This document shows, piece by piece, positions 1-64,000 of a stretch of DNA of 64,000 nt. The stretch covers positions 1,612,001 through 1,676,000 of the forward strand of contig CDROCS010000506.1 in NCBI GenBank assembly GCA_977020255.1, in the 5' to 3' direction. The stretch comes from Obrimoposthia wandeli (Eukaryota). The translations under genes and the position numbers were made by a program. Every line of letters begins with the position of its first letter. Within the stretch, counting starts at the first letter, position 1. The notes below the pieces were generated by a model, which was given only the letters and a program-made list of their open reading frames with translations, made no database searches and was not told the origin of the DNA.

Positions 1-236
1 TCGTTATAAACCGTTTTATCTAAAATACCAAATTCAACATTACGTTTTAAACACTGATTGAGCACTTTAGTCGTCAGCCCTGCTACATTCCGCACCATTT
101 CACCGGGTCTATTCACGTCATTAGCCAGTAATTGATAGACAGTCAACGACCATTTACAGCCATAAATACTTTCAACCATTCTTGCGCTATTTTCAGGTGC
201 TGCTTTTCTTACAAATATTTTTTCTTTGTTATTCAT
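1..236 (-). CDS. HxlR-family winged-helix transcriptional regulator (runs off left edge)
   Basis: Not in ORF track. Manual translation from ATG at 236: MNNKEKIFVRKAAPENSARMVESIYGCKWSLTVYQLLANDVNRPGEMVRNVAGLTTKVLNQCLKRNVEFGILDK; GCKW and recognition-helix pattern of HxlR; divergent from an SDR gene. Confidence 0.8.
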   Translation of the reverse strand, partial: MNNKEKIFVRKAAPENSARMVESIYGCKWSLTVYQLLANDVNRPGEMVRNVAGLTTKVLNQCLKRNVEFGILDKTVYN

Positions 237-242
237 AAAGAT

Positions 243-275
243 GTACCAATAAGTACCTGGGTTACCAATAAGTAC
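243..275. promoter_or_regulatory. Duplicated operator-like motif (TACCAATAAGTAC x2) between HxlR gene and SDR gene
   Basis: Exact 13-bp direct repeat at 244-256 and 263-275, in a short divergent intergenic region. Confidence 0.55.
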
Positions 276-338
276 TTACTATTTAATGAGTTAATTAGCG
301 TCTAAGATTACCACATACCAAAACTTAGGAGAAAGAAA

Positions 339-1106
339 ATGACATTTACACAATCAGGAATTGCACTCATCATTGGTGGCTCAAGTGGCATGGGCTTTGA
401 AACAGCAAAACAGCTTGTAGAAAACAAAGTACCCGTGGTTATTATTGGTAATAATCAAAAAAAATTAGATAACGCAGTTGCCCAGTTAAATGAAATTGGT
501 GAGGCTTCAGGTATTCAATTAAACTTATATGATAAAGACAGCGTGGCTAAATTTATTACTGATATTGCCGTGCAAGAACATAATATTAGCTATCTTGTTA
601 ACTCCGCTGGCTATTTTAATCCTAAGCCTTTTATCGAACATACAGAACAAGACTACGACCTGTATCATGAATTAAATAAAGCGACTTTTTTGCTCACGCA
701 AGCCGTAACAAAACGCATGATCAACAATGGTGGTGGTAATGTTGTTAACATTGGTTCTATGTGGGGAAAACAAGCGATTAAAGCCACACCGTCTTCAGCT
801 TATTCAATGGCGAAAGCAGGTCTACATGCTTTAACGAAAAATATGGCGATGGAATTGGCAGAACACAATATTAGAGTAAACGCGGTATCGCCTGCGGTGG
901 TCAAAACACCAATATATGAAACATTCATCAGCCCAGCAGACATGGAAGCAACATTAGCCAGCTTTAACGATTTCCACCCTATCGGTCGGGTCGGTACACC
1001 GGAAGACATAGCGAACAGTATTTGCTTCTTACTTTCCGATCAATCAAGTTGGGTAACAGGTGCTATTTGGGATGTAGACGGTGGCGTGATCGCGGGTCGA
1101 AATTAA
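339..1106 (+). CDS. Short-chain dehydrogenase/reductase (SDR)
   Basis: GGSSGMG Rossmann motif, VNSAG, YSMAK catalytic YxxxK, NAVSP and DVDGG motifs. Confidence 0.92.
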
Positions 1107-1254
1107 TAATAAAGAGTCGGTTGACTGTAAATGCTGAGTTATGTTCAGTATTTTAACAGCAACACTTAAGTTCTCATGAAGGGGTTTCAGTATGTTGTTA
1201 CCCCGTCATAATTTCGCTAATATACCTAAAGCCTATTATCTTTAAGTATTAGCG

Positions 1255-1848
1255 ATGACGTCATCAATGAATCTAGAATTATTTTCTCGAGAACCGCAAC
1301 AACAACTCTTACCCTATGATGGCGAAGCTTGGCTGTATCCCAATTTTTTTACTGATCTAGATTTAGCTGAACTTAACTCCAGTATTCAATGGCAAGAACA
1401 GCAACTTTTTATGTACGATCAATGGGTAATACCAAAACGATTAGTCTGTCTGTATACCAATAAAAAACACAGTTATAACAACATGACCCATCCAATCTTA
1501 GATTGGCCAACATCACTGTTGCAGCTAGCTAATAAAATAACAGCGGTACATGGTGAAGAATTTAATGCTGTGTTATGTAACTTATACCGTAATGGTAGTG
1601 ATTATGTGGGTTGGCATAGTGATGATGAAAATAACATGGATCAGAGCTGTATCGCCTCCGTTAGTGTTGGCGCTACACGCAGTTTCAAATTTCGCCACAA
1701 AACCACAAAAGAGCAAGTTTCAGTGGAACTAGAACAAGGAGATTTACTGCTAATGCGTTATTGCCAACAGCATTGGCATCACGCCTTACCCAAGCGACTT
1801 AAAGTTGATACATCTCGTATTAATTTGACGTTTCGGCGTATTATTTGA
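1255..1848 (+). CDS. AlkB-family 2OG-Fe(II) dioxygenase (alkylated DNA repair type)
   Basis: LCNLYRNG, GWHSDDE (HxD), WHHALP distal His, RINLTFR 2OG-binding motif. Confidence 0.88.
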   Translation: MTSSMNLELFSREPQQQLLPYDGEAWLYPNFFTDLDLAELNSSIQWQEQQLFMYDQWVIPKRLVCLYTNKKHSYNNMTHPILDWPTSLLQLANKITAVHGEEFNAVLCNLYRNGSDYVGWHSDDENNMDQSCIASVSVGATRSFKFRHKTTKEQVSVELEQGDLLLMRYCQQHWHHALPKRLKVDTSRINLTFRRII

Positions 1849-2046
1849 GTTTTATAATATTTACTGATTATTTTAAATTTTCATCAAACGAGGTTCGTTC
1901 AACGGTCATCTACGTTAACTTTAATGAGATAGCTTTGTGCATGTTAAAGTATCGGATATAGGCGAAGAAATTAACCTAAGGGTGATAACTGAGTTTCTAG
2001 GACATGTAAGGGAATAGATAGTCCCAAAACAATAAATAGCCACCAA

Positions 2047-2928
2047 TTAAACAACTTTCAATTGGTGCTTACGACTGCAGGACCAACGGAAATAGTCTCT
2101 AACCACAGAGGAAAACATCTGAGTAAGGGAATTATCAGCATGGTCATTATACGCCATAGAAATTTCTAAATTACCCAAAGGGGGAAATCCCTCAGCTTCA
2201 GTTAATACTTTAAAATCCTGATTAGATGTACTCGCCAAAATTGCTGAAACATAATATCCCGATGATACTGCTGCAAGAATACCAGCATGGCTAGAACTGT
2301 GGAAACCCATAGTATAATCCTTTCCTACCTGCACTAATCCATTTAAGGCTATTTCACGATCAGCGCAACCTTCAGAGAACAAAGCGAGCGGCACGGGAGT
2401 CTTTTTATATATGTCGGACGTACGAGAACACATCCACAGCAAGGGTTCTACATGTAACGTTTCACTATTTATATGACTTGGACAACATTGTGTCAGCACT
2501 ATATCTAGCTGTCCTTTTTCATACATCGACCAAATAGATTCGCTGTAATCACAATGCACTTCAATTTGTAACCCGGGGTAGCGCTCTGCACACGACATCA
2601 ATATATCTTTCAAAAAACAGGTAGCGTAAGTATCTGAAGTGCCTATACGTAACCAACCTTTCGGTTGATTTTCGCATAAAGCCAAAACCGCCTCGTCATT
2701 AATAGACAGCATTTTAACTGCATAAGGCAATAACCGCTCCCCTTGAGCAGTCAACTTCACACCGTTGCGATTTCGTATAAATAAAATAGCACCGACTTGT
2801 TTCTCTAACTTCTGAATTTGCTGGCTGATTGCGGATTGGACTCGACACAAACGTTCAGAAGATTTTGAAAAGCTCTTAAGTTCTGCCACTGTCACAAATG
2901 CTCTTAACTGAGATGTATCGAAGTTCAT
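2047..2928 (-). CDS. LysR-family transcriptional regulator
   Basis: N-terminal HTH (LRAFVTVAELKSFSKSSERL...QSAISQQIQKLE), LRIG, LDIVL; 293 aa. Confidence 0.93.
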   Translation of the reverse strand: MNFDTSQLRAFVTVAELKSFSKSSERLCRVQSAISQQIQKLEKQVGAILFIRNRNGVKLTAQGERLLPYAVKMLSINDEAVLALCENQPKGWLRIGTSDTYATCFLKDILMSCAERYPGLQIEVHCDYSESIWSMYEKGQLDIVLTQCCPSHINSETLHVEPLLWMCSRTSDIYKKTPVPLALFSEGCADREIALNGLVQVGKDYTMGFHSSSHAGILAAVSSGYYVSAILASTSNQDFKVLTEAEGFPPLGNLEISMAYNDHADNSLTQMFSSVVRDYFRWSCSRKHQLKVV

Positions 2929-3064
2929 ATACCCACCGTTGTATTACAGTTTGTGATTTAACTAATCATTATTATTAATTTTTATAATGGTAATTGCAAT
3001 GCTAGTTTAGCCTTTGAAAAATCACTTCAATTTAAAATCAATAAATACAAAAAGGTATAGATTT

Positions 3065-3288
3065 ATGGCTTCTCACATCCTTGGTAAAATCGACTTAGCA
3101 CGCTTTCAGTTTATCGAAAATAAATTCGAGAATAATGATTCGCCAGCAAGTAACGTGGAAGTTGAAAACAGTCGAGAAAACGTACTGATGATAATGATCT
3201 TGTTATTAAAAGCCAGAAAATGAAACGTTATTTAATCGAGCATCGTGAAATGAACGAACGCTTCACTATTAATTCTTGGGCTGCATAA
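3065..3288 (+). pseudogene. Internally deleted, frameshifted relic of an L-proline hydroxylase-like 2OG-Fe(II) dioxygenase
   Basis: Frame from ATG 3065 begins MASHILGKIDL; a second frame ending at TAA 3288 reads RTDDNDLVIKSQKMKRYLIEHREMNERFTINSWAA. Both resemble my recollection of the termini of Streptomyces proline 3-hydroxylase (MRSHILGKIEL...; ...ERFSLTSW). Only 224 bp remain. Confidence 0.7.
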
Positions 3289-3304
3289 CATAGAGGATAG
3301 ATCG

Positions 3305-4189
3305 ATGTTAAATCTAGAAAAAATCTCACCAATACTCTTTCTTCTCATGTGGAGCAGTGGCGCTATTTTCGTAAAAATGGGATTAGAAGATGCATCGGTC
3401 TGGTCATTTCTGACATTACGAGTCACTGGTGCCTTCGTATTAATTACCATAATTTCCATATTCTGGCGAGGCTCACAATTTACTTCATTAGCTAGCTTAC
3501 AGCGCCCTAGTCTGATGAAACTGTTATTGTCCGGTTTTCTATTACAGGTGTGTTATCAAGGTAGCTACTTTCTTGCCATTCATTATCAACTTTCCCCAGG
3601 AATAGTGGCTATGGTGCTGGGATTACAGCCTCTATTAACACCATTTTTGAGTAAAGAACATGTCTCATTAAAAAGCTATCTTACGCTCATCTTAGGTTTT
3701 GCAGGATTAATTATTGCTGTATATGGCGCTAGAGATATTAGCCAGATTACCTTCTTAGGACTACTATTCGCTGTTGCGGCGGTGTTAGCTATTACTACGG
3801 GATCTGTGTATCAAAAACAAATTCAAGTTCACCCTATTGCGTCTGCATTAATTCAAAATGCTTTTGCAGCGTGCATATTTTTAGTTATTTCATTGTCGGT
3901 TGGCTGGGAAGTAAATTGGACGACACAATTTATAATTTCTGCAGCATGGATGATTGGCGTGGTCTCGACAGGTGCAATCTTGTTACTACTGTATATGCTA
4001 ACCAAAAATTCTGCCAGCAGTGTCAGTGTATTGTTTTATCTTGTACCTATTCTAACGATGGCATTTGATTATATGGCCTTCGGCACGACCATCACAATAA
4101 CAACAGTATTCGGTTCGGGCATGGTTATTGGTTCGATCTATTTGTTCAGACAACCAACGATGGCGCCAAAATTAACGAAAATTAATTAA
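3305..4189 (+). CDS. EamA/DMT-family transporter (probable amino-acid or metabolite exporter)
   Basis: About 10 hydrophobic segments in two EamA repeats, LLMWSSGAIFVKMG and LQPLLT motifs; RBS AGAGGA upstream. Confidence 0.88.
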   Translation: MLNLEKISPILFLLMWSSGAIFVKMGLEDASVWSFLTLRVTGAFVLITIISIFWRGSQFTSLASLQRPSLMKLLLSGFLLQVCYQGSYFLAIHYQLSPGIVAMVLGLQPLLTPFLSKEHVSLKSYLTLILGFAGLIIAVYGARDISQITFLGLLFAVAAVLAITTGSVYQKQIQVHPIASALIQNAFAACIFLVISLSVGWEVNWTTQFIISAAWMIGVVSTGAILLLLYMLTKNSASSVSVLFYLVPILTMAFDYMAFGTTITITTVFGSGMVIGSIYLFRQPTMAPKLTKIN

Positions 4190-4568
4190 CCAATCCAGTT
4201 CGACACCAGATAACCTTAACTTAATTTCAGTAAGTTAAAATTGTACCGTATAGCTCTTAAAATATGGTCTCTTTAAAGTACAGGAGCAAATTTTATAAGC
4301 GTCATAACATGAATAAGTTCATTCATAACACGGGATTCGAATCATTCAAAACTGCCGTATTATTATACGTAAATATAAAATTCACAAATAATAGTCGATC
4401 TAGATCACACAGAATGAAATTAGATAAGTGTTTGAGAAACAAATGAAAATAACATGTACCTCAAAAGTAGTGTTGAAATTTAACCTGTTTTTTAAAAATG
4501 GTGTGATTTTGTTAAATGTAATTGAATGATATCTTAAATGCCATGCACATTTTTTAATGGAATAATTA

Positions 4569-5036
4569 ATGAAAGCCGAGCTTACTAATTTAGATTTACA
4601 ACAACTTGAAGATAAGTTATTTGATGAATCAACATCTGAAGAATTTTTAGCGTCACTTAAAGCATCCGCTGTAGATAATGCCGATATTAGCGAACTCATG
4701 TACCGCTATTATCTCTGTGCGGTTGACTACCCTAACGCCATCCCTTTTTTAAAACTAGCTGATACATTTAATGATGGTTACGCTCAGCTTTGTCTAGCAT
4801 CACTTTACCAGCAAGGTAAACATTGTGATAAAGATGAAGATTATGCATTTAAATTATTTGAAAAGGCCGCTGCTAATGGGGAAGCAGAAGCACAGCATGA
4901 ATTAGCCCTACAGTTAATCTTTAATGCCTGTGATCTAGAAGATGAAGATATTAAATTAGGTCATTACTGGCTCAATGAAGCAGTGCTAAACGGCAATGCT
5001 GACTCTGAAATACTTCTTGCGACACTCAGCCATTAA
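4569..5036 (+). CDS. Acidic Sel1-like repeat protein
   Basis: Sel1-type repeats AQLCLASLYQQGKHCDKDEDYAFKLFEKAAANG and AQHELAL...GHYWLNEAVLNG; no signal peptide. Confidence 0.7.
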   Translation: MKAELTNLDLQQLEDKLFDESTSEEFLASLKASAVDNADISELMYRYYLCAVDYPNAIPFLKLADTFNDGYAQLCLASLYQQGKHCDKDEDYAFKLFEKAAANGEAEAQHELALQLIFNACDLEDEDIKLGHYWLNEAVLNGNADSEILLATLSH

Positions 5037-5381
5037 ACATAATGCATCGAAATTGATGCCGTATTGTTCTAGAAAAGATAAAGGGGTTGGGATGATGAGC
5101 TCATCACATCCCCTACGGTAAAATCACACAACTTCATATAGCATATGCACTTTCAGTAATACCAATCATGATGAAATAACGCCACGACCTCAACATCAAT
5201 AAATTCCCCGAATTACCCATAGCAATAGACCCCACAATGTGACTCTATTGTTTAAGCCTGAATCAAAATTAATAAAGTACTAGAACCTGTTTCAGGTCGT
5301 CCTAAATCTTGTTCAAGGGCGTTTTTTATCATGTACATAGACATACTGAGCTTCTTTTAATTTAAATCAGGAGTTATTCAA

Positions 5382-6401
5382 ATGAAATTGTCTACAGTAC
5401 TCATTATCATATTTATATCTATTACTAAGGGAGCCTCAGCCAGCTCTATTGGATTTCAACAATTCGAGTTAAGTGATGATGTTACTCGCCCACTAGATAT
5501 AACGATATGGTATCCCACCTTACAAAATTCGGTATCAACCTCAATCGCTGAAAATATTGTTTTTGTTGGTACACAAGTAATCAAGAATGCCTCAATCCCC
5601 GTCCAAAAGTACCCCCTTGTATTACTATCTCATGGATACCGCGGCAACTGGCGAAATCTAAACTGGCTAGCAAGTAAGTTGGCACTAAAAGGGTTTATAG
5701 TTGTAGCTCCCAATCATCCAGGTACCACAACGTTTGACCATTCTGCATCGCAAGCATCGCAGTGGTGGCAACGTCCTCACGATTTGGTGCGCGTATTAGA
5801 TCACCTACTGGAAGATACAGCTTGGCGCGCCGTGGTAGATTCTGAAAGCGTATCAGCTATCGGTCACTCGATGGGAGGCTGGAGCGTCATGCAATTAGTC
5901 GGCGCACAACTTGACCGCAAAACATTTCAAAAGCAGTGTCGGCTGTATCCCAACCCCAGAACCTGTGGATTAGGGAGCGAACTTGGACTAACTTCACCAC
6001 AGCTTGAAGAGCCAAAATCCCTTAACTTCTATGATCCTAGAATCAAAAAAGCAGTAATTTTAGATCTAGGTCTAGCACGAAGCTTCTCTATAGAAAGTAT
6101 GAGTAAGGTGAACACGCCAGTACTGATCCTAGGTGCAGGGATCGATATCGGGGATTTGCCCCAAACAATGGAATCCGGTTATTTGGCCGAACATCTACCA
6201 TTATTTAACCGCCGCTATAAGGTGTATGGACAGGCAATGCACTTCAGCTTCATGCAATTGTGCAAACCTAATGCAATAGCTCTCATCGAAGAGGAAACAC
6301 CAGGTGATGGAATTGTGTGTAAGGATGGTACAGGTATAAAAAGACAAGAATTACATAATCAGATCTTTAAGGATATTTTAGGTTTCATAACTCATTCATA
6401 A
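5382..6401 (+). CDS. Exported alpha/beta hydrolase (dienelactone-hydrolase / PAF-acetylhydrolase-like)
   Basis: Signal peptide, LLSHG, GHSMGG nucleophile elbow, HFSF catalytic His region. Confidence 0.85.
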   Translation: MKLSTVLIIIFISITKGASASSIGFQQFELSDDVTRPLDITIWYPTLQNSVSTSIAENIVFVGTQVIKNASIPVQKYPLVLLSHGYRGNWRNLNWLASKLALKGFIVVAPNHPGTTTFDHSASQASQWWQRPHDLVRVLDHLLEDTAWRAVVDSESVSAIGHSMGGWSVMQLVGAQLDRKTFQKQCRLYPNPRTCGLGSELGLTSPQLEEPKSLNFYDPRIKKAVILDLGLARSFSIESMSKVNTPVLILGAGIDIGDLPQTMESGYLAEHLPLFNRRYKVYGQAMHFSFMQLCKPNAIALIEEETPGDGIVCKDGTGIKRQELHNQIFKDILGFITHS

Positions 6402-6419
6402 CAAATTAACTGCATGTAA

Positions 6420-6459
6420 TATATAGGGTACTATCGTCAGTCTGGAAGTACCCTATATA
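6420..6459. terminator. 13-bp inverted repeat between convergent hydrolase and AraC genes
   Basis: TATATAGGGTACT-N14-AGTACCCTATATA. Confidence 0.55.
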
Positions 6460-6471
6460 AATTGAATATCA

Positions 6472-7527
6472 TTACGTTCCTAAAATCACTGCTGTATCAT
6501 ACCTATATACACTGGGTGTTTTCCCTGTAATACGCACAAATTCACGGTTAAAGTTCGACTTTGTTTGAAAACCAGAACTAAGATAGATATCAGTTATACT
6601 GTCTTCAGTACTAACAAGTAGCTTTTTAGCATATGTGATACGGTACTCATTGAGCACTTTAGAGATGTTCATGGCGCAAACTTGATTAACGGCCATTGAA
6701 ACTTGCCGCGCAGGGGTACCTATTTTCCGCGATAAACGACCCAAGGTTAAATTTGGATCGCGGAACGCTTCTTGTTCCTGCATCAGCGCATCAATTTTTC
6801 GTACAATGCTCTTAGCATCCAACTCTGACAGTCGAACACTTTTCAGGGGTGAATCAATACGACCATCAGTCGGATAATTTGGTTGTGAATCTGATAATGT
6901 CTCAGGCTCTGCTCTGGCTGTGCTGAAACTGACAATAATGACACCAACAACCACAGTTGGAATAAGAAGAAGATAACTAAGCGACAAGATGTATAGCGCA
7001 TGCTCTCCTCCGTAAACAAGAAAATCAAACGACAGCACGCCATCAATGCAAGCAGACACAAGTAACATAATACCTGCAATACGCTCCGAAAAGACCACTC
7101 GTTCAGCATCACAAATCCGAACATCTTCCGGGATCGACAATGAGTCACAAATAAGTAAAACACCATAGACCAAATAGAGCATAGTCAAAATAACATCTAT
7201 CGCATCAATCCAGAATTGGAACCAAAAGGAACATACAGTGATGACAATAGGTCCTGACAAGTGCAGTAACGAAATGCGTGCTCTGTAGTGTGCTTTAGCA
7301 AAAATATACCAAGCCGTAACTGGCAGACACGACGCGAAAATCGGTTGTAAGAATCTGAACATTGCCACATCAAACGTCCAGCGTAGTCCAACCACTAACG
7401 TACTTATTGCACACAAAATAATGAACAAAGAAGGCATTTTCCCCTCAATGGGCAGCTTGGTGAATAGAAGTATGGCTATAACCACAAGTAGCAGTGACAT
7501 GACAAAAGGTAGTGGGATGGCAAGCAT
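6472..7527 (-). CDS. Membrane-anchored AraC-family regulator
   Basis: Multiple N-terminal TM segments; C-terminal AraC HTH (LTLGRLSRKIG...; SITDIYLSSGFQTKSNFNREFVRITGKTPSVYR). Confidence 0.9.
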   Translation of the reverse strand: MLAIPLPFVMSLLLVVIAILLFTKLPIEGKMPSLFIILCAISTLVVGLRWTFDVAMFRFLQPIFASCLPVTAWYIFAKAHYRARISLLHLSGPIVITVCSFWFQFWIDAIDVILTMLYLVYGVLLICDSLSIPEDVRICDAERVVFSERIAGIMLLVSACIDGVLSFDFLVYGGEHALYILSLSYLLLIPTVVVGVIIVSFSTARAEPETLSDSQPNYPTDGRIDSPLKSVRLSELDAKSIVRKIDALMQEQEAFRDPNLTLGRLSRKIGTPARQVSMAVNQVCAMNISKVLNEYRITYAKKLLVSTEDSITDIYLSSGFQTKSNFNREFVRITGKTPSVYRYDTAVILGT

Positions 7528-7911
7528 TAAGATTCCATTATGATATTAAGGTCTGCGATAAGGTTATGTTTTTAACAACCGTATAAACAGTGATAAAATA
7601 TAACATCATGTATAGTAAGTTAAAATTAACAAAATGAGGATAATTATTTAAAGTAGGTTATATGTATATTTAATTAGCCTCCGTAAGACATCAAAAAACA
7701 ATCTTCAAAGTACAAGACGGTGTTAGATCTAGTGAACTATTTTCTTAAATAGCTTGAGTACAGATTCTGTATGCGAAAAAACTAATATGGACAGGAGTAA
7801 TTTTTCAAGAGTAATAAAGTGAGTTTATTGCTGAGTATAAATTTAGGGATATGACTTAAGGAAATACGAGGATAACTTGTCTTGGAAATAAATAGCATTG
7901 TGCCAGATACA

Positions 7912-7941
7912 ACAAAGCCCCAACTTTCGTTGAGGCTTTGT
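7912..7941 (-). terminator. Intrinsic terminator downstream of tRNA-Leu
   Basis: Minus strand ACAAAGCCTCAAC-GAAA-GTTGGGGCTTTGT, 10 nt after the tRNA CCA. Confidence 0.75.
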
Positions 7942-7951
7942 CATTTAAAGA

Positions 7952-8036
7952 TGGTGCCCGAGGGCGGACTTGAACCGCCACTCCTTTCGGAAGAGGATTT
8001 TGAATCCACCGCGTCTACCGATTTCACCACTCGGGC
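7952..8036 (-). tRNA. leuX: tRNA-Leu(CAA), 85 nt, long variable arm, encoded CCA
   Basis: Minus strand GCCCGAGTGGTGAAATCGGTAGACGCGGTGGATTCAAAATCCTCTTCCGAAAGGAGTGGCGGTTCAAGTCCGCCCTCGGGCACCA; acceptor stem GCCCGAG/CTCGGGC, T-arm GGCGG-TTCAAGT-CCGCC, anticodon CAA. Confidence 0.96.
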
Positions 8037-8305
8037 ATAGCTCAGTATTATACATAGCAAACGAGGCCAAGCAAGCCGTTTCTCATATTCATAAAATCAA
8101 CTGTTCAAAATTAAAGCAAACTGCATATTTAAATGCAATAAAGTCACTGAACAACATCCAATACCTTAAATATCAGTGCCGTTGCTAATATTAGATGTCG
8201 ATTGCTATCCACCAGCACTGACTATTTAGCACTACCAAGATTACCGTTTTTTGCTACACTGTTCCCACTTTCGAGATAACCCTGAAGACATGGCTGGATT
8301 CAATA

Positions 8306-8863
8306 ATGGCGAAGAAAAATAAACTCAGAAAACCAACACACACACCTGTAACTGAAGCAGGCGAAACCGCATCAATTGCAAAATTTGGCCCGCGTATCGG
8401 TGCACTTGTCTATGACGCATTGATTGTTATTGGCATCGCGGCTGTCGCTGGTGCAGTAGGACTTGGCATTGCCGAAGCATTAATCGCATCAGGTATAGTC
8501 GACATTGCAGGACGTTATGTGGATGGCGCTGATTATGCGGGTAGCCAACTTTGGTTCGCAATCTTAGTATGGGGTTCAGTAGCTGGATTCTACCTGTGGT
8601 TCTGGACGCACGGCGGCCAAACAGTGGGTATGCGCGCTTGGCGTCTACGCGTACAAAATGCCGATGGCAGTGCAATTAGCCTAACCCAAGCTGTGATTCG
8701 TTTAGCAACTTCAGCCTGTGGTTTAGGTAACTTACAAGTACCGTTTGATATGAAGAACCGTGCCTTTCAAGATCACTGGTCAAACTGTAATGTATTACGT
8801 TTAAGCAAAGATCAAAACGGTTCATTATTACGTTATGCTGATAAATTGAAAAAGAAGAAATAA
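8306..8863 (+). CDS. RDD-family membrane protein
   Basis: RIGALVYD, GGQTVGMRAWRLRV, FQDHWS motifs; usual position beside lptG. Confidence 0.85.
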   Translation: MAKKNKLRKPTHTPVTEAGETASIAKFGPRIGALVYDALIVIGIAAVAGAVGLGIAEALIASGIVDIAGRYVDGADYAGSQLWFAILVWGSVAGFYLWFWTHGGQTVGMRAWRLRVQNADGSAISLTQAVIRLATSACGLGNLQVPFDMKNRAFQDHWSNCNVLRLSKDQNGSLLRYADKLKKKK

Positions 8864-8910
8864 TCGCATTACATTGTGCTTAACAGCACGAAGCATTAAT
8901 CAGCAGACAC

Positions 8911-8940
8911 AAAAATGGCAACCAATTGGTTGCCATTTTT
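8911..8940. terminator. Bidirectional terminator (perfect 30-bp palindrome)
   Basis: AAAAATGGCAACCAATTGGTTGCCATTTTT between convergent RDD and lptG. Confidence 0.8.
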
Positions 8941-8971
8941 TTCGCGCTAAATTTTATAACTAAACGCTCAC

Positions 8972-10039
8972 CTAACCGTGTTTTCTTAACTGCACAATCG
9001 CAATAATGGTAAAGAGCGCACTGGGGACAACCGCGCCAAGAAACGGCGGCAGTGAGTACACTAAACTAATCGGGCCAAAGGTTTCACTGGCAAGATAAAA
9101 AGTAAAACCAGCAACCACGCCCATCAAAATACGAGCGCCCATGGTCACTGTTCGCAACGGTCCAAATACAAAAGACAGCGCCAACAAGACCATCACACCA
9201 ATCGATAACGGCTGAAATATCTTACGCCAAAAGGCTAATTCATAAGTGTCAGCATCCTGCTTATTACTGTCTAAATAAGTAATATAAGAATACAAACCAG
9301 AGATAGATAAATCTTCCGGATCAATGGTTACCACATCTAATTTTTCAGGTGTCAGCGTAGAGTCCCAACGTAATGAAGCCTTATCAGTCACAGAGATACT
9401 ATCACGTTCAAAATGAGTAATACGGATCCCAGTTAGCTCCCAGTATTTATCAGCATACACAGCTTTACTTGCTTGTGTTGTTGTTACTAATCGCTGGTTA
9501 TCTGCAAATTCATAAATAGTAACATTATGTAATTCACTACCATTATTCACTTTACCGATATTAATAAAATTTTCTTTATCCTTTGCCCAAACACCTTCTT
9601 GTGCGCGAATAATCGATTGACCTGAAATTGATTCACCACGTAATTCTGCCGCTTTTTGCTCGGTGTAAGGGGCAACATATTCACCCATCAACATCACAAT
9701 GATCATCATAGGTATCGCCGTTTTCATTGCCGAAAGCACAATTTTAAAACGTGATTGACCTGCAGCTTGAATCACCACTAATTCAGACGAACTCGCCATA
9801 GCACCCAAGCCAATCAATGCACCAAGTAACGCTGCCATTGGAAAGAAAATAGTAATTTCCCGTGGCATTTTTAGCATTACAAATATCAAAGCTTCGACTA
9901 AACCATAAGTACCACGACCAACCGCACGCAATTGCTCAACGTATTTAATCACCGCCGATAAACCCACTAAGGTAAACAAACAGATCATAGTGGCAAATAA
10001 AATCGCTTTACCAATATAGATATCTAAAATTTTAAGCAC
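8972..10039 (-). CDS. lptG: LPS export ABC permease LptG
   Basis: MLKILDIYIGK start, SSELVVIQAAG, YELAFWRK; follows lptF. Confidence 0.95.
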   Translation of the reverse strand: MLKILDIYIGKAILFATMICLFTLVGLSAVIKYVEQLRAVGRGTYGLVEALIFVMLKMPREITIFFPMAALLGALIGLGAMASSSELVVIQAAGQSRFKIVLSAMKTAIPMMIIVMLMGEYVAPYTEQKAAELRGESISGQSIIRAQEGVWAKDKENFINIGKVNNGSELHNVTIYEFADNQRLVTTTQASKAVYADKYWELTGIRITHFERDSISVTDKASLRWDSTLTPEKLDVVTIDPEDLSISGLYSYITYLDSNKQDADTYELAFWRKIFQPLSIGVMVLLALSFVFGPLRTVTMGARILMGVVAGFTFYLASETFGPISLVYSLPPFLGAVVPSALFTIIAIVQLRKHG

Positions 10040-11150
10040 TGTCTTTACCTCGAGATAAACGTGATTTTAGCTTATGCACCGCATGATGATACCAAGAGAA
10101 ATTGGCCAAATTAAACCAAACCGCTAAGGTCAGCACCCCGAGATGGACGATCCAGAAACCAAGTTCTAATGGTAATTTTTCGTCTAAAATAGCAGAACGC
10201 GCGGCACTCAATAACATAAAGTAAGTTAAAAACATCAATAACGCAGGGAACAATTTCGCATAACGGCCTTGACGTGGATTAACCATCGCCAGCGGCACTA
10301 CTAATAAAGTCAGTAGCGGGATAGCGACAACTTGCGCGATACGCCATTGCAGCTCAACTTTGTGCTCAAATTCATTAGAATTCCATAATTCAGACGTCGG
10401 TAACGCTTTAGTTTTACGACCACGTTCATTGACGTCTTGTTCTTTTATTAAGACCCTATAAGCACTGAAATCAACGATACGAAAATCGGGTTGCGACAAT
10501 TCGCCTTCATAACGCAGGCCTTGGCTTAATTTAAGCCACTGCGAGCCCTGTTTTCCAGACTCAATATTGCCTTTATCCGCTAGCACTACCGAAGGACGCT
10601 CACCTTCTTGTGATGGCGATTTAGCGATGAATATTTTACGTAACGCTTTATCACTGTCGTAAGATTCAACGTACACCACGGCACGGCCATCATCAAGAGA
10701 CTCAAAACGGCCTTGTTTAAGTGTCGCTAAACCAACGTCGGCATCAACATTTTCTAATAATTGTACCCGACCTTCTTCAGCCGTTGGCGCATAAACAAAT
10801 GCATTAAAAGCCACTAGACCAATTGTCACAGAGGATAATAATAACGACGACATGAGTATGCGACTTGGGGTATAACCACAAGCCGTTAAGATCACCATCT
10901 CACTTTCGGCATACAATCGCCCATGCGCAAATAAAATACCAATGAACAAACTCACGGGTAAAATTAATGTGCCCAATGCTGGCATGGTATACAGCAACAT
11001 CTCCATCACTAAATTAGCAGGTAAAGCACCTGTCATTACCTTCGAGAGCAGCGCAACAAACTGCTGGCTCACAAAGATAAGTGATAAGATGAATAACACA
11101 GCGATTTGTGATTTCACTGTCTCAGCAAATAAATATCGGAAAATTATCAC
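10032..11150 (-). CDS. lptF: LPS export ABC permease LptF
   Basis: MIIFRYLFAE, GRLYAESEM, NPRQGRYAKLFPA; divergent from pepA. Confidence 0.95.
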   Translation of the reverse strand: MIIFRYLFAETVKSQIAVLFILSLIFVSQQFVALLSKVMTGALPANLVMEMLLYTMPALGTLILPVSLFIGILFAHGRLYAESEMVILTACGYTPSRILMSSLLLSSVTIGLVAFNAFVYAPTAEEGRVQLLENVDADVGLATLKQGRFESLDDGRAVVYVESYDSDKALRKIFIAKSPSQEGERPSVVLADKGNIESGKQGSQWLKLSQGLRYEGELSQPDFRIVDFSAYRVLIKEQDVNERGRKTKALPTSELWNSNEFEHKVELQWRIAQVVAIPLLTLLVVPLAMVNPRQGRYAKLFPALLMFLTYFMLLSAARSAILDEKLPLELGFWIVHLGVLTLAVWFNLANFSWYHHAVHKLKSRLSRGKDSA

Positions 11151-11344
11151 TTAAAACCTATATTAGACTAATGTTTTGTATGAAATGCAGCTCATAATTA
11201 GGTAGACTCAGCTACAAAGGCAGTATAAATACTTAACTGCACACCTATTTTATCTGAAAATGTTTAGTTTTTGATTAATAAATATGTATAACCCCCTATT
11301 ATGTTATAAATATTTGATTTTGTCTTTAGGAAACCGGAGAGTCC

Positions 11345-12868
11345 ATGGAGTTCAATGTAAAAAGTGGTAGCCCTGAGAAGCAACGCAGTGCTTGTGTTGT
11401 TGTCGGAGTGTTTGAACCACGTCGTTTATCACCAGCAGCAGAACAACTTGATAAGATCAGTGACGGCTATTTAAGTTCCCTACTTCGTCGCGGAGATATC
11501 GAAGGTAAACCTGGCCAAGTATTACTACTTCACCATGTACCAAACGTACTAAGTGAACGTGTATTATTAGTTGGTTGTGGTAAAGAACGCGAATTAGATG
11601 AGCGTCAATACAAGCAAATCATCAAAAAGACAATGGACACCTTGAACGAAACCGGTTCTATGGAAGCAGTTTGTTTCCTACCTGAGCTTAATGTTAAAGG
11701 TCGTGATACCTATTGGAAGATCCGCTTTGCCGTTGAAACAGCACGCGAAAGTCGCTACCGTTTCGACCAGCTAAAAAGCAACAAAGAAGAAACCCGTCGT
11801 CCACTACGTAAAATGGTGTTCAACGTTACTTCACGTCGCGACTTACCAACAAGTGAAAAAGCCATTGCTCATGGTTTAGCTGTAGCAAGTGGTATGCGTC
11901 TATGTAAAGACGTAGCAAACATGCCGCCAAACATTTGTAACCCTGTTTATCTTGCTAACCAAGCACGCCAATTATCTGATGAAAGTGACAAGATCACTGT
12001 ACAGATTTTAGGTGAGCCTGAAATGAAAGAATTAAAAATGGAATCTTACCTTGCTGTATCTCAAGGTTCAGCAAACGAAGCTAAGATGTCTATTATTCAT
12101 TATCAAGGTAATCCAGATAAAGATGCAAAACCTATTGTCTTAATTGGTAAAGGTTTGACGTTCGATTCAGGTGGTATTTCATTGAAACCAGGCGCAGGCA
12201 TGGACGAAATGAAATATGACATGGGTGGCGCAGCTGGTGTACTTGGTGCAATGAAATCATTAGCTAAGTTAGATTTACCACTGAACGTTATAGGTATTCT
12301 TGCTGGTTGTGAAAACATGCCAGGCAGCAATGCTTACCGTCCAGGTGACATCATCACGACTATGTCAGGTCAAACTGTTGAAGTATTAAATACTGATGCT
12401 GAAGGCCGCTTAGTATTATGTGACGTATTAACGTATGTTGAACGTTTTGATCCAGAACTCGTCATCGACGTAGCAACCCTAACCGGTGCTTGTGTTGTTG
12501 CACTTGGTCATCACATCACAGGTTTATTATCGACACATAATCCACTAGCACATGAATTATTGAATGCTTCAGATCAAGCAGCAGATAAAGCATGGCGCTT
12601 ACCAATCACTGACGACTTCCAAGAACAAATTGAAAGTCCGTTTGCTGATTTAGCGAATATCGGTGGCCCTGGTGGCGGTACTATTACTGCAGCTTGTTTC
12701 TTATCTCGCTTTACTAAAAAGTACAACTGGGCGCATCTAGACATCGCCGGTACTGCTTGGGTAAGTGGTAAAAACAAAGGTTCAACAGGTCGTCCTGTAC
12801 CTATGCTTACACAGTTCTTGCTTAACCGTACAGAACGCAGTGAAGTACAACAAGCTGACGAAGCGTAA
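11345..12868 (+). CDS. pepA: Cytosol leucyl aminopeptidase PepA
   Basis: [42 protein letters not shown] signature. Confidence 0.98.
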
Positions 12869-12940
12869 TTACACTCTTGCTGCATGAGAATATAAAAAAT
12901 CAAGCAGTGAGTATGTAAAAAGCCTACGCTATAAATATCT

Positions 12941-12966
12941 AAAAGGTCGCTATTGCGGCCTTTTTT
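12941..12966 (+). terminator. Intrinsic terminator after pepA
   Basis: AAAAGGTCGC-TATT-GCGGCCTTTTTT. Confidence 0.7.
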
Positions 12967-13102
12967 AGTTTCTACGACAGAATAACCCCACAGTATATCC
13001 AGATATTACCCCGACAACTGTATTTTACCGCCCCTGCTTTGTGTTATTATATGCAGTTATGTTTTAAACTTTAACTGTTCGTAATTTGGCGTAAAACTAC
13101 CA

Positions 13103-13546
13103 ATGAAAAAAGTTACTTTTTATATCATGCAAGCATCTGAAAATGGCGTTGAGGCAAGCATGCCACAGCACCATGAACTTGCGTGTAAGCTAGCTGGTGA
13201 GTTTTATCAGCAAGGACAACGCGTCTATATCCATACCAACGATGAATCGGCAGCCAATCAGGTTGACGAATACCTTTGGCAATTAGATGCGAACAGTTTT
13301 GTACCACATAATTTACAAGGTGAAGGTCCACGTAATGGCGCGCCCGTTGAAATCGGTTTTCAATCACCTCGCCACCGTTATCAGGTACTTATCAACCTGC
13401 ACGACCATACACCGCAATTTGCAGTCAACTTTAATCAGATTATCGATTTTGTACCGCATCAAGACGGCTTAAAACAGCAAGCTCGAGAGCGTTACAAACA
13501 CTATCGTCAAACAGGGTTACAACTGTTAACTGTAAACGCCGAATAA
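13103..13546 (+). CDS. holC: DNA polymerase III subunit chi
   Basis: MKKVTFY, LWQLDANSFVPHNL, ARERYKHYR; lies between pepA and valS. Confidence 0.93.
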   Translation: MKKVTFYIMQASENGVEASMPQHHELACKLAGEFYQQGQRVYIHTNDESAANQVDEYLWQLDANSFVPHNLQGEGPRNGAPVEIGFQSPRHRYQVLINLHDHTPQFAVNFNQIIDFVPHQDGLKQQARERYKHYRQTGLQLLTVNAE

Positions 13547-13579
13547 TCAATCCACCATTGAGAATTAGAAAGCAGACCT

Positions 13580-16441
13580 ATGGAAAAAATATACAATCCC
13601 CAAGCCATTGAGCAAGCGCTTTACCAGAACTGGGAAGAGCAAGGTTACTTCAAGCCAAACGGCGATCTAACAAAAGATGCATACAGCATCATGATCCCAC
13701 CGCCAAATGTCACTGGTAGCCTACACATGGGTCATGCCTTCCAACAAACGATCATGGATGCGCTAACACGTTACAAGCGTATGCAAGGTCTGAACACGCT
13801 ATGGCAGGTTGGTACCGACCACGCTGGTATCGCAACGCAAATGGTTGTAGAGCGTAAGATTGCAGCTGAAGAAGAAAAAACGCGCCACGATTATGGCCGT
13901 GATGCGTTTATCGACAAGATCTGGGATTGGAAAAACGAATCAGGCGGCAACATCACCCGTCAAATGCGTCGTTTAGGCACATCTGTAGATTGGGATCGTG
14001 AACGTTTTACTATGGATGACGGTCTGTCTGAAGCAGTAAAAGAAGTATTCGTACGTCTATTTAAAGAAGACCTGATTTACCGTGGCAAACGCCTAGTAAA
14101 CTGGGATCCAAAATTCCACACTGCTATTTCTGATCTTGAAGTTGAGAGCAAAGAAAAACAAGGCAGCATGTGGTACTTCCGCTACCCACTAGCAGACGGC
14201 GCAACAACTGCTGACGGTAAAGATTACATCGTTGTAGCAACGACACGTCCAGAAACAATGCTAGGTGACTCTGCGGTTGCAGTACACCCGAAAGACGAAC
14301 GCTATGCAGCGCTTGTTGGTAAAGACATTATTCTTCCGATTGTTGGCCGTCGCATCAAGATTGTTGCAGATGACTATGCTGACATGGAAAAAGGCACCGG
14401 TTGTGTAAAAATCACACCTGCCCATGACTTTAACGATTACGAAGTTGGTAAGCGTAACAACTTAGTGATGTTCAACATCCTAACTGAAAACGCTGATATC
14501 CGTGAAGAAGCGGAAATCATCAACTCAGACGGCACAGAAAATACTGAATTAACTTTCACTATCCCTGCTGAATACCAAGGCATGGAACGTTTTGCTGCAC
14601 GTAAAGCAATCGTAGCGAAATTTGAAGAGCTTGGTTTATTAGAAAAAATTGAACCGCATACACTGCAAGTACCTTACGGCGATCGTAGTGGTGTAGTAAT
14701 TGAGCCACTACTAACAGACCAATGGTATGTAAGTGTTGGTCCAATGGCGAAAGTTGCATCTGACGCAGTAAAAGACGGCGAAATTCAGTTCGTGCCAAAA
14801 CAGTACGAAAACATGTATTTCTCGTGGATGAACGACGTACAAGATTGGTGTATTTCACGTCAGCTTTGGTGGGGTCATCGTATTCCAGCTTGGTATGATA
14901 ACGAAGGTAATGTATTCGTTGGTCGTGATGAAGCTGAAGTACGTGCCGAGAACAACTTAGGTCCAGAAATCGCATTACGTCAAGATGACGATGTACTTGA
15001 TACTTGGTTCTCATCTGCGCTTTGGACATTCTCAACGCAAGGCTGGCCACAGCAAACTCAAGATCTTAAAGTGTTCCACCCAAGTGATGTACTGGTAACA
15101 GGTTTCGACATCATCTTCTTCTGGGTTGCACGTATGATCATGATGACGATGCACTTCATCAAAGATGAAAACGGCAAGCCACAAGTACCATTCAAAACAG
15201 TTTATGTAACTGGTTTAGTACGTGATGAAGCTGGCGATAAAATGTCAAAATCAAAAGGTAACGTACTTGATCCACTAGACATGATCGACGGTATCGACCT
15301 TGAGTCACTAGTACAAAAACGTACTGGTAACATGATGCAGCCACAACTTGCTAAGAAAATTGAAAAAGCAACGCGTAAAGAATTCGAAGGCGGCATTGAA
15401 GCACACGGTACTGACGCACTACGTTTCACATTAGCAGCAATGGCATCGACTGGTCGTGACATTAACTGGGACATGAAACGTCTTGATGGTTACCGTAACT
15501 TCTGTAACAAACTATGGAACGCAAGCCGTTACGTATTAATGAACACTGAAGAGCATGATTGCGGCCAAAATGGCGGCGACATGGAATTCAGCCTTGCAGA
15601 TCGTTGGATCCAAGGTCAATTCCAAGAATCAATCAAAACTTACCGTGAAGCAGTTGATACTTACCGTCTTGATCTTGCAGCAAACATCGCTTACGAGTTC
15701 ACTTGGAACCAGTTCTGCGATTGGTACTTAGAATTAACTAAGCCAGTATTTACACACGGCACTGAAGCACAACTGCGTGGTACACGTCATACGCTAGTAA
15801 CGATCTTAGAAGAGTTACAACGTTTGATGCACCCTATCATGCCGTTCATCACTGAAGAGATCTGGCAGCGTGTTGCACCACTTGCTGGTAAATACACTGA
15901 AGGCGCAACGATCATGCTACAGGCATTCCCTGAGTTTGATGCAGACAAAGTTGATGCGCAATCAATGCAAGATCTAGAATGGGTGAAGAAATTCATTATC
16001 GCTGTACGTAACATTCGTGGCGAAATGGACATCAGCCCAAGCAAACCAATTTCTATCTTGCTTAAAAACGTAGGTGCTGAAGAGCAACGTCGTCTAGACG
16101 AAAACCAACAGTTCCTAAGTTCATTAGCGAAATTAGAAGCGATTACAATTCTTGGTGATAATGAAGAAGCGCCAATCTCAGCAACATCACTATTAGGCGA
16201 CATGGAAATCTTAATTCCAATGGCTGGTCTAATCGACAAAGATGCTGAAATCGCGCGTATCAACAAGCAAATGGAAAAAGTCCAAAAAGACTTAGACCGT
16301 GTTTCAGGTAAGCTAAACAACGAGAAATTTGTTGGTAAAGCACCAGAAGCAGTAATTGCCAAAGAACGTGAAAAGCTAGCAGAATTTGAAAACACAATTG
16401 CTAAACTTGACGCTCAAAAAGCACGAATTGAATCGATCTAA
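13580..16441 (+). CDS. valS: Valine--tRNA ligase
   Basis: [13 protein letters not shown] (HIGH-like), KMSKS, C-terminal coiled coil; 953 aa. Confidence 0.99.
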
Positions 16442-16462
16442 TCGTTAAAATCGTACTTACCT

Positions 16463-16498
16463 AAAAAGGGACAGCTGATTAATCAGCTGTCCCTTTTT
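16463..16498 (+). terminator. Terminator after valS (perfect 36-bp palindrome)
   Basis: AAAAAGGGACAGCTGATTAATCAGCTGTCCCTTTTT. Confidence 0.85.
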
Positions 16499-16698
16499 GT
16501 TTGTTATTTCGAGTAAATGGCTTTTCATTTAGAATAAATAGTTAATAGACATCACAAATACCCCATCGATATCCAGTAAAAATATTCCCATTCCAAGCCT
16601 TACAATGTAAAATAATTGTTAACCACATTAACTTGTAGTTATAAATACACCAACAGATTAGCTATAAATGTCGACACCAAGGAATGGAGTGATAGGTT

Positions 16699-18816
16699 AT
16701 GGGTAGCACGGATTCTCTGAATCATATATTAATTAATGCCATTCAGCATTTGCCTATTGGCATATTTTGGAAAGATATTCACGGCCAATATTTAGGCTGT
16801 AATCAACATTGCCTGTCCCTGTTTGATTTGCCATCAGAGCAATTCATTATTGGTAAAACAGATACACAACTACAACCCGCATTAAAACAAAAACAGTTTC
16901 CCAACAAAGCCCTCATGCAAACCGATAAAGAGGCGCTAATCCACGGTCGTAGTGTCATTGCCAGAATGATGCAAATGGAAACGATCTATGGACAAGGTCA
17001 ATTTGAAATAACAAAAATTCCACTGCACAGCAACACAGGTAAGATCATCGGCTTACTCGGTATTGCCGTTGACGTATCCAGCAAGTTTCGCTCAGAACAA
17101 AAGTTACAAGAAAAAACCGCCTTACTTAACTCTATTTTTGATGCCCTACCTGACTTTGTCATTTACAAAGACATGCAAGGCCGTATCGTTGAATGTAACC
17201 GTGCGGCGCTCAAGTTAGCGAAAAAGAAGAAGGCTGATGTCATAGGTAAAACCATCACAGAAGTTCTGCCTACATCAACAGCGAAGGTCAGTATCGACTA
17301 TGATAGTCAGTTAAAATCAAACTATAAAAGTGCTAATTACAAAATGGAATTTGAATTAGCAGGCCGCCAAATATATGTTGATGTACACAAACATCCAGTA
17401 ATTCAGAATAATGAATTAGTAGGTACTGTGAGTATCTCTCGCGACATAAAAGAACGTCGTAATAGCTTAGAAAAGATTGCCACACTAACCAAGCACGATC
17501 AATTAACCCAACAATTAAATCGCACCACCTTTTTGCAAGAACTTGAAAATATCGATCAACAACGCGATTGGGGCATCATCCTCATTGATATTAAGAAGCT
17601 GGGAAAATTAAACAGCCAATACGGCGCTGAAATTGGCGACAAAGTCCTCGTTTATGTCGGCAAAATGATCAAGCTAGTAGCCCCGAAATCAGCGCATCTA
17701 TCTCGTATTCAAGGAGATAGATTTGCCATTTTAACCGATCAAGTCAGCTCACCAGATCAGCTTAATGCTCTATGCAATAAATTGATCGACAGGCTTAATA
17801 TGCAAGTCGCAATTCAAGGCCATGTCATTGATCTCGCTATCTGTATCGGTGCAGCAAATTACCCAGAGACGGTGCAGAATACCGACCAGTTACTCACTTG
17901 CAGTGAACAAGCTTTATTGCGGTCACGTAAACATAGAGAACAAAGTTACACCTTATTCGATCCGCTATTAGAAGCCCATGCCGAAGCAGAAAAGCGTTTA
18001 ATCGACGATTTAAAACACGCGATTAATAACAAATCCATCGATTTATATTACCAACCAGTCGTCGATGCAAACACGAAAGCTGTACTTGGCGTAGAAGCCC
18101 TTGCACGCTGGCATCACCCTGAACAAGGGCTAATCATGCCAATTAAATTCATCGAACTGGCTGAAAAAAACAACCTGATAGGACAATTGGGTGAAATGGT
18201 ATTAGAAAAAGCCTGTCAACAACTGGCAGAATGGCGTGAACACGACATTGATATCTTCATGGCGGTAAACTTATCGCCTATTCAATTTAATGATCCGCTG
18301 CTGATTAGCAAAATAAAATATTACATTGAACGCTATAATATTCCTGCTCAACGGCTTGAAATTGAAGTAACAGAGAGTGCACTAATGGAGTCGAATCAAA
18401 CTGCAGAAAATATGCTCGATGAATTAATTCAGCTCGGTGTACGCTTGTCTATCGATGATTTTGGGACAGGTTATTGCTCGTTATCTTATTTAAAAAATAT
18501 GCCTGCGCATAAACTAAAAATTGATAAATCATTTGTCGATGAACTTGAATTAGATAAAACCACAACGGCAATTACACGCTCAGTGATCAGCTTAGCCAGG
18601 GAGTTAAATATTACAGTGACAGCGGAGGGGGTCGAAGATGAATCACAGATGCAGTGGTTACAAGATCAACAATGTGATCAATTTCAGGGGTATTTATTTA
18701 GCCGCCCGTTACCGAGCGACAAATTTTGTCTGTGGTATAAAGCACACCATGCCACACACAATAATATTACTTATCAACAACCAACAAAAACAACGATGCC
18801 TTTGCAGGTATTATGA
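16699..18816 (+). CDS. PAS-PAS-GGDEF(degenerate)-EAL protein, probable c-di-GMP phosphodiesterase
   Basis: Two PAS/PAC domains; GGDEF site reads QGDRF; intact EAL (VEALARW), DDFGTGY, LKIDKSF, AEGVE. Confidence 0.88.
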   Translation: MGSTDSLNHILINAIQHLPIGIFWKDIHGQYLGCNQHCLSLFDLPSEQFIIGKTDTQLQPALKQKQFPNKALMQTDKEALIHGRSVIARMMQMETIYGQGQFEITKIPLHSNTGKIIGLLGIAVDVSSKFRSEQKLQEKTALLNSIFDALPDFVIYKDMQGRIVECNRAALKLAKKKKADVIGKTITEVLPTSTAKVSIDYDSQLKSNYKSANYKMEFELAGRQIYVDVHKHPVIQNNELVGTVSISRDIKERRNSLEKIATLTKHDQLTQQLNRTTFLQELENIDQQRDWGIILIDIKKLGKLNSQYGAEIGDKVLVYVGKMIKLVAPKSAHLSRIQGDRFAILTDQVSSPDQLNALCNKLIDRLNMQVAIQGHVIDLAICIGAANYPETVQNTDQLLTCSEQALLRSRKHREQSYTLFDPLLEAHAEAEKRLIDDLKHAINNKSIDLYYQPVVDANTKAVLGVEALARWHHPEQGLIMPIKFIELAEKNNLIGQLGEMVLEKACQQLAEWREHDIDIFMAVNLSPIQFNDPLLISKIKYYIERYNIPAQRLEIEVTESALMESNQTAENMLDELIQLGVRLSIDDFGTGYCSLSYLKNMPAHKLKIDKSFVDELELDKTTTAITRSVISLARELNITVTAEGVEDESQMQWLQDQQCDQFQGYLFSRPLPSDKFCLWYKAHHATHNNITYQQPTKTTMPLQVL

Positions 18817-19173
18817 TGCATCTTCTTCGAAGAAAGTGCCCCAACCGTCATAAGTAACATCTTGTTCAATAGACATTTTAAGTAGTTTTTCGATATCACG
18901 GGTAATTGTATCGATATCCAGTTCCGTTTCAACAACACAGTCGAATGCGAATACTGTTTGGCCGTCTTCCAGTTCAACTTCTTCAGGATCTGATACATCG
19001 TAGCCCAGCTTAAATGCAGCAATAGCCGCTTTTTCTAGCTGCGCAAAATCATCACCAGCAAAGTGATGTTCAATAGAATATACAGCATCAGGATCACTGC
19101 CATCTTCTAATAAGTTATCAATGATCTCTTCGGCTTCGACTTTCAGGTCGGCAAATTCTTTTTCAAAATCCAC
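18811..19173 (-). CDS. rraB: Regulator of RNase E activity RraB
   Basis: LLEDGSDPDAVYSIEHHF, YDGWGTFFE; highly acidic; near valS as in enterics. Confidence 0.93.
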   Translation of the reverse strand: MDFEKEFADLKVEAEEIIDNLLEDGSDPDAVYSIEHHFAGDDFAQLEKAAIAAFKLGYDVSDPEEVELEDGQTVFAFDCVVETELDIDTITRDIEKLLKMSIEQDVTYDGWGTFFEEDAS

Positions 19174-19432
19174 TAGGTTAATCTCTTTAGTTATGATGTA
19201 TGAAGAATACTCTGGTTTTAATATTCATGCCATAAAATTATACCCAAAATAACGCCTCAAACATAGGGCAAGATAACGCAATATCATCATCCTATCGTAG
19301 AAAAAACGTCACCGCAGTAACCTCAAATAATGGCTTAAGTGATATTATTATCATTATTTCGGCACTTAATTAAGACTATATTGTCTAAAGCTAATATCGA
19401 TATTATTTCAAATTTATCACACACTGATATTA

Positions 19433-21418
19433 ATGATTTGGTGTGTTGCACTCTGTATTAGGTTAACAATTATTTTGATTAGCACGACAATAAACACAAA
19501 ACGTATTCCCCTCCAAGATCCTGAAGATGCCCTTGCACTTTTTTCACGGAGAGCGGCCGCGTCAGTATTTATGCTCGTTATTATGACTGGTGTACTGCTG
19601 GCTAATTTATATCACTTGCAGGTATCTGGTTATAGTAAATATGTTGGCCGAGCCAATAATAATCGCATTCGGATCGTGCCTATTCCGCCGAATAGAGGGT
19701 TAATTTATGATCGTAATGGCATACTCTTAGCGAAGAATGTACCTATTTATTCGCTTGAAATAGTTCCCGAAAAAATAGCCGATATAGAACTTACCTTAGC
19801 AAAATTACAAACGTTATTTGAATTAAGTGATGATGATATCAGCGACTTTAAAGAAGCGATGAAATACAGCAGACACTTTAAATCAGTGTCGCTTGTCGAT
19901 CAGTTAACCGAAAAACAAGTCGCTATGTTTAGCGTACATAAATATCAATTCCCAGGCGTTTTTGTTGATGCATTTCTTGAGCGTTATTATCCGTATAGAG
20001 AAAATTTAACTCACATATTAGGCTATGTCGCTAAAATTAATGATCGTGATATCAAACGATTAAAGCAGCAGAATAAATATAAGCAATATCGAGCGACCAG
20101 AACCATAGGTAAACTAGGCATTGAACGATCTTATGAAGACACCCTGCATGGTCAATCAGGCTTTGCCAAAGTGGAAGTCAATAATCAAGGCAGAGTGATC
20201 CGCACATTAGAGACTGTCGCGCCAATCCCAGGTAAAGATATAAAACTAAATATTGATATAAATCTTCAGCTATATGCTAACAAATTACTGACCCAGAAGA
20301 AGATTGACCCAGTAACAGGAAAATCAGTGCTTAAGCATAAACGTGGTGCCTTGGTAGTATTAGATCCAAGCGATGATTCCATTTTAGCCATGGTATCTAG
20401 CCCAAGTTATGATCCTAATTTATTTGTGCATGGTATTTCATCGACAGAATATAAAGCGCTGTTAGCAGACCCTGACCGCCCTTTATTCAACCGCGTCACA
20501 CTCGGTACTTACTCACCGGGTTCGACCGCTAAACCTATGATTGCAGCGGCAGCATTAGCTGAAGGTGTTATCACCCCCGATACCAAAAGAAATGATTCAG
20601 GTTGGTGGCGGATCCCCAATACCAATACCCGAAAGTGGCGTGATGATGTACGTTGGGGTTTTGGCGAAGTGGATATTTACAAAGCGATAGAGAAATCGGT
20701 GAATACCTATTTTTACCCTATCGCCTATGATATGGGGATAGACCGATTATCGGCTTGGATGAATAAATTTGGTTATGGCCTGCCATCTGGCGTTGATATT
20801 AATGAAGATAGCCGCGCAAATATGCCGACCAGAGAATGGAAACGGGCTCATTACAAACAATCTTGGTATCAAGGCGATACCATCCCGATTGGCATCGGCC
20901 AAGGCTATTGGACAGCAACACCATTACAGATAGCCAAAGCGACCTCTGTGGTTGCCAATAAAGGCTTAGTACATCGACCACATATTGTTAACAGCATCAT
21001 TGAAAATAATGTTGATACCCCGATTATTTTTAACGATTTTGCAAAGCTTAGTAGCGTAAAGCCTGAAACATGGAATATTGTCCAAGAAGGCATGCGACGC
21101 GTACTAGTGACAGGTACTGGTCGTAAAGCGTTTAGTCATACAGCTTATGTGGCCGCGGGTAAGTCGGGCACCAGTCAGGTGTTTGGGCTCGCTCATGGTG
21201 AAAATTATAATGCCGAGGAATTAACCGAACGTTTACGAGATCATGCTTTGTTTACTGCCTTTGCACCACTTAAATCACCTAAAGTGTTAGTGACCGCTGT
21301 ACTCGAAAATGGCGGTTGGGGTCGACGTGCTGCGCCTATGGTGAGAAAAATAATGGACTATGTATTAATAAAACCAACATTAGCACCGCAATCAGTGCAG
21401 ACACATAAATCCACTTAG
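19433..21418 (+). CDS. mrdA: Penicillin-binding protein 2 (class B), stand-alone copy; true start may be slightly downstream
   Basis: LFSRRA anchor, PPNRGLIYDRNG, SxxK (STAK), SxN (SVN), KSGTSQV, RDHALF. Confidence 0.9.
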   Translation: MIWCVALCIRLTIILISTTINTKRIPLQDPEDALALFSRRAAASVFMLVIMTGVLLANLYHLQVSGYSKYVGRANNNRIRIVPIPPNRGLIYDRNGILLAKNVPIYSLEIVPEKIADIELTLAKLQTLFELSDDDISDFKEAMKYSRHFKSVSLVDQLTEKQVAMFSVHKYQFPGVFVDAFLERYYPYRENLTHILGYVAKINDRDIKRLKQQNKYKQYRATRTIGKLGIERSYEDTLHGQSGFAKVEVNNQGRVIRTLETVAPIPGKDIKLNIDINLQLYANKLLTQKKIDPVTGKSVLKHKRGALVVLDPSDDSILAMVSSPSYDPNLFVHGISSTEYKALLADPDRPLFNRVTLGTYSPGSTAKPMIAAAALAEGVITPDTKRNDSGWWRIPNTNTRKWRDDVRWGFGEVDIYKAIEKSVNTYFYPIAYDMGIDRLSAWMNKFGYGLPSGVDINEDSRANMPTREWKRAHYKQSWYQGDTIPIGIGQGYWTATPLQIAKATSVVANKGLVHRPHIVNSIIENNVDTPIIFNDFAKLSSVKPETWNIVQEGMRRVLVTGTGRKAFSHTAYVAAGKSGTSQVFGLAHGENYNAEELTERLRDHALFTAFAPLKSPKVLVTAVLENGGWGRRAAPMVRKIMDYVLIKPTLAPQSVQTHKST

Positions 21419-21429
21419 ATAAAAAACAA

Positions 21430-21458
21430 AAAAACCTCCGTGTTATGCGGAGGTTTTT
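21430..21458. terminator. Bidirectional terminator
   Basis: AAAAACCTCCG-N7-CGGAGGTTTTT between mrdA and the convergent small periplasmic protein gene. Confidence 0.8.
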
Positions 21459-21489
21459 ATATTTATTCATTATTCACTGCAAATTAAGA

Positions 21490-21906
21490 TTAAGGTGTAA
21501 ATACTACTTTTACACTGTCATCCACTTCTGACGAGTCAATATAAGCAATCGCATTGGCATGTGATGCTACTTGGCTTTTAATCAGTGCTGATGAGCCTAT
21601 AGTCTTTGGCGGTTTACCTTTACCGGTAAACACTAAACGTGACCAATAAGCTTGTAGTTGTGAATCACTTTTCCCAGTCACACCCGAATGGAATTCATCA
21701 CGAATATCACTGCCTGTTGCTTGCTCAATAATTTGTGCTTTAGCGCCATTAGGTAATTTTTTCGACTTACCTAAATACAGTTTAGATACTTGTGATTTCG
21801 ATAATGTATCAGGACCTGTTGGGTTAGCAATAACCACAACACCAGCTTGTGCTACACCTGAAATTAATGCTGCTGTTAAGGCAACTTTAGCTAATAGTTT
21901 CATCAA
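21490..21906 (-). CDS. Small periplasmic protein, single-lobe binding-protein-like (copy 1)
   Basis: Signal peptide ending AQA, VVVIANP, KLYLGK, YWSRLVFTGKGKPP, NAIAYI; only 138 aa. Confidence 0.75.
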   Translation of the reverse strand: MMKLLAKVALTAALISGVAQAGVVVIANPTGPDTLSKSQVSKLYLGKSKKLPNGAKAQIIEQATGSDIRDEFHSGVTGKSDSQLQAYWSRLVFTGKGKPPKTIGSSALIKSQVASHANAIAYIDSSEVDDSVKVVFTP

Positions 21907-21914
21907 AGTTCTCC

Positions 21915-23054
21915 TTAAAATACTGCATCAAATGACAGTGTGTAAACCAATGTATCGTCGTTCTGACCAGCAATGTTTGGAGTCAAACCACCAGAGGTAT
22001 CACCAAAATCAGTTGCGTAAGTGACATCCGCTTTTAGTGCTAGGTTTGAGCTGATGTCATAACGCGTACCGATACTGTAAGCATTTCGCTTCCAATCAAA
22101 GCTTGGTTTGTATACAGTATTTCTCTCACTATCATCGGTCGTTTCAAGAAAAGCATAAGTCACATAAGGAGTGAAATCACTAATACGGTAACCTAGGGTA
22201 ATATAACCAGATTGAGTATCTGCATAATCACCTTCTACATCAGAAACGGCAAACTCTGAGATCGCAAGTAATGAACCGTTATCATAACTCAAACCAACAC
22301 CAGCAAAATAAGCATCTTCTGTATCAAAAAAGGTTGATCCGTCTTTACTATCAAGTGTTGTTTGGTAATACGTCGTGCGGAAAACCCATTCTTCATAAGC
22401 AAATGATGCTGAAGCGCCGAGAATATCTTTGTAGTCTACTTCGCCAAGCGCACCCGTGTCTCGGTCTGCATGACCATAACTTGCTTGCAGTGTGACTGCT
22501 ACATCACCCAAATCAAAATCATAAATAGCATCAATACCATCAAACGATGATAGTGGCACAATACTGTAAAGTTCACTTGGCGGGTTAGCCCAAGGTTGTG
22601 CGTAACCCACTTCTAGATAATCTGAATACATATACAGTGGTACACGTAAACGACCGATACGAGTAACAAAACCGTTATCAAAATCATGGCTTAAGAACGC
22701 CCATTCCATTTCGGTAGACCAATCATCACTACCACGAGCAACAAGCTGAGCAACAATTTTGGTTTGCTCTGTTAGTGCAAATGAACCTTGCAGACCAAGT
22801 TTACTGCCTTCAGAGAAATCGGCATCTTTATCATAGCCATTATATCCCGCATCATTATTTGCAATACCGACTTTACCAGTGAAGAAACCATTGATAGTCA
22901 TCCGATCAGATAGCGAATCATAAGAGCTCGCTTCCTTTAATATCGCTAATTCTTGCTCAAGTTGTGCCAGACGCTGTGCATCTGTTGTCGCAGCCATCGC
23001 AAATTGCGATGCACAAGCAACTGCAAGAGGTAGCATTATAAATGCTTTTTTCAT
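21915..23054 (-). CDS. Outer-membrane beta-barrel / porin-like protein (copy 1)
   Basis: Signal peptide, short N-terminal coiled coil, amphipathic strands, GRLRVPLYMYSDY, C-terminal BAM motif YTLSFDAVF. Confidence 0.8.
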   Translation of the reverse strand: MKKAFIMLPLAVACASQFAMAATTDAQRLAQLEQELAILKEASSYDSLSDRMTINGFFTGKVGIANNDAGYNGYDKDADFSEGSKLGLQGSFALTEQTKIVAQLVARGSDDWSTEMEWAFLSHDFDNGFVTRIGRLRVPLYMYSDYLEVGYAQPWANPPSELYSIVPLSSFDGIDAIYDFDLGDVAVTLQASYGHADRDTGALGEVDYKDILGASASFAYEEWVFRTTYYQTTLDSKDGSTFFDTEDAYFAGVGLSYDNGSLLAISEFAVSDVEGDYADTQSGYITLGYRISDFTPYVTYAFLETTDDSERNTVYKPSFDWKRNAYSIGTRYDISSNLALKADVTYATDFGDTSGGLTPNIAGQNDDTLVYTLSFDAVF

Positions 23055-23306
23055 CTAAAATCTCCTTATCCTAAAACACGTTAGTCCATTTTGCATTTAT
23101 TCAAAATTGGTCCTACAAGATTACATTATCGTTAACAATCTTATAACTTAGTATGACGGTATTATTCCTAGTTACATATTTTGTTTTGTAGATCTAAATC
23201 ACATTATGACAAATTGTTATCTAGCTACGGTTGTTTAGGTTGAACTTTCATTCTAAGCAGTAATCTATTAACAAAATTGAAACATTGTAAATACCTATTA
23301 TGTTAT

Positions 23307-23335
23307 AAAAAAATACCGAGCCTATAGCTCGGTAT
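23307..23335 (-). terminator. Terminator after second porin-periplasmic protein pair
   Basis: ATACCGAG-N7-CTCGGTAT with an A-run on plus (U-run on minus). Confidence 0.65.
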
Positions 23336-23363
23336 CATTGCAATCTATCATTCAGTTCAGTTA

Positions 23364-23777
23364 TTAAGGTTTAAATACCACTTTCACTGAAGCATCAAGA
23401 TCCGCTTCATCAATATAACCAATCGCGTTAATATTCGATGCGACTGAGTTCTTAACTGATGCTGACGAACCCAGTGACTTTGGCGGTTTGCCTTTACCTG
23501 TAAATACTAAGCGTGACCAGTATGCTTGTAACTGCGCATCACTTTTACCTGTGATTGAGCCATGAAAATCGTCACGAACAGCGCTACCTTTAGCTTGCTC
23601 TAGTACGCTCGCTTTACTGCCATTCGGTAATTTTTTAGATTTACCCAAATATAGTTTTGATACTTGAGATTTTGATAATGCATCCGGGCCACTTGGGTTA
23701 CCAATAACCACAACACCCGCTTGAGCAACACCAGAAAATAATGCCGTTGTTAGCACCACTTTAGCTAATAAATTCAT
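23364..23777 (-). CDS. Small periplasmic protein, single-lobe binding-protein-like (copy 2)
   Basis: 103 of 137 residues identical to copy 1 by manual count; same motifs. Confidence 0.75.
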   Translation of the reverse strand: MNLLAKVVLTTALFSGVAQAGVVVIGNPSGPDALSKSQVSKLYLGKSKKLPNGSKASVLEQAKGSAVRDDFHGSITGKSDAQLQAYWSRLVFTGKGKPPKSLGSSASVKNSVASNINAIGYIDEADLDASVKVVFKP

Positions 23778-23788
23778 TATTCTATTCC

Positions 23789-24970
23789 TTAAAATACTGC
23801 GTCAAATGAGATGGTGTAAACGATAGTGTCGTCGAACTCTTGGGTGTTAGCGTATGTAGGGCTAACATTTGATGCTAACGCCCCCGTAGTATCACCAAAG
23901 TCACCAGCGTAAGTCACATCTAATTTTAATGCTAAGTTAGCGCTAATATCATAACGCGTACCGACGCTATACGTGCTGCGCTGCCAAGTTAGCAACGTAG
24001 TATCTGGTTCACTTGTAACTCGTTTTTCATCATCCGTAGTTTTTAAATATGAATAACTCACGTAAGGCGTAAACGCCTCTATACGGTAACCCAGTGTGAT
24101 ATACGCAGACTCAGTATCAGAATAAGCACCTTCCACTTTTGAAATGGTATATTCAGAAATCGCAATTAATGAACCGTTATCATAGCTGACACCTGCACCA
24201 ATAAATTGGCCTTGATCATTTTTAAATGCGCCTAATAGAGGCAAGCCAGTATCTGCAGAATTTAAATCAGTTTGGAAATAAGTACCGCGGAATACCCACT
24301 CTTCATAAGAAAGCGTTGCAGATAGACCCGCAATATCGCTAAACTCAACATCAGTACCTACAGAGTTATCTTCCTTAGATGACTTGTCGCTACCATAACT
24401 TGCTTGCAATGCTAATATCGCATCACCTAGGTCATGCTGGTAAGTAACATCAACACCATTGAATGAAGTAATAGGTGCGATGGTATAAACGTCAGCAGGC
24501 GGTGTCGCCCAAGGCTGTGCATAGCCCACTTCTAAAAAGTCTGAATACATATATAACGGTAAACGTAAACGACCGACACGAGCAACAAAGCCGTTGTCAA
24601 AGTCATGGCTTAAAAAAGCCCATTCCATTTCCGGCGTCCAGTCATCGCTACCACGGCCAACTAGCTGTGCAACAATTTGAGTTTGATCAGTTAACGCGAA
24701 TGTACCTTGCAGACCCAATTTACTGCCGTCAGCAAAGTTAGGCGTTGTCGTGGCATTATCAAAACCAGCATCATTATTAGCCGCAACCATTTTGCCGGTA
24801 AAGAAACCATTAATAGTCATACGATCTGACAATGAATCATAAGAACTCTGCTCTTGTAACATCGCAAGTTCTTGTTCAACTTGTGCTAGGCGCTCTGCGT
24901 CCGTTGCTGCGTAAGCAAATTGCGTTGCACAAACTGCAGCCAGTGGTAACAACGTAAATACTTTTTTCAT
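23789..24970 (-). CDS. Outer-membrane beta-barrel / porin-like protein (copy 2)
   Basis: Paralog of 21915-23054; shares SSYDSLSDRMTINGFFTGK, MEWAFLSHDFDNGFV; ends YTISFDAVF. Confidence 0.8.
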   Translation of the reverse strand: MKKVFTLLPLAAVCATQFAYAATDAERLAQVEQELAMLQEQSSYDSLSDRMTINGFFTGKMVAANNDAGFDNATTTPNFADGSKLGLQGTFALTDQTQIVAQLVGRGSDDWTPEMEWAFLSHDFDNGFVARVGRLRLPLYMYSDFLEVGYAQPWATPPADVYTIAPITSFNGVDVTYQHDLGDAILALQASYGSDKSSKEDNSVGTDVEFSDIAGLSATLSYEEWVFRGTYFQTDLNSADTGLPLLGAFKNDQGQFIGAGVSYDNGSLIAISEYTISKVEGAYSDTESAYITLGYRIEAFTPYVSYSYLKTTDDEKRVTSEPDTTLLTWQRSTYSVGTRYDISANLALKLDVTYAGDFGDTTGALASNVSPTYANTQEFDDTIVYTISFDAVF

Positions 24971-25442
24971 CCATCAATCCTAGGTAAATAGCCAATAATC
25001 ATATTGTTTTATCAATTTTACTAAACATTGATAAAAACCAATAAAACCAATTTAAACAATACCTTATACTAACACAGTCACCGTAATTAGCGGAAATGAC
25101 ACACGCTTACAAATATGTAGAACAATCACTCTAATCGATGAGTAAGCGAGCGTTAAACATATAAGTAATTGAAGTTAGTCCTATGTAGGTTAATGAACTC
25201 AGAATCAATACTACTTAATAACCTAACAAAGCTCCGACTTTGTAGCCGTATTGTGAGTTACATCAAAATAGAATTTAAGGATAACGAAACAGGAAAGAAG
25301 GAAAAATAAGTCAGCTGGAATATAAATAGCTAAAGATAGCTTTGTGGCAGGGATACTCTATCCAGTATCTAGTAGCAATTTGCTTGCTCATAAAATTTCT
25401 CTCCTTAGAAATCTCGTGTAGCAAGCAAATTGTCGTTATTGA

Positions 25443-27062
25443 CTACACACTAAATTGATTTGTTGCTTGTCGTAATTTTTGTGTGGCAGCTTCGATAGCT
25501 TGTGTGATCTCGTCGAGTACTTCGGTATCTTCAGATACTTGCGTTGCTATCGAATGCGTTTCATCGATATAACCATGTATCATTTTTGACGTTTGAGCCT
25601 GCTCTTCTGTAGCAGAAGCAATTTGCTCATTGACTACGTTGATGGCTTCAACTTTAACCGAAATACTTGTCAGTGAATCACCAGCACTAGATGACTGCTC
25701 TACGCCCATATCCGCTTTACTCATCCCACGTTGCATCGCTTCCACAGCTCCTCGTGAAGCACGTTGCAATTCTTCCAATACTTGTTGGATTTCTTGAGTT
25801 GAGTCTTGGGTACGAGATGCTAAGGTTCGAACTTCGTCAGCAACTACCGCAAAGCCTCGTCCTTGTTCGCCCGCACGTGCCGCTTCAATAGCTGCATTTA
25901 AGGCTAACAAATTGGTTTGATCGGCAATACTGCGGATAGTATCGAGGATCAGCCCAACATTGCTAGTATGAGAGTCTAATTCGTCGATCACTTTTGAAGC
26001 TGTTTTTACTTCATCAGCCAGTTCGTGTATGGCTTCAATGGTCTTTTTAACAACCACGGTTCCGGTCTCTGCTTCGCTGTTTGCGCTGCTTGCTTCCGCA
26101 GAAGCATTAGATGCATAATCAGCAATATGCCTGACCGTTTCGAACATTTCATTCATCGAGCGAGAAACCTGGTCAATCGACTGACTTTGCTCTTGAATAC
26201 GAGATTTAGACGTACAGCTTGATGTTGCTAATTGCGTCGATGCTTGTGATAGCGAATCGATTGAATTAATGGTTTCGCTAATACTGCTATGCAGCTTATC
26301 TAAAAACTGGTTAAACCAATGAACCAAGTCACCCACTTCATCTTTATTTGCGTAATCAATACGTACCGTTAGATCACCGTCACCTTGCGCAATTGCTTGC
26401 AATGAATCAGATACTTTACGGATACTGCCAGTGATCGATACAGTCAGCCAATAACACACAGCCAGTACTAAAATAATCACACCGACACCTAACATCACAC
26501 CGCGGTTACGACTCTTATCAGAGCTCGCTAATGACGTTTCAATCAAGGCGGTGAAGTCTGCTTGGCTATCTTCTTTAAACTTACCGAGGTCAGCTAATAA
26601 CTTTTCTAAGTTAAGGCTATTTGTTTCAGCCAAATTAGACAAGTTATCCATAGATATAGAACCACTGATCAAGCCATTGGCTAAATATTTAGCAGAGTTG
26701 TAATACTCTTTAGCTTCACTCTTAATTAACAATAACTCGCTACGTTTATCCGGGTGGATAGAGTTAATAAAATCTAATTGGGTAATCAGGTCTGCATAAA
26801 CCTCATCCGCACTTAGCAACATATCTTCATCACCTATGGTGACAGATGTTTCAATTGCTTGCGTTATTTCAGAAATTTTACTATTACTGATCGTGGCGGC
26901 TTCAAGTACTGGATAATAAATGGCAGACAGTTGTGATAAACGTTCTTTATTTTCTTTCACCACCAGAATATTGGCGAACAGATAAGTTAAAAAACCCACG
27001 ACAACAACCGCCGAAAGAATACCGATCTTATGCTTGATTTTTAGTTGGGTGGAGAGTCCCAT
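25443..27062 (-). CDS. Methyl-accepting chemotaxis protein
   Basis: TM1, helical periplasmic domain, TM2, HAMP ([15 protein letters not shown]), hairpin tip [34 protein letters not shown]. Confidence 0.95.
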
Positions 27063-27331
27063 TTAATACCTCTGTAGCGTTTGTAAGTTAGTTTGATATA
27101 TGATGACAATACCAATTCAGTCCCTTTGATCTAACTTATAGACCGGACAATATCCTCAAATTCTCTAATATCATATCGGCCTTAAAATTAAAATCATGAC
27201 CCTTTTCATTGATTTTTTTCTTAAACCGTTAGCATTAGTATATTTATACTACCTGAATAAATTATCCCAAACGAGCATCATTAATTAATTAATTAAGATG
27301 TTCTTATAATTCATTTTTTCATACAAAAAAA

Positions 27332-27360
27332 AAGCTTATTATATAAATCATAATAAGCTT
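27332..27360 (-). terminator. Terminator after dusA
   Basis: AAGCTTATTA-N9-TAATAAGCTT preceded by an A-run on plus. Confidence 0.55.
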
Positions 27361-27473
27361 TATCGTTTGAAATATTACATTAACACCTTGGTATTCAGGC
27401 GTTAATGTTTTATTTTTAGATACTATTTTCGGCGCTGTTTCAGTCGTAGCATTGTCGCTTTTTAGTACTCAAT

Positions 27474-28502
27474 TTAGTTTCTTGGCACTAACAATAGCGC
27501 AGCTTGAACAACTTCAACACCTGCGCCTTTTTTATGGCCTTGCTCACTAAGATGACGCTTCCACGCTCTTGCACCCGGTAAGCCAAGAAATAAACCCAGC
27601 ATATGGCGATAAATATGCGTTAAGCTGCCGCCGTTACGAATATGGTTTTCAATATACGGTAACATCAGTTCAGCATAATCATGACGGCTTAGCGTTGATT
27701 TTTCTGCGCCGTAAACCAGCTCATCAATCTGGCTCAGTAAGAAAGGGTTATGATACGCTTCACGCCCCATCATCACACCATCAACATGGCCTAGGTGTAA
27801 TTGCGTTTCTTCTAGTGTTTTAACGCCGCCATTAATACCGATAAATAGCTCAGGAAAGTCCTGCTTAATATCGTAAACGCGTTGATAATTCAGTTCTGGG
27901 ATCTCACGATTCTCTTTCGGGCTTAAACCACTTAGCCAAGCTTTGCGCGCATGTAAGGTAAAGTCATTACAACCCGTAGCTGCAACCGTCTCGATAAACG
28001 TTTGTAAAAATTCATATGAATCTTGATCATCAATACCAATACGGGTCTTAACGGTAATTGGTATATCAACAACATCCTGCATCGCTTTAACGCAATCCGC
28101 CACCAGCGTGGGTTCAGCCATTAAACAAGCGCCAAACTTACCACTTTGCACACGGTCTGACGGACAACCCACGTTTAAGTTAATTTCGTCATAACCGCGT
28201 TCTTGAGCCAGCTTCGCACTTTGTGCCAGATCGATTGGATTACTACCACCCAGCTGTAACGACACAGGGTGCTCTTCTTGGTTGTAAGCAAGGTAATCGC
28301 CACGTCCATGAATGATCGCGCCTGTAGTGACCATTTCGGTGTACAACAAGGTATTTTTGGTTAACAAGCGGTGGAAGTAACGGCAATGACGGTCTGTCCA
28401 ATCGAGCATTGGGGCAATAGAAAAACGCCCAGGGGCATGAACACTGGTAATAACTGGCTTGGTCATTGCTTTATTATCTCTTATCTGGATGCGAAAGCGC
28501 AC
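27474..28502 (-). CDS. dusA: tRNA-dihydrouridine(20/20a) synthase DusA (start probably a few codons downstream, MTKPV)
   Basis: [49 protein letters not shown]. Confidence 0.96.
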
Positions 28503-28651
28503 TTAATGTAAGTATGCTATATCGTGAACTTATTTAAAATCTGCGTTACAACGTCGCCGCAGCCACGAAAAACAAGGTGGCGATCATACACCCTGAGAGC
28601 AGTACTTTCAAAAATAAAGATCGCCCTCACCTATTTACTCATATCAGCAAC

Positions 28652-29557
28652 TCATTTTAGCTTTAATGCATCGCCATAGATCGTAATAACAAAATCCAGA
28701 AAAGCTTTAACCTTCGGTATTTTAGCGCGATGGCGTGGATATAAAGCATAGACATCGACAGACTCCATCCCCCAATCTGGAAGTACACGTATTAACTGCC
28801 CTGAAGCCACTTCTTCACGGCTCATATAATCGGGCAATACCGCAATGCCTAAACTATCCACTAAAGATTGTTTAAGAATAGCGAAATCATCCACCAATAA
28901 CCGCGGTTTACAGTTAACGCTAAAAGCCTCACCCGCTGTCGACACTAAATTGAACGAGGGATCATTGTTCGTTGGGTTCATCACCAATAATTGATGCGCT
29001 AACAATTCGGTTACCGCTTGTGGTTTGCCATGTTTGGCCAAGTAAGCGGGACTAGCAAATAGCGAGCGCGTGGCTGTACCGAGTTTTTTAGCAATCAACA
29101 TCGAATCTTCTAAGCGGCCAATGCGGATCACCACATCAAACCCTTCTTCGATGAAATCAACACGTCGGTTAACTAAATTAAGTTGCACGTTTAACTCTGG
29201 ATATTGATGCATAAAGGTCGCTAAAGCCGGTCTTAATATCTGTTGCCCTGTCGATATTGATGCACCAATTTTTAATTCACCTTTATAGCTATGCAGTAAT
29301 TCCGAAACCGATGCCTTGGCTAAGTCGAGTTCTTCATGTACTCGCTTACAATGTACTAAATAGCGTTTACCCGCTTCAGTTAAATGCTGTGAACGCGTCG
29401 AACGTTCTAATAAGGTAATATTTAATTGCTGCTCTAACCGTGACACCTTACGGCTCACATTAGCTTTGGGGATACTGAGCCTGTCTGCTGCAAGAGTAAA
29501 ACTGCCTGTTTCCACCACAGCTAAAAACACCATCATGTCGTTTAAATCATTTTCCAT
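28652..29557 (-). CDS. LysR-family regulator (CrgA/DmlR-like)
   Basis: LNDMMVFLAVVETGSFTLAA HTH, VDFIEEGFDVVIR, KVKAFLDF; divergent from pirin. Confidence 0.93.
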   Translation of the reverse strand: MENDLNDMMVFLAVVETGSFTLAADRLSIPKANVSRKVSRLEQQLNITLLERSTRSQHLTEAGKRYLVHCKRVHEELDLAKASVSELLHSYKGELKIGASISTGQQILRPALATFMHQYPELNVQLNLVNRRVDFIEEGFDVVIRIGRLEDSMLIAKKLGTATRSLFASPAYLAKHGKPQAVTELLAHQLLVMNPTNNDPSFNLVSTAGEAFSVNCKPRLLVDDFAILKQSLVDSLGIAVLPDYMSREEVASGQLIRVLPDWGMESVDVYALYPRHRAKIPKVKAFLDFVITIYGDALKLK

Positions 29558-29784
29558 GTTATCAACGCCCGTCCCTTTTTATTAAATTGCTGCTGAAATT
29601 GTTGCTTAAATTACTATTGAGATTACTTTTTATATTGTTGTTGAATATGGAATTATCATATCAATAAGTCACTGTTTATCAAACAACCTTCATGCCCTAT
29701 TATTAATTTCAACAACGCGGTGTTAACAACCACACCAAATAACTTCCGCGTAAATAATACCAAAACAAAACAACTCAAAAAAAC

Positions 29785-30483
29785 ATGGAGCAGAACATGC
29801 AAATACTCAGTAGAAAATCATTACCCTTAGGCGGTTTTGCTGGTTTAACAGAACATCGCTTAGTCACGGATAGACGTGTATTTGGTCGTAATAAAGTGGC
29901 GAATACATTCGATGGACTCGGTAATTTTGTTTACCTCGCTGATGCACAGTTTAATCCTCGTGGTCAAACCCACATGCATCCACATAAAGAAATCGATGTG
30001 ATTTCTATCATGATGGACGGCCGCGTTAGTCACGAAGGTTCACTTGAACACGGCCAAAGCTTAAATGCCGGTGAAGCCCAGATACAACGTGCCGGTGGTG
30101 AAGGTTTCTCACACAACGAAGTGAACCCAGATAACAGTAAAAATCGTATGTTGCAGTTATGGGTACTACCCGATGAATCAGGCCAGCCAGCAGGATACAA
30201 ACACTATAAATTAAACGCTAATGGCGTGACCCGTATCTATGGCGGTACCAAGAATCAAAGCGAAACATTTGATAGTAAAACAGTCATCGACATTGTGCGC
30301 TTGGCTGCAGGTGAAAGTATTGGCTTCACTCATGAAACGCTCGCTTATGTCAGTAAAGGCAATGTGGCATTCGCCGATGAAAATAGCACCTTTGATGCTG
30401 AAGATGGCGATTTGATCCGCAGTTATCAAACAGAGATCACTGCAAACACAGATGTTGAGATCGTTGTTGTAAGTAATCAATAG
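29785..30483 (+). CDS. Pirin-family protein
   Basis: HMHPHKEIDVIS, SHEGS, AGGEGFSHNE, MLQLWVLP. Confidence 0.88.
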   Translation: MEQNMQILSRKSLPLGGFAGLTEHRLVTDRRVFGRNKVANTFDGLGNFVYLADAQFNPRGQTHMHPHKEIDVISIMMDGRVSHEGSLEHGQSLNAGEAQIQRAGGEGFSHNEVNPDNSKNRMLQLWVLPDESGQPAGYKHYKLNANGVTRIYGGTKNQSETFDSKTVIDIVRLAAGESIGFTHETLAYVSKGNVAFADENSTFDAEDGDLIRSYQTEITANTDVEIVVVSNQ

Positions 30484-30543
30484 CCCTTTATTCATTATTC
30501 ATTTCAACAATCAAATTTAACGATAACGTAAAAGGAAATTACC

Positions 30544-31170
30544 ATGAATAAATTTGCAGAAACATTAACAATTGATAATGCCGTACTAGCAATGATTGAC
30601 CACCAAACCGGACTACTCGTTAGCTGCCGCGATCAAGACCCACACTTGATGACTGAAAACATCAAAGGTCTATGCGCTATGGCAAAAACAGTGGGCATGC
30701 CGACAGTAACAACAGCTAGTATGCCTGATGGTCCAAATGGTCCGATTATGCCTGAAATCACCGACATTTTAGGTCATGACATAATAGAACGAGCTGGTGA
30801 AATTAATGCATGGAAAAGTCCCGCATTCAAACAGGCTATCGAAGCTACGGGACGTAAGAAAATCATCATGGCAGGGATAGTGACCGATGTATGTTTAATG
30901 TTCCCCGCTATTTCAGCCGTGGCAGAAGGTTATGATGTTTATGCTGTCGTCGATGCATCCGGCACATGGAACAAAGCGGTTGCAGACGCATCCATTCATC
31001 GTATGACACAAGCAGGCGTAAAAGTCGCAACGTGGGCATCAGTATTGGCCGAAGTGATGGATGATTGGCGCAGTGAAAAAGGAATGGAATTGGGCGGTGT
31101 CTTAGGTCAGCACACGACTTATCGCTGGGTATACAACAGTTTTTTACAAGCAAGCCAAGCACAAAGCTAA
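30544..31170 (+). CDS. Isochorismatase-family cysteine hydrolase (YcaC-like)
   Basis: LAMIDHQTGL, GPNGPIMPEI, INAW, AGIVTDVCLMFPA. Confidence 0.88.
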   Translation: MNKFAETLTIDNAVLAMIDHQTGLLVSCRDQDPHLMTENIKGLCAMAKTVGMPTVTTASMPDGPNGPIMPEITDILGHDIIERAGEINAWKSPAFKQAIEATGRKKIIMAGIVTDVCLMFPAISAVAEGYDVYAVVDASGTWNKAVADASIHRMTQAGVKVATWASVLAEVMDDWRSEKGMELGGVLGQHTTYRWVYNSFLQASQAQS

Positions 31171-31248
31171 TCGTACTTTATCATGTTGAACGCGCATAAA
31201 TATGCCCAGCATACAGCGTTCAACATAACTTTATTGAGGAATAAGATC

Positions 31249-31455
31249 ATGCCACCAAACAAACATGTTATCGCGTTAATTAATTATTTTACCCTGATCC
31301 CCTTGGTCTATTTTATTCCACAGTGGCTTAGCCCTTATTTACCAGCCAACCCTTTATTGCAAGTCTGTATCGTTGTTGCGATTATTGTACCGTTCATCTC
31401 ATATATTGTGATGCCAATAGCCATGAAGCAATTAACAAAAGTTAAGGGGAAATAG
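31249..31455 (+). CDS. Small two-TM membrane protein (68 aa; resembles the membrane domain of ABM-monooxygenase-linked proteins)
   Basis: RBS GAGGA before ATG 31249; PPNKHVIALINYFTLIPLV...YIVMP; third gene of the pirin-ycaC unit. Confidence 0.6.
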   Translation: MPPNKHVIALINYFTLIPLVYFIPQWLSPYLPANPLLQVCIVVAIIVPFISYIVMPIAMKQLTKVKGK

Positions 31456-31720
31456 ATTACAACAAATAGTCTATTACCTAGTCATGACCATAATCTACCC
31501 ATATTTTGCTAAAGATATAGGTATAAACAGAGATAATAAGATATATCGTTATAAACGACTTATTAAGCAATATATAATATTGTGATACCGGTATCTTTTA
31601 CACTTTGATTATATAACACTAAAAAACGACTATAAAAGCCCGTCTCTAGGCTATTTTTAACGTATTCCAATTAGCAAACCCACCTCAATGTGTTAGCATT
31701 ATCCTTTCTCAGCAATTTTA

Positions 31721-32170
31721 ATGATCCCTATGACTGAATCAGCGAACAATTTACTCTACAGAGCGCAGCAGCTTTGTGTGACGCGTGCAGTTCGCTTCAC
31801 TCCTATTAGGCAGCAGATCTTTTTATTAATGGCACAGCACAACGCCATGATCAGCGCTTACGATCTACTTGCTCAGCTGCAACTATTAGAGCCTAATGCC
31901 AAACCACCAACGATATATCGAGGTCTCGATTTTTTACTCGAAGAAGGCTTCATCCATAAAATAGAATCCAGTAATGCCTTTATTTTATGCCCACACTTTG
32001 GTGAAAAGCACCCTTCACAACTACTTTTATGTAAGAGTTGTGGCGGTGTGATTGAATTACACAATGCCGAAATAGAAGAGTTGCTACAATCACTTGCCGA
32101 TAAACATGGTTTTGCAATTACGACTAAGACAGTTGAAGCACACGGTATCTGTGCTGATTGTCGTAAATAA
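31721..32170 (+). CDS. zur: Zinc uptake regulator (Fur family)
   Basis: RFTPIRQQI, AYDLL, KPPTIYRGLDFL, HKIESSNAFILCPH, CKSC and CADC zinc sites. Confidence 0.9.
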   Translation: MIPMTESANNLLYRAQQLCVTRAVRFTPIRQQIFLLMAQHNAMISAYDLLAQLQLLEPNAKPPTIYRGLDFLLEEGFIHKIESSNAFILCPHFGEKHPSQLLLCKSCGGVIELHNAEIEELLQSLADKHGFAITTKTVEAHGICADCRK

Positions 32171-32190
32171 TTAAATTTCAGGAAAAAAGC

Positions 32191-32655
32191 ATGCGCGTAG
32201 AGTTCATTAATCCATTTATCTCGTCGTTATTAAACGTATTAAGTACCATGGCTCAGCTTGAGTTAACACCCGGCAAGCCAAGACTAAAAAAAGACGATAA
32301 AGCCAAAGGTGATATTTCCGGGATCATGGGGATGATGTCAACCCAAGCTAAAGGTTCATTTGCGCTGACATTTGATGAATCACTCGCATTAGCAATCATG
32401 AATAACATGCTGGGTGAGAAACCCGCTAAAATTGATGCTGAAGTCATTGATATGGTCGGTGAGATCACCAATATGGTTACTGGTGGTGCTAAACGTATTT
32501 TAGCAGAGAAAGGCTTTGATTTTGATATGTCGACACCGATAGTGGTATCAGGCAAGGGTCACACTGTGACACATAAATCAGACGGACCTAAATTATTACT
32601 GCCACTCACAAGTAAATTCGGCAGTGCTTCAATTGAGATATGTTTCGATAATTAA
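32191..32655 (+). CDS. cheX: Chemotaxis phosphatase CheX
   Basis: MRVEFINPF, GDISGIMG, VGEITNMVTG (E-x2-N), FDMSTP; follows zur as in Vibrio. Confidence 0.93.
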   Translation: MRVEFINPFISSLLNVLSTMAQLELTPGKPRLKKDDKAKGDISGIMGMMSTQAKGSFALTFDESLALAIMNNMLGEKPAKIDAEVIDMVGEITNMVTGGAKRILAEKGFDFDMSTPIVVSGKGHTVTHKSDGPKLLLPLTSKFGSASIEICFDN

Positions 32656-32717
32656 GCTAACTCGCTAATTAATCTATATAGCGCAGAAAACACCAATCAA
32701 TACCAAATTCCAGATAC

Positions 32718-32750
32718 AAAAAAGCCAATCTCAACGAGATTGGCTTTTTT
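32718..32750. terminator. Bidirectional terminator
   Basis: AAAAAAGCCAATCTC-AAC-GAGATTGGCTTTTTT. Confidence 0.8.
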
Positions 32751-32788
32751 ATTAAGACTTAATTTTTACTTAACAGAGTAAGTAAGAA

Positions 32789-33391
32789 TTATAGGCTTTT
32801 AGCATTTTTAGTTAGGTATTTAGCAACGCCTTCTGGAGATGCGTCCATACCTTCTTTGCCAGCTTCCCATTGTGCAGGACAAACTTCACCGTTTTTCTCG
32901 TGGAAGTTTAATGCATCAACCATACGTAGCATTTCGTCGATGTTACGGCCTAAAGGAAGGTCGTTAACAACTTGGTGACGAACAACACCGTTTGTGTCGA
33001 TTAGGAAAGAACCACGGAAAGCAACACCAGCTTCTGGATGCTCAACGTCGTATGCTTTACAGATTTCGTGCTTAACGTCAGCTACTAGTGGGTATTTAAC
33101 TGGACCGATACCGCCATCTTCGATAGCAGTGTTACGCCATGCGTTGTGGCTGAATTGTGAATCGATTGAAACACCGATTACTTCAACGCCGCGCTTTTGG
33201 AATTCTTCAAGACGGTGATCAAAAGCGATTAGCTCTGATGGGCAAACAAATGTGAAATCAAGTGGGTAGAAAAATACAACAGCTGATTTACCTTTAGTGA
33301 ATTCAGTGAAGTTAAAGCTATCAACGATTTCGCCGTTACCTAGTACTGCTGCAGCTGTAAAATCAGGTGCTTGACGTCCTACTAAAACCAT
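32789..33391 (-). CDS. ahpC: 2-Cys peroxiredoxin (AhpC/TsaA)
   Basis: FYPLDFTFVCPSE peroxidatic Cys, GEVCPAQW resolving Cys. Confidence 0.93.
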   Translation of the reverse strand: MVLVGRQAPDFTAAAVLGNGEIVDSFNFTEFTKGKSAVVFFYPLDFTFVCPSELIAFDHRLEEFQKRGVEVIGVSIDSQFSHNAWRNTAIEDGGIGPVKYPLVADVKHEICKAYDVEHPEAGVAFRGSFLIDTNGVVRHQVVNDLPLGRNIDEMLRMVDALNFHEKNGEVCPAQWEAGKEGMDASPEGVAKYLTKNAKSL

Positions 33392-33464
33392 TTTAATCTC
33401 CTAAATTAATTAAATATTTGCTTATTTACGGCATAATTTTTACATTAAATATAATCTTAAACCA

Positions 33465-33501
33465 ATTGCTTTACTCAATCATTTTGATAGGTAAAAGCTA
33501 T
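33465..33501. promoter_or_regulatory. OxyR binding site upstream of ahpC
   Basis: ATTG-N7-CAAT-N7-ATAG-N7-CTAT against the consensus ATAG-N7-CTAT-N7-ATAG-N7-CTAT (14 of 16 core bases). Confidence 0.75.
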
Positions 33502-33646
33502 CGGTAATTAAGCGTTCATAAGATAAAATTTATTGAAATATAACCATAGCACCGCACTTTCTTGTTGTCATCTGGTGTCCGCTGTTTTTATTAAGCTTGT
33601 GATAATGACAACGTTTAATCGGATAAACATAGCGCAGAGCATACAC

Positions 33647-34534
33647 TTACAATCCGCGTTGCCACTCTTTACGTAGATGGCTTTGTTCTGGTGCTTCAAT
33701 CGCACTACGCACTTGCGCTAACAACTGCGCTTTATCTTGCCCTAACGTCCCTTTCAAAGACAAATAGTTAGAAGCATGATCAGATCTGAATACGGTATTC
33801 TTTAATTCTAAATTTTCTAGCAACATCTGCATTTCCAAAAATAACCCGTGTTGGTCAGGTAATTGGAATCCATTTTTAAAATTCTTCGCAAACTTGGCTT
33901 GCCCCAATGGAAAAGACACCACTAACGTGGATAAATAATCTGGCTGCGCTTCATTCATCAAACGCGCTGAATTTAATGCATGCTGCTCAGTAAACTCGGT
34001 ACCACCTAGGCCATTTAAAATCATCACCGAGGTTTTAATGCCAGCGCCCTTTAGTTTGTATAACGCATCGAGTTGTGAATCGTACGTTTCACCTTTCTCA
34101 ACTAACGCCAGCACCTCATCATCACCACTCTCACAACCAACATAAACAATCCCCAGGCCTAAATTACCTAACTCATAAAGCTCTGCTAATGATTTGCCTT
34201 TGATGTTACGCGGTAAGCAATAAGCACTGACTCTTTGCACATCAGGCATATGTTTGCGGATCAGTAATAAGATTTCTTTTAAACGTTTAAACGGTAATGT
34301 CATGGCATCGCCATCGGCTAAAAAAACACGCTGATGTTTCTGACCACTGGCGACAACACTTAAAATTTCAGCTTCAATATCATCTATTTTTTTAGCGCGA
34401 AATTTTTTCTGTGGTTGCGTATACATATCGCAAAAAGTGCAGTTATTCCAAGAACAACCATTCGCGACTTGCAAGATCAATGAGCGCCATTCACTCGGCG
34501 GACGAAATACAGGTTCAACATAAGAGATAGGCAT
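33647..34534 (-). CDS. Radical SAM protein of unknown function
   Basis: YVEPVFRPPSE, GCSWNNCTFCDMY cluster motif, RVFLADGDA, VYVGCESG. Confidence 0.85.
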   Translation of the reverse strand: MPISYVEPVFRPPSEWRSLILQVANGCSWNNCTFCDMYTQPQKKFRAKKIDDIEAEILSVVASGQKHQRVFLADGDAMTLPFKRLKEILLLIRKHMPDVQRVSAYCLPRNIKGKSLAELYELGNLGLGIVYVGCESGDDEVLALVEKGETYDSQLDALYKLKGAGIKTSVMILNGLGGTEFTEQHALNSARLMNEAQPDYLSTLVVSFPLGQAKFAKNFKNGFQLPDQHGLFLEMQMLLENLELKNTVFRSDHASNYLSLKGTLGQDKAQLLAQVRSAIEAPEQSHLRKEWQRGL

Positions 34535-34623
34535 AAAACAGTTCCATTATTTGAGGGTAAGCATCCGTTGCTCATTTAAGGAGAGTAGCAGTGTCATGGG
34601 CACAACACTGCTAATTTATTCGA

Positions 34624-35271
34624 TTATTCTGCCTTTAACTGACCATTAAAATCATAACCAGAAATATGTGCATAGTGAGTCAAATATACAGTCGCTAGCA
34701 CTTTTGCTTCGCGAACATATTTGTCTGCTGATTCAGGTTCTTGTACTGCTAGACGTAAAATAGAGCCAACAGTACGTGGTAAGATAACCGAGATCATCTT
34801 AATCTGCGCAGCACTAATCTCATCAGAAACGATACTTTCCATTTGCTTTTGAATAACTGCAGAATGAAAATCAAGCGCAGACTGATCAATGCTTTTCAAC
34901 TCAGGTAATGAATCGACACCCGACCAAACAGCCATATAACCCGGTTCTTTACGATAAAATTCAGCATACACCTCAATAACCAATTCAATACGTTCTTCAA
35001 GTGGTAAATCACTTGGTACAGCCGAGAATCGTAATTGCAGTGCTTGAAGATGACGCTCTGCTAAAGCTCGAATTATCGATGCTTTATTGGGAAAATAACG
35101 GTACAACGATGTTCTGGTTAAACCCGATGCTTTTGCTATATCAGAAGGCGTAGCATTCGCAATACCAATTTCATCAAACAAAGCTGCCGCAGAATCAATA
35201 ATTTGCTTTACTCTTTCAAGGCTTCTTTCCTGCCTAGGAAGATTTCTTTGCGTCGTGTTATTTTCTGTCAT
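34624..35271 (-). CDS. TetR/AcrR-family regulator
   Basis: RQERSLERVKQIIDSAAALF, TPSDIAKASGLTRTSLYRYFPNK. Confidence 0.9.
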   Translation of the reverse strand: MTENNTTQRNLPRQERSLERVKQIIDSAAALFDEIGIANATPSDIAKASGLTRTSLYRYFPNKASIIRALAERHLQALQLRFSAVPSDLPLEERIELVIEVYAEFYRKEPGYMAVWSGVDSLPELKSIDQSALDFHSAVIQKQMESIVSDEISAAQIKMISVILPRTVGSILRLAVQEPESADKYVREAKVLATVYLTHYAHISGYDFNGQLKAE

Positions 35272-35612
35272 ATGCCCTCATAATCATTGCACAAATTAAA
35301 TTATATAAAGTGAGATAAACCAAGCTTAATAATAACATTTAGTTACATCAACCAAATTTACACTTATTGCTAAATATCACCGAAATAAAACAATAATTTG
35401 CGATTATCGGTGCTGTTATAGCCCCAATTAAGTATTTGGAGTTATAACTCTATTCTATAATAGCTTAATTAATTCACAAAATGCAGATAATAAGTGTAGC
35501 TAATACTTCATATTCTGCATTAATATTCATGACCACCTGTTATTTATGCACATAATAGCTTGATATAACTTAACTTTCGCTTATTTACAAAATAATAACA
35601 TCAAGATTACAG

Positions 35613-36698
35613 TTAACTGGTTTTTTGCAAATATTTAAGTGATACCCGTTGCGTAAGCTTAGTGACTAGTTCATATGCGATGGTACCTATGTGTTCAGCC
35701 ACTAATTCAGCTGGTAATCCGGCGCCCCACATAATCACTTTGTCACCCACTTGGTCTTGGCAATCAGCGCCTAAATCAACCGTTAACATATCCATCGATA
35801 CACGACCAACAATTGGGACAATACGACCATTAATTAGCACTGGTGTACCTTCTGGTGCCATGCGTGGATAACCGTCACCGTAACCGACAGCTACAACACC
35901 CAATCGCGTATCTTCAGGTGCGCTCCAAATACCACCATAACCGGTTTTTTCGCCTTGCTTAATATCATGCACAGCGATCAAGTCAGTGGTTAATGTCATC
36001 ACTGGTTTGAGGTTATGTTCTACTGCAGTAGCACCTATCATCGGTGATACGCCATACAACATAATACCAGGGCGGATCCATTCACGACGTGCAGTTGGCC
36101 ATGCTAAAACACCCGCCGAGTTAGCAATCGAATGTTCCCCTTCTTCACCAGCGACTAATTCATCAAATAAATCAATTTGGCGCTGTGTAATACTTGGGTC
36201 AGCTTCATCTGCACAACTAAAATGCGTCATCAACCGCGCAGGTTGCACCACATTAGTATTGTTTTTTAACCGCTCAATCGCACGTTTGCAGTTATCTGGG
36301 CGGATACCCAAACGATGCATGCCGGTATCCATTTTCAACCAGACATGAATTGGCGCATCTAAATCCGCCTCTTCTAGCTCAGCCAATTGCTGTTCAATAT
36401 GCACCGACGTCTGAATGTTATTAGCAACTAAGATCGGTAACTCATCTGTCGAGAAAAAACCTTCCAGCAGTAAAATAGGTTTCACAATGCCGCCACTACG
36501 CAGCATTAATGCCTCTTCAACGCGTGCGACAGCAAATGCGTCAACCGCTTTCAATGCTCTCGCAACAGCCAATAAACCATGGCCATAAGCATTCGCTTTG
36601 ACAACGGCCATTATTTTACTGTTTGGGGCAATGCTTTTAATCTGTTTAACGTTATGCTGCAATGACTGCAAACATATTTCAGCCGTTGCTGAACGCAT
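35613..36698 (-). CDS. alr: Alanine racemase
   Basis: AVVKANAYGHG PLP lysine, KMDTGMHRLG, GYGDGYPR, GRVSMDM; directly after dnaB. Confidence 0.97.
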   Translation of the reverse strand: MRSATAEICLQSLQHNVKQIKSIAPNSKIMAVVKANAYGHGLLAVARALKAVDAFAVARVEEALMLRSGGIVKPILLLEGFFSTDELPILVANNIQTSVHIEQQLAELEEADLDAPIHVWLKMDTGMHRLGIRPDNCKRAIERLKNNTNVVQPARLMTHFSCADEADPSITQRQIDLFDELVAGEEGEHSIANSAGVLAWPTARREWIRPGIMLYGVSPMIGATAVEHNLKPVMTLTTDLIAVHDIKQGEKTGYGGIWSAPEDTRLGVVAVGYGDGYPRMAPEGTPVLINGRIVPIVGRVSMDMLTVDLGADCQDQVGDKVIMWGAGLPAELVAEHIGTIAYELVTKLTQRVSLKYLQKTS

Positions 36699-36707
36699 AG
36701 TTATTCC

Positions 36708-39644
36708 TTAATAATCATCATCATATGCAGGACCAGTAAAGTTATCAAAGCGAGAGAATTCACCGTTAAAAGTTAATCTTACTTTACCAATTGGGCCGTT
36801 ACGTTGTTTACCGATAATGATTTCGGCGGTGCCTTTATCTGGCGAATCATCGTTATAAACTTCATCACGATAAATAAACATAATTAAATCGGCATCCTGC
36901 TCAATCGAACCTGATTCACGTAGATCCGAGTTAACTGGGCGCTTATCAGCACGTTGCTCCAACGAGCGGTTAAGCTGTGATAAGGCAATAACAGGACATT
37001 TAAGTTCCTTGGCAAGGGATTTCAATGAACGCGAAATTTCGGCAATTTCTAAGGTTCTGTTTTCACTTAACGCGGGCACTCGCATCAACTGTAGGTAGTC
37101 AATCATGATCATACTGATACCGCCGTGGTCACGGGCAATACGACGTGAACGCGAACGTACCTCGGTCGGAGTCAGACCAGAGCTATCATCAATATACATT
37201 TTACCCTGTTCCAGCATGCTCTTCATGGTTGCAGATAAACGCGCCCAATCATCATCATCCAACTGACCAGTACGTACTTTGGTTTGGTTAATCTTACCGA
37301 GTGACGCGAGCATACGCATCATGATCTGTTCTGCAGGCATCTCCAGCGAGAAAATAACCGCAGGTTTGTCTTCATTCAATGCCGCGTGCTCACACAAGTT
37401 CATCGCGAAAGTCGTATTATGAATACATATATCTTCAGCAATAAAGTTATGCGTATCAGGTACTGTTAAGTCATAAACCTGCTTATCACCTTGATGCTCA
37501 ATAGCGACAATTTCATCCCAATATAAATCAGATTGACTTAACTGCTGCAGATAATCATCATTTAATAATTCAGCAAACAAGGCTAAACGCTGACGAGAAA
37601 TACCTCTGGCACTCTCACCTTGAAGATGTGGGTTGTAGCCTTCTGGATACTCTTTACCTGCTGCATTGAATAACGTTCTCCACGACCGATCAGCTTTTTT
37701 CAGTAAAATATACTGATTCACAGATTCAGGCATCGTATCTTTATTAGTGTGCTGTGCTTTATCTGCTAATAATTTAGATACATCTGCAAGTGCCAGCTCT
37801 TTAGCAAAAATACCAATTTCACTAATGAATGTTAGGATACTTTGCTGATCTAATATTTCTAATTCATAAGGTGTAGCGCCATCATACTTACTTGTTTTTT
37901 CACGCACTTTGGCAATGATACCGAAACGCAGTAACAGATGTTGCAAGCCATGCACTAATGCGTAACTTGAAGAGGCATAACTTAATCGAGCTTGGTTATT
38001 AGCCTGTACAAAAGCACTACCATCACAGCTAAATAAGCGATTAATGAATAACGCTAATTGTGCTTTAGGCAAAATATAAACAGCATCAGGAATGGTTTTT
38101 TCTAATGCACTTTTATGCCATAACCCATGTGCAGCTAACCATTGAGTCACGCTGTTAATACTATTCTTCGCCATTGCCGTATAGCTCGGCACATCAGCAT
38201 CCGCTAACGTGAACTCAAGCTTTTCTAACAACACTGTTAATGTATCTTGTTCAGGAACACAATGACCATTACACCACTGACTGACACTGGCTTTACTCAC
38301 CGATAATATGCCAGCAAGGTCATTACCAGTGATATTTTTAGCTGCCATACTCTGCGTGAGTAAGGCTGAAAATTGACTTCTATACGCTTCAATTTGTGAC
38401 GTTTCAGCGCTGACTCTAAATGAAGGCGTTCTGTCTTCTGCTAGTACAGGTTTCACTGACACTGCATCAAATTGCTCAATGGCATTAATGAAATCCTGGC
38501 TAATAACCGGGTTCACATTGGTAAACATTGGATTCGATTGTGTCGTGCCACCGTCCGCAATGAAATATGCTAATGCTTTAACTTCATGCTCAGGCATCAC
38601 CTTATCACCAAAATAAGGTAACTCACGCGGTACAGCAATTTTTTCACCTACGCTAATATCTTCTAATGGTAACCAGCCATTACCAGTTAAAAACGGATGC
38701 GTCAAAGTCGTCGATATTTCTCGACCTAATGCAGTTTTAACTTTAAATACAGGTTTCATACCATCATCAACAAACGCAGATGCTTGAGTGACAGAAAGCG
38801 TATAATCGCTATTCACTGTAGCCAAGTTCGCTTGCTCATTAGCAACCAACTCATCAATACTATGCAGTTGACCTGTTAATGGGTCTAAAACTCGAGAGCC
38901 TGAAACAATACACTTACCCATCGATGGACGTGCAGCCACAATAATCAAATCAGACGGTTGGAATCCGGTTGTCATGCCATCAAGATCACCATAACCAGAA
39001 GCGACACCGGTCACACCGTCATGCGGGGTTTGGTAAAGCTCTTCGATTTTATCAACGGTTTCTTGCAGTACGCTTTCTAGATTTTTCGGGCCTTGGCCTT
39101 CGCTCTGTCTTGATTCTGCAATTTGGAATACTTTACTTTCAGCTAAATCGAGTAGGTCGGTACTTTTACGCCCTTGTGGCTCATAACCTGATTCACTGAT
39201 ATCGCTGGCAACCGCAATAAGTTCACGAATGACCGCACGCTCACGCACAATATTCGCATAAGCGGTAATATTCGACGCACTTGGGGTATTTTTAACAATA
39301 TCACCCAGATACGCAAAGCCGCCTGCATCATCAAGCAGCTCTTCGTTATCTAGCCATTCGGAAACGGTAATAATGTCCAGTGGGATATGTTGATCCACCA
39401 GCTTCGCCATTGCTTCGAAGATAAGTTGATGTGGGCGGCTGTAAAAATCTTTCGCCACAATAAATTCGGTTACACGATCCCAGGCTTCATTATCAATGAA
39501 TAAGCCACCTAAAACCGATTGCTCAGCCTCAAACGAGTGCGGCGGCACTTTTAGCGCATCAACAGCACTGTCTTTTCTATTTTTATCTTTTGAAAACTGA
39601 TTCTGAAACTGGTTTTGACGTTTGTCGGCCATGCTAGTGCTCAC
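36708..39644 (-). CDS. dnaB: Replicative DNA helicase DnaB precursor containing an intein (978 aa; about 479 aa after splicing)
   Basis: PPHSFEAEQSVLG, AARPSMGK/TTFAMN Walker A (interrupted), MIDYLQLM, DLRESGSIEQDAD, KQRNGP. Confidence 0.97.
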   Translation of the reverse strand: MSTSMADKRQNQFQNQFSKDKNRKDSAVDALKVPPHSFEAEQSVLGGLFIDNEAWDRVTEFIVAKDFYSRPHQLIFEAMAKLVDQHIPLDIITVSEWLDNEELLDDAGGFAYLGDIVKNTPSASNITAYANIVRERAVIRELIAVASDISESGYEPQGRKSTDLLDLAESKVFQIAESRQSEGQGPKNLESVLQETVDKIEELYQTPHDGVTGVASGYGDLDGMTTGFQPSDLIIVAARPSMGKCIVSGSRVLDPLTGQLHSIDELVANEQANLATVNSDYTLSVTQASAFVDDGMKPVFKVKTALGREISTTLTHPFLTGNGWLPLEDISVGEKIAVPRELPYFGDKVMPEHEVKALAYFIADGGTTQSNPMFTNVNPVISQDFINAIEQFDAVSVKPVLAEDRTPSFRVSAETSQIEAYRSQFSALLTQSMAAKNITGNDLAGILSVSKASVSQWCNGHCVPEQDTLTVLLEKLEFTLADADVPSYTAMAKNSINSVTQWLAAHGLWHKSALEKTIPDAVYILPKAQLALFINRLFSCDGSAFVQANNQARLSYASSSYALVHGLQHLLLRFGIIAKVREKTSKYDGATPYELEILDQQSILTFISEIGIFAKELALADVSKLLADKAQHTNKDTMPESVNQYILLKKADRSWRTLFNAAGKEYPEGYNPHLQGESARGISRQRLALFAELLNDDYLQQLSQSDLYWDEIVAIEHQGDKQVYDLTVPDTHNFIAEDICIHNTTFAMNLCEHAALNEDKPAVIFSLEMPAEQIMMRMLASLGKINQTKVRTGQLDDDDWARLSATMKSMLEQGKMYIDDSSGLTPTEVRSRSRRIARDHGGISMIMIDYLQLMRVPALSENRTLEIAEISRSLKSLAKELKCPVIALSQLNRSLEQRADKRPVNSDLRESGSIEQDADLIMFIYRDEVYNDDSPDKGTAEIIIGKQRNGPIGKVRLTFNGEFSRFDNFTGPAYDDDY
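37416..38912 (-). mobile_element. 499-aa intein with LAGLIDADG homing endonuclease in the DnaB P-loop
   Basis: Block A CIVSGSRV, block B TTLTHPFL, block C LAYFIADGG, block D KTIP, block E RLFSCDGS, block H LQHLLLRFGI, block F VYDLTVPDTHNF, block G ICIHN; the +1 residue is Thr. Excision restores SMGKTTFAMN. Confidence 0.95.
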
Positions 39645-39759
39645 TAAATTTAGTGTGATTTGCTATTATCCTAAAAATATCCCTGTAGGGGAAATGAAAT
39701 AACCTGAGAAGTAGTAAAAATTTAGTCGAGGGAAGTGTTTGGCGGTGTTTTGGTTAATA

Positions 39760-39784
39760 ATAAAGCCTCATCACGAGGCTTTAT
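39760..39784 (-). terminator. Terminator after cytochrome c gene
   Basis: ATAAAGCCTC-N5-GAGGCTTTAT. Confidence 0.6.
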
Positions 39785-39813
39785 GCACTTATTATGTAGG
39801 AATTAGCTCACTA

Positions 39814-40134
39814 CTATTTAAGGCTTGAGAAGTATGCCGCAACGTTATTGATGTCAGCATCAGATAACGCCATTGCTTGGCCACTCATAACAGGTGCCAT
39901 ACCGCCAGTACGCTGACCTGTTTTATATGCTTTTAATGCATTAACTAAATACATTTCTTTTTGACCCGCTAGATTTGGGTACATAGGAATAGCTGAAATA
40001 CCAGCCGCACCATGACAAGCTGCACATACTGCTGCTTTTGCTTTACCAGCAGCAACATCACCACCCGCAGCCATAGATAAAGAAGGTACTAGACATGCTA
40101 ACGCGACGATCATTGTTGTAATTTTTTTCATCAT
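39814..40134 (-). CDS. Monoheme class I cytochrome c (c4/c553-like)
   Basis: Signal peptide, CAACHG heme motif, YPNLAGQK, distal Met region. Confidence 0.92.
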
Positions 40135-40250
40135 ATACTCACTAATTGCATCCTGCTGTGAAGCAGTATAGGGTTTATCTTTATTATTTAAGACAAATTT
40201 TAGACTTCATACTCAACAATTGAAAGGCTTGTGTATCAGAAATCATTGGT

Positions 40251-41300
40251 TTAGCCTGATTTATGTGAACTAGATTCTCTATAAATACTCGGAGTTTTTC
40301 CTGTCCAGCCCTTAAAACTACGAAAGAATGAACGTGTTTCACTAAATCCTAACTGCATAGCAATATCATCGACTGTCATTTTAGTTTCAATTAGATATTG
40401 TTTCGCCAGCGATAGTCGCGCCTCATCTAATAACTTTTGATAGCTGGTTTGCTCTTGCTGTAATTTTCGCTGTAGTGTCCGTTCGCTCATATTTAACTGA
40501 CCAGCCACCATATCTTTGCGGGTTATCCCCTTGGCTAATAAGGTGCGGATAATATCTTTGACTTGAATACTAAAGCGATGCGAATCACCCAAAGCTGAAA
40601 CTTGTCCAGCAGCATGTAACTCTAAGGTTTGTAATAAACCATGGTCAGGTTGTCGTAAGGGGATATCCAAATAATCACGAGGTAAAATAAGGCTGTTATT
40701 TGGTTGAGAAAATAACACCGGGCAATTAAAAACCTGTTGGTAATGTTGAAGCAGTGCTTGCGAGGGTTTTGCCCGCTGTAAATGTACCGCTAACGGGCCA
40801 ACATCTTGTCCAGACAGCCAACGCGCATAAGCGAGCCAAGAGGCAAAAACATTATCCACCATCTGCTCGCGTACATCTTCAAACGTATAAGCACAATGCC
40901 AGTGAATGGCTAATTGTTGTGGCAGATAATCAATAGACGTAACGCCCATGTCCCCCACCAATTTTTCATAAGGTTGGATCCGCTCTAATGCTTGTGCAAG
41001 CGTCGCACACGTCATGGTGATATAACCTAATACGCTGTATGAACTCGGTTCAACAAACACGCCACTCTTTAAACCAAATAATGGATCGTCCGTGGCAATG
41101 ATAAGGTTGGCTAAAAAAGCCTGCAACTGCTCACCACTAATGCGTTCATTTTCTTGTGTCAACGTCGCAACAGATATGCGACTAGCCACTAATAGCGCCG
41201 GGATATCGATATCCAATGTCTCGACATAGCGCAAATACTGCTTAACTACTGGCACTGATGCCGAACCTAAGCCCACCATAACTGAATCATCCTTATTCAA
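40251..41300 (-). CDS. AraC-family regulator (OruR/VqsM-type N-terminal domain)
   Basis: YSVLGYITMTCATL, FNCPVLFSQP, LNMSERTLQRKLQ, LGFSETRSFFRSFKGWTGKTP; divergent from the 3-gene operon. Confidence 0.92.
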   Translation of the reverse strand: MNKDDSVMVGLGSASVPVVKQYLRYVETLDIDIPALLVASRISVATLTQENERISGEQLQAFLANLIIATDDPLFGLKSGVFVEPSSYSVLGYITMTCATLAQALERIQPYEKLVGDMGVTSIDYLPQQLAIHWHCAYTFEDVREQMVDNVFASWLAYARWLSGQDVGPLAVHLQRAKPSQALLQHYQQVFNCPVLFSQPNNSLILPRDYLDIPLRQPDHGLLQTLELHAAGQVSALGDSHRFSIQVKDIIRTLLAKGITRKDMVAGQLNMSERTLQRKLQQEQTSYQKLLDEARLSLAKQYLIETKMTVDDIAMQLGFSETRSFFRSFKGWTGKTPSIYRESSSHKSG

Positions 41301-41452
41301 TACGTATTATTGAGTATAGCTAGCTTTACCCTAAGGTATTGTGAGTTAGTCCTAATTTGATACTTATGTTGGCTTAATACGACAATGCTATCAACTGACC
41401 TTTGCGCTTAAACTTATGCTACACACCATAATATAACAAGGAAGATAAGCGC

Positions 41453-43138
41453 ATGAAACGTTGGAATGGTTGGGGCGATGAAGCCAATAAATTAGATTTA
41501 CCCAGTACAGCTGATGCTTTTTTACTGGCAAAAGTAGGCACGACAACACCACTCGTCGACGCACAACTTAGCGATGTCATTAAGCAAGTGCCTGAATCAA
41601 GGTTACCGAATCACCGCTTAATTAATCGTGATCCTGAAATTCGTATTCGCCATGCTCGAGGCCAAAGCCTGCCTGACTGGTTAGCCATGCGCAGTGGTGA
41701 TTTTGAATATTTTCCCGATGGCGTTTCATTTCCAGAAAATAATGACGACTTAATCGAACTCCTGAGTTTCTGTCAACAGCAACATATTCTGGTGATCCCT
41801 TATGGCGGCGGTACCAGTGTCGCTGGCCACATTAATCCATTCGCCTCACAGCAAGCCATATTAACCGTGGATATGGGCCGTATGAACCGCCTCATCGCAT
41901 TGGATACTGATAGCCAGCTCGCGACATTTGGTGCAGGAACCCCGGGGCCACAAGTCGAATCCCAATTGCGTGCTCAGGGATATACGCTGGGTCATTTTCC
42001 ACAATCTTTCGAGCTTTCAACCATTGGCGGCTGGGTAGTCACGCGGTCGAGCGGTCAACAGTCTTTACGTTATGGCCGTATCGAAGAATTGTTTGCCGGC
42101 GGTGAAGTCATTACCCCTGTCGGTCTATTGGATATCCCCACTTTTCCCGCATCCGCAGCAGGCCCTGACATTAAGGCCTTATTAATGGGTTCAGAAGGTC
42201 GTATTGGCATTTTATCGACTGTAAAAGTACGCGTACGTAAACTGGCTGAGCAAGAAAATTTTTACGTGACCTTCTTCCCAAGTTGGCAACAAGCTAAAGA
42301 GGCAGCGAAAACCTTAGTCCAATCCGATATTCAATTGTCGATGTTACGCCTCAGCAATGCCATCGAAACAGAAACACAACTCGCCTTAGCGGGACATGGA
42401 AAACAAATCGCCTTACTGGAAAAAGCCCTCGCTTTATTTGGCACCAAAGAAGGCAAGTGCATGATGACCTTTGGCTTAACGGGTACCGCATTCCAATGCC
42501 GCAGTGCGTTAAAGCAATTGAAAAAAATCACCAAAGCACATCAAGGTTTATATACCGGTTCATTCATGGGTAATAAATGGGCTGAGAAACGCTTTACCAT
42601 GCCCTACTTCCGTGAAGCTTTGTGGCAAAAAGGCTATGTGGTCGATACGCTCGAAACAGCAACCGATTGGCATAACGTAGATAACTTATTAACGAAAATA
42701 GAAACTAATCTCCGTACTGTGTTAGCGCAAAATTTAAATGCCGAAGAGGCCCCACAGCTACATGTATTTACTCACTTATCCCACTTTTACCAGCAAGGAT
42801 CGAGTATCTACACCACCTATATATTCAAAGCAGGTAAGAGCTATAAGCAAACCTTAGCGCAATGGGCAAAACTAAAACACTCAACCTCAGAGATCATCGT
42901 CAATAACCAAGGCACGATTAGTCATCAGCACGGTGTCGGTAAAGATCATCAACCCTATTTAGTCACAGAAAAGGGCGCGTTGACGATCCAAGCGATTCAA
43001 TCTCTGTGTGATACTTTTGATCCTCAACAGATCATGAACCCGCATTGCCTGATTGCTTCACCTAACGTCTCAACAACAGAATCAGAACCCGAGTTAGAGT
43101 TAGAATTAAAACCAAAACAAGCACAAGTCATCAGCTAG
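41453..43138 (+). CDS. FAD-binding oxidoreductase, alkyl-DHAP synthase (AGPS)-like
   Basis: MKRWNGWG, VIPYGGGTSV, GHFPQSFELSTIGGWVVTRSSG, GSEGRIG, ISHQHGVG. Confidence 0.85.
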   Translation: MKRWNGWGDEANKLDLPSTADAFLLAKVGTTTPLVDAQLSDVIKQVPESRLPNHRLINRDPEIRIRHARGQSLPDWLAMRSGDFEYFPDGVSFPENNDDLIELLSFCQQQHILVIPYGGGTSVAGHINPFASQQAILTVDMGRMNRLIALDTDSQLATFGAGTPGPQVESQLRAQGYTLGHFPQSFELSTIGGWVVTRSSGQQSLRYGRIEELFAGGEVITPVGLLDIPTFPASAAGPDIKALLMGSEGRIGILSTVKVRVRKLAEQENFYVTFFPSWQQAKEAAKTLVQSDIQLSMLRLSNAIETETQLALAGHGKQIALLEKALALFGTKEGKCMMTFGLTGTAFQCRSALKQLKKITKAHQGLYTGSFMGNKWAEKRFTMPYFREALWQKGYVVDTLETATDWHNVDNLLTKIETNLRTVLAQNLNAEEAPQLHVFTHLSHFYQQGSSIYTTYIFKAGKSYKQTLAQWAKLKHSTSEIIVNNQGTISHQHGVGKDHQPYLVTEKGALTIQAIQSLCDTFDPQQIMNPHCLIASPNVSTTESEPELELELKPKQAQVIS

Positions 43139-43148
43139 AGGGGGTTGT

Positions 43149-44864
43149 ATGTATCAGCCATTAACAAGTTTAACTCGAGATCAACAGCTCGAAAAACTGC
43201 AACTAAATAATGATAATACAATCTGGGATATGATCGTCGTTGGCGGTGGTATTACCGGTGCGGGTATCTTATTAACCGCGAGCCAAGCAGGACTCAAGGT
43301 ATTACTAATCGAGAAACAAGATTTTGCTTGGGGCGCATCCAGTAAATCATCAAAAATGGTGCACGGTGGTTTACGATATCTCGGCAGTGGTCAATATACT
43401 ATGACCAAAGACGCTGTAACTGAGCGGGAAAAACTGCTTAACGAGTTACCGGGTTTAGTTAACCCGCTGCAATTTCTGATGGGGCATTATAAATCTCAAT
43501 TCCCAGGGCCTTTTGTATTTAATAGCCTACTGACCATTTACGATTGGATTGGTGGCAAGCGTAATCACAGTTACATTAATCATGGTATTGCCGACTTTCA
43601 TGTCCCAGGGATTGAGCAACATAAATTACGCGGTGCGACCCAGTTTGCAGATGCAGTGACTGATGATGCAAGGCTTGTCATGCGGGTATTACAAGAAGCT
43701 CAAGAACTTGGTGGCACTGTGATGAATTACCTGAGTGCCGATATTCTTCTTAAACAAGAACTTGAAATAGAACCAAAAGCCGGCGATCAAGTCACAGGTA
43801 TTCGCGTCACAGACCAAGTATCAGGACAAGAATTTAACTTAACCGCAAAAGTAGTCATCAATGCGACAGGACCTTGGACCGATAAATTGCGCCAACAACT
43901 GCAAGCCAAAAAAGCCATTCGACCTTTGCGTGGCAGTCACTTGATCGTGCCCAGTTGGCGATTACCATTAGCCTACTCTGTCAGTTACTTCCACCCTGAA
44001 GATAAGCGTCCTATCTTTGCATTCCCTTGGGAAAATAGCACTGTCATTGGCACCACGGATCTTGACCATCAGCACGATCTAGAGCAACAGCCTTGTATTA
44101 GTCAAAACGAAGTTGATTATCTCCTTAGCGGGATCAACAAACAATTCCCACAAGCCGATATCAGTGAAGCCGACGTGATATCCACTTATGCCGGGATCCG
44201 TCCTGTTGTTAGTAATAGTGTCAGTAACAGTGCCAATAGCAAAAATGATGTCAACAACACCAAACCATCAGACGAAAAGCGTGAACATTCGATCTGGAAT
44301 GAACAAGGTTTAATAAGCGTGGCAGGCGGTAAACTAACAACCTTCAGGCTGATCGCCCTTGATGTATTAAAAGTGGCCCAACATTACTTACCCGATATGA
44401 ACTTAGTAGATCTACAAACGGCTAAATTGTTTAAAGCTATTACCGTAACGCCGCCCGTGGACAGCTACTTAAATCAACAGCAAATACAGCGGTTAAAAAG
44501 CCAGTACGGTAACCATTATAGCCACCTGCTTAATCATGCTCGTCACAATGAGCTAAAATCAATTGGTAGTACCAATACCTCAATCGCTGAATTGAGGTGG
44601 ATTTTACAGCACGAAATGGTAGTACACCTCGATGATCTATTATTACGTCGAAGTCGCATCGGCTTATTATTGCCTAAAGGGGGCGAGCAGTTGTTTGCGC
44701 AGTTACAGCCACTTTGCCAAACCGCATTGCACTGGGATGATAAGCACTGGCAACACGAAGTCACGCGCTATCAAGATATGATTCAACGTTATTACGGCTT
44801 ACCGCAACAAAGAGCTGGTTTAGCCGCGTTTAACGATGATTCACCCCGTGTAGTTGCACACTAA
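43149..44864 (+). CDS. Glycerol-3-phosphate dehydrogenase/oxidase family FAD enzyme
   Basis: VVGGGITGAG, DFAWGASSKSSKMVHGGLRYL, DDARL, GGKLTTFR, LDDLLLRRSR. Confidence 0.88.
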   Translation: MYQPLTSLTRDQQLEKLQLNNDNTIWDMIVVGGGITGAGILLTASQAGLKVLLIEKQDFAWGASSKSSKMVHGGLRYLGSGQYTMTKDAVTEREKLLNELPGLVNPLQFLMGHYKSQFPGPFVFNSLLTIYDWIGGKRNHSYINHGIADFHVPGIEQHKLRGATQFADAVTDDARLVMRVLQEAQELGGTVMNYLSADILLKQELEIEPKAGDQVTGIRVTDQVSGQEFNLTAKVVINATGPWTDKLRQQLQAKKAIRPLRGSHLIVPSWRLPLAYSVSYFHPEDKRPIFAFPWENSTVIGTTDLDHQHDLEQQPCISQNEVDYLLSGINKQFPQADISEADVISTYAGIRPVVSNSVSNSANSKNDVNNTKPSDEKREHSIWNEQGLISVAGGKLTTFRLIALDVLKVAQHYLPDMNLVDLQTAKLFKAITVTPPVDSYLNQQQIQRLKSQYGNHYSHLLNHARHNELKSIGSTNTSIAELRWILQHEMVVHLDDLLLRRSRIGLLLPKGGEQLFAQLQPLCQTALHWDDKHWQHEVTRYQDMIQRYYGLPQQRAGLAAFNDDSPRVVAH

Positions 44865-44884
44865 TTCAGTCGGAGATTATTTAC

Positions 44885-46537
44885 ATGGATAGTCGAGCTC
44901 CAACATCAGCGTCAATGAAATCAACGTCGGAACACAGTGCATCAAGCTCACGAGCATCCGAGCAGCAACAGCAGCAACAAGGTTATTTGCTCAGCATTGA
45001 TAATGGCACCCAGAGTGTGCGCGCACTGCTGTTTGATACTCAAGGTAATTTGCTCGCCAAAGGGCAACAAGTGATCACCCCCTACTTTTCTGCACAACCC
45101 GGTTGGGCTGAACAGGATCCTGATTATTATTGGCTCGCAGTGAAACAAGCCTGTGATTTACTTTGGCAAGATCTATCTCAATACCCTGCGATCAATAAAC
45201 GCGATATTGTCGGTATGTCGATCACCACACAGCGCGGAACGGTGATCAACCTCGACAGTGAAGGTAAAGTATTACGCCCTGCGATCATCTGGTTAGATCA
45301 ACGCCACGCCCAGCAAGAAAATATTCAATGGCCGTGGAACTGGTTGTTTAAGATTGCCCGTGTAGAAGATATTATTCAACGCTTCCAAGAAAAGTCCCAA
45401 GCTATTTGGATCCGTCAAAACCAGCCTGACATCTGGCGTGACACATCCAAATACCTGCTGCTGTCTGGTTTTTTAAATTATAAATTCACCGACAATATTG
45501 TCGATTCCATCGGTAGCCAAGTTGGTTACATTCCGTTTGATTATAAGAAACTAGCGTGGTTGAAAAAATCAGATTGGCGTTGGGATATGCTCGCTATCGA
45601 TCCAAACATGTTACCTAAGCTGATCGAACCCGGTGAACTTGTCGGCCATGTGTCAGAGGAAGCCGCGATCCATACCGGTATTCCAGCAGGTTTACCCGTT
45701 ATCGCTTCGGCATCAGATAAAGCCTGTGAAATTATCGGCTCTGGTGGTAATCGCCCGCATATTGCCTGCTTAAGTTATGGCACCACGGCAACCATCAATA
45801 TAACCACAGATAAATATGTCGAAGCTACGCCACACCTGCCGCCCTTTCCTTCGGCAATACCACGTCACTATTCATCCGAGATCATGATTTATCGTGGCTT
45901 TTGGTTAATCAGTTGGTTTAAAAAAGAGTTTGGTTTACGTGAACAACATATTGCTGATGCCGAGGGGATCGCACCTGAAGTGTTATTCGATCGTTTAGTC
46001 GCTAAGATCCCCGCAGGTTCTATGGGCTTGATGTTACAACCTTATTGGACACCGGGGGCACGCGATCCTGGTCCTGAAGCCAAAGGCGGTATTATTGGTT
46101 TTGGTGATGTGCATACGCGCACCCACATCTATCGGGCGATATTAGAAGGCTTAGCCTACGCATTACGGGAAGGCAAAGAACGTATCAGCAAGCGTAATAA
46201 GGTCAAGATAACGACATTAAGAGTATCTGGAGGTGGTTCGCAAAGTGATGTGGCGATGCAGCTAACAGCTAATATTTTTAATATGCCAGCAGAGCGCCCG
46301 CATACCTTTGAAACATCGGGGTTAGGTGCGGCGATTGTCACTGCGGTTGGGCTAGGAATTTATAGCAGTTTTGATCAAGCAATTGCAGCGATGACAAGGG
46401 TAAACACTGTGTTTCAGCCACAACCTGAAATCGTCAAAACGTATGATGCGCTATATAACCAAGTGTATTTGAAAATGTATAAACAACTACAGCCGTTATA
46501 TAAATCGATTCGTACCATCACTGGCTACCCAAAATAG
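44885..46537 (+). CDS. FGGY-family carbohydrate kinase
   Basis: LSIDNGTQSVR, GWAEQDP, IIWLDQR, RAILEGLAY, VSGGGSQS. Confidence 0.9.
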   Translation: MDSRAPTSASMKSTSEHSASSSRASEQQQQQQGYLLSIDNGTQSVRALLFDTQGNLLAKGQQVITPYFSAQPGWAEQDPDYYWLAVKQACDLLWQDLSQYPAINKRDIVGMSITTQRGTVINLDSEGKVLRPAIIWLDQRHAQQENIQWPWNWLFKIARVEDIIQRFQEKSQAIWIRQNQPDIWRDTSKYLLLSGFLNYKFTDNIVDSIGSQVGYIPFDYKKLAWLKKSDWRWDMLAIDPNMLPKLIEPGELVGHVSEEAAIHTGIPAGLPVIASASDKACEIIGSGGNRPHIACLSYGTTATINITTDKYVEATPHLPPFPSAIPRHYSSEIMIYRGFWLISWFKKEFGLREQHIADAEGIAPEVLFDRLVAKIPAGSMGLMLQPYWTPGARDPGPEAKGGIIGFGDVHTRTHIYRAILEGLAYALREGKERISKRNKVKITTLRVSGGGSQSDVAMQLTANIFNMPAERPHTFETSGLGAAIVTAVGLGIYSSFDQAIAAMTRVNTVFQPQPEIVKTYDALYNQVYLKMYKQLQPLYKSIRTITGYPK

Positions 46538-46573
46538 TAGCGGTGAGTAAAATACTAAATCGCAGGCATAAAA

Positions 46574-46599
46574 AAAGCCATGACCGAGGCCATGGCTTT
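46574..46599. terminator. Bidirectional terminator between kinase and rplI
   Basis: AAAGCCATG-N8-CATGGCTTT with an A-run on plus. Confidence 0.7.
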
Positions 46600-46631
46600 A
46601 TACTGTAGTTAATCTAAAGTTAAACTTTAAA

Positions 46632-47084
46632 TTAAGCTTCAGCTACGATTTCTAAGTTCACTGTAGCGAATACTTCGCTGTGTACTTGGATGCTAACTTC
46701 GAACTCACCAAGAGTACGTAGAGCGCCTTCAGGAAGACGAACTTCGCTTTTAGCAACTTCAACACCAGCAGCAACGATCGCATCAGCGATGTCACGAGTA
46801 CCAATAGAACCGAAAATCTTACCTTCGTCACCAGCTTTAGTTGCAATTACAACAGCTTCTAGAGCGTTGATTGTTGCAGCTTTAGCTTCAGCAGTTGCTT
46901 TAACAGCAGCTACAGATGCTTCTAGTTCAGCACGACGTGCTTCGAAAGATTCAACGTTAGATTTAGTTGCTAGAACAGCTTTACCTTTCGGTAAAAGGAA
47001 GTTACGAGCATAACCAGCTTTAACGTTAACAGTCTCGCCTAAGTTACCTAACTTAGCGATCTTGTCTAATAAAATTACTTGCAT
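46632..47084 (-). CDS. rplI: 50S ribosomal protein L9
   Basis: [37 protein letters not shown]. Confidence 0.98.
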
Positions 47085-47132
47085 TACCTTTCCTCAAATA
47101 TTTAGAGTTAGTCTTGACGACCAAACAAAAGC

Positions 47133-47372
<240 letters not shown>

Positions 47373-47440
47373 CTAAAATCTTCTCAACAAATTGGATAAC
47401 TAAATGCTATCCAATAAACAATACCTATAGCTAAACGCTA

Positions 47441-47815
47441 TTATTCAGCAGCAGCTGGTGCTTCAGTAGCAGCAGTTGGCGCTTCACGGCGTTCTTCTTT
47501 AGCTTTAGCCATTGGAGAAGCTTCAGTAACTACACCTTTAGTACGTAGGATCATGTTGCGGATCACTGCGTCGTTAAAGCGGAAGTTATTTTCTAGCTCA
47601 TCAATAACATCTTGGCCAGCTTCAATGTTCATAAGAACATAGTGAGCTTTATGAAGTTTGTTGATTGGGTATGCTAATTGGCGACGACCCCAGTCTTCTA
47701 GACGGTGGATAGTACCATTTGCTTCAGTCACAACTGCGCTGTAACGCTCAATCATGCCTGTAACTTGTTCACTCTGATCTGGGTGAACCATAAATACGAT
47801 TTCGTAATGACGCAT
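47441..47815 (-). CDS. rpsF: 30S ribosomal protein S6
   Basis: [30 protein letters not shown]. Confidence 0.98.
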
Positions 47816-47880
47816 CGTAAGCTCCTCACGGGTTTAATCAGCCTCGGCTCTGGCTTAGTCGGTCCATCGAGGCAAGGAAC
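47816..47880 (-). promoter_or_regulatory. rpsF leader (S6:S18 autoregulatory RNA element)
   Basis: Minus strand TTCCTT-GCCTCG...CGAGGC-TGATTAAACCCGT-GAGGAG-ATG: stem, CCG motif beside the SD, and a 5-prime anti-SD, as known for gammaproteobacterial rpsF leaders. Confidence 0.65.
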
Positions 47881-47976
47881 GTATAGAAAAATGACTAATT
47901 TCGAGACGGCGAATTATATAGAGTCACTCAGCATAATACAACCACGACTGGAAGATAATCGTAAATATCTACAAAA

Positions 47977-48432
47977 CTAACTTTCACGGCGGCGCATGCC
48001 AACGTGGGGAATTCCATCTTCCAAATATTCAGCCGTAACAGTCACAAATCCATAACCCTGATAATAATGCTGTAGATGTGCTTGTGCGGAAAGGTATAAG
48101 TCCTGTGCTGGCCATGCCAATTTGGCCGCCGTAATACCACGGTCTAATAATTGATGGCCAAGTCCTTGCCCACGCGCTGACGCAGCTGTAACCACTCGGC
48201 CAATCGCCACATCAGGGTAGCTCACGCCTGCCGCTAAGATACGCAGATAAGCAAGTAACTCGCCGCTTTCACTGTAATGTAATAAATGACGCGTCTCGGG
48301 ATGAAGATCTAAACCATCAATATCTTGATAAGGGCAATCTTGTTCGACTACAAAAATAGCCGCGCGTAATTGCAATACATCATAAAGCTGTAAACTCGAC
48401 AACTCACTAAACTGACAACACATCCAAGTCAT
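47977..48432 (-). CDS. elaA: ElaA-family GNAT acetyltransferase
   Basis: LYDVLQLRAAIFVVEQDCPYQDIDG, IGRVVT, RGQGLG, YLEDGIPH. Confidence 0.88.
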   Translation of the reverse strand: MTWMCCQFSELSSLQLYDVLQLRAAIFVVEQDCPYQDIDGLDLHPETRHLLHYSESGELLAYLRILAAGVSYPDVAIGRVVTAASARGQGLGHQLLDRGITAAKLAWPAQDLYLSAQAHLQHYYQGYGFVTVTAEYLEDGIPHVGMRRRES

Positions 48433-48621
48433 AACCCATCCCTAATACTAAAATTAAACATCGACTGGCATAATAACAATAATCTTCCCCTGTGGATCAA
48501 TACTTGGGTTGAATAATCTTGGATTAAACAAATAAGTGCGAGTAGATCTTGATTGTTACGCTAAGGATTGATTATCATCTAGGTCTGAACTCCTGTTTAC
48601 TAACTAATTTATAGAAGCCAT

Positions 48622-49188
48622 ATGCAACCAGAACCTTCATCATCTCGTCAATATGTGGAACTTGCTACGTTAGCACAACGTTTTCAAGCCGCCGTATTAG
48701 ATAAAATCGTTTTTCCGACGATCATGTTAGTGCCGTTTATTCTCGGTTTTGATTTATTAAATTTAAGTGCTGGGATCGATGAAAACTTCACGATTTCATT
48801 CGCTACTCAAGTCAAAGTATCGTTACTTGAAATACTGCTATTTATGGCATTAAACAGCTACCTGCTAAAAGAATACGGCCAGACCTTAGGTAAACGTATT
48901 GTTGGTATTGCCGTTGTCGGTGAGAATGGCCAGCGCCTCAGTTTGCAAGACATTATTCTTAAGCGTTACCTGCCATTTTGGGCTATCGCTTATCTGCCTA
49001 TTTTGGGCTTTGTTATTACAATCAGTAATTTCTTGGCTATTTTCAGAGGTGATCAACGCCGCTGTCTGCATGATGACTTAGCGAAAACATTAGTAGTTAA
49101 AATGCCAAAGGGCAGTAAAATTGCGAGTAATAACGTGCACATCAATAGCGACGGTAAAAGTGAAGCATCAGACGTTATGGATGCCTAA
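48622..49188 (+). CDS. RDD-family membrane protein
   Basis: QRFQAAVLD, GQTLGKRIVGIAVV, RCLHDDLAKT. Confidence 0.82.
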   Translation: MQPEPSSSRQYVELATLAQRFQAAVLDKIVFPTIMLVPFILGFDLLNLSAGIDENFTISFATQVKVSLLEILLFMALNSYLLKEYGQTLGKRIVGIAVVGENGQRLSLQDIILKRYLPFWAIAYLPILGFVITISNFLAIFRGDQRRCLHDDLAKTLVVKMPKGSKIASNNVHINSDGKSEASDVMDA

Positions 49189-49239
49189 TAACCGCTAACA
49201 CTTAATTGAATAAAACAGATTTACTAAAATAGAGTTAAT

Positions 49240-49270
49240 AAAAAAGCGTCCATCAATTGGACGCTTTTTT
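49240..49270. terminator. Bidirectional terminator
   Basis: AAAAAAGCGTCCA-TCAAT-TGGACGCTTTTTT. Confidence 0.8.
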
Positions 49271-49319
49271 TATATCAACTCATTGTTGTTCAATCGAGAG
49301 ACTAAACAACAAATTCGCT

Positions 49320-50072
49320 TTATTTAGCTTGGCGTTGACGCACAACTTCAAACAAACAAACGCCAGCTGCTACTGATACGTTCAAGCTTGAAATGCTACC
49401 AGCCATTGGGATGCTAACTAGCTCATCACAATGCTCACGCGTTAAACGACGCAGACCTTTTTCTTCCGCACCCATCGCAATTGCTAATGGACCCGCTAGT
49501 TTAGGCTGATATAAATCTTGTGTTGCTTCGCCCGCAGTACCAATGATCCAGATGCGACGGTCTTGTAGTTCACGCATGGTGCGTGCAAGGTTTGTCACTG
49601 CAATCAGTGGCACTGTTTCAGCTGCGCCACATGCTACTTTACGTACCACAGATGTCAGTTGTACTGATTTATCTTTTGGTACGATAACAGCGTGTACACC
49701 AGCCGCATCAGCACTACGTAGACAAGCGCCCAGGTTGTGCGGATCAGTAACACCATCAAGAATCAATAAGAATGGGTGTTCTTCTTTCTCTTCAATACGG
49801 TTAAGTAACGTATCAAGATCTGATTCGTTTAGCTTTTTACCTTCAATAACACGTGCTAATACACCGTTATGACGGCCACCGTCGCACTTTTTATCCAAAG
49901 TGTTACGATTAACTAATTGCACTGCAATACCGATATCATTTAATTCTGCGATTAACGGAGTTAGACGGTCATCTTCACGACCTTTCAGTGCATATACTTC
50001 AATGAAGCGCTCTGGTTCATGCTCCAATAATGATTTAACTGCATGAATACCGAAAATTAGTTCACTGCTCAT
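49320..50072 (-). CDS. rlmB: 23S rRNA (Gm2251) methyltransferase RlmB
   Basis: [28 protein letters not shown]; follows rnr. Confidence 0.96.
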
Positions 50073-50096
50073 TGTATCTCTCTACCTTATTGCTAT

Positions 50097-52631
50097 TTAT
50101 TTGCTGTCTTGTGCTTTTTTCTTTGAACGCTCAGCTCTACCAGGACGCGACTTAGCTACTATTTTTTTCTTAGCTGGTTTTTTCTTAGCTGGTTTAGCTT
50201 TGCCCTTCGGTTTAGCGTCATCAAACGGTGATGTGCCTTTTTCAACAGCATCGCCAGTTTGCGGCTTTAACTTCGCAGCAACGCGCGCTTTATCAGCAGC
50301 ACTCGCCACAACAGCGTCATCCGTTTTCAGCTTCAATTTAGTCTTTTTTACCGGCTTTGCTTTGGTGCCTTCAGTCTTACGTTTACCCGAGAATGCAGCA
50401 GGTTTACTTTTGCTACGACGGCTATGTGTTACTGCGCCCGCAATCTCAAGGTCAATTTTCTTGTCGTTCATGTTGATAGCTAATACTTTAACTTCAACTT
50501 GATCGCCAATACGATATTCAACGCCACTTTTCTCGCCACGTAATGTTTGGCGGCTGCCATCAAAGTTATAATAATCACCGCGTAAGCTAGATACATGTAC
50601 CAAGCCATCGATGTTTAAGTTTTTGATACGTACAAAGAAACCAAAGTTAGTTACCGCAGCGATAACACCATCAAAGGTATCACCTAGATGATCTTGCATG
50701 TATTCACACTTCAAGAAGTCTGATACATCACGTGTTGCATCATCGGCACGACGTTCTGTTAATGAGCAATGCTCACCTAACGTTTCAACATCCGTTACCT
50801 GGTAGCAATAACCACCCGTGCTAGTCCAGCGTTTAGTTAATGGCGTTCCCGCTTTAACTGCAGCTTGGTTAGCAATTTCAAACTTGATTGCACGATGCAA
50901 TACTAAGTCAGGGTAACGACGAATTGGCGACGTAAAGTGACCATAAGCGCTTAACGCTAAACCAAAGTGACCGTTATTTTCTGCTTGGTATACGGCTTGT
51001 TTCATAGAACGTAGCAACATCGTTTGGATAAGTTCTTTATCCGGGCGATCTTGAATACGGCTAATCAAATCAGCGTAATCAAGTGGAGTAGGTTTCAAAC
51101 CACCCTTTAACTCTAGGCCTGTTTCACTAAGGAAACTTCTGAAGTTAACTAACTTCTCTTCGCCTGGAGTATCATGCACACGTAATAACGCAGCCGCTTT
51201 ATGCTTGCTAACAAAACGTGCTGATGCAACGTTTGCTAAGATCATGCATTCTTCAATTAATTTATGCGCATCGTTACGTACAACAGGCACAATTTTATCG
51301 ATTTTACGGTGTTCATTAAAGACGAAACGCGTTTCCAATGTTTCAAATTCGATTGCACCACGTTCTGAACGTGCCACTTTCAATACTTTGTACATGTTAT
51401 GCAATTCGTGCAGATGTGGCACTACCGCTTGGTATTCATCACGCAGGTCTTTGTCGCCATCAAGGATGTTAGCAACTTTAGTATAAGTTAAACGCGCATG
51501 TGAATTCATCACTGCTTCATAGAACTTATAACCAGATAAACGACCAGCATCAGAAATCGTCATTTCACAAACCATACATAGACGATCTACGTGTGGGTTC
51601 AATGAACACAAACCATTTGATAATACTTCTGGCAGCATAGGTACAACTTGCTCAGGGAAGTAAACTGAGTTACCTCGACCTTGTGCTTCCAGATCTAAAT
51701 CTGAATTAGTTTGTACATATGAACTTACGTCAGCAATCGCTACCCATAAACGCCAGCCACCGCTTTTTTTACGTTCACAGAATACGGCGTCATCGAAATC
51801 ACGTGCATCTTCGCCATCAATCGTTAGCAAAGGTAAATCACGTAAATCAACACGATTCAGTTTCGCATCTTCAGGCACTTCTGGTGACAATTTTTTCATG
51901 TCATCAATAATATGCTCTGGCCATACGTGTGGAATATCATGGGTGCGGATCGCAACCTGAATTTCCATACCGGGTGCCATGTTCTCACCGAGTATTTCAA
52001 CGACTTTACCCAGTGCAGGCAAGTTATAAGTTGGGCGTTTTAAGACTTCAACCACAACCATTTGACCAGCGCGAGCGCCTAGGCGTTCTTCATCACTGAT
52101 GCGTATTTCTTGTTTAATGCGGCTATCATCTGGACGTACAAAGGCAACGCCTTTATCTAGATAAACACGACCAACAAGTTGCAAAGCTTCGCCATCAAGT
52201 ACACGTACAAAACGTGCTTCTTTACGGCCTTTAAATTCTTCTTTTACTGGCTGTGCCAGAATACGATCGCCATGGAATAACGTCGACATTTGACGGATAG
52301 AGATAAATAAATCTTTACCACCATCATCTGGACGGAAAAAACCAAAACCATCACGGTGACCTAATACTAGGCCTTCCAATAGATCTAAGTTTTCTGGTAA
52401 CTCATACGTTCTGTTACGAGCGAAAATCAACTGTCCATCACGCTCCATCGCACGTAAGCGACGACGTAAAGCTTCTTCGTGTTCATCACCTGCTAATTTT
52501 AATCCAGCAAATACTTGCTCACGATTAATCGCTTTATCAAGGCTACGAAGATAATCAAGAATAAATTCTCGACTAGGAATAGGATTGCTGTATTTTTCCT
52601 GCTCGCGCGTATGGAAAGGGTCTTTACTCAT
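50097..52631 (-). CDS. rnr: Ribonuclease R
   Basis: DPFHTREQEKYSNPIPSRE, TIDGEDARDFDDA, HFTSPIRRYPDL, S1 domain and Lys-rich tail. Confidence 0.98.
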   Translation of the reverse strand: MSKDPFHTREQEKYSNPIPSREFILDYLRSLDKAINREQVFAGLKLAGDEHEEALRRRLRAMERDGQLIFARNRTYELPENLDLLEGLVLGHRDGFGFFRPDDGGKDLFISIRQMSTLFHGDRILAQPVKEEFKGRKEARFVRVLDGEALQLVGRVYLDKGVAFVRPDDSRIKQEIRISDEERLGARAGQMVVVEVLKRPTYNLPALGKVVEILGENMAPGMEIQVAIRTHDIPHVWPEHIIDDMKKLSPEVPEDAKLNRVDLRDLPLLTIDGEDARDFDDAVFCERKKSGGWRLWVAIADVSSYVQTNSDLDLEAQGRGNSVYFPEQVVPMLPEVLSNGLCSLNPHVDRLCMVCEMTISDAGRLSGYKFYEAVMNSHARLTYTKVANILDGDKDLRDEYQAVVPHLHELHNMYKVLKVARSERGAIEFETLETRFVFNEHRKIDKIVPVVRNDAHKLIEECMILANVASARFVSKHKAAALLRVHDTPGEEKLVNFRSFLSETGLELKGGLKPTPLDYADLISRIQDRPDKELIQTMLLRSMKQAVYQAENNGHFGLALSAYGHFTSPIRRYPDLVLHRAIKFEIANQAAVKAGTPLTKRWTSTGGYCYQVTDVETLGEHCSLTERRADDATRDVSDFLKCEYMQDHLGDTFDGVIAAVTNFGFFVRIKNLNIDGLVHVSSLRGDYYNFDGSRQTLRGEKSGVEYRIGDQVEVKVLAINMNDKKIDLEIAGAVTHSRRSKSKPAAFSGKRKTEGTKAKPVKKTKLKLKTDDAVVASAADKARVAAKLKPQTGDAVEKGTSPFDDAKPKGKAKPAKKKPAKKKIVAKSRPGRAERSKKKAQDSK

Positions 52632-52811
52632 AGAAGGTCCAAATTGGTAGGAATATCGCTCGGATTATATACCCAAACTACGTTGGGATACAGTTTTGTA
52701 CCATAACTAAGTCGGTATACTGCAGGATTCTGTTAAATAGAGAGAGAATCGAATCAAAACTAACTCCAATTGACTATTTAGCTAGTTTTGATGGTATTAA
52801 GTAAGCATTGT

Positions 52812-53669
52812 TTATTGGTATTTGGCCGCATTCTTGGCTGCGATCACCACGCGTTTAGGCATTACACTTTCCAAGCGCGCTAACAACAAGGTTAATGTTT
52901 GATGTGTTTCCGCATCATCTGTAACGGTGCCATAGAGGTAGCTGTAAGCGGTTTGGTAATCATAAGGGCTGCCGTAACCTCGCACTAATAACTCTGCCCA
53001 TTGGATTTTTGCAGGCAGGAAACCAAGTTTTGCAGATTGCTCAAACAAGGGTAAAGCACGCTCAATATCTTGTTGCACAAATTTGCCCTGCACATAATAA
53101 CGCCCCAGTTGCTCTAACGCCCTAGGTTGACCTTGTCTTGCAGCCGCACGCATGAAATAAATACCTAACTCAGCATTTTTATCCACACATACACCCCAAG
53201 CAAGCATATCACCCCATAAAAATTGATAGCTTGGTAATTTCACTAATTCAGCACGTACTTTAATATCTGCAACTAACTGACATTGATCTGCTCGCACCCT
53301 TTGTAGATGGGTGTTTTTGCTAATTAATTGATTGAGTTCATCATCAGTATATAGCTCAACCGCACTGGGGAAATCACTGTATTTAATGTTACCAGCCTCT
53401 TCCGCAGCCACAGCCAGCTTACCACTGTCGGTAATACGTTGTTCTTTTTCACCGACTGGCTTACTTGCCGCTTTCTCACTGATAATGGCTTTACTTGAAA
53501 CGAGCGTGTCACCGCTGTTTTCCGCTGCCAGCACATGAATACCAGACACAGATACACTCGCGATTACCACGCAGAATACCGCTTTCACGTGGCGGTAAAT
53601 TGTTGTTAATTTCGTTATCGGTATTGTAAGCATATCAATGAACCTAAAGCGATGATGTGTGGTGACCAC
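52812..53669 (-). CDS. motX: Sodium-driven polar flagellar motor protein MotX (start probably downstream of 53669)
   Basis: LYTDDELNQLI...HLQRVRADQCQL, YQFLWGDMLAWGVCV, ALEQLGRYY, YGSPYDY; upstream of rnr as in Vibrio. Confidence 0.88.
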   Translation of the reverse strand: MVTTHHRFRFIDMLTIPITKLTTIYRHVKAVFCVVIASVSVSGIHVLAAENSGDTLVSSKAIISEKAASKPVGEKEQRITDSGKLAVAAEEAGNIKYSDFPSAVELYTDDELNQLISKNTHLQRVRADQCQLVADIKVRAELVKLPSYQFLWGDMLAWGVCVDKNAELGIYFMRAAARQGQPRALEQLGRYYVQGKFVQQDIERALPLFEQSAKLGFLPAKIQWAELLVRGYGSPYDYQTAYSYLYGTVTDDAETHQTLTLLLARLESVMPKRVVIAAKNAAKYQ

Positions 53670-53822
53670 TATAACTGTGATAGATAGTAATGGTGATCGA
53701 TAGTAACTTTAATAATAGATATATCGACCAAAATAACATTTTCTTAAATAAAAAAAACCCAAGTTGCGATAACTTGGGTTTCTATTTTAATCACCATTAA
53801 CCTAAGCGGTTAATAATAATGA

Positions 53823-54761
53823 TTAACCAGCAACGAATTCTTCACCTAACGTGATGTTCGCTTTTAGTTCTTCTAACATTGCATCGCGTGCGTTTGTTTC
53901 AAACTCGCTTAGCTCACCGTATGCTAGTACTTCTTCAACGCCGTTTTTACCAAGTAATACCGGTTGTGCGAAGAATGTTGCGTGCTCAGAGCCGCCGTCA
54001 ACATAAGTACACTCAACGATACCTTTTTCACCTTGTAAAGCGCGAACAAGAGATAGACCGAAACGTGCAGCTGCTTGACCCATAGAAAGTGTCGCAGAAC
54101 CGCCACCCGCTTTAGCTTCAACAACTTCAGTACCCGCATTTTGGATACGTGATGTTAGTGCTACAACTTCTTCAGCTGTAAATTCAACGCCTTTAACTTG
54201 AGAAAGTAGCGGAAGAATTGTTACGCCTGAGTGACCACCGATAACAGGTACTTCTACGTCAGCAAGTGAAATGCCTTTAAGCGCGCTAACAAAAGTCTCT
54301 GAACGGATAACATCCAGCGTAGTAATACCGAATAGTTTACGTTTGTCGTAAACACCAGCTTGCTTAAGTACTTCTGCAGCGATTGGCACAGTTGTATTTA
54401 CTGGGTTAGTAATAATACCGATGCATGCATTTGGACATACTTCAGCACATTTACCTGCTAGATTTTTGATGATGCCAGCATTGATATTGAATAGATCTGA
54501 ACGGTCCATACCTGGTTTACGAGCAACACCCGCAGAGATAAGAACCACGTCAGCACCAACAAGTGCATCCGTTGGATCCATACCAGCAAAACCAGCAATA
54601 GTAACGTCTGTAGGGATGTGGCTTAAATCAACAGCAACACCTGGCGTAACTGGCGCGATATCATATAGCGACAGATCAGAACCCGCAGGTAGTTGAGTTT
54701 TCAAAAGTAAGGCTAAAGCTTGACCGATACCGCCAGCAGCACCTAATACAGCGACTTTCAT
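53823..54761 (-). CDS. mdh: Malate dehydrogenase (start at ATG 54761, MKVAV)
   Basis: [39 protein letters not shown]; RBS GGAGA. Confidence 0.98.
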
Positions 54762-55036
54762 AGACGTCTCCATTATCTTAATTGTTTATTGTTGAATACA
54801 ATATTCACAAATTCCTTTAATCACAGCTACCTTACTGCAACATTGATGAAAAAACAATTAACAACACGGTTATGAAGTGTAAATAAGTGAATTACATAGA
54901 GGTTTTAAAGCGTTAGCTTTCTATCTAGCAGGGATAAGCTTTCAGGTGAAATAACATGACGTAAGTTGACTATATTGACTCACCTATTGCGATGCTAACC
55001 AGCAACCACTAAATAAATGAGTCAACAACAAGACCA

Positions 55037-55702
55037 TTAAGACTGGAACGCGAGGGCTTTTTTCTCTAACTGTTTAAAGATTAATACCAAAATACCATTC
55101 ATACCCAAGTAGATAATACCTGCTGCAGAAAAGGCCATTAATGCATCATAAGTCTGACCATTAATTTGATTGGCATACCCCATCACATCCATGATGGTAA
55201 TTGAACTGGCTAATGAAGTCCCCTTCAATACCAAAATCACTTCATTAGAATAAGACGGTAATACACGACGTAAAGCATGTGGCACGATAACCGCTAGCGT
55301 TTGTCCACGAGTCATCCCCAATGCTTTACAGGCATCCCATTCACCACGCGGCACAGATTCAATCGCACCTTTAAATAACAACGATGAATAAGCGGCTGTA
55401 TTAAAGGCTAAGGCAATAATGGCGCAAATTTTTGCTTGGCTCAGGTAATCCCATAAAAAGCTATGTCTAATCACTTCAAACTGCGATGGACCGCTGTAAA
55501 CCAAAAATATTTGGATTAATAATGGCGTACCGGTAAAGATTAAAATAATAGTGCGAGCTAATAAATTTAATCCAGGGATCTTATTAACCATCGCTAGCGT
55601 TAAACCAACCGCAATAATAGAGCCAAACAATAAACTAAAAAAGGTGATTTCAAGCGTCGTGCTCAAGCCGTTAAATAATAACCAGAAGTGATCTAATGTC
55701 AT
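55037..55702 (-). CDS. artM: Arginine ABC transporter permease ArtM
   Basis: FTGTPLLIQIFL, LPSYSNEVILVLKGTSLAS. Confidence 0.9.
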   Translation of the reverse strand: MTLDHFWLLFNGLSTTLEITFFSLLFGSIIAVGLTLAMVNKIPGLNLLARTIILIFTGTPLLIQIFLVYSGPSQFEVIRHSFLWDYLSQAKICAIIALAFNTAAYSSLLFKGAIESVPRGEWDACKALGMTRGQTLAVIVPHALRRVLPSYSNEVILVLKGTSLASSITIMDVMGYANQINGQTYDALMAFSAAGIIYLGMNGILVLIFKQLEKKALAFQS

Positions 55703-56397
55703 TTTGCTACTCCGGCATCAAAACGATTAATGTAACTATCAAGGTGCTTTAACATCCATTGACTAATCAAGGTAATAATCAGGTAAATCGCCGCCGCCGC
55801 AACCAAAAAGGTAAACGGTTTATAGGTACTACCTGATAATAAATCCGCCTGCTTCATCAAATCAGTCACGCCGATTAACGACACTAACGCCGTATCTTTT
55901 AATAATACCATCCACTGATTGCCTAAACCCGGCAAGGCTAAACGCCATGCTTGTGGCAAGGTAATACGTAAGAAACAACGAACCGGTCCCATACCAAGTG
56001 CTTGTGCGCCTTGCTGCTGACCTTTTGGAACAGATTGAATTGCAGCGCGTAACGTTTGCGACGCATAAGAAGCAAAGATCAGTGACAATGCCACTACACC
56101 ACTCCAGAATGGACTGATGTCATAAAATTCATCGGTTAATAAAAACAGAATATGCGTGCCACCGAAAAACACAAAGAAGACAATCAAGATCTCAGGTAAG
56201 CCACGTAATATCGTAACAAATAGGCCAATCGGTTTAGCTATCAGTGGGTTCTTTTGCATTTCTGCAACACAGAATAAAATAGCGAGAACCAAGCCAACCA
56301 ACAAAGATGTTAGCGCTAGGCCAAGGGTGATTTTTGTTGCATCCAATAATAATTGAAGCTGCAAAAGATCCATAAGAACTCCGGAACGTAAAAACAA
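55699..56397 (-). CDS. artQ: Arginine ABC transporter permease ArtQ (start likely 56373)
   Basis: RGLPEIL, FASYASQTLR, LPGLGNQWMVLLKDTALVSLIG. Confidence 0.9.
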   Translation of the reverse strand: MFLRSGVLMDLLQLQLLLDATKITLGLALTSLLVGLVLAILFCVAEMQKNPLIAKPIGLFVTILRGLPEILIVFFVFFGGTHILFLLTDEFYDISPFWSGVVALSLIFASYASQTLRAAIQSVPKGQQQGAQALGMGPVRCFLRITLPQAWRLALPGLGNQWMVLLKDTALVSLIGVTDLMKQADLLSGSTYKPFTFLVAAAAIYLIITLISQWMLKHLDSYINRFDAGVAK

Positions 56398-56509
56398 AAA
56401 GTGCCCCTAAAAGGCACTTTAAAATGAATTATCTCGTGACCACAATAACTTGGCTATTATGCCTTGATATTGCAATGCAACTCAGGCCGAGATTAAACAC
56501 TGTTATATC

Positions 56510-57253
56510 TTATTTAGCAAAGTATTTTGCGTAAATCTTATCGTAAGTACCATTGGCTTTAATTGTTTGCAAACCTTTGTTCAGTTTAGCTAATAATTCA
56601 GCATTATCTTTACGTACTGCGATAGCAAAACCAGCACCAAAGTATTGTGCATCTGTAACGGCTTTACCGACTGTTTCGTAGTTACCATCACTGTGCTTGC
56701 TCAACCAATCGTGTGCAACTGCAGAATCTGCGAATACACCGTTGATACGACCATTTTTAAGGTCTAAAAATGCTTTTTGGTATGATGGGAAGTTAAGTAA
56801 TAATACTTTTTCTTTCGCATATGTGTCAGTCATATAAGCTTGGTGAGATGTACCATTTTGTACACCTACTGCTTTACCTGATAAATCTGCAACAACATTG
56901 TATTTGCCTTTTTCAGCAACAAGAACCGCTGAATTTTCATAATAGATATCAGAAAAATCAACTTGCTTTTGACGTGCTGGCGTTACATCCATTGCTGCAA
57001 TTGCGGCATCATAACGGCGGAACTTCAGGCTTGGGATCAAACTATCAAATGATTGATTAGCAAAACTACATTCAGCTTTTAATTCAGTACAAACTGCGCG
57101 AGCGATATCAATGTCGAAACCTTGAAATTCATTGTTTGCATCCATCATTTCAAATGGAGGGTATGTCGCTTCAGTAACGAATTTAATTTGTTCAGCTGCA
57201 GTTACTTGCGCCGCTGCTGACGTTAGAATTAATGCTGTTAGTAGTTTTTTCAT
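56510..57253 (-). CDS. artI: Arginine ABC transporter periplasmic binding protein (ArtI/ArtJ)
   Basis: Signal peptide, TEATYPPFE, FDSLIPSLKFRRYDA, VGVQNGT. Confidence 0.85.
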   Translation of the reverse strand: MKKLLTALILTSAAAQVTAAEQIKFVTEATYPPFEMMDANNEFQGFDIDIARAVCTELKAECSFANQSFDSLIPSLKFRRYDAAIAAMDVTPARQKQVDFSDIYYENSAVLVAEKGKYNVVADLSGKAVGVQNGTSHQAYMTDTYAKEKVLLLNFPSYQKAFLDLKNGRINGVFADSAVAHDWLSKHSDGNYETVGKAVTDAQYFGAGFAIAVRKDNAELLAKLNKGLQTIKANGTYDKIYAKYFAK

Positions 57254-57286
57254 TTGGTACGACCTTATTCCTAATGTTTAAATAAT

Positions 57287-58027
57287 CTAATGTTTTAAAT
57301 AGTTTGTAAATTGCGACGTTTGTGGATTTTGAAAGTGCTCAGCACCACCAAATTCAACAATCTCACCGCTTTCAAGATAACAAACCTGACTAGCTACTTT
57401 ACGCGCGAAGTCCACTTCGTGCGTTACAACAACTTGGGTAATACCGGTAATAGCCAGTGATTTAATGATTTCAGCTACTTGATTGGTGACCTCTGGATCT
57501 AACGCCGCAGTAGGTTCATCAAATAACAGTACTTCTGGTTTCATCATTAAAGCACGTGCAATCGCCACACGTTGCTGTTGACCACCAGATAAGGCTAATG
57601 GAAATACATCGGCTTTATCGGTTAATTGTAATTGCTCAAGGATCTTCATGGCCTCTTCACGAGCATGTTGTTTTGTTTGCTTTAAAATCTTAACTGGTGC
57701 TTCAATTAAGTTATCCATCACAGACATATGTGGCCATAGGTTGTATTGTTGAAATACCATCCCTACTTTCTGTCTTAACATCTGACTACGTTTGATTAAT
57801 TTCTTGTCACTTAACTTAGCTGAAAAATCAAATGTTTCACCAGCAATCGTAATTTCACCATTATCTGGTGTATCCAATAAATTAAGGACACGTAGTAAAG
57901 AACTCTTACCAGCACCACTTGGACCAAGCAGTACTAAGGTCTCGCCTTTCGCACATTTAAGGTCGATGTTTTGTAACACATCAAGTTGACCCCAAGATTT
58001 ACAGATGTTTTTTAGTTCGATGCTCAT
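57287..58027 (-). CDS. artP: Arginine ABC transporter ATPase ArtP (start at ATG 58027, MSIEL)
   Basis: [39 protein letters not shown]. Confidence 0.92.
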
Positions 58028-58034
58028 AATGATA

Positions 58035-58193
58035 ACTGAATATAATTGCACTAGATGCGATTATAATAACCGAATAAACTTCAAAATCAACATATATATT
58101 CACTTTAATTCGGTTTTTATGCAAAAATACCGAATTAGCCAAATAAGCTAGATAAAATATACCCTGCTGGTATCATATGCATAATTATTCAGT
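58035..58193. promoter_or_regulatory. ARG boxes in the artP/argR divergent promoter
   Basis: ACTGAATATAATTGCACT (58035-58052), TATGCATAATTATTCAGT (58176-58193), and a weaker tandem pair with 3-bp spacer at 58087-58125; consensus WNTGMAT-W4-ATKCANW. Confidence 0.75.
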
Positions 58194-58337
58194 TCATCGC
58201 GACTCAAGTTAATTTACTATTCACATGAATGATTTAGTCACTGACTTTATAATCATTTATAAAGTTAACTGTGAGTCCATTATAAGATCACATTGAATTT
58301 AGCATTCGTAACTTGAATTATAGATGAATCAACTGAC

Positions 58338-58811
58338 ATGGTAAAAAATATGAGTGAAAAACAAGATCTGTTAGTAAAAGCATTTAAAGGCTTACTTAAA
58401 GAAGAACACCTAGGCTCACAAAGCGAGATTGTCGATGCGCTTAAAGATCAAGGCTTTGATAGTGTTAACCAATCTAAAGTATCACGCATGCTCAGCAAAT
58501 TTGGTGCTGTACGCACGCGCAATGCCAAAGATGAAATGGTGTACTGTCTACCTGCAGAGCTAGGCGTACCAACTATTAGCAGCCAGTTAAAAAGCTTAGT
58601 ATTAGACATTAGCCATAATGAATGCCTGATTGTGATCCAAACCAGTCCTGGTTCGGCGCAATTAATCGCACGTTTATTAGATTCATTAGGGCGTACAGAA
58701 GGTATTTTGGGCACGATTGCTGGAGATGATACTATTTTCATCACCCCGACGAGTACCAGCATTATTACTGAAGTAGATAGTGCAGTAAAAGAATTGTTCG
58801 AATATATCTAG
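58338..58811 (+). CDS. argR: Arginine repressor
   Basis: [43 protein letters not shown]. Confidence 0.97.
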
Positions 58812-58842
58812 CAGTTAACACAAACAACTGCGAAGCTGAATT

Positions 58843-58879
58843 ACATGTTTGGCGCTGATATTTATCACGCCAAACATGT
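58843..58879. terminator. Long hairpin between convergent argR and fbpC
   Basis: ACATGTTTGGCG-C-TGATA-TT-TATCA-CGCCAAACATGT. Confidence 0.6.
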
Positions 58880-58887
58880 CTCTTTAT

Positions 58888-58938
58888 AAGTCCTTAACTG
58901 TTAAAAGTCCTTAACTGTTAAAGGTCCTTAACAGCTAA
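58888..58938. repeat. 17-bp tandem repeat, three units
   Basis: AAGTCCTTAACTGTTAA, AAGTCCTTAACTGTTAA, AGGTCCTTAACAGCTAA; the last unit overlaps the fbpC stop codon. Confidence 0.85.
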
Positions 58939-60005
58939 TCACGATCAAACAACACCAAGTCATGTGCTGCCACTGTCACATCAACCATATCGCCGACCTG
59001 CATAGGTTGTTGCATCGATACCGATAACTCTAAACAACCCTCTCCTAGCGTTTTATCTGCTAAACAGATCGTACAATGCGTCGTCATGCCTAAGAATTGT
59101 TGTCGGCTGATAGTAGCGATACCCTGCTCGACAACTTGTAACTGTAATTGTTGTGGGCGTATTGCTAACAGTTTTTGCTCGCCAACCGCTGCGGTTAATG
59201 CTTTTTTACTGCGAATCACACCTAATACTGTTTGCACACTGTGCGCATCTAATACCACTGCATCTAAGTAATTTACTTTACCTAAGAAATCAGCGACAAA
59301 GCGCGTAGCAGGTTGATTATATAACTCGCTTGGCGTACCCAATTGCTCAATCTTACCTTGATGAAAAACAGCTAAGCGATCCGCAAAAGCAAACGCTTCT
59401 TCTTTACTGTGAGTAACAAAGATCGCGCTCATGTTGTGCGATTTAAGTAAACCACGCATCTCTTCAATCAAATGATGACGCACTTGGCTATCAATATTAG
59501 AGAAAGGTTCATCCAATAATAATAACTCTGGAGAACAGGCTAACGCACGGGCAATCGCCACACGTTGTTGTTGACCACCTGATAACTGATGTGGATAGCG
59601 ATCAGCGAACTCGGTCAGATTAACTAATTTAAGCACATAGTCCAGCGTCTCTTTTTGCTTAGCCTTAGTTTGTTTATATTGGCTAAACAACACATTATCA
59701 GTCACGGTCAAATGCGGAAATAATGCATAATCCTGAAAAATCATACCGACATTACGTTTTTCAGGTGCTAAATTAAGATCGGCATTATCAACTACCTGAC
59801 CATTAATCTCGATACTACCTTGCGTTGGCGGTAATAACCCTGCAATCAATTTTAATGTCGTGGTTTTACCACAGCCGCTTGGCCCTAATAAACACAAGAT
59901 TTCATTTTTGCCTAGCTCTAGATCCAGTCCTGTTAAAATATCAACGCCAGCATAACTACAATGTAGATCTGAAATACGTAAAGCAAGTGAAGAAGATGTA
60001 GTCAT
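58935..60005 (-). CDS. fbpC: Fe(III) ABC transporter ATPase
   Basis: [43 protein letters not shown]-like tail. Confidence 0.9.
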   Translation of the reverse strand: MTTSSSLALRISDLHCSYAGVDILTGLDLELGKNEILCLLGPSGCGKTTTLKLIAGLLPPTQGSIEINGQVVDNADLNLAPEKRNVGMIFQDYALFPHLTVTDNVLFSQYKQTKAKQKETLDYVLKLVNLTEFADRYPHQLSGGQQQRVAIARALACSPELLLLDEPFSNIDSQVRHHLIEEMRGLLKSHNMSAIFVTHSKEEAFAFADRLAVFHQGKIEQLGTPSELYNQPATRFVADFLGKVNYLDAVVLDAHSVQTVLGVIRSKKALTAAVGEQKLLAIRPQQLQLQVVEQGIATISRQQFLGMTTHCTICLADKTLGEGCLELSVSMQQPMQVGDMVDVTVAAHDLVLFDRD

Positions 60006-61636
60006 CAGTGCTGTTGCTCCAAAGAACGGTTTAAGAAAATAAGCGGAATGAGTCCAACTAACACAATCACAATTGCCGCTAATGCCGCCTGCTCTAACAT
60101 TTCATCAGACGCAAACTGGAAGACGTAAGTAGCCAATGTTTCATAGTTAAATGGACGTAATAATAAGGCCGTTGGCAGTTCTTTCATTGATTCAATGAAC
60201 ACCAACAGAAAACCAGCCAGTATGCCTTTACGGATCAGGGGAATATGCACTTTACGGATCATACTATTCGGGCTGTGCCCCAATGTGCGCGTCACCATAT
60301 CCAACGACGGTGATATCTTATCAATACTGCTTTCTATCGAGCCCACGGCAATCGCCGAAAAACGAATAAGATACGCAAAAATAAGCGCAAAGGTGGTGCC
60401 AGTAAAGACTAAACCAGGTGTCCAATCCCATAACAGCTCAGTGATATCATTGAGTAGAAAATCAGCCGAGGTCAGCGGAATAATAATACCAATCGCCAAT
60501 ACCGTACCAGGTAATGCATAACCCATCGTACTAATACGTGCCGGAATAGCGGCATATTTAGTACCGACTAAACGGCGATACAACCCGAGTAATACAGCGC
60601 AGAAAACCGCTAAGCTCGCCACAATAAGTGCCAAGACTAAACTGTTAGCACTGTATTGGAAAAATTCTGCGGTCCAAGATTCTGCAAAATAGTGCCAAGC
60701 ATAATTTACCAACACCGCAAACGGTAATAAGAAACCAGCGAACACCAATAACCAACACCACGCCATTGCCAGTACTTTTGCACAGCCAGTTAACTGATAA
60801 CGTATTTCTTGTTCATGCAGCATGCTTTTTTGAAATACTTGCTGTTTACGGCGAGCGAAACGCTCTAAACCGACAAACAGTAAAACCACCGATAAAGTCA
60901 TCACCGATAATTGCGCAGCCGCCGTTAAACTGCCGTAACCAATCCAAGTATCGTAAACCGCAGTAGTTAAGGTATTAACAGCAAAATAATTCACCGTAGC
61001 AAAATCAGCCACAGTTTCCATTGCGACTAATGATAGACCTACTGCGATAGCAGGACGTGCAAGCGGTAGCGATACGCGTAAACAACTCGATAGCGGTGAG
61101 CTACCTAACATACGACTGGCTTGAATAAGGCTGGTTGATTGTTCGAGAAATGAGGTACGCGCCAATAAGTACAGGTAAGGATATAATACTAAGGCTAAAA
61201 CGGTTGCAGCGCCGGGAATAGTTCGAATATCAAAGAACCAATAATCACTGGCATTTTCCCAACCAAATACACCACGTAAAGCAATTTGTACTGGCCCTGC
61301 ATAATCAAACATATCAGTATAAATATAAGCAACGATATACGCAGGCATCGCCATCGGTAACATCAGCGCCCACTGTAAACTTTTACGCCCGGGAAAATCA
61401 CACATGGCAATAAGCCAAGCAGCAGGTAAGGCTATTACGCTACTAATTAAGCAAACCAGAAAAACAAGAATAAGGGTATTTTGTACATAATCGAGGAGAA
61501 CGGTATCAATAAGATGCTGAAAAACATCTGCACTGGGGCCTATAGCTTGATAAAACAAAGCTGCAATAGGTAGCGCTAACATGATCGCAATAAACCAACT
61601 ACTAGAATGCCAAGAAATGGCTAACTTATGATTCAT
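60005..61636 (-). CDS. fbpB: Fe(III) ABC transporter permease
   Basis: Duplicated permease domains, LYPYLYLLAR, MKELPTALLLRPFN. Confidence 0.9.
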   Translation of the reverse strand: MNHKLAISWHSSSWFIAIMLALPIAALFYQAIGPSADVFQHLIDTVLLDYVQNTLILVFLVCLISSVIALPAAWLIAMCDFPGRKSLQWALMLPMAMPAYIVAYIYTDMFDYAGPVQIALRGVFGWENASDYWFFDIRTIPGAATVLALVLYPYLYLLARTSFLEQSTSLIQASRMLGSSPLSSCLRVSLPLARPAIAVGLSLVAMETVADFATVNYFAVNTLTTAVYDTWIGYGSLTAAAQLSVMTLSVVLLFVGLERFARRKQQVFQKSMLHEQEIRYQLTGCAKVLAMAWCWLLVFAGFLLPFAVLVNYAWHYFAESWTAEFFQYSANSLVLALIVASLAVFCAVLLGLYRRLVGTKYAAIPARISTMGYALPGTVLAIGIIIPLTSADFLLNDITELLWDWTPGLVFTGTTFALIFAYLIRFSAIAVGSIESSIDKISPSLDMVTRTLGHSPNSMIRKVHIPLIRKGILAGFLLVFIESMKELPTALLLRPFNYETLATYVFQFASDEMLEQAALAAIVIVLVGLIPLIFLNRSLEQQH

Positions 61637-61781
61637 GGACGGAAAAATAACTCCTGTTTAGATACGCGAAAAGGTTGGCGAGTTACAAAGTAACTTTACC
61701 AACCTTTAAATCAGTCTATTAACAACTCATTAAGCCGTAATATCAACTGTTAACCCCTAACAATTTAGGGGTTTATGTATT

Positions 61782-62801
61782 CTACAAGTCGAACTTAACT
61801 TCATCAAGTAGTCTTAGTGCAGCTTTACGATGTTTTGCAATCTCTGCTACTGGCATGTAGTCCGCATTGAACTCGCCCCAAGATGAAACTAACTCAGATG
61901 CTTTGATACCGGCTTTAACAGGGTATTCCATGTTAACTTCAGCATACATTTCTTGTGCTTTCGCGCCAGATAGGTATTCCATTAGTTTAACGGCATTACC
62001 TTTATTCGGTGCATATTTCGCTAATACCATACCAGAAACATTCACGTGCGCGCCGTGGTTTTCTTGGTTAGGGAAGTTAATGTTAACCGCTTCAGCCCAA
62101 GCAACTTGCTTTGGATCACTCAGCATTTTGCCTAAGTAGTAGCTGTTACCAAGTGCAATGCTACAAACGCCTTCTTTAATTGCTTTAACTTGCGCACGAT
62201 CGTTACCTTGTGGTTTACGTGCTAAGTTAGCTTTAAGACCTTCTAACCATACTTTAGCTTCTGCTTCACCGTGATGCGAAATCATTGATGAAATAAGTGC
62301 TACATTGTATGGATGTTTACCTGAACGAGTACAGATTTGACCTTTATATTTAGGGTCTGCAAGTTCTTCATAAGTGATGTTAGCAACGTCGCCATATACT
62401 TCACGTGATGTGTAAATATTACGAACACGTGATGTAAGTGCAAACCATTCGCCATCAGGGTCACGGTATTGCGCTGGAATGTTATCTTCTAATACGTCGC
62501 TTGATACAGGCTGTGTAACACCGAAATCAACAGCTTCAACTAAGCGGCTAATGTCTGTTGTTAGTAATAGATCGGCTTTTGATAAGCGACCTTCACGTTT
62601 CATTCTATCTGCAAGTCCTTTCTTAGCAAATACAATATTGACCTTTACACCAGTATCTTTAGTGTATTGTTCAAGGATCGGATTAAGCAAATTCGCTTGG
62701 CGATTTGAATAAATATTAACTTCTTCACTAGCAAAAGCCGTTGCGCTCATTAGTGACGTTGTTAGTGCCAAAGCAGATAAACCAAATATTCCCTTTTTCA
62801 T
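61782..62801 (-). CDS. fbpA: Fe(III) ABC transporter periplasmic binding protein (FbpA/FutA)
   Basis: EEVNIYSNRQ, RSGKHPYN, GNDRAQ, GNSYY di-tyrosine iron ligands. Confidence 0.92.
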   Translation of the reverse strand: MKKGIFGLSALALTTSLMSATAFASEEVNIYSNRQANLLNPILEQYTKDTGVKVNIVFAKKGLADRMKREGRLSKADLLLTTDISRLVEAVDFGVTQPVSSDVLEDNIPAQYRDPDGEWFALTSRVRNIYTSREVYGDVANITYEELADPKYKGQICTRSGKHPYNVALISSMISHHGEAEAKVWLEGLKANLARKPQGNDRAQVKAIKEGVCSIALGNSYYLGKMLSDPKQVAWAEAVNINFPNQENHGAHVNVSGMVLAKYAPNKGNAVKLMEYLSGAKAQEMYAEVNMEYPVKAGIKASELVSSWGEFNADYMPVAEIAKHRKAALRLLDEVKFDL

Positions 62802-62871
62802 CCTTACCTCTAAATACGAATTGTTTACATTATGGAATGGAGTCTATAAGAATCTCTCAATGAGCACAAGT

Positions 62872-62890
62872 GTGAATGATAATAATTATC
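62872..62890. promoter_or_regulatory. Fur box upstream of fbpA
   Basis: GTGAATGATAATAATTATC, 16 of 19 match to GATAATGATAATCATTATC. Confidence 0.8.
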
Positions 62891-62914
62891 AAAAAGATTA
62901 ACCCAGATCATTAA

Positions 62915-62951
62915 GCCAGTTGGTTTTTATATTGAAGTAAAACCAACTGGC
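62915..62951 (-). terminator. Terminator-like hairpin after RND gene
   Basis: GCCAGTTGGTTTT-N11-AAAACCAACTGGC. Confidence 0.6.
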
Positions 62952-62974
62952 CAAGATGACAATCATAACCTGAC

Positions 62975-64000
62975 TTACAATTCTCGATTATGACGCACTT
63001 TCCACTCTAAAACGTATGCATATAATGCTGGAATAATAATTAACGTAACCAACATCGAAATGATGCAGCCCCATCCGACAACTAACGCCATTGGTGACAT
63101 ATAATTATCATAACCACCCAAGCCATACGCTAAAGGTACTAAACCCACCACAGTAGTGATAGTCGTTAATAAGATAGGTCGAACACGACTCTTGGTTCCT
63201 GTGATGACGAAATCCATGACGTTATCGCGATCTAAAGTGCTAATGGTTGAACGAAAATGCCAAATCAACACTAAGCTGTTATTCACCATAATACCAATTA
63301 AGGCAATCATACCGATAATAGAGAAAAAGCTAAGTACCTGACTATGTAAGAATAAAATAAACAGCGCGCCAGCAATACCAAATGGCACGACAGTCAGAAC
63401 GATTAATGTTTCAATTATGCGGTCAAACAATAATAATAACAGAATGCTGATACCTACAAATGCCATCAATATCGCAATAGTAAAACCTTGCTGCGCTTCA
63501 GCAGTTTCTAATATTTGTCCTGCTGCGACTAATCTAGCCCCCTCATAATCTTGTCCAAAATAATCTTGAGCTGAATCAGCTTGCCCAGAAAACGAGGTCA
63601 TCACACCATCAAATACCGTAATTGGATCTGTCAGAGTTGGGTCTATACCAGAAGACACACGGATCACCCGCTCACCATTATAGTGGCTGATCTGCGATGC
63701 CGACGTTGTATCAACCCAACGAATCAACTTGCTCAGAGGCACTAAACTACCGTCCTTTGCACGAACATTCAGGTTATTCAACTCTGCGAGCGTTTTATCA
63801 TTTTCTTCTAAGCTAATGCGGAAAAACACTTCTTCTTCACCATTGAAAATACGTGATATACGCTCACCTTCGACTGCGTATTTAATTAAATCACCGACTT
63901 GTTGCGCACTAATACCGTAATAATTAAGCCATTGATATTGTAACTGTGCTTCCACACGAGGTTGGCTATCTTGCAAGTCACGGCTAACACGGCTAGTGCC
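62975..64000 (-). CDS. AcrB/CusA-family RND transporter, C-terminal part (runs off right edge)
   Basis: ISHYNGERVIRV, VPFGIAGA, GIMVNNSLVL, RVRPILLTTITTVVGLVPLA, TLIIIPALY; frame stays open to base 64000. Confidence 0.88.
   Translation of the reverse strand, partial: GTSRVSRDLQDSQPRVEAQLQYQWLNYYGISAQQVGDLIKYAVEGERISRIFNGEEEVFFRISLEENDKTLAELNNLNVRAKDGSLVPLSKLIRWVDTTSASQISHYNGERVIRVSSGIDPTLTDPITVFDGVMTSFSGQADSAQDYFGQDYEGARLVAAGQILETAEAQQGFTIAILMAFVGISILLLLLFDRIIETLIVLTVVPFGIAGALFILFLHSQVLSFFSIIGMIALIGIMVNNSLVLIWHFRSTISTLDRDNVMDFVITGTKSRVRPILLTTITTVVGLVPLAYGLGGYDNYMSPMALVVGWGCIISMLVTLIIIPALYAYVLEWKVRHNREL

What the first reader, a model, noticed from the sequence alone, without database searches (positions are those of the whole stretch)
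3065..3288. Unannotated collapsed relic of a proline-hydroxylase-like gene
Seen: 224 bp with RBS and ATG giving MASHILGKIDL, then patches (ARFQFIEN, DSPASN), a frameshift near GAGAAAA at about 3173-3180, and a C-terminal frame DDNDLVIKSQKMKRYLIEHREMNERFTINSWAA ending 16 bp before the EamA start. Established (from memory, needs alignment): Streptomyces proline 3-hydroxylase starts MRSHILGKIEL, contains EDSPLAFHSN and ends VVKAEQIRDFAVEARALSERFSLTSW; these enzymes are about 280-290 aa. Inference: roughly three quarters of the gene, including the HxD...H iron triad, was lost through several deletions while both ends were kept. The ORF track shows it only as a junk 69-aa ORF.
Basis: partly seen in the sequence, partly recalled or inferred. 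Interest (0 to 1): 0.72.

Follow-up and report, generated by a model that had tools for sequence, protein, structure and literature searches.

The report
Deletion remnant of proline hydroxylase gene
The 224 bases are the dead stump of a proline-3-hydroxylase-type gene in a Moritella bacterium. One 730-base deletion removed the whole catalytic core, which makes this a correctly spotted but ordinary pseudogene.

Summary
The window is Moritella-like bacterial DNA, on a contig of more than 1.6 Mb inside a 1.35 Gb assembly. Three other Moritella genomes carry an intact 954-bp (317-aa) gene between the same LysR and EamA genes. That gene matches Pfam Pro_3_hydrox_C (5.7e-18) and Asp_Arg_Hydrox (1.4e-13), and Streptomyces proline 3-hydroxylase PDB 1E5R (4.5e-70).

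The window keeps codons 1-39 and 282-317, which match the intact protein at E 1.8e-8 and 2.4e-12. The rest, including His132, Asp134, His182 and Arg192, is gone.

- The loss is one 730-bp deletion between two copies of the 6-bp repeat AAAACG (junction at 3177-3182), not several deletions.
- "DSPASN" lies in a Moritella-specific N-terminal insert. It is not the counterpart of the Streptomyces EDSPLAFHSN motif.

Contigs built from reads of the likely source run span the junction without a difference. An independent food metagenome holds both the deleted form and a near-identical strain that runs on into the intact gene, so the deletion looks recent and polymorphic.

LysR, the promoter region and EamA are intact. 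The hydroxylase-EamA pair is conserved across Proteobacteria and its function is uncharacterised. Interest is low.

The parts
2047..2928 (-). Intact divergent LysR-type regulator gene (293 aa), the left member of the three-gene cassette
   Evidence: Pfam HTH_1 1.1e-19 and LysR_substrate 4.2e-20. It has the same length as the PE36 orthologue, about 90% DNA identity, and dN/dS 0.08.
2929..3064 (.). Divergent intergenic (promoter/operator) region with the ribosome-binding site of the dead gene
   Evidence: It aligns with the PE36 intergenic region with only two 1-bp indels. The consensus promoter scan was not above shuffled expectation, so promoter positions are inferred only.
3065..3181 (+). N-terminal remnant: codons 1-39 of the hydroxylase, in the original frame
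   Evidence: Ungapped match to nt 1-118 of the intact alleles. E 1.8e-8 and 77% identity to PE36 residues 1-39.
3177..3182 (+). Deletion junction: the single remaining copy of the 6-bp direct repeat AAAACG. In the intact gene this repeat stands at nt 113-118 and nt 843-848.
   Evidence: The two BLAST segments overlap here. 954 - 224 = 730 bp missing, which is not a multiple of 3.
3182..3223 (+). Out-of-frame tail read from the original ATG (VLMIMILLLKARK, then stop), which gives a 52-codon nonsense ORF
   Evidence: Translation.
3177..3288 (+). C-terminal remnant: codons 282-317 plus the stop codon, in the +1-shifted frame
   Evidence: Ungapped match to the last 112 nt of the intact alleles, 90% identity. 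E 2.4e-12 and 82% identity to PE36 residues 279-317. Pfam Pro_3_hydrox_C positions 75-101, E 0.014.
3289..3304 (+). 16-bp spacer with the EamA ribosome-binding site (GAGG), conserved 15/16 with PE36
3305..4189 (+). Intact EamA-family transporter gene (294 aa), the conserved downstream partner of the hydroxylase
   Evidence: Pfam EamA 5.6e-21. 89% aa identity to PE36 with the same length. dN/dS 0.14.

Best explanation
Window 3065-3288 is a pseudogene. It is what remains of a 954-bp gene for an Fe(II)/2-oxoglutarate-dependent free imino-acid hydroxylase of the L-proline cis-3-hydroxylase family, after one 730-bp deletion between two copies of the 6-bp direct repeat AAAACG. This is the signature of replication slippage or another RecA-independent, microhomology-mediated illegitimate recombination (the mechanism is inferred). 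The deletion removed codons 40-281, which hold the whole double-stranded beta-helix core with the iron ligands His132, Asp134 and His182 and the 2-oxoglutarate-binding Arg192. It also shifted the frame, so only a 52-codon nonsense ORF can be translated and no enzyme activity can remain. The gene was the middle member of a discrete accessory cassette: a divergent LysR regulator, the hydroxylase, and an EamA transporter. The regulator, the intergenic region, the EamA ribosome-binding site and EamA itself are intact. The stump is therefore most likely now just a transcribed 5' leader of EamA (inferred, not shown). The deletion is evolutionarily recent and polymorphic among near-identical strains.
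For: Intact 317-aa orthologues sit between the same LysR and EamA genes in Moritella sp. PE36, MAG DT_65 and G012. They match Pfam Pro_3_hydrox_C 5.7e-18 and Asp_Arg_Hydrox 1.4e-13, PDB 1E5R 4.5e-70 and 4P7W 2.5e-30, and carry H132/D134/H182/R192. The relic aligns to the intact DNA as two blocks that overlap in AAAACG, with no other indel inside the gene and exactly 730 bp missing. Both pieces are significant in a whole-assembly search and no second copy exists. In the likely source run, a 358-bp Logan contig covers 2890-3247 with 0 differences at depth 38, against flanks of 35-42. In an independent food metagenome, one contig bridges the junction (3146-3800) and another follows 3040-3182 and then continues for 255 nt into intact-gene sequence. 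dN/dS of the retained pieces in their ancestral frames is 0.22 and 0.08, like the neighbours (0.08, 0.14), with no further stops or indels, so there is no sign of long neutral decay.
Against: All read evidence comes from Logan contigs, not raw reads, and these drop rare variants. The independent bridging contig has only 31 nt on the left side of the junction. The likely source run is not independent of the assembly. The substrate of the intact Moritella enzyme has never been assayed, so 'proline' is a family-level label; the TIGR04531 'nonproteinogenic amino acid hydroxylase' model scores 129 bits, below its 300-bit cut-off. Continued expression of EamA through the stump is untested, and the promoter scan was uninformative. 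The dN/dS values rest on only about 35 codons each.
Confidence: 0.93

Rival explanations
1. Assembly collapse: the bacterium really has the full-length gene and the assembler skipped 730 bp.
For: The junction lies in a short repeat. A near-identical strain with the intact gene exists in another sample.
Against: A 6-bp repeat is far too short to collapse an assembly. An independently built short contig from the likely source run spans 2890-3247 with no difference at the same depth as the flanks, with no loose end at 3182 in that run. A second study's contig also bridges the junction. No unplaced copy of the missing 730 bp is found anywhere in the 1.35 Gb assembly.
Confidence: 0.02
2. Stepwise erosion by several deletions, with surviving internal patches.
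For: None beyond a superficial resemblance of DSPASN to the Streptomyces EDSPLAFHSN motif.
Against: Ungapped comparison from both ends meets at one point, and the length difference is exactly one gap of 730 bp. DSPASN is residues 25-30 of the contiguous N-terminus, present in the same place in all intact Moritella alleles, in a segment that does not align with 1E5R.
Confidence: 0.02
3. The stump has acquired a new role, for example the 52-codon ORF acting as a leader peptide or small protein that tunes EamA expression.
For: The ATG, ribosome-binding site and upstream region are retained. The ORF ends 82 bp before EamA. No terminator-like site lies between them.
Against: The tail after the junction is an accidental frame. 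The deletion is polymorphic and recent. No conservation of the new ORF can be shown, because no other deleted allele was recovered from genomes or JGI metagenomes.
Confidence: 0.03

Closest known systems
L-proline cis-3-hydroxylase type II of Streptomyces sp. TH1 (PDB 1E5R/1E5S)
   Same: The intact Moritella orthologue aligns over residues 41-315 with chain residues 14-290 at E 4.5e-70. It shares the MxSHILGKI(D/E)L start, the PHRDFVEL iron motif (H107/D109), H158, R168, R97, and the ...ERF(S/T)(L/I)(T/N)SW end. The relic keeps exactly those two termini.
   Different: The relic lacks everything between them and is frameshifted. The Moritella proteins have an extra segment of about 28 residues after residue 12, and their substrate is untested. 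The actinomycete homologues sit in natural-product (NRPS) contexts, whereas the proteobacterial ones are paired with an EamA transporter.
L-proline cis-4-hydroxylase of the Mesorhizobium/Sinorhizobium type (PDB 4P7W/4P7X)
   Same: Same Pfam architecture (Asp_Arg_Hydrox + Pro_3_hydrox_C). The intact orthologue matches at E 2.5e-30.
   Different: A much weaker match than to the cis-3 enzyme. Regioselectivity cannot be read from sequence.
Annotated Moritella 'putative L-proline 3-hydroxylase' proteins (e.g. Moritella sp. PE36 WP_006032384.1; M. viscosa entries in the same 90% cluster)
   Same: True orthologues: same locus between LysR and EamA, and 77-82% identity to the two surviving pieces.
   Different: All 15 listed cluster members are full-length at 317 aa. 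The window's allele is the only deleted one recovered from genome collections.
Short-direct-repeat (microhomology-mediated) deletions that create bacterial pseudogenes
   Same: A single gap bounded by a 6-bp direct repeat of which one copy remains. It is frame-disrupting, and the neighbouring genes are untouched.
   Different: Nothing unusual. The mechanism itself (slippage versus end joining) cannot be told from sequence.

Membership tests
Fe(II)/2OG-dependent proline 3-/4-hydroxylase family (Pfam PF05118 + PF05373; 1E5R-like) | Family HMM match above the curated cut-off | tested here: not met
   Relic: the C-terminal piece scores 16 bits against a cut-off of 25 (E 0.014), and the N-terminal piece has no hit. 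The intact syntenic orthologue scores 65.4 and 51.4 bits, both above cut-off. The relic is therefore a descendant of the family by orthology, not a member by profile.
Fe(II)/2OG-dependent proline 3-/4-hydroxylase family (Pfam PF05118 + PF05373; 1E5R-like) | HxD...H iron-binding facial triad | tested here: not met
   H132, D134 and H182 of the intact Moritella protein (equivalent to H107, D109 and H158 of 1E5R) lie inside the deleted codons 40-281.
Fe(II)/2OG-dependent proline 3-/4-hydroxylase family (Pfam PF05118 + PF05373; 1E5R-like) | 2-oxoglutarate-binding arginine and the double-stranded beta-helix core | tested here: not met
   R192 (equivalent to R168) and the whole Asp_Arg_Hydrox domain (residues 54-200) are deleted.
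Fe(II)/2OG-dependent proline 3-/4-hydroxylase family (Pfam PF05118 + PF05373; 1E5R-like) | Hydroxylation of free L-proline or a related imino acid | not testable with these tools
   No assay exists for any Moritella orthologue. No paper was found linking Moritella or EamA with this enzyme.
Pseudogene formed by a single microhomology-flanked deletion | Intact orthologue at the same locus in relatives | tested here: met
   LysR, a 317-aa gene and EamA are present in three Moritella species genomes and three JGI contigs.
Pseudogene formed by a single microhomology-flanked deletion | One gap, bounded by a short direct repeat of which one copy remains | tested here: met
   AAAACG stands at nt 113-118 and nt 843-848 of the PE36 and DT_65 alleles, with one copy at window 3177-3182. 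The gap is 730 bp and there are no other indels. In the M. viscosa-like G012 allele the right-hand copy is only AAACG (5 bp).
Pseudogene formed by a single microhomology-flanked deletion | The junction is real in sequencing data, not an assembly artefact | tested here: met
   The junction is bridged by contigs from two studies. These are contigs only; raw reads were not available.

The most novel reading that the evidence does not exclude
The dead gene belongs to an uncharacterised, horizontally mobile cassette found across Proteobacteria: a proline-3-hydroxylase-like enzyme immediately followed by an EamA transporter, often with a LysR regulator. The cassette may make and export, or import and modify, a hydroxylated imino acid. 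The hydroxylase may be repeatedly discarded while the transporter and regulator are kept: here by deletion, and in a Celerinatantimonas genome by a frameshift. That would imply that EamA has a value independent of the enzyme, or that the enzyme is costly in host- or food-associated niches.
Probability: 0.15. Interest if true: 0.4.

Novelty: new member of a known kind. Interest (0 to 1): 0.18.

Why it matters
For annotation, it turns a 'junk 69-aa ORF' into a documented pseudogene with base-exact deletion endpoints. It also shows that this Moritella strain cannot make the hydroxylated product that close relatives, including the fish pathogen M. viscosa, can presumably make. It is a clean, datable example of a microhomology deletion that is still polymorphic among near-identical strains. 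The side observation that the hydroxylase and the EamA transporter travel as a conserved pair offers a modest, testable lead on the physiological role of free-proline hydroxylases in Proteobacteria, where they have so far been studied mainly as biocatalysts. None of this would surprise a specialist.

Tried and rejected
1. A Pfam scan of the two fragments alone gave nothing for the N-piece and a sub-threshold hit for the C-piece. The identification had to come from the syntenic orthologue.
2. A PF05373 search of the window's own assembly found only a noise hit on another contig (E 2.9, with stops).
3. An exact junction-pattern scan of JGI metagenome contigs gave 0 hits.
4. An EamA-anchored scan of metagenome contigs found only relatives at 89% or lower, all with the gene intact, and no allele of the same species.
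5. None of the 15 listed members of the 90% protein cluster belongs to the window's lineage. The true parental allele is therefore known only from a 255-nt loose end in run X2.
6. The sigma-70 promoter and terminator scan gave no signal above shuffles and no terminator.
7. A repeat search at the cassette borders (2027 and 4267) found only chance-level short repeats, and no terminal repeats that would indicate a transposon.
8. Literature searches for the enzyme together with EamA or Moritella found nothing specific.
9. Not used, because the family assignment was already unambiguous: structure prediction, fold search and the large representative-protein search.

Full report
**What is in the sequence.**
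- An ATG at 3065, behind an AAAGG ribosome-binding site, opens a frame beginning MASHILGKIDLARFQFIENKFENNDSPASNVEVENSRE. This frame then runs into nonsense and stops at 3221-3223.
- A second frame, shifted by one base, reads KRTDDNDLVIKSQKMKRYLIEHREMNERFTINSWAA and stops at 3286-3288, 16 bp before the ATG of an EamA-family gene (3305-4189).
- Upstream, on the other strand, lies a LysR-type regulator gene (2047-2928) (Pfam).
- The mechanical ORF list shows only a 69-aa TTG ORF at 3014-3223.

**Where the window comes from.** The window is G000:C506:1612001-1676000 of a 1.35 Gb, 6912-contig assembly, but its genes are bacterial. The closest EamA relatives in the species-genome collection are Moritella sp. 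PE36 (89%) and a Moritella MAG (88%), followed by Vibrio at 71%. My assignment rests.

**The intact gene.**
- In PE36 (L002), MAG DT_65 (L003) and a third Moritellaceae species genome (G012, L008), the same LysR and EamA genes flank an uninterrupted 954-bp, 317-aa gene. By the names in the protein cluster, G012 is probably M. viscosa.
- The gene starts MASHILGKIDL and ends ERFTINSWAA.
- It matches Pfam Pro_3_hydrox_C (5.7e-18) and Asp_Arg_Hydrox (1.4e-13), both above cut-off.
- It matches the solved Streptomyces proline 3-hydroxylase 1E5R/1E5S at E 4.5e-70 over residues 41-315, and L-proline cis-4-hydroxylase 4P7W at 2.5e-30.
- From that alignment, the iron ligands H107/D109/H158 and the 2OG-binding R168 of 1E5R correspond to H132, D134, H182 and R192 of the Moritella protein. 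R97 of the Streptomyces enzyme, highlighted in the title of PMC9968057, corresponds to a conserved R122.

**How the relic arose.** BLASTN of window 2929-3304 against the PE36 locus gives two blocks, at 85% and 90% identity, that overlap in the query at the letters AAAACG.
- Ungapped comparison from the two gene ends against all three intact alleles meets at that hexamer.
- In PE36 the hexamer stands at nt 113-118 and again at nt 843-848. The window has one copy, at 3177-3182.
- The length difference is 954 - 224 = 730 bp, and there is no other indel within the gene.
- The loss is therefore a single deletion between 6-bp direct repeats, the classic footprint of slippage or microhomology-mediated illegitimate recombination. 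That mechanism is an inference from established knowledge.
- Because 730 is not a multiple of three, the downstream remnant is out of frame.
- Codons 1-39 and 282-317 survive (24% of the gene). Codons 40-281, which hold the entire catalytic core, are gone.
DSPASN is residues 25-30 of the contiguous N-terminus and lies in a Moritella-specific insert of about 28 residues that does not align with 1E5R. The real counterpart of EDSPLAFHSN was deleted.

**Significance, and absence of another copy.** I searched the whole assembly in six frames with the PE36 protein. Only the two pieces turned up, at E 1.8e-8 (residues 1-39, 77%) and E 2.4e-12 (residues 279-317, 82%), plus one noise hit.

**Is it an assembly artefact?** All rows below come from Logan contigs laid on 2600-3800.

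| Run | Source | What the contigs show |
|---|---|---|
| X19 | Holds 98% of the sampled words; probably the source sample | A 358-bp contig covers 2890-3247 with no difference at depth 38, against flanks of 35-42. No loose end at the junction. |
| X2 | Independent food metagenome | One contig bridges the junction (3146-3800). A second contig matches 3040-3182 with three differences and then continues for 255 nt with letters beginning ACTGTAAATTAG, which is what follows the left repeat copy in the intact alleles. |
| X1 | Another food metagenome | A contig passes the junction by only 9 nt. This is suggestive only. |
| X3 | Marine metagenome | Uninformative. |

The deleted form is therefore real DNA, and a near-identical strain still has the gene. 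These are contigs, not raw reads, and they can hide minor variants.

**Age of the deletion.** In their ancestral frames, the two remnants differ from PE36 with dN/dS of 0.22 and 0.08. LysR gives 0.08, EamA 0.14, and the intact hydroxylase between PE36 and G012 gives 0.16. The remnants have no extra stops or indels. The site count is small. Even so, together with the polymorphism seen in X2, this points to a recent event.

**Context, and what was lost.**
- Homology between the window and the PE36, DT_65 and JGI loci is confined to 2027-4267, which is just the three genes. Both flanks differ.
- Only 3 of 13 Moritellaceae species genomes, and 5 of 401 sampled genomes of the order, have the gene.
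- It is therefore an accessory cassette. No terminal repeats mark its borders.
- The hydroxylase is immediately followed by an EamA gene in every proteobacterial locus examined: Moritella, G133, G370, Aeromonas, Zooshikella, Pseudomonas, Rhodospirillum and Stenotrophomonas.
- A LysR gene is adjacent in four of those lineages. IS transposases lie nearby in Zooshikella and Aeromonas.
- A Nocardia homologue sits beside an NRPS instead.
- I found no paper linking the enzyme with EamA.
- The likely ancestral function is regulated hydroxylation of a free imino acid coupled to its transport. The substrate and the direction of transport are unknown.
- In the window only the enzyme is destroyed. LysR, the intergenic region, the 16-bp spacer with the EamA ribosome-binding site (15/16 identical to PE36) and EamA are all intact. 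No terminator-like site lies between the stump and EamA.
- The stump probably survives as a transcribed leader. That is an inference.

**Verdict.** This is a real, correctly interpreted pseudogene of a known enzyme family. It is now defined to the base, with the mechanism corrected to a single microhomology deletion. It is useful for annotation and a tidy example of recent gene loss, but biologically ordinary. The conserved hydroxylase-EamA cassette and a possible second, independent inactivation in G133 are the only leads of wider interest.

Noticed in passing
L015:1495-2378 (genome G133; protein P0057 is named Celerinatantimonas yamalensis by NCBI): The same LysR / hydroxylase / EamA cassette is present, but the hydroxylase is split into 74-aa and 226-aa ORFs by a frameshift next to a C-run (about L015:2154-2175). 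NCBI annotates only the 226-aa piece. This is either a second independent inactivation of the gene or a sequencing error.
   Followed up: partly
L023, L024, L025, L029, L030, L016 (gene at 4001 or 3001 in each; 1495-2376 in L016): The proline-3-hydroxylase-like gene is immediately followed by an EamA transporter gene in all proteobacterial loci examined. A LysR gene is adjacent in several, and IS transposases lie nearby in Zooshikella and Aeromonas. A Nocardia homologue (L031) sits next to an NRPS instead. The pair appears to be an undescribed functional unit.
   Followed up: partly
window 2027-4267 versus L002, L003, L019: Similarity to other Moritella genomes stops sharply about 20 bp beyond LysR and about 80 bp beyond EamA. 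The three-gene module sits in a different genomic neighbourhood in this genome. In L019 the sequence right after the module matches window 7760-8005, so about 3.5 kb (4268-7759) is extra here.
   Followed up: partly
whole window (G000:C506:1612001-1676000): The window is bacterial (Moritella-like, 40.8% GC) but lies on a contig longer than 1.6 Mb inside a 1.35 Gb, 6912-contig assembly. A near-complete bacterial replicon has therefore been co-assembled with a much larger, presumably eukaryotic, genome. Near-identical DNA occurs in food and marine metagenome runs.
   Followed up: no
window 1255-1848 (+) and 339-1106 (+): A second, unrelated 2OG-Fe(II) oxygenase (AlkB-like, Pfam 2OG-FeII_Oxy_2, 2.3e-31) lies just upstream of the LysR gene, with a 255-aa ORF (339-1106) before it that I took for a short-chain dehydrogenase from its sequence without scanning it. 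Neither is part of the cassette in other Moritella.
   Followed up: no

Follow-up and report, generated by a model that had tools for sequence, protein, structure and literature searches.

Why does a chemoreceptor gene sit beside two consecutive pairs of genes for an outer-membrane barrel and a small periplasmic protein? An earlier note on this DNA had described five co-oriented genes, in the order MCP, barrel, small protein, barrel, small protein, and we found all five on the minus strand of the stretch analysed here (the window, 64,000 nucleotides; gene and domain coordinates below are on the minus strand). The methyl-accepting chemotaxis protein (MCP; 539 aa, 25443..27062) is attributed to Moritella and is followed by two cassettes, each consisting of a porin (B1, B2) and its small protein (s1, s2). 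A 472-nt gap separates the MCP gene from the next gene downstream, and strong terminator hairpins lie 3' of both small-protein genes: a terminator-like hairpin with an 11-bp stem and a T run after s1 (23312..23336, minus strand), and a bidirectional one between s2 and a convergent PBP2 gene (21430..21458). Because of this gap and the hairpin after each s gene, the five genes probably form three transcription units rather than a single operon.

B1 (393 aa, 23789..24970) and B2 (379 aa, 21915..23054) are 65% identical; both start with a signal peptide ending in A-x-A, continue into a heptad-like helix (ATDAERLAQVEQELAMLQEQ and ATTDAQRLAQLEQELAILKE) and terminate in ...FDAVF. The AF2 model of B2 (pLDDT 84.5) contains 16 strands, an N-terminal helix at residues 25-42 and an L3-like, helix-bearing loop at residues 138-169. 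Its Foldseek matches are OmpT, chitoporin, Omp32, PorB, OmpF and OprP (E 2e-15 to 1e-11), with OprO also appearing beside OprP, and the barrel fits general porins better than OprP. With its signal peptide, 16 antiparallel strands, inward-folded L3 and C-terminal aromatic residue, B has the fold of a classical 16-stranded general porin, typical of diffusion porins and not of the outer-membrane receptor that had been envisaged. Searches of Pfam and NCBIfam with the barrels and small proteins yielded no usable family; the one Pfam match of the window barrels at E <=10 was OMP_b-brl at 0.47, and some B homologues carry a precomputed PF13609 (Porin_4) annotation. The signal peptide, coiled coil and C-terminal Phe noted earlier are present in both window barrels, and C-terminal F recurs in 80 of 86 family members, whereas the coiled-coil-like extension (residues 22-41 of B1, 24848..24907, from its sequence; residues 22-42 of B2, 22929..22991, covering the AF2 helix) occurs in 11 of 79, is lineage-specific and can be ruled out as a defining trait of these barrels.

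The leaders of the small proteins s1 (137 aa, 23364..23777) and s2 (137 aa from its ATG, 21490..21903) are of the signal-peptidase-I type (..VAQA↓G), and neither contains a lipobox cysteine. Both start 11 nt after the stop codon of their barrel gene when s2 is counted from ATG 21903, which sits 7 nt past a GGAG and, judging from this context, is more likely the true start than the TTG at 21906 given in the ORF list (gap 8 nt). The AF2 model of s2 (pLDDT 88.9) is one lobe, for which Foldseek retrieved the PstS structures 4exl, 1twy and 4gd5 (E 3e-8 to 5e-7), with lobe superpositions at an rmsd of 2.0-2.3 A over ~120 columns, and a profile of s compared with PstS proteins in the PDB is homologous to PstS lobe 2 (E 1.7e-8). 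The suggestion that the partner resembles one lobe of a binding protein was therefore correct, and the lobe is that of PstS. The protein folds are shown here, as is the tight coupling of s to the porin gene in front of it.

To see what accompanies such pairs, we centred a neighbourhood survey on s, which occurs at >586 places among 185,579 species genomes scanned; the survey covers the 80 nearest of these >586 loci, with 81 loci fetched. The 81 loci contain 82 porin>s pairs with a median gap of 11 nt, and this pair is the constant core of the module. An MCP gene lies within 720 bp in 33 loci, in four orientations and 26 distinct flanking contexts, and 35 of the 39 MCP ORFs in the 81 loci occupy the 146 slots that flank B-s (hypergeometric p ~1e-26, uncorrected for relatedness). 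ABC permease or ATPase genes adjoin the pairs in 0 of 81 loci, pstCAB genes are absent, and no catabolic genes are conserved around the module in the surveyed loci. The weighing of signalling against ABC neighbours that had been recommended thus comes out in favour of signalling. Some B-s pairs adjoin dCache or 4HB_MCP_1 receptors, and ~40% of loci have no adjacent receptor. Class III cyclases and histidine kinases flank some other pairs and were rejected as carriers of the window MCP's sensor domain (hhalign probability 0.1). In 21 of 81 loci, genes for cytoplasmic PAS-GGDEF-EAL proteins are found no more than 10 kb away; such genes were discounted as signalling evidence, as the proteins have no periplasmic part and their frequency is, by a rough estimate, near that given by their abundance in such genomes.

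The window MCP has the make-up of a methyl-accepting chemotaxis protein: two TM segments (TM1 ~17-35 and TM2 ~188-206, by hydropathy on an orthologue) enclosing a periplasmic domain, followed by HAMP (Pfam, 2.3e-12) and the MCP signalling domain (MCPsignal, 1.3e-40). Its sensor domain (residues ~36-186, 26505..26957) has no Pfam match and finds only weak matches in the PDB, to four-helix bundles. Full-length homology shows the same domain in 33 of the 33 MCPs close to B-s. This is an unclassified family of periplasmic helical bundles; clustered at 50% identity it comprises >500 clusters, with 528 representatives recovered from a global library by a profile search at E<1e-10. The conserved residues outside its core, G77-E78 and G134-D137, lie near alignment gaps, where the apex loops of a four-helix bundle would be expected.

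Anchoring the survey on the sensor domain instead gave the reciprocal picture. Among distant proteins from the global library, 9 of 9 informative cases adjoin a barrel and an s gene; six are MCPs, 27-36% identical to any MCP previously sampled, and three are HAMP-Hpt-HATPase kinases. A fourth protein with the domain, at locus L081, is a hybrid HisKA kinase, and at locus L086 a different barrel type takes the porin's place and s and sensor remain together. Including the 33 MCPs above, the sensor domain stands beside a barrel and s in all 42 cases (33 + 9). Sensor domain and B-s co-occur reciprocally, whatever the context and across several output types, and the three families travel together in many bacteria, with a transporter never nearby in the surveyed loci. 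The earlier proposal of a receptor and relay rather than an uptake system is supported in part, by the signalling neighbours, the dedicated sensor domain and the lack of ABC genes; the porin fold of the barrel and the receptor-free loci do not support it, and the surface signal that it invoked is conjectural.

We read the region, with slightly less than even confidence, as a three-family sensory module in which a binding-protein-type co-receptor has its own porin and s docks on the receptor. Each 16-stranded porin would admit a solute to the periplasm; the single-lobe, PstS-derived s, translated right behind the porin, would remain there as its partner, capture or report the solute, and dock on the chemoreceptor, at the end of its periplasmic helical bundle that is farthest from the membrane. 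The two cassettes in the window could then provide one receptor with two ligand specificities. Since the module has no ABC transporter, its binding-type protein would be for sensing only. Tip docking has precedents in MBP on Tar and phosphate-loaded PstS on CtpL. Receptors of this kind, SBP-dependent chemoreceptors, are an established mechanism (PMC8050422). We infer that s binds a ligand, probably one other than orthophosphate, and that it may also dock on the sensor. The module points to an undescribed route that carries outside signals into chemotaxis and kinase receptors.

Several known systems resemble parts of this arrangement. In E. coli maltose taxis (LamB-MBP-Tar), too, a specific porin in the outer membrane works with a binding-type protein in the periplasm and with a chemoreceptor whose sensor is a four-helix bundle that offers a docking site at its tip (proposed, in the window module). 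However, MBP is a two-lobe SBP that also feeds MalFGK2, whereas s is a single lobe, shared with no ABC transporter in the surveyed loci; and the maltose genes are not clustered with tar, whereas the three genes here move as a block. In low-phosphate taxis of Pseudomonas aeruginosa (PstS-CtpL; PMC8050422), a PstS-family (PBP_like_2) protein is the co-receptor of an MCP, as proposed here, but CtpL has an HBM domain, a family distinct from that of the window sensor domain, and its PstS partner is a full-size protein belonging to PstSCAB, as opposed to lobe 2 alone, whose phosphate ligands are not conserved. In chitoporin-CBP-ChiS of Vibrio, TorT-TorS, LuxP-LuxQ and NspS-MbaA, the membrane protein under the control of a periplasmic binding protein is a sensor kinase or a c-di-GMP enzyme, and the window module's sensor domain likewise occurs on kinases; those binding proteins are full-size, however, and none of these systems is known to have a dedicated porin gene coupled directly to that of its binding protein. 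In FecA-FecR-FecI, a TonB-dependent cell-surface signalling system, a barrel in the outer membrane likewise signals to an inner-membrane protein through the latter's periplasmic domain. That system, however, relies on a plugged transducer of 22 strands that bears an N-terminal signalling domain, on energy from TonB and on a sigma factor with its anti-sigma factor, all absent here.

Literature searches returned no published description of a porin/s/sensor module, in line with the earlier statement that no characterised example was known, and the three component families go unnamed or misnamed as 'phosphate ABC transporter substrate-binding protein', 'hypothetical protein' and generic MCP. Should s prove to be a co-receptor, no earlier sensing system of the binding-protein type would have had a porin of its own and no transporter, and none would have used a single SBP lobe; it would also supply a sensing mechanism for many orphan chemoreceptors and kinases of marine Gammaproteobacteria. 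The compact three-gene unit could be useful for ligand discovery and biosensor design.

Some observations count against the co-receptor reading. The invariant motif of s, Q..YWS..FTGKG.PP, belongs to a surface that is conserved equally with and without a receptor neighbour, and a search for s residues conserved solely beside a sensor, which could mark a docking patch, found none. Since conservation is independent of the receptor, the constant partner of s is the porin and not the MCP, and the side of s with the invariant motif is more likely turned towards the porin, or towards a ligand common to all, than towards the sensor, which is poorly conserved. Moreover, a lone lobe cannot close on its ligand in Venus-flytrap fashion, some neighbours are dCache receptors, which usually bind their ligands directly, and many loci are receptor-free. 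A variant that we regard as rather unlikely has porin, single-lobe s and sensor forming a physical bridge from outer to inner membrane, a portable input plugged into chemoreceptors and into Hpt-type and HisKA kinases; the porin or sensor would complete the ligand site of s, replacing the second lobe. Equally doubtful is the view of B-s as a small device, made of a porin and a periplasmic sink, that takes up or retains a solute which the receptor binds by itself and without contact to s, the genes being clustered solely for co-inheritance and co-regulation. A constant B-s core that often stands alone, some neighbours of the dCache and 4HB_MCP_1 types, which are mostly direct ligand binders, and separate transcription units for the MCP and the cassettes in the window would all suit such a device. 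Against it, neither an inner-membrane transporter nor a catabolic gene is conserved next to B-s, the association of sensor, barrel and s in 42 of 42 cases is tighter than is usual for mere substrate sharing, and L086 swaps the barrel type while s and sensor stay paired.

The receptor-independent surface of s, its tight translational coupling to B and the use of the module by kinases besides MCPs could also fit sensing of the porin state or envelope. In this scenario, which we consider improbable, s normally rests on the porin's periplasmic face and is released or recruited upon a disturbance of the porin or of the outer membrane, altering receptor activity. In RcsF-OmpA/C/F-IgaA and YfiB-YfiR-YfiN, trans-envelope relays of similar composition, a protein of the outer membrane and a small one exposed to the periplasm act together with a signalling protein of the inner membrane; these relays sense envelope stress and no solute. 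RcsF and YfiB are lipoproteins, however, and YfiR is a DUF4154 protein, whereas s is a soluble PstS lobe whose AQA↓G leader lacks Cys and for which Pfam gives no match, DUF4154 (YfiR) included. Chemical specificity is also a better fit for the cassettes, which are often duplicated and whose paralogous s proteins diverge most at the equivalent of the PstS S139-T141 ligand loop, and an MCP output is better suited to a chemical gradient than to envelope stress.

Least probable by far is the role implied by the annotation, an accessory of phosphate uptake made up of a small PstS and a phosphate porin, to which the weak homology of s to PstS and the presence of OprP and OprO among the fold matches of B would lend themselves. 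The TIGR02136 score of s, 25.7 bits over profile positions 117-227 only, is below the cut-off of 206.6, and with 137 aa and one lobe s falls short of two-lobe PstS / PBP_like_2 proteins (~250-330 aa). We take the lobe-2 phosphate ligands of E. coli PstS to be R135, D137, S139, G140 and T141. In the alignment with 4q8r, SREDGSGT stands opposite EQATGSDI (s2) and EQAKGSAV (s1), so that R135, D137, G140 and T141 are replaced by Q, T/K, D/A and I/V and Ser alone is kept; the equivalent loop, moreover, varies across the s family. A search upstream of the cassettes found no Pho box, pstCAB genes are lacking, and B is nearer to general porins than to OprP. From these sequence comparisons, the 'phosphate ABC substrate-binding protein' label is unfounded, as the earlier note had suspected, and at minimum hundreds of 'PstS' gene annotations need correcting. 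The same note had seen no ABC genes nearby, and the closest in the window indeed lie ~28 kb from the module, at 55037-62801, where they encode complete transporters, one of which, when checked, has its own SBP_bac_3 protein.

The window comes from a Moritella species, and the best matches of the module's proteins are Moritella proteins at 90-99% identity. The five-gene arrangement reported in the earlier note, a chemoreceptor (MCP) with two pairs of a porin-like barrel (B) and a small secreted partner (s), was confirmed: the ORF list places MCP, B1, s1, B2 and s2 on the minus strand at 21490-27062, with signal peptides, C-terminal Phe residues and short gaps between barrel and partner genes all present. 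The MCP (25443-27062, 539 aa) carries HAMP and MCPsignal domains. Both barrels, B1 (23789-24970, 393 aa) and B2 (21915-23054, 379 aa), have a signal peptide and end in ...FDAVF, and each small protein is cysteine-free and carries a leader of the signal-peptidase-I type. The s1 gene (23364-23777, 137 aa) starts 11 nt after B1. For s2 (21490-21903 or 21906), the ATG at 21903 appears a likelier start than the TTG at 21906 in the ORF list; the ATG is placed 7 nt downstream of a GGAG, so the B2-s2 gap is probably 11 nt as well. Intergenic gaps of 472 nt follow the MCP gene and 309 nt follow s1, and each s gene is succeeded by a strong terminator-like hairpin; judged from these features, the five genes probably form three transcription units (MCP, B1-s1 and B2-s2). 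Housekeeping or unrelated genes border the module. One flank carries a Dus-family tRNA-dihydrouridine synthase and a LysR regulator; the other carries PBP2 together with a cytoplasmic PAS-GGDEF-EAL protein.

The s protein has no match in Pfam. Against the PstS model TIGR02136 it scores 25.7 bits (cut-off 206.6), covering profile positions 117-227 of 295 only. The s family profile matches crystallised PstS proteins (E 1.7e-8), and the AF2 model of s (pLDDT 88.9) overlays a single lobe of the PstS structures 4exl, 1twy and 4gd5 at ~2 Å rmsd. Profile match and modelled superposition together make s a stand-alone version of PstS-type lobe 2, which bears out the one-lobe resemblance noticed earlier. 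The phosphate ligands of PstS lobe 2 (R135, D137, S139, G140 and T141 in E. coli numbering) lie in a stretch that aligns with EQATGSDI in s2 and EQAKGSAV in s1, where the serine alone is kept. The equivalent loop is variable across the s family, and it is here, at positions 65-67, that paralogous s proteins diverge most. The family also has an invariant block, Q..YWS(R/K)L(V/I)FTGKG.PP, that is absent from PstS. Since s is equally conserved with or without an adjacent receptor, this block is probably directed at the porin or at a universal ligand, and the porin would be the primary partner of s.

The AF2 model of B (pLDDT 84.5) is a 16-stranded barrel in which a long loop containing a helix occupies the L3 position; structurally it comes closest to classical porins (V. 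cholerae OmpT, chitoporin, Omp32, PorB, OmpF and OprP; E 2e-15 to 1e-11). Strand 5 and L3 form its most conserved stretch (GRLR.P.Y.YSDYL.VGYA.PW..PP). The N-terminal coiled coil described for the barrels is present in both window copies as a heptad-like helix right behind the signal peptide, but it does not define the family, occurring in 11 of 79 evaluable members (Moritella, Neiella and a few others). At one surveyed locus (L086:2638-3756), the porin's place beside s and a sensor MCP is taken by a 372-aa protein that has a signal peptide, ends in ...LLF, falls outside the B family and has no Pfam match.

More than 586 loci encoding an s relative emerged from a scan in which each species was represented by one genome. 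We fetched the 80 most similar to Moritella, a mutually related sample; neighbouring ORFs were called with a simple, crude caller and then clustered. This s-centred sample holds 82 B>s pairs (cassettes) with a median gap of 11 nt, and only one s in a complete context lacks a barrel. Outer neighbours are variable housekeeping genes, and no conserved catabolic gene occurs beside the pair in this sample. MCP ORFs number 39, 35 of which fall within the 146 slots directly flanking cassettes (hypergeometric p ~1e-26, locus relatedness ignored). The periplasmic domain of the window MCP is common, at full length, to 33 of these MCPs, all of them at most 720 bp from a B-s pair: 17 upstream co-oriented, 5 upstream divergent, 8 downstream convergent and 3 downstream co-oriented, although one of the last (L016) is really upstream, its MCP ORF overlapping that of the barrel. 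The 33 blocks occupy 26 different flanking-gene contexts and span at least 12 families of Gammaproteobacteria and one verrucomicrobial MAG. Given such varied orientations, contexts and taxa, the block travels as a unit, and inherited synteny does not account for the linkage. A single receptor is often accompanied by a duplicated cassette, the ORF calls showing two s genes in 13 loci.

Other B-s pairs neighbour different periplasm-sensing proteins, namely a two-TM class III nucleotide cyclase (5 loci), a two-TM histidine kinase (4 loci), a dCache MCP, a 4HB_MCP_1 MCP and a dCache GGDEF-EAL protein, whose sensor domains are unrelated to that of the window MCP; about 40% of informative loci are without any signalling neighbour. 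The cyclase, of adenylate/guanylate type with a periplasmic domain of ~110 aa, lies directly upstream of B>s and co-oriented in the Thalassolituus/Bacterioplanoides group (L026:7344-8696, L028:7234-8679, L042, L045 and L054). In some loci (L039:5648-8532, L032 and L070) the pair adjoins a conserved trio, made up of a Ras-like small GTPase, an OmpA-domain protein of 597 aa and a protein of 178 aa; a cytoplasmic GGDEF-EAL protein comes next.

The sensor domain (MCP residues ~36-186) lies between the two transmembrane segments and has no Pfam or PDB relative except weak matches to four-helix bundles. Outside its hydrophobic core, the residues conserved are G77-E78 and G134-D137; these are near alignment gaps, where the two membrane-distal loops of a four-helix bundle are expected. 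Pfam and NCBIfam hold no models for s or the sensor domain, the Pfam copy used lacking PF28019, a precomputed annotation on many of these MCPs (P0242, P0244 and other Moritella orthologues) that may cover the sensor domain.

Searching 1.84 billion cluster representatives with the sensor-domain profile matched 1,307 proteins at an E cut-off of 0.001, and 528 of these also passed a cut-off of 1e-10. MCPs of 536-545 aa make up almost the whole set, which also contains a few longer proteins (734-781 aa) built as sensor + (HAMP) + Hpt + HATPase_c kinases. We inspected the contigs of ten distant representatives, nine of them informative: six MCPs, at most 27-36% identical to any earlier MCP, and three kinases. 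In all nine, the sensor-domain gene adjoins genes for a barrel (~360-430 aa) and a small protein (130-149 aa), the cassette being assigned by custom HMMs where contig DNA existed and by gene size alone for two contigs. One locus (L081) has the B-s pair between two sensor-domain kinases, a hybrid HisKA kinase and an Hpt kinase; behind the latter come a CheX-like protein and a single-domain response regulator. At L086, s adjoins the sensor MCP though the neighbouring barrel is of a different type. The cassette thus accompanies MCPs and kinases alike, so its linkage to the sensor is independent of the output domain, and no other evidence speaks as strongly for the sensor working with the cassette. 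The Hpt-bearing membrane kinases without HisKA (L081:765-9676, L082, L084 and L085) amount to a CheA-like core built onto a transmembrane receptor.

On the most economical reading, the module would be a binding-protein-type co-receptor system with its own porin. A solute would pass the outer membrane through B and be recognised in the periplasm by s, which would then dock on the receptor, as MBP docks on Tar and PstS on CtpL (PMC8050422). The apex-loop positions of the sensor, the duplicated cassettes and the divergence of s at positions 65-67 are consistent with this reading, whereas the equal conservation of s away from receptors speaks against it, as does the consideration that a lone lobe cannot close on a ligand by itself. 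Rival explanations are that porin, s and receptor use one ligand and never touch, or that the module monitors porin or envelope state, much as RcsF or YfiBNR does.

A third rival, phosphate uptake as annotated, has the fold homology of s to PstS in its favour, but fails every other defining test. The earlier note had doubted the phosphate-binding-protein label, rightly given the low score, the single lobe and the loss of all ligands except the serine, and had proposed trans-envelope sensing in place of uptake. The neighbourhood survey supports a link to signalling: MCPs are enriched beside cassettes, and no ABC permease or ATPase adjoins a B-s pair in any locus of the s-centred sample, the sole ABC-type ATPase fold being UvrA. 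In the window, too, the closest ABC transporter genes (55037-62801) are ~28 kb from the module, as the note's remark on their absence nearby implied, and the transporter checked there carries its own full-size SBP_bac_3 protein. We found no description of this module in the literature. The co-receptor reading would class it as an instance of binding-protein-mediated sensing, an already known mode; a physical trans-envelope relay, which would be more unusual, is a real possibility.

The 55037-62801 region (minus strand) encodes two complete ABC importers unrelated to the module. The first comprises the SBP_bac_3 protein, an ATPase and two permeases; the second pairs an ATPase with a double permease of 543 aa. 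Within Moritella, what lies between the dus-like gene and PBP2 varies (L001:4453-10414 and L002:3420-5062 versus window 21490-27062): one MAG has a single cassette and no MCP, and another has an MCP followed by a different barrel paralogue (454 aa), two small proteins, a B2 orthologue and s. A 120-aa ORF (18811-19173, minus strand; family f65) is convergent with the PAS-GGDEF-EAL gene, overlaps its 3' end by 6 nt and is kept in the two other Moritella loci.

Follow-up and report, generated by a model that had tools for sequence, protein, structure and literature searches.

To our knowledge, the DnaB helicase is the most intein-rich protein of bacteria, and its gene is normally essential. The Ssp and Npu DnaB inteins presumably occupy insertion point a, the SGSIEQD motif H4, and their solved forms (PDB 1MI8, 4O1R) are engineered class-1 mini-inteins without an endonuclease. 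According to Novikova et al. (2016, PMC4760082), insertion point b, which splits the P-loop at GK/T, is a separate site from point a in motif H4, and class-1 LAGLIDADG inteins occupy it in Actinobacteria and Cyanobacteria. The DnaBi1 intein of M. smegmatis is also located at point b (Kelley et al. 2018, PMC6195587). Like the M. leprae DnaB intein, it uses a P-loop hydroxyl as the +1 nucleophile and is expected to make helicase function dependent on splicing; both are mini-inteins of class 3 that begin with Ala1, have the WCT triplet with its Cys nucleophile in block F, use Ser+1 and lack an endonuclease (PMC6195587). Class-3 inteins have no position-1 nucleophile and carry instead a triplet of Trp (block B), Cys (block F) and Thr (block G), in which the block F Cys is the nucleophile (PMC6195587). 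Among inteins solved with their endonucleases, TliVMA (7QSS), PI-PfuI (1DQ3), PI-TkoII (2CW7) and PI-SceI (1VDE, 1LWS) combine a HINT domain with a two-motif LAGLIDADG core and extra DNA-binding modules, and TliVMA lies in a P-loop and has an HTH-like accessory domain (PMC8966425).

We examined a dnaB gene in a 64-kb window, the whole stretch of DNA that was analysed. The gene very probably carries a class-1, endonuclease-bearing intein of DnaB point b, resident in Moritella dnaB, that entered the genus once, long ago, and has since been repeatedly gained, lost or both. It is a single 978-aa ORF with a GTG start (974 aa from the ATG four codons downstream, the start used by public Moritella dnaB records), and its Pfam matches to the DnaB N-terminal domain (3e-35) and DnaB_C (8e-100) are split by the insert. 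Read directly from the sequence, the insert is 1497 bp long, in frame and free of stops, and it interrupts the Walker-A motif as ARPSMGK/C...HN/TTFAMN. The codons for Lys244, Cys1, the terminal Asn and Thr+1 (Table 1) fix it at exactly 37416–38912, or 499 aa. A first-pass annotation had proposed an in-frame 1497-bp insertion between K244 and Thr; its coordinates are right to the base, with the minus strand left unstated. The annotation had also kept this site apart from SGSIEQD, which agrees with the published distinction between points b and a, and SGSIEQD itself (aa 911–917) is uninterrupted in the window gene. The GC content of the intein is 39%, against 41% for the window.

Table 1. Features of the intein-bearing dnaB gene, in window coordinates
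Feature	Position	Strand	Evidence
dnaB precursor: N-extein, intein and C-extein	36708..39644	-	ORF list; Pfam DnaB N-terminal, DnaB_C
N-extein, aa 1-244, ending ...ARPSMGK (first part of Walker-A / P-loop); Lys244 codon AAG 38913-38915	38913..39644	-	96% identity to intein-free Moritella DnaB
HINT N-terminal part, intein aa 1-105; block A Cys1 (TGT) 38910-38912, block B T69xxH72 38697-38708	38598..38912	-	invariant residues; model beta strands; 33-35% identity to Ssp, Npu DnaB mini-inteins
LAGLIDADG core, first half, intein aa 106-170; motif 1 ...LAYFIADGG, D120 38553-38555	38403..38597	-	model alpha-beta-beta-alpha-beta-beta; D120 in at least 90% of family
Cro/C1 (XRE)-type HTH module between endonuclease halves, intein aa ~171-242	38187..38402	-	family Pfam and profile matches; four model helices, 171-232
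Connecting helices and second LAGLIDADG half, intein aa 243-388; motif 2 ...LFSCDGS, D297 38022-38024; invariant K371 37800-37802	37749..38186	-	Pfam LAGLIDADG_3, conservation, model, Foldseek
Helical module between endonuclease and C-terminal HINT part, intein aa 389-460; putative function	37533..37748	-	model helices 396-406, 411-417, 440-450, 453-459
HINT C-terminal part, intein aa 461-499; block F D481, H488; block G H498-N499 37416-37421, terminal Asn (AAT) 37416-37418	37416..37532	-	invariant residues; Ssp DnaB mini-intein C-terminal block matches
C-extein, 235 aa plus stop, from Thr+1 (ACG) 37413-37415; holds SGSIEQD 36894-36914	36708..37415	-	sequence; Thr+1 in 113/113 delimited relatives

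The insert is a complete class-1 intein with an endonuclease. It matches Pfam Intein_splicing (PF14890, 1e-24), and the closest solved splicing domains by sequence are the Ssp (E 5e-22) and Npu (E 7e-21) DnaB mini-inteins, with the Mtu RecA intein also matched. Cys1, T69, H72, K371, D481, H488, H498 and N499 are invariant in a family alignment of 58 sequences, and both splice positions have a nucleophile, Cys1 and Thr+1, the latter being the P-loop Thr/Ser residue that doubles as the predicted splice nucleophile. A Cys at position -3 from the intein end (C496), frequent among relatives, is also present. An AlphaFold2 model (pLDDT 93.3, pTM 0.88) had as its best Foldseek matches in the PDB TliVMA 7QSS (E 4.5e-19), PI-PfuI, PI-TkoII and PI-SceI, although sequence identity to these four is only 9–15%. 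The HINT fold expected by the first-pass annotation is seen in this model, which superimposes on RecA, DnaB and VMA inteins with an rmsd of 1.1–1.9 Å over the N-terminal HINT part. The annotation's splicing blocks (Cys1, TxxH, block F Asp, His-Asn), its Thr at +1, the acidic residues of both LAGLIDADG motifs and its overall reading of a full-length, endonuclease-bearing intein in the Walker-A loop are likewise borne out by the Pfam and PDB sequence matches, the conservation and the model.

Established intein chemistry suggests how this gene would work. The 978-aa precursor would be translated with its Walker-A loop split and would therefore probably be unable to bind or hydrolyse ATP. An N-S acyl shift at Cys1, transfer of the thioester to the side chain of Thr+1 and cyclisation of Asn499, aided by His498, would release the intein, and an O-N shift would restore GK-T, leaving a normal helicase of 479 aa and the excised intein of 499 aa. 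Once free, the intein would be a LAGLIDADG enzyme with both motifs in one chain and with its metal ions held by D120 and D297, and it would be expected to cut the uninterrupted GK/T coding sequence of intein-free dnaB alleles. Because a cut allele would undergo recombinational repair, the intein would be copied into it. We read the history as one old entry into Moritella and then repeated gain and/or loss among its lineages, continuing down to strains about 96–99% identical. Both the splicing of the window DnaB and the site-specific cleavage and homing are predictions from the conserved residues and the purifying selection. The locus in the complete M. yayanosii genome (4.43 Mb) has the same interrupted form of this normally essential gene, and cleavage and homing have indirect support in the endonuclease dN/dS of 0.06–0.09 and in presence/absence polymorphism among close relatives.

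The endonuclease is complete. Pfam LAGLIDADG_3 (PF14528) matches at intein aa 285–367 (3e-19), and each of the two motifs keeps its acidic residue followed by Gly (...FIADGG with D120 and ...FSCDGS with D297; each at least 90% conserved in the 58 sequences). The order of secondary structure elements in the model gives a pseudo-dimeric alpha-beta-beta-alpha-beta-beta-alpha core, with Foldseek matches to PI-PfuI, PI-SceI and I-OnuI-type enzymes. The two halves are separated by a Cro/C1 HTH. In the window copy alone the HTH_31/HTH_3 match is weak (22.1 bits against a Pfam cut-off of 27); HTH_3 matches 38 of the 58 family members (best 5.7e-10), and a family profile of this stretch matches Cro/C1 domains in the PDB (2KPJ, 2.4e-11; P22 C2 repressor, 7e-8). 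The helical module at aa 389–460 sits where archaeal VMA inteins have their accessory domain (PMC8966425). By comparison with the accessory domains described for other inteins (PMC8966425), the HTH between the endonuclease halves and the helical module behind them most likely add DNA contacts. A Cro/C1 HTH that is recognisable by sequence lies between the LAGLIDADG halves across the family, an arrangement unlike that of solved inteins, in which the accessory domain is found between the endonuclease and the C-terminal HINT part (TliVMA, PI-PfuI, PI-TkoII) or inside HINT (PI-SceI). We found no description of a Cro/C1 HTH within an intein endonuclease in the searchable literature.

The intein belongs to a large family. 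Of the candidates scored in a family search, 2193 proteins reached E≤1e-5, and we analysed the site in the best 120. All 113 of these that could be delimited carry GK/C...HN/T at the identical site, with Cys1 and Thr+1 in every case; hosts include Halomonas/Vreelandella, Endozoicomonas, Aliidiomarina, Nostoc, Microcoleus and Rubrobacter. More than half of the best 120 (78/120) exceed 1200 aa, a length that fits two inteins, and one two-intein hit (P0047) ends in ...HN/SIEQD at the second DnaB site. The intein shares with the catalogued class-1 point-b inteins the GK/T point, Cys1, Thr+1, the HN end, a length of about 497 aa, the endonuclease and the HTH, at 40–56% full-length identity, and differs in its host genus Moritella, in forming its own clade on a long stem and in the empty site a of the window gene. 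Both the family and the insertion site have already been described, so that this intein is a good but ordinary case and no novel type of element. No Moritella intein was mentioned in the literature that we searched.

The first-pass annotation had called the P-loop site best known from mycobacteria. This stands insofar as M. smegmatis DnaBi1 occupies it (PMC6195587); it does not make the mycobacterial DnaB intein a close relative, because that intein is a class-3 mini-intein with Ser+1 and no endonuclease. A class-3 mechanism of the DnaBi1 type is ruled out for the window intein by Cys at position 1, D481 in block F and Ile497 before the terminal His-Asn, and the intein further differs from its mycobacterial counterparts in Thr+1 and a complete endonuclease. 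Its close relatives are the class-1, Thr+1, endonuclease-bearing inteins of Halomonadaceae, Endozoicomonadaceae and cyanobacteria. The P-loop is a catalogued insertion point; the modest value of this locus for intein researchers lies in the polymorphism within Moritella, the selected endonuclease and the placement of the HTH.

Sporadic occurrence, which had been noted for gammaproteobacteria, holds both among them and inside Moritella. The window, M. dasanensis and M. yayanosii carry the intein; M. marina, M. viscosa, a PE36-like strain and others, among them a relative about 96% identical, lack it. Intein-free Moritella DnaB is 475 aa long with ARPSMGK/TTFAMN continuous, and the intein-free L089 aligns to the window on either side of a clean 1497-bp gap. 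The intein-free alleles sought in sister strains by the first-pass annotation therefore exist, and the intein is patchy in the genus instead of being present in all relatives. Contigs from two metagenomes also carry an empty allele, with 37415 joined to 38917, the exact empty site. Across 529 flanking bases, one of these contigs shows only 7 differences from the window, and the same run also contains intein contigs. The closest empty allele, record 21 of run X6 (a food metagenome; run X2 is marine), was assembled from a mixed sample as a short de Bruijn contig and may be a chimera. An exact-pattern scan of JGI metagenomes for a window-like empty allele with window-type flanks found nothing. 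A degenerate pattern gave eight loci, which we rejected as window-like empty alleles; the five that align to the window dnaB belong to other species, since their exteins are only 91–92.5% identical. Moritella is psychrophilic and can be cultured, and lineages as close as about 96–99% identity differ in whether they carry the intein; this is the setting that a direct test of the homing cycle needs.

We next compared the history of the intein with that of its hosts. In the intein tree, the Moritella sequences group as a single tight clade at the end of a long stem. The strains that carry the intein fail to form one clade on either the flank tree (AU p 5e-94; minimum of three changes over 12 taxa) or the extein tree (p 4e-5), and L089 groups with the window and L027 (support 96/95; alr dS 0.21). 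Among Moritella inteins, dN/dS is about 0.06–0.14 over the HINT, HTH and endonuclease parts, with 0.06–0.09 for the endonuclease. Since the endonuclease and the two extra modules are selected as strongly as the splicing domain, we predict that the enzyme is active and recognises a long target within a gene that is highly conserved. Intein dS between Moritella species is 0.56–0.87, and its ratio to host-gene dS is 1.4 for the closest pair and 0.6–0.8 for distant pairs (araC values for M. yayanosii pairs were ignored as indel artefacts). These ratios are suggestive of some transfer within the genus, and saturation and codon bias can explain them, so that we rejected dS as a clock for deciding between gain and loss; recent transfer between the sampled species is not seen, given the dS of 0.56–0.87 and the distant-pair ratios.

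The exteins themselves are a recombination mosaic. The dnaB genes of M. yayanosii and the PE36-like strain are significantly mosaic (maximum chi-square, 0/300 permutations), with the most divergent block 230–400 nt downstream of the insertion site and no donor that can be named. The 180 nt directly after the site are near-identical in the window, M. dasanensis, M. marina and Urea-trap-13, a mixture of intein-bearing and intein-free alleles. Because the divergent block lies off the site, its donor is unnamed and the adjacent block is common to both allele types, we make no claim of co-conversion and rejected such a tract as proof of homing. A phage vector was rejected as well: scanning viral contigs with the family alignment returned only distant relatives (best segment ≤47% identity, full-length ≤44%, best E 1e-48), so that the scan gave no close phage copy. 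The first-pass annotation had the intein horizontally acquired and probably still mobile. Gain or loss within the genus does look current and the endonuclease is under purifying selection; the entry into Moritella, in turn, was single and old and not a recent import, as seen in the one clade, the long stem, the dS of the inteins and a GC content near that of the window. The tight clade, the low dN/dS in all domains and the patchy presence together make the intein an old resident of the genus that is still selected and still gained or lost.

A doubtful though serious alternative is that the intein splices and is no longer mobile, having descended vertically from an early Moritella ancestor with an inactive or irrelevant endonuclease, its patchiness reflecting repeated precise loss through recombination with intein-free alleles. 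The single clade on its long stem and the GC content fit this account, as do a between-species intein dS of the same order as host dS, the lack of a near-identical intein common to distant species and the failure to find a clean co-conversion tract. Five or six precise losses after vertical descent would also account for the tree as well as three gains do. Pure loss nevertheless calls for five or six independent precise deletions against a minimum of three changes on the 12-taxon tree, and an unused endonuclease would be expected to decay, an outcome seen in mini-inteins such as Msm DnaBi1 (PMC6195587). Here the endonuclease has a dN/dS as low as that of the splicing domain and keeps D120, D297 and K371, which argues against this alternative.

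It is unlikely that the whole element has been selected as a conditional switch, with splicing controlled by temperature, pressure, redox state or metal ions and the supply of helicase, and with it replication, following the environment. The P-loop position in an essential helicase ties activity to splicing, Cys1 and C496 are present, and the mycobacterial intein in this position of DnaB is documented to splice conditionally (PMC6195587; also PMC7360933, PMC8557812). Many Moritella of the same cold, deep habitats do without the intein, however, which argues against a needed regulatory role, and the account leaves selection on the endonuclease and HTH parts unexplained. Purifying selection on all domains, taken with the mycobacterial precedent, might at a stretch indicate more than a passenger, a quite improbable reading in which conditional splicing would gate the helicase in a cold- and pressure-adapted genus, and/or the excised Cro/C1-bearing intein, made one-for-one with DnaB, would regulate through chromosomal DNA besides homing. 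That the insert is no intein at all (an assembly artefact, an RNA-level intron, a bacterial intein-like (BIL) domain or a fused foreign gene) is vanishingly improbable. The bare fact of an insertion is all that speaks for it, against an in-frame, stop-free reading with all intein blocks, including the terminal HN and Thr+1, and against the ORF list, in which dnaB is the only ORF of at least 80 aa overlapping 37416–38912 on either strand. The insert is also kept in an RNA-library contig (record 18) that runs unbroken through extein, intein and extein and may derive from contaminating DNA. Independent assemblies of M. dasanensis and of M. yayanosii carry the insert at the same codon, as do metagenomes.

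The dnaB gene is a single long ORF in the window's ORF list, 978 aa counted from GTG, with ends matching the DnaB N-terminal domain (3e-35) and DnaB_C (8e-100) in Pfam and a middle matching Intein_splicing (1e-24) and LAGLIDADG_3 (3e-19). The first-pass annotation had placed a 1497-bp insert between ARPSMGK and TTFAMN; reading the bases gave exactly these boundaries and an intein of 499 aa, and the SGSIEQD site, which it had described as empty, is uninterrupted. All the splicing blocks it had listed (Cys1, TxxH, block F Asp, His-Asn) are present and invariant across a 58-sequence intein family alignment (A1), as are C1, T69, H72, K371, D481, H488, H498 and N499 individually. The acidic residues it had noted in both LAGLIDADG motifs, D120 and D297, are kept in at least 90% of A1. 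By sequence, the solved structures nearest to it were those of the DnaB mini-inteins from Synechocystis and Nostoc and of the Mycobacterium tuberculosis RecA intein, at E 5e-22 to 6e-14. The AlphaFold2 prediction made from A1 (mean pLDDT 93.3, pTM 0.88) had as its top PDB matches full-length intein endonucleases, namely TliVMA 7QSS (E 4.5e-19), PI-PfuI, PhoVMA, PI-TkoII and PI-SceI, so the HINT fold, whose absence on modelling that annotation had named as counter-evidence, is present. Both its observation and its main interpretation were right.

Features of the intein-bearing dnaB gene and its surroundings, with dN/dS between Moritella inteins by part
Feature	Window position	Strand	Intein aa	dN/dS	Basis
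dnaB ORF	36708-39644	-			window ORF list
DnaB exteins	36708-37415 and 38913-39644	-			
Intein	37416-38912	-	1-499		read from bases
Lys244 (AAG)	38913-38915	-			read from bases
Cys1 (TGT)	38910-38912	-	1		read from bases
Terminal Asn (AAT)	37416-37418	-	499		read from bases
Thr+1 (ACG)	37413-37415	-			read from bases
First LAGLIDADG half			106-170		
Cro/C1 HTH	38187-38402	-	171-242		family HTH_3 matches and profile of the HTH stretch (A2)
WCNGHC pair	38257-38271		214/218		
Second LAGLIDADG half			~243-388		
Second helical stretch, between endonuclease and C-terminal HINT strands			~389-460		
Cys496	37425-37427		496		
HINT N-terminal part			1-110	0.12	
Middle part including HTH			111-245	0.08-0.14	
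Endonuclease part			246-455	0.06-0.09	
HINT C-terminal part			456-499	0.00-0.03	
SGSIEQD site	36894-36914				
alr	35613-36698	-			

With 317 inteins listed, DnaB carries more than any other bacterial protein; its insertion points a and c are in motif H4 and b in the P-loop, the example given for point b has Thr+1, and few proteobacterial cases were found (Novikova et al., PMC4760082). The P-loop site, which the first-pass annotation had linked to mycobacteria, is indeed the catalogued point b, where M. smegmatis DnaBi1 sits (Kelley et al., PMC6195587), but the mycobacterial intein there is not a close relative. DnaBi1 is a class-3 mini-intein that lacks a nucleophile at position 1 and an endonuclease, and uses a block F Cys nucleophile and Ser+1 (PMC6195587), whereas Cys1, block F Asp and the Ile preceding the terminal HN assign the Moritella intein, by sequence, to class 1, not class 3. 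The two have an insertion point in common without close kinship. An intein-only scored word search returned 2193 proteins at E<=1e-5 among the candidates scored, nearly all of them DnaB, with lengths near 965 aa (one intein) or 1375 aa (two inteins); the hosts are Halomonas/Vreelandella, Endozoicomonas, Aliidiomarina, Ectothiorhodospiraceae, Thiothrix, many cyanobacteria, Rubrobacter and Chloroflexota. The 113 inteins delimited from the best 120 of these matches all occupy the GK-C...HN-T site (113/113) and have a median length of 497 aa. The Moritella intein adds a new host genus to an already known, very large family whose insertion site is catalogued. Cys496 (C-I-H-N) stands at the third position ahead of the terminal Asn, and CVHN or CIHN occurs in the majority of the 113. 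Some conditional inteins have a redox-sensitive Cys pair, for which Cys1 and Cys496 would be the candidates here. Elsewhere in the DnaB-b tree, inteins of Rubrobacter (Actinomycetota), Candidatus Thiosymbion, Candidatus Parabeggiatoa and a Desulfobacteraceae MAG (protein matches P0103, P0099, P0042 and P0056) fall within an otherwise cyanobacterial clade; the nesting of these four suggests cross-phylum transfers in the family.

Four helices (intein aa 171-232) separate the two LAGLIDADG halves. Pfam HTH_31/HTH_3 fell below threshold for the window copy of this stretch; HTH_3 was matched by 38 of the 58 family members (best 5.7e-10), and the A2 profile matched solved Cro/C1 domains (2KPJ, 2.4e-11; P22 C2 repressor, 7e-8). 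These matches indicate a real Cro/C1-type HTH, conserved across the DnaB-b class-1 family. Solved inteins are described as having their accessory domains elsewhere, and the literature searched yielded no publication describing a Cro/C1 HTH at such a position. The second helical stretch has the same location as the "accessory domain" of archaeal VMA inteins; two domains of this kind are described as HTH-like and as modulating cleavage (PMC8966425). By analogy, we infer that both modules would contact DNA. The WCNGHC pair in the window's HTH is not conserved. One protein match, P0013 (Ectothiorhodospira), bears the name "XRE family transcriptional regulator" in its public record because of its intein HTH.

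The conserved residues, read in the light of established intein chemistry, suggest how the element would work. The precursor, its Walker-A loop split, would be inactive as an ATPase. An N-S acyl shift at Cys1 would be followed by trans-esterification, passing the N-extein to Thr+1; cyclisation of Asn499, aided by His498, would then free the intein, and an O-N shift would restore GK-T. The freed 499-aa protein is predicted to be a single-chain LAGLIDADG enzyme that cuts the uninterrupted GK-T coding sequence, its DNA contact lengthened by the HTH and the C-terminal helical module, and repair templated on the intein-bearing allele would copy the intein into the cut one. In a public RNA library (X4, record 18), a 4.5-kb contig spans extein, intein and extein; this fits protein-level removal, and it may also reflect DNA carry-over in the library.

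Moritella dasanensis was the closest genomic match of the window, whose DnaB is identical to no stored protein; the nearest, on Logan contig L027, has 13 differences. The intein is present in dnaB of the window, L027, M. dasanensis, M. yayanosii and several metagenome proteins. Intein-free alleles in sister strains, which the first-pass annotation had proposed looking for, were found in Moritella (475 aa: M. marina, M. viscosa, PE36-like, JT01, F3, sp. 24, sp. CP056120, Urea-trap-13 and L089). All alleles, with or without intein, have the gene order araC-like, cytochrome c, dnaB, alr, tetR. In a tree of the downstream flank (alr + tetR, 12 taxa) the intein-bearing strains did not form one clade (AU p 5e-94), requiring at least three presence/absence changes, and the extein tree likewise rejected one clade (p 4e-5). 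The intein-free L089 fell in a group with L027 and the window (support 96/95). Its identity to the window is 96.8% in the exteins and 95.6% in alr, and it aligns with the window on either side of a clean 1497-bp gap.

Comparison of public contigs against dnaB gave further empty alleles. Contigs from a marine (X2) and a food (X6) metagenome join 37415 straight to 38917, with four replaced letters, giving the exact intein-free site with Gly-Lys coded GGA AAA. The X6 contig (record 21) differs from the window at 2/203 and 5/326 flanking bases; over the same ranges the counts are 4 and 8 for L027, the intein-bearing relative nearest to the window, and 43-63 for the intein-free reference species. 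X6 also contains intein contigs, at lower depth. The empty-site contigs are short and come from mixed samples, so they may be chimeric; together with L089 they are evidence that very close relatives are polymorphic for presence or absence of the intein. The empty alleles found in JGI metagenomes all belong to other Moritella species.

This distribution fits three gains, five to six precise losses or some combination of gains and losses. The exteins form a clear recombination mosaic (window against L001, L021-L028, L089 and L090). M. yayanosii and its intein-free PE36-like sister have 12 differences in the outer 838 nt (1.4%) and 49 in the central 590 nt (8.3%), with a maximum chi-square reached by 0/300 permutations, and the window differs from L089 by a cluster of 8 at extein nt 417-441. 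Gain is not separable from loss because the mosaic, searched for a co-conversion tract, is not centred on the intein site, no donor could be named, and the block directly downstream of the site is common to intein-bearing and intein-free alleles.

The horizontal acquisition proposed by the first-pass annotation holds for the distant past and not for recent times. A tree of 116 inteins of the family united the four from Moritella in one clade with support 100; this clade has a long stem and lies inside a gammaproteobacterial group with Endozoicomonas and Halomonas inteins; tree paths were ~0.1 within Moritella and ~1.0 to any outsider. Between species, dS was 0.56-0.87 for the intein, 0.47-1.45 for alr and tetR and 0.30-0.48 for the codon-biased exteins. 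At 39% GC, the intein differs little from the 64-kb window (41%). The single clade, long stem, dS and GC argue for a single, old entry into Moritella, not a recent import. Neither the intein tree nor dS revealed recent transfer between the sampled species, and phage contigs contained distant relatives only. dN/dS was low throughout all four intein parts. The homing-cycle model predicts such strong selection on the endonuclease only as long as invasion of empty alleles continues. This selection, as the main though indirect argument, together with the presence/absence polymorphism makes it plausible, and on balance somewhat probable, that the intein is still mobile.

The alanine racemase gene alr, directly downstream of dnaB, encodes 361 aa in the window and L089 and 357 aa in the remaining Moritella loci compared, a small C-terminal difference that tracks the window's close lineage. 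One M. viscosa record, P0122, has a shortened DnaB of 443 aa beside the normal 475-aa form; it carries the annotation "DnaB-like helicase C-terminal domain-containing protein", and the shortening probably comes from the choice of start site or from assembly.

What the first reader, a model, noticed from the sequence alone, without database searches (positions are those of the whole stretch)
40251..46537. AraC + AGPS-like + GlpD-like + FGGY kinase operon: possible alkylglycerol ether-lipid catabolism
Seen: three tightly spaced genes (10 and 20 bp gaps) divergent from an OruR/VqsM-type AraC gene. The first enzyme retains AGPS-like features (MKRWNGWG, SIYTTY, SHQHGVG). Established: eukaryotic alkyl-DHAP synthase exchanges acyl for alkyl on DHAP through FAD; a similar operon in Pseudomonas aeruginosa (PA3024-PA3026 with AraC PA3027, from memory) has been tied loosely to glycerolipid metabolism. 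Inference: the kinase phosphorylates an alkylglycerol, the GlpD-like enzyme oxidises it to alkyl-DHAP, and the AGPS-like enzyme releases the fatty alcohol. That would be an O2-independent ether cleavage route suited to marine animal lipids such as chimyl, batyl and selachyl alcohol.
Basis: partly seen in the sequence, partly recalled or inferred. Interest (0 to 1): 0.7.

Follow-up and report, generated by a model that had tools for sequence, protein, structure and literature searches.

The report
GliR-type AGPS-like glycerolipid operon
A Moritella bacterium carries the already described but biochemically unsolved "GliR" gene cluster, whose three enzymes look built to phosphorylate, oxidise and then strip the side chain off a glycerol that bears a greasy group on one end, so it is a concrete but untested candidate for an oxygen-independent way of breaking ether lipids.

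Summary
An AraC regulator (40251-41300, minus strand) faces three tightly packed plus-strand genes: an AGPS-like flavoenzyme, a GlpD-like dehydrogenase and an FGGY kinase. This is the Moritella ortholog of the P. aeruginosa GliR (PA3027) / PA3026-PA3024 cluster. That cluster's regulation is published (PMC8151288), but its biochemistry and inducer are unknown.

- The AGPS-like protein keeps the AGPS-specific N-terminal domain and all mutagenesis-defined catalytic residues. Only the middle His of the HHH loop is changed, to Gln.
- The GlpD-like protein keeps the motifs I recall as glycerol-3-phosphate-binding.
- The kinase has lost two glycerol-contacting side chains of GlpK (Glu84 to Gly, Tyr135 to Phe), and the segment holding Phe270 is deleted.
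- The trio is invariant in 80 loci, with no conserved transporter, reductase or acyltransferase.
- AGPS-GlpD fusion proteins exist.
- The same contig carries canonical glpK and glpD.

These points fit a module that turns a 1-substituted glycerol into a 1-substituted DHAP and then removes the substituent. Ether-lipid synthesis from lysolipids and catabolism of a soluble substrate remain open. The cluster itself is not new; the mechanism would be.

The parts
40251..41300 (-). AraC-family regulator, GliR (PA3027)-like, transcribed divergently from the operon
   Evidence: PF12625 Arabinose_bd (7e-41) and PF12833 HTH_18. The best NCBIfam model is NF050186 GliR, aligned end to end (residues 8-343 against model 1-336 of 338) at 413.9 bits, below the 570-bit equivalog cut-off. 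A homolog lies divergent from the trio in about 45 of 80 loci.
41301..41452 (.). Divergent promoter/operator region
   Evidence: 152 bp. A sigma-70-like pair TTGATA-18-GACAAT lies at 41357-41386. The box GACA[AG]TG[AC] sits about 72 nt before the AGPS start (window 41381-41388) and recurs in 29/41 araC-linked loci against 10/38 araC-less loci. I did not search this AT-rich spacer for the published GC-rich GliR motifs A and B. Contigs of a marine RNA library that cover the araC side end at 41308 or 41406, before the AGPS start.
41453..43138 (+). AGPS-like FAD enzyme (PA3026 ortholog), HQH-loop clade
   Evidence: phmmer against PDB: Dictyostelium ADPS 2UUU 3.3e-74, guinea-pig AGPS 4BBY 1.8e-54. 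AF2 model pLDDT 93.4. VIA-align Z 44, rmsd 1.7 A over 513 residues, model 1-534 on AGPS 87-658; D-lactate dehydrogenases align only from residue 49. Dictyostelium R352/R447/Y508 correspond to R299/R387/Y453. R387 and Y453 are invariant and R299 at least 90% conserved across 99 sequences. The HHH loop reads H491-Q492-H493.
43149..44864 (+). GlpD-like FAD dehydrogenase (PA3025 ortholog), paralog of canonical GlpD
   Evidence: DAO + DAO_C. NF008899 scores 296 bits, below the 360 cut-off. PDB GlpO 2RGH 2.6e-62, E. coli GlpD 2QCU 9e-54. The motifs HGGLRYL, GSH, GTTD, G(I/V)RP, (T/K)R and GGKLTT align with canonical GlpD. It forms a separate clade (support 98) with other AGPS-linked GlpD-likes.
44885..46537 (+). 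FGGY-family kinase (PA3024 ortholog) with a non-GlpK, non-XylB specificity signature
   Evidence: FGGY_N + FGGY_C. It is below every NCBIfam cut-off (XylB 258.9/380; GlpK 163/590). At the five FGGY specificity positions (PMC3245297) the family reads R (70/70), G (69/70), F (64/70), D (70/70) and a 2-residue deletion where GlpK has Phe270. The start MDSRAPTS is shared with M. dasanensis.
46574..46599 (.). Hairpin between the convergent kinase and rplI genes, a likely terminator
   Evidence: 11-bp stem with 5 G-C pairs. It was scored on the minus strand, where a T run follows. It lies 37 nt after the kinase stop. Its function for the plus-strand operon is inferred.

Best explanation
This is the Moritella copy of the GliR-controlled module known from P. 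aeruginosa (PA3027 / PA3026-PA3024). I read it as a substrate-inducible catabolic pathway for a glycerol that carries a non-hydrolysable, apolar substituent on C1. The most likely substrate is 1-O-alkylglycerol released from ether lipids.

Proposed steps (all inferred):
1. The FGGY kinase phosphorylates the free primary hydroxyl, giving 1-O-alkyl-sn-glycerol-3-phosphate.
2. The GlpD-like flavoprotein oxidises C2 and passes electrons to the quinone pool, giving 1-O-alkyl-DHAP.
3. The AGPS-like flavoenzyme runs the second half-reaction of alkyl-DHAP synthase backwards. It enolises at C1, forms the covalent FAD-N5 adduct and expels the fatty alcohol. Water then captures the iminium to release DHAP.

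The net result is DHAP plus fatty alcohol, with no O2 needed for the cleavage. The AraC regulator switches the operon on when a ligand, still unknown, is present.

Shown here: gene identities, the conserved operon, conserved catalytic residues, the altered kinase pocket, and the existence of fusion proteins. Shown elsewhere: GliR activates the orthologous operon, a phospholipase C and a lipid kinase. Inferred: the substrate, the order of steps and the direction of the AGPS-like reaction.
For: 1. AGPS chemistry is retained. The best PDB matches are AGPS only. Z is 44 over 513 residues starting at residue 1, so the AGPS-only N-terminal domain is present, with a helix at 18-27 where I expect the gate helix. 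The residues shown by mutagenesis to matter in Dictyostelium (R352, R447, Y508; PMC3509576) are kept.
2. The GlpD-like protein keeps the motifs that, by my recollection of E. coli GlpD, hold R54, H233, T270, R317, R332 and K354. It belongs to a clade that travels with AGPS-like genes.
3. The kinase keeps Arg83, Trp103 and Asp245 of GlpK. It replaces Glu84 by Gly and Tyr135 by Phe, and the segment holding Phe270 is deleted, throughout the family. In GlpK these residues contact glycerol (PMC3245297; PMC2680290). The pocket therefore still fits a glycerol end but is apolar and more open at the other end.
4. AGPS-GlpD fusion proteins of about 1100 aa exist. AGPS+GlpD pairs occur in contigs whose neighbours (NiFe hydrogenase, ferredoxins) suggest anaerobes.
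5. Across 80 loci nothing else is conserved with the trio: no transporter, no acyltransferase, no reductase. The three enzymes alone lead to a central metabolite. The lack of a transporter fits a membrane-soluble substrate.
6. Canonical glpK (735 bits) and glpD (785 bits) lie on the same contig, so this is not the cell's ordinary glycerol route.
7. In P. aeruginosa, GliR overproduction raises PA3024-26 by 135-173 fold, a phospholipase C (PA3464) by 130 fold and the lipid kinase PA3023 by 47 fold (PMC8151288). A YegS/DagK-type lipid kinase also follows the trio in 14 of the loci, all Pseudomonas-group.
8. Many carriers are oil- and lipid-degrading marine genera such as Marinobacter, Oleiphilus and Hahella.
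Against: - No biochemical or genetic test with ether lipids exists for any ortholog.
- The P. aeruginosa operon deletion had no phenotype on rich or minimal media or on Biolog plates, and the effector is unknown (PMC8151288).
- All characterised FGGY kinases act on soluble sugars or polyols. In Pseudomonas a lipid kinase sits next door and could be the true lipid-phosphorylating enzyme.
- The only known activity of AGPS is ether synthesis. An alkoxide is a poorer leaving group than a carboxylate.
- The middle His of the HHH loop is Gln in this clade, with unknown consequence.
- In a marine RNA library the operon pieces are at low contig depth (2-5) beside the araC side (about 51). This shows at most basal transcription.
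Confidence: 0.4

Rival explanations
1. Ether-lipid synthesis or remodelling. The GlpD-like enzyme oxidises 1-acyl-glycerol-3-phosphate (lysophosphatidate, made from monoacylglycerol by the kinase or by normal lipid synthesis) to acyl-DHAP. This replaces the eukaryotic DHAP acyltransferase. The AGPS-like enzyme then works in its classical direction and swaps the acyl group for a fatty alcohol to give alkyl-DHAP.
For: The only proven AGPS activity is synthesis, and the catalytic residues and N-terminal domain are intact. The literature treats bacterial agps homologs as biosynthetic, with Myxococcus Mxan_1676 as the example. Many carriers make or meet fatty alcohols, being wax-ester formers or alkane degraders (the physiology is from my own knowledge). 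Fusion with GlpD would channel acyl-DHAP. Kotecka et al. proposed a synthetic role.
Against: None of the 80 loci has an alkyl-DHAP reductase, a fatty acyl reductase or an acyltransferase next to the trio. A separate lineage does fuse an acyltransferase to AGPS (P0208). A quinone-linked GlpD-type oxidation runs opposite to the reductive step that synthesis needs. A silent operon activated by an AraC regulator and paired with a kinase is typical of catabolism. To my knowledge, ether lipids have not been reported from Pseudomonas, Marinobacter or Moritella.
Confidence: 0.25
2. Catabolism of a small, water-soluble compound. This would be a tetritol or pentitol (as with the Brucella erythritol kinase EryA plus the GlpD-like EryB) or a glycerol carrying a small C1 substituent (short ether, thioether, halide, sulfonate). 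The AGPS-like enzyme would use its C1-enolisation chemistry to eliminate or isomerise.
For: FGGY kinases are known only for soluble substrates, and the best NCBIfam score of the kinase is for xylulokinase. The FGGY + GlpD-like pairing has a polyol precedent (EryA is listed in PMC3245297; EryB is from my own knowledge). The sequence does not fix the size of the substituent.
Against: No transporter, isomerase or aldolase is conserved beside the trio in 80 loci. The kinase pocket changes are towards apolar residues, not towards extra hydrogen bonding. The AGPS-only N-terminal domain is kept. The P. aeruginosa regulon partners are a phospholipase C and a lipid kinase. The operon deletion gave no phenotype on Biolog carbon plates 1 and 2; which polyols those plates hold is my own knowledge.
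Confidence: 0.2
3. A redundant plain glycerol route: glycerol to G3P to DHAP, feeding an AGPS that needs a separate acyltransferase. This is how the P. aeruginosa paper drew it.
For: The homology-based annotation reads glycerol kinase-like and G3P dehydrogenase-like. It is the pathway drawn in PMC8151288.
Against: The same contig has canonical glpK and glpD above their equivalog cut-offs. [quoted passage not shown] It scores 163 bits against a 590-bit GlpK cut-off. DHAP is a central metabolite and needs no dedicated supply. The P. aeruginosa deletion grows normally on glycerol.
Confidence: 0.05

Closest known systems
P. aeruginosa GliR (PA3027) regulon: PA3026-PA3024 (+PA3023), Kotecka et al. 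2021, PMC8151288
   Same: The same four gene families in the same order and orientation: a divergent AraC with a PF12625 domain, then an AGPS-like, a GlpD-like and an FGGY gene. The regulator's best model is GliR, aligned end to end. Pseudomonas orthologs of the AGPS-like protein are about 60% identical.
   Different: Moritella has no YegS-type lipid kinase after the kinase gene. The regulator scores below the GliR equivalog cut-off (414 against 570 bits). The intergenic DNA is AT-rich, and I did not search it for the published GC-rich motifs A and B. In both organisms the substrate and inducer are unknown.
Eukaryotic alkyl-DHAP synthase (AGPS/ADPS, EC 2.5.1.26; PDB 2UUU, 4BBY)
   Same: The fold matches, including the AGPS-specific N-terminal domain (Z 44, rmsd 1.7 A). 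WNGWG motif, catalytic Tyr, both active-site Arg, and the first and third His of the HHH loop are kept.
   Different: Identity is only 24-28%. The region between WNGWG and the core is about 30-40 residues shorter (my count from the offsets). The middle His is Gln across most of the clade. There is no peroxisomal targeting context. The gene is operon-linked or fused to a G3P-dehydrogenase homolog and a kinase, not to an acyltransferase. Activity and direction are untested.
Canonical bacterial glycerol catabolism GlpK/GlpD
   Same: The same two protein families and, by inference, the same two chemical steps: phosphorylation of a primary hydroxyl and FAD-dependent oxidation at C2.
   Different: These are paralogs. 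The true glpK and glpD lie about 1.5 Mb away on the same contig. The kinase signature is R-G-F-D-deletion instead of R-E-Y-D-F. The dehydrogenase sits in a separate clade. Both fall below the NCBIfam cut-offs.
Alkylglycerol monooxygenase (AGMO) of animals
   Same: If the leading reading is right, both would have the same physiological job, cleaving the 1-O-alkyl bond of alkylglycerols.
   Different: AGMO is unrelated in sequence and mechanism. It is a membrane di-iron, tetrahydrobiopterin- and O2-dependent hydroxylase, described in reviews as the only known ether-cleaving enzyme (abstracts of PMC7911779 and PMC9192799). The route proposed here needs no O2 for the cleavage and acts on the phosphorylated keto form.
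Myxococcus xanthus Agps (Mxan_1676) and acyltransferase-AGPS fusions
   Same: They are bacterial members of the AGPS superfamily.
   Different: The acyltransferase-AGPS fusion P0208 has an HHH loop and pairs AGPS with an acyltransferase, which is the logic of synthesis. The myxobacterial gene itself was not examined here. The Moritella protein belongs to a separate, well supported clade (16 rows, support 100) that pairs with GlpD-like and FGGY genes.

Membership tests
AGPS / alkyl-DHAP synthase (EC 2.5.1.26) | VAO-type FAD-binding domain plus cap domain | tested here: met
   PF01565 4.6e-33 and PF02913 4.4e-35. The AF2 model (pLDDT 93.4) has AGPS structures as its top 37 Foldseek matches.
AGPS / alkyl-DHAP synthase (EC 2.5.1.26) | AGPS-only N-terminal domain with the WNGWG motif and gate-keeping helix | tested here: met
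   The model aligns from residue 1 onto AGPS residue 87, whereas D-lactate dehydrogenases align only from residue 49. WNGWG is at residues 4-8 and a helix at 18-27. The domain is shorter than in eukaryotes. Equating this helix with the gate helix is my inference.
AGPS / alkyl-DHAP synthase (EC 2.5.1.26) | Catalytic Tyr (Dd Y508 / Cavia Y578) and the two active-site Arg (Dd R352, R447) | tested here: met
   These correspond to Y453, R299 and R387 by the HMMER alignment. Y453 and R387 are invariant and R299 is at least 90% conserved in 99 sequences. The role of the residues is taken from PMC3509576.
AGPS / alkyl-DHAP synthase (EC 2.5.1.26) | His-His-His loop | tested here: not met
   The loop reads H491-Q492-H493. 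HQH holds in the query and most intact members of its 16-row clade, while nearly all other AGPS-like sequences have HHH.
AGPS / alkyl-DHAP synthase (EC 2.5.1.26) | Exchange of the acyl group of acyl-DHAP for a fatty alcohol; C16-sized hydrophobic tunnel | not testable with these tools
   This needs an enzyme assay. Model coordinates cannot be inspected here.
GliR (PA3027) regulon cluster | Divergent AraC regulator of the GliR type | tested here: inconclusive
   NF050186 is the best model and is aligned over its full length, but at 413.9 bits against a 570-bit cut-off.
GliR (PA3027) regulon cluster | Operon order AGPS-like, GlpD-like, FGGY kinase | tested here: met
   The order is identical in the window and in Pseudomonas loci such as L042, L050 and L072.
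GliR (PA3027) regulon cluster | GliR binding motifs A (YYGGCGHTDTYSGMC) and B (GGAYAWCGCCG) in the promoter | not tested
   I did not run a pattern search for motifs A or B on the AT-rich Moritella spacer. A different short box, GACA[AG]TG[AC], recurs about 72 nt upstream in araC-linked loci.
Aerobic glycerol-3-phosphate dehydrogenase GlpD (EC 1.1.5.3) | DAO + DAO_C architecture and the residues that bind and oxidise G3P | tested here: met
   Pfam. The motifs that I recall as holding R54, H233, T270, R317, R332 and K354 of E. coli GlpD are all kept.
Aerobic glycerol-3-phosphate dehydrogenase GlpD (EC 1.1.5.3) | Equivalog-level similarity to GlpD | tested here: not met
   NF008899 scores 296 bits against a 360 cut-off. 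The true GlpD of the same contig scores 785. The protein falls in a separate clade.
Glycerol kinase GlpK (EC 2.7.1.30) | Five-residue specificity signature R83-E84-Y135-D245-F270 | tested here: not met
   The family signature is R-G-F-D-deletion in 64-70 of 70 sequences. TIGR01311 scores 163 bits against 590.
Xylulokinase XylB | Equivalog score and the Met-His pair at the first two specificity positions | tested here: not met
   TIGR01312 scores 258.9 against 380.25. The first two positions are Arg-Gly, not Met-His (signature from PMC3245297).

The most novel reading that the evidence does not exclude
The AGPS-like/GlpD-like/FGGY trio is the first bacterial pathway for catabolising 1-O-alkylglycerol ether lipids. 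It would cleave the ether bond without oxygen, by running covalent-flavin AGPS chemistry in reverse on alkyl-DHAP with water as the acceptor. It is spread over at least 580 species genomes and, as AGPS-GlpD pairs and fusions, into contigs that look anaerobic. It would also be the first FGGY kinase with a lipid-like substrate and the first G3P dehydrogenase homolog specific for a 1-substituted G3P.
Probability: 0.3. Interest if true: 0.85.

Novelty: new member of a known kind. Interest (0 to 1): 0.6.

Why it matters
Alkyl glycerol ethers are abundant in marine animals, protists, anaerobic bacteria and sediments, and they resist lipases. The only enzyme known to cut the bond is the animal O2- and tetrahydrobiopterin-dependent AGMO. 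How bacteria recycle these lipids, especially without oxygen, is an open question.

This cluster gives three soluble, easily expressed candidate enzymes and a candidate sensor. It occurs in tractable hosts (P. aeruginosa, Marinobacter), so the question becomes directly testable. If the direction turns out to be synthetic instead, it would define a new bacterial route to ether lipids that bypasses DHAP acyltransferase. Either way it would assign a function to the GliR regulon of an important pathogen, and it would show a second physiological use of the unusual non-redox flavin chemistry of AGPS.

Tried and rejected
- The genome search 'relatives' failed, because the window's assembly (1.35 Gb, mixed) has no relatives in the collection. 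I used the search for related loci instead.
- The maximum-likelihood tree did not finish in time. I used FastTree.
- The AGPS structure paper of Nenci et al. (2012) is not held, and I did not look for Razeto et al. (2007). Residue roles come from a review and from my own memory, marked as such.
- I could not list tunnel-lining residues or inspect the model's cavity.
- Upstream regions share only a short box that overlaps a -10-like hexamer in the window. I make no operator claim.
- Contexts of HHH-type AGPS-like proteins outside the clade (P0135, P0153, P0171, P0248) were short contigs with nothing informative.
- Literature searches for bacterial growth on batyl or chimyl alcohol, for Rv2251/Rv2249c and for bacterial alkylglycerol catabolism found nothing relevant. 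My recollection of a mycobacterial glpD1 / AGPS-like / diacylglycerol-kinase cluster could not be checked and is not used as evidence.
- Metatranscriptome contigs show presence only, not induction.
- Rejected: plain glycerol catabolism (canonical genes are present and the kinase signature is wrong), and a chance juxtaposition.

Full report
**Observation.** The window holds an AraC-family gene at 40251-41300 on the minus strand. After a 152-bp spacer come three plus-strand genes at 41453-43138, 43149-44864 and 44885-46537, separated by 10 and 20 bp. Each has a Shine-Dalgarno-like run before its ATG. Pfam assigns Arabinose_bd + HTH_18; FAD_binding_4 + FAD-oxidase_C; DAO + DAO_C; and FGGY_N + FGGY_C. 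Promoter-like and terminator-like sites inside the three genes are no more frequent than in shuffled sequence. A strong hairpin lies at 46574-46599, between the kinase gene and the convergent rplI. The flanking genes are unrelated: an intein-bearing dnaB and a cytochrome c on one side, ribosomal proteins L9 and S6 on the other.

**Organism and setting.** The window lies on contig C506 of a 1.35-Gb, 6912-contig assembly that holds many bacteria. The same contig carries canonical glpK (735 bits, above cut-off) and glpD (785 bits) next to each other, about 1.5 Mb away. The operon is therefore a paralogous, specialised system, not the cell's glycerol route.

**It is a known cluster.** The regulator's best NCBIfam model is GliR, aligned end to end at 414 bits, which is under the 570-bit equivalog cut-off. 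GliR is PA3027 of P. aeruginosa. Kotecka et al. (PMC8151288) showed by RNA-seq, ChIP-seq, EMSA and reporter assays that it activates the divergent PA3026-PA3024 operon, which has the same three families in the same order. Overproduction raised PA3024-26 by 135-173 fold, the phospholipase C PA3464 by 130 fold, the YegS-type lipid kinase PA3023 by 47 fold and a DUF2804 protein by 15 fold. The effector is unknown. Deleting the regulator or the operon gave no phenotype on rich or minimal media, on glycerol or on Biolog plates. The authors proposed, from annotation only, a route from glycerol to alkyl-DHAP.

**Conservation.** A scan of one genome per species found at least 584 loci encoding a close relative of the first enzyme. 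The 80 best came from Moritella, Oleiphilus, Hahella, Marinobacter, Pseudomonas, Halomonadaceae, Thalassomonas, Rhodanobacter and others. I clustered all ORFs of these loci. The GlpD-like, kinase and AGPS-like genes were called in 73, 70 and 69 of 81 rows (window included). The order AGPS-GlpD-FGGY was called outright in 59 rows. The remaining rows are mostly truncated contigs or show opposite-strand ORF calls in high-GC DNA. The AraC gene is present in 45. The only other recurrent, functionally suggestive neighbour is a DAGK_cat/YegS_C lipid kinase in 14 Pseudomonas-group loci. Everything else (type II secretion, molybdenum cofactor genes, GGDEF/EAL proteins, toxin-antitoxin pairs) is lineage-specific synteny. 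No transporter, lipase, acyltransferase or reductase travels with the trio.

**The AGPS-like enzyme.** Sequence search of the PDB gives Dictyostelium ADPS at 3.3e-74 and guinea-pig AGPS at 1.8e-54, with D-lactate dehydrogenases far behind. An AlphaFold model built on 99 sequences has mean pLDDT 93.4. Its top 37 Foldseek matches are all AGPS. VIA-align gives Z 44 and rmsd 1.7 A over 513 residues, with model residues 1-534 on AGPS 87-658. Other VAO-family enzymes align only from about residue 49. The N-terminal domain that is peculiar to AGPS and gates its lipid channel (PMC3509576) is therefore present, including WNGWG and a helix at 18-27. It is shorter than in eukaryotes. Mutagenesis showed that R352, R447 and Y508 matter in Dictyostelium. 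They correspond to R299, R387 and Y453. R387 and Y453 are invariant across the 99-sequence alignment and R299 is at least 90% conserved. The HHH loop reads H-Q-H. In a tree of 120 representatives the query sits in a 16-row clade with support 100. That clade is mostly HQH with WNGWG, and it is set apart from the large HHH group. I conclude that the enzyme very probably performs AGPS-type chemistry at C1 of a DHAP derivative, not an ordinary dehydrogenation. Whether the Gln changes the acceptor or the leaving group is unknown.

**Links between the enzymes.** Representatives of the clade are again next to GlpD-like genes. P0123 is in a contig with hydrogenase and ferredoxin genes. P0132 has the full overlapping trio. 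P0133 is a sister lineage. P0130 is next to an FGGY gene, and P0124 next to the AraC gene. Four proteins of about 1100 aa are direct AGPS-GlpD fusions, all with HHH loops. A different protein fuses an acyltransferase to AGPS. Fusion argues that the two flavoenzymes handle consecutive intermediates. The unfused AGPS-linked GlpD-likes form their own clade (support 98), away from canonical GlpD and from GlpO-type enzymes.

**The GlpD-like enzyme.** It aligns with GlpO and GlpD structures at 1e-54 to 1e-62. It keeps the motifs that, in my recollection of E. coli GlpD, carry R54, H233, T270, R317, R332 and K354. It scores below the GlpD equivalog cut-offs. I infer that the substrate has a glycerol-3-phosphate head.

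**The kinase.** It is under every NCBIfam cut-off. The best model is xylulokinase and the best PDB match is an archaeal glycerol kinase. Zhang et al. defined five specificity positions for the FGGY family. In GlpK these are R83, E84, Y135, D245 and F270, which are extremely well conserved across GlpK clusters and all touch glycerol (PMC3245297; PMC2680290). I aligned 70 operon kinases with the canonical Moritella GlpK. The family reads R (70/70), G (69/70), F (64/70), D (70/70) and a two-residue deletion at the Phe270 position. Trp103 is kept. So the catalytic Asp and the Arg remain. Two of the four hydrogen-bonding side chains have become apolar or absent, and the lid residue is gone. This is what one would expect for a glycerol whose far hydroxyl is replaced by something apolar and larger. 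That reading is an inference, because I could not verify which hydroxyl each residue contacts.

**Mechanism.** Taken together, the three proteins look like a unit. It takes X-CH2-CHOH-CH2OH, phosphorylates the free primary hydroxyl, oxidises C2, and then lets an AGPS-type flavoenzyme act on C1 of X-CH2-CO-CH2-OP. If water captures the flavin-bound intermediate, the products are DHAP and XH. From memory, water capture is a known side reaction of AGPS when no fatty alcohol is present. Such a three-enzyme detour only makes sense if X cannot be removed by a hydrolase, which points to an ether.

Five things favour a membrane lipid, that is 1-O-alkylglycerol:
- no transporter is conserved with the trio;
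- the AGPS N-terminal domain is retained;
- the P. aeruginosa regulon includes a phospholipase C and a lipid kinase;
- many carriers are lipid- and oil-degrading marine genera;
- AGPS-GlpD pairs occur in contigs that look anaerobic.

I rate it the best single explanation at about 0.4.

**Rivals.** The same first two activities, acting on monoacylglycerol or lysophosphatidate, would give acyl-DHAP. A classical AGPS would then convert that, with a fatty alcohol, into alkyl-DHAP. This would be a synthesis route that bypasses DHAP acyltransferase (0.25). Against it: no reductase, fatty acyl reductase or acyltransferase is linked, the GlpD step is oxidative, and the operon has a catabolic style. 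A soluble polyol or a small 1-substituted glycerol is possible (0.2), since FGGY kinases are known only for soluble substrates and the EryA/EryB pair is a precedent. However, the missing transporter, the apolar pocket changes and the lipid-related regulon partners argue against it. Plain glycerol use is unlikely (0.05).

**Expression.** One marine metatranscriptome holds contigs 95-99% identical to pieces of all three genes at contig depth 2-5. A 4.5-kb contig over the araC side has depth 51 and stops at 41406, just before the first enzyme's start. Contigs cannot prove transcription or measure its level. At most, this fits a poorly expressed, inducible operon.

**Verdict.** The feature is real, and the gene cluster is already described as a regulon of unknown biochemistry, so the locus is a new member of a known kind. 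The sequence evidence gathered here makes that mechanism more specific and more plausible, but it does not prove it.

Noticed in passing
G000:C5743:30869-35706 (locus L112 covers part): A second AGPS-like / GlpD-like / FGGY trio sits in the same mixed assembly on a contig of another bacterium. Its AGPS-like protein is 54% identical to the window's.
   Followed up: partly
Proteins P0158, P0164, P0192, P0231 (loci L103, L104) and P0208: Natural fusion proteins exist: AGPS-like + GlpD-like (about 1100 aa, HHH loop) and, separately, acyltransferase + AGPS-like (801 aa). They are useful for sorting AGPS homologs into two functional contexts.
   Followed up: partly
Loci L018, L019, L021, L026, L027, L057, L064, L073, L076, L079, L089: GGDEF, EAL or response-regulator-GGDEF genes lie directly beside the trio or its araC in several unrelated genera (Oleiphilus, Hahella, Marinobacter, Halomonadaceae). 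This could be chance or a link to c-di-GMP signalling.
   Followed up: no
window 44885-44983: The Moritella kinase has a Ser/Gln-rich low-complexity N-terminal extension of about 25-30 residues before the conserved IDNGTQS motif. The start MDSRAPTS is shared with M. dasanensis, but the length differs. Other genera have only about 9-11 residues there.
   Followed up: partly
window 41347-41388: The box GACA[AG]TG[AC] lies about 72 nt before the AGPS-like start in 29 of 41 araC-linked loci, against 10 of 38 loci without araC. In the window it overlaps a -10-like hexamer. Oleiphilus, Thalassomonas and Cognaticolwellia instead show a TGTCC-N5-6-TGTCA-like element.
   Followed up: partly
window 40800-46600 in run X1: In a marine RNA library the contig over araC and the genes to its left has about ten times the depth of the pieces over the three enzyme genes, and it ends at 41406.
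   Followed up: partly
window 36708-39644: The replicative helicase DnaB is interrupted by an intein with a LAGLIDADG endonuclease and an HTH domain. Another follow-up of this scan has already reported it.
   Followed up: no
Protein P0129 (597 aa): An AGPS-like N-terminal two thirds is joined to a histone-deacetylase-family C-terminus. This is either a real fusion or an assembly or gene-calling chimera. A deacetylase-family gene also lies near the AGPS-GlpD fusion in L103.
   Followed up: no
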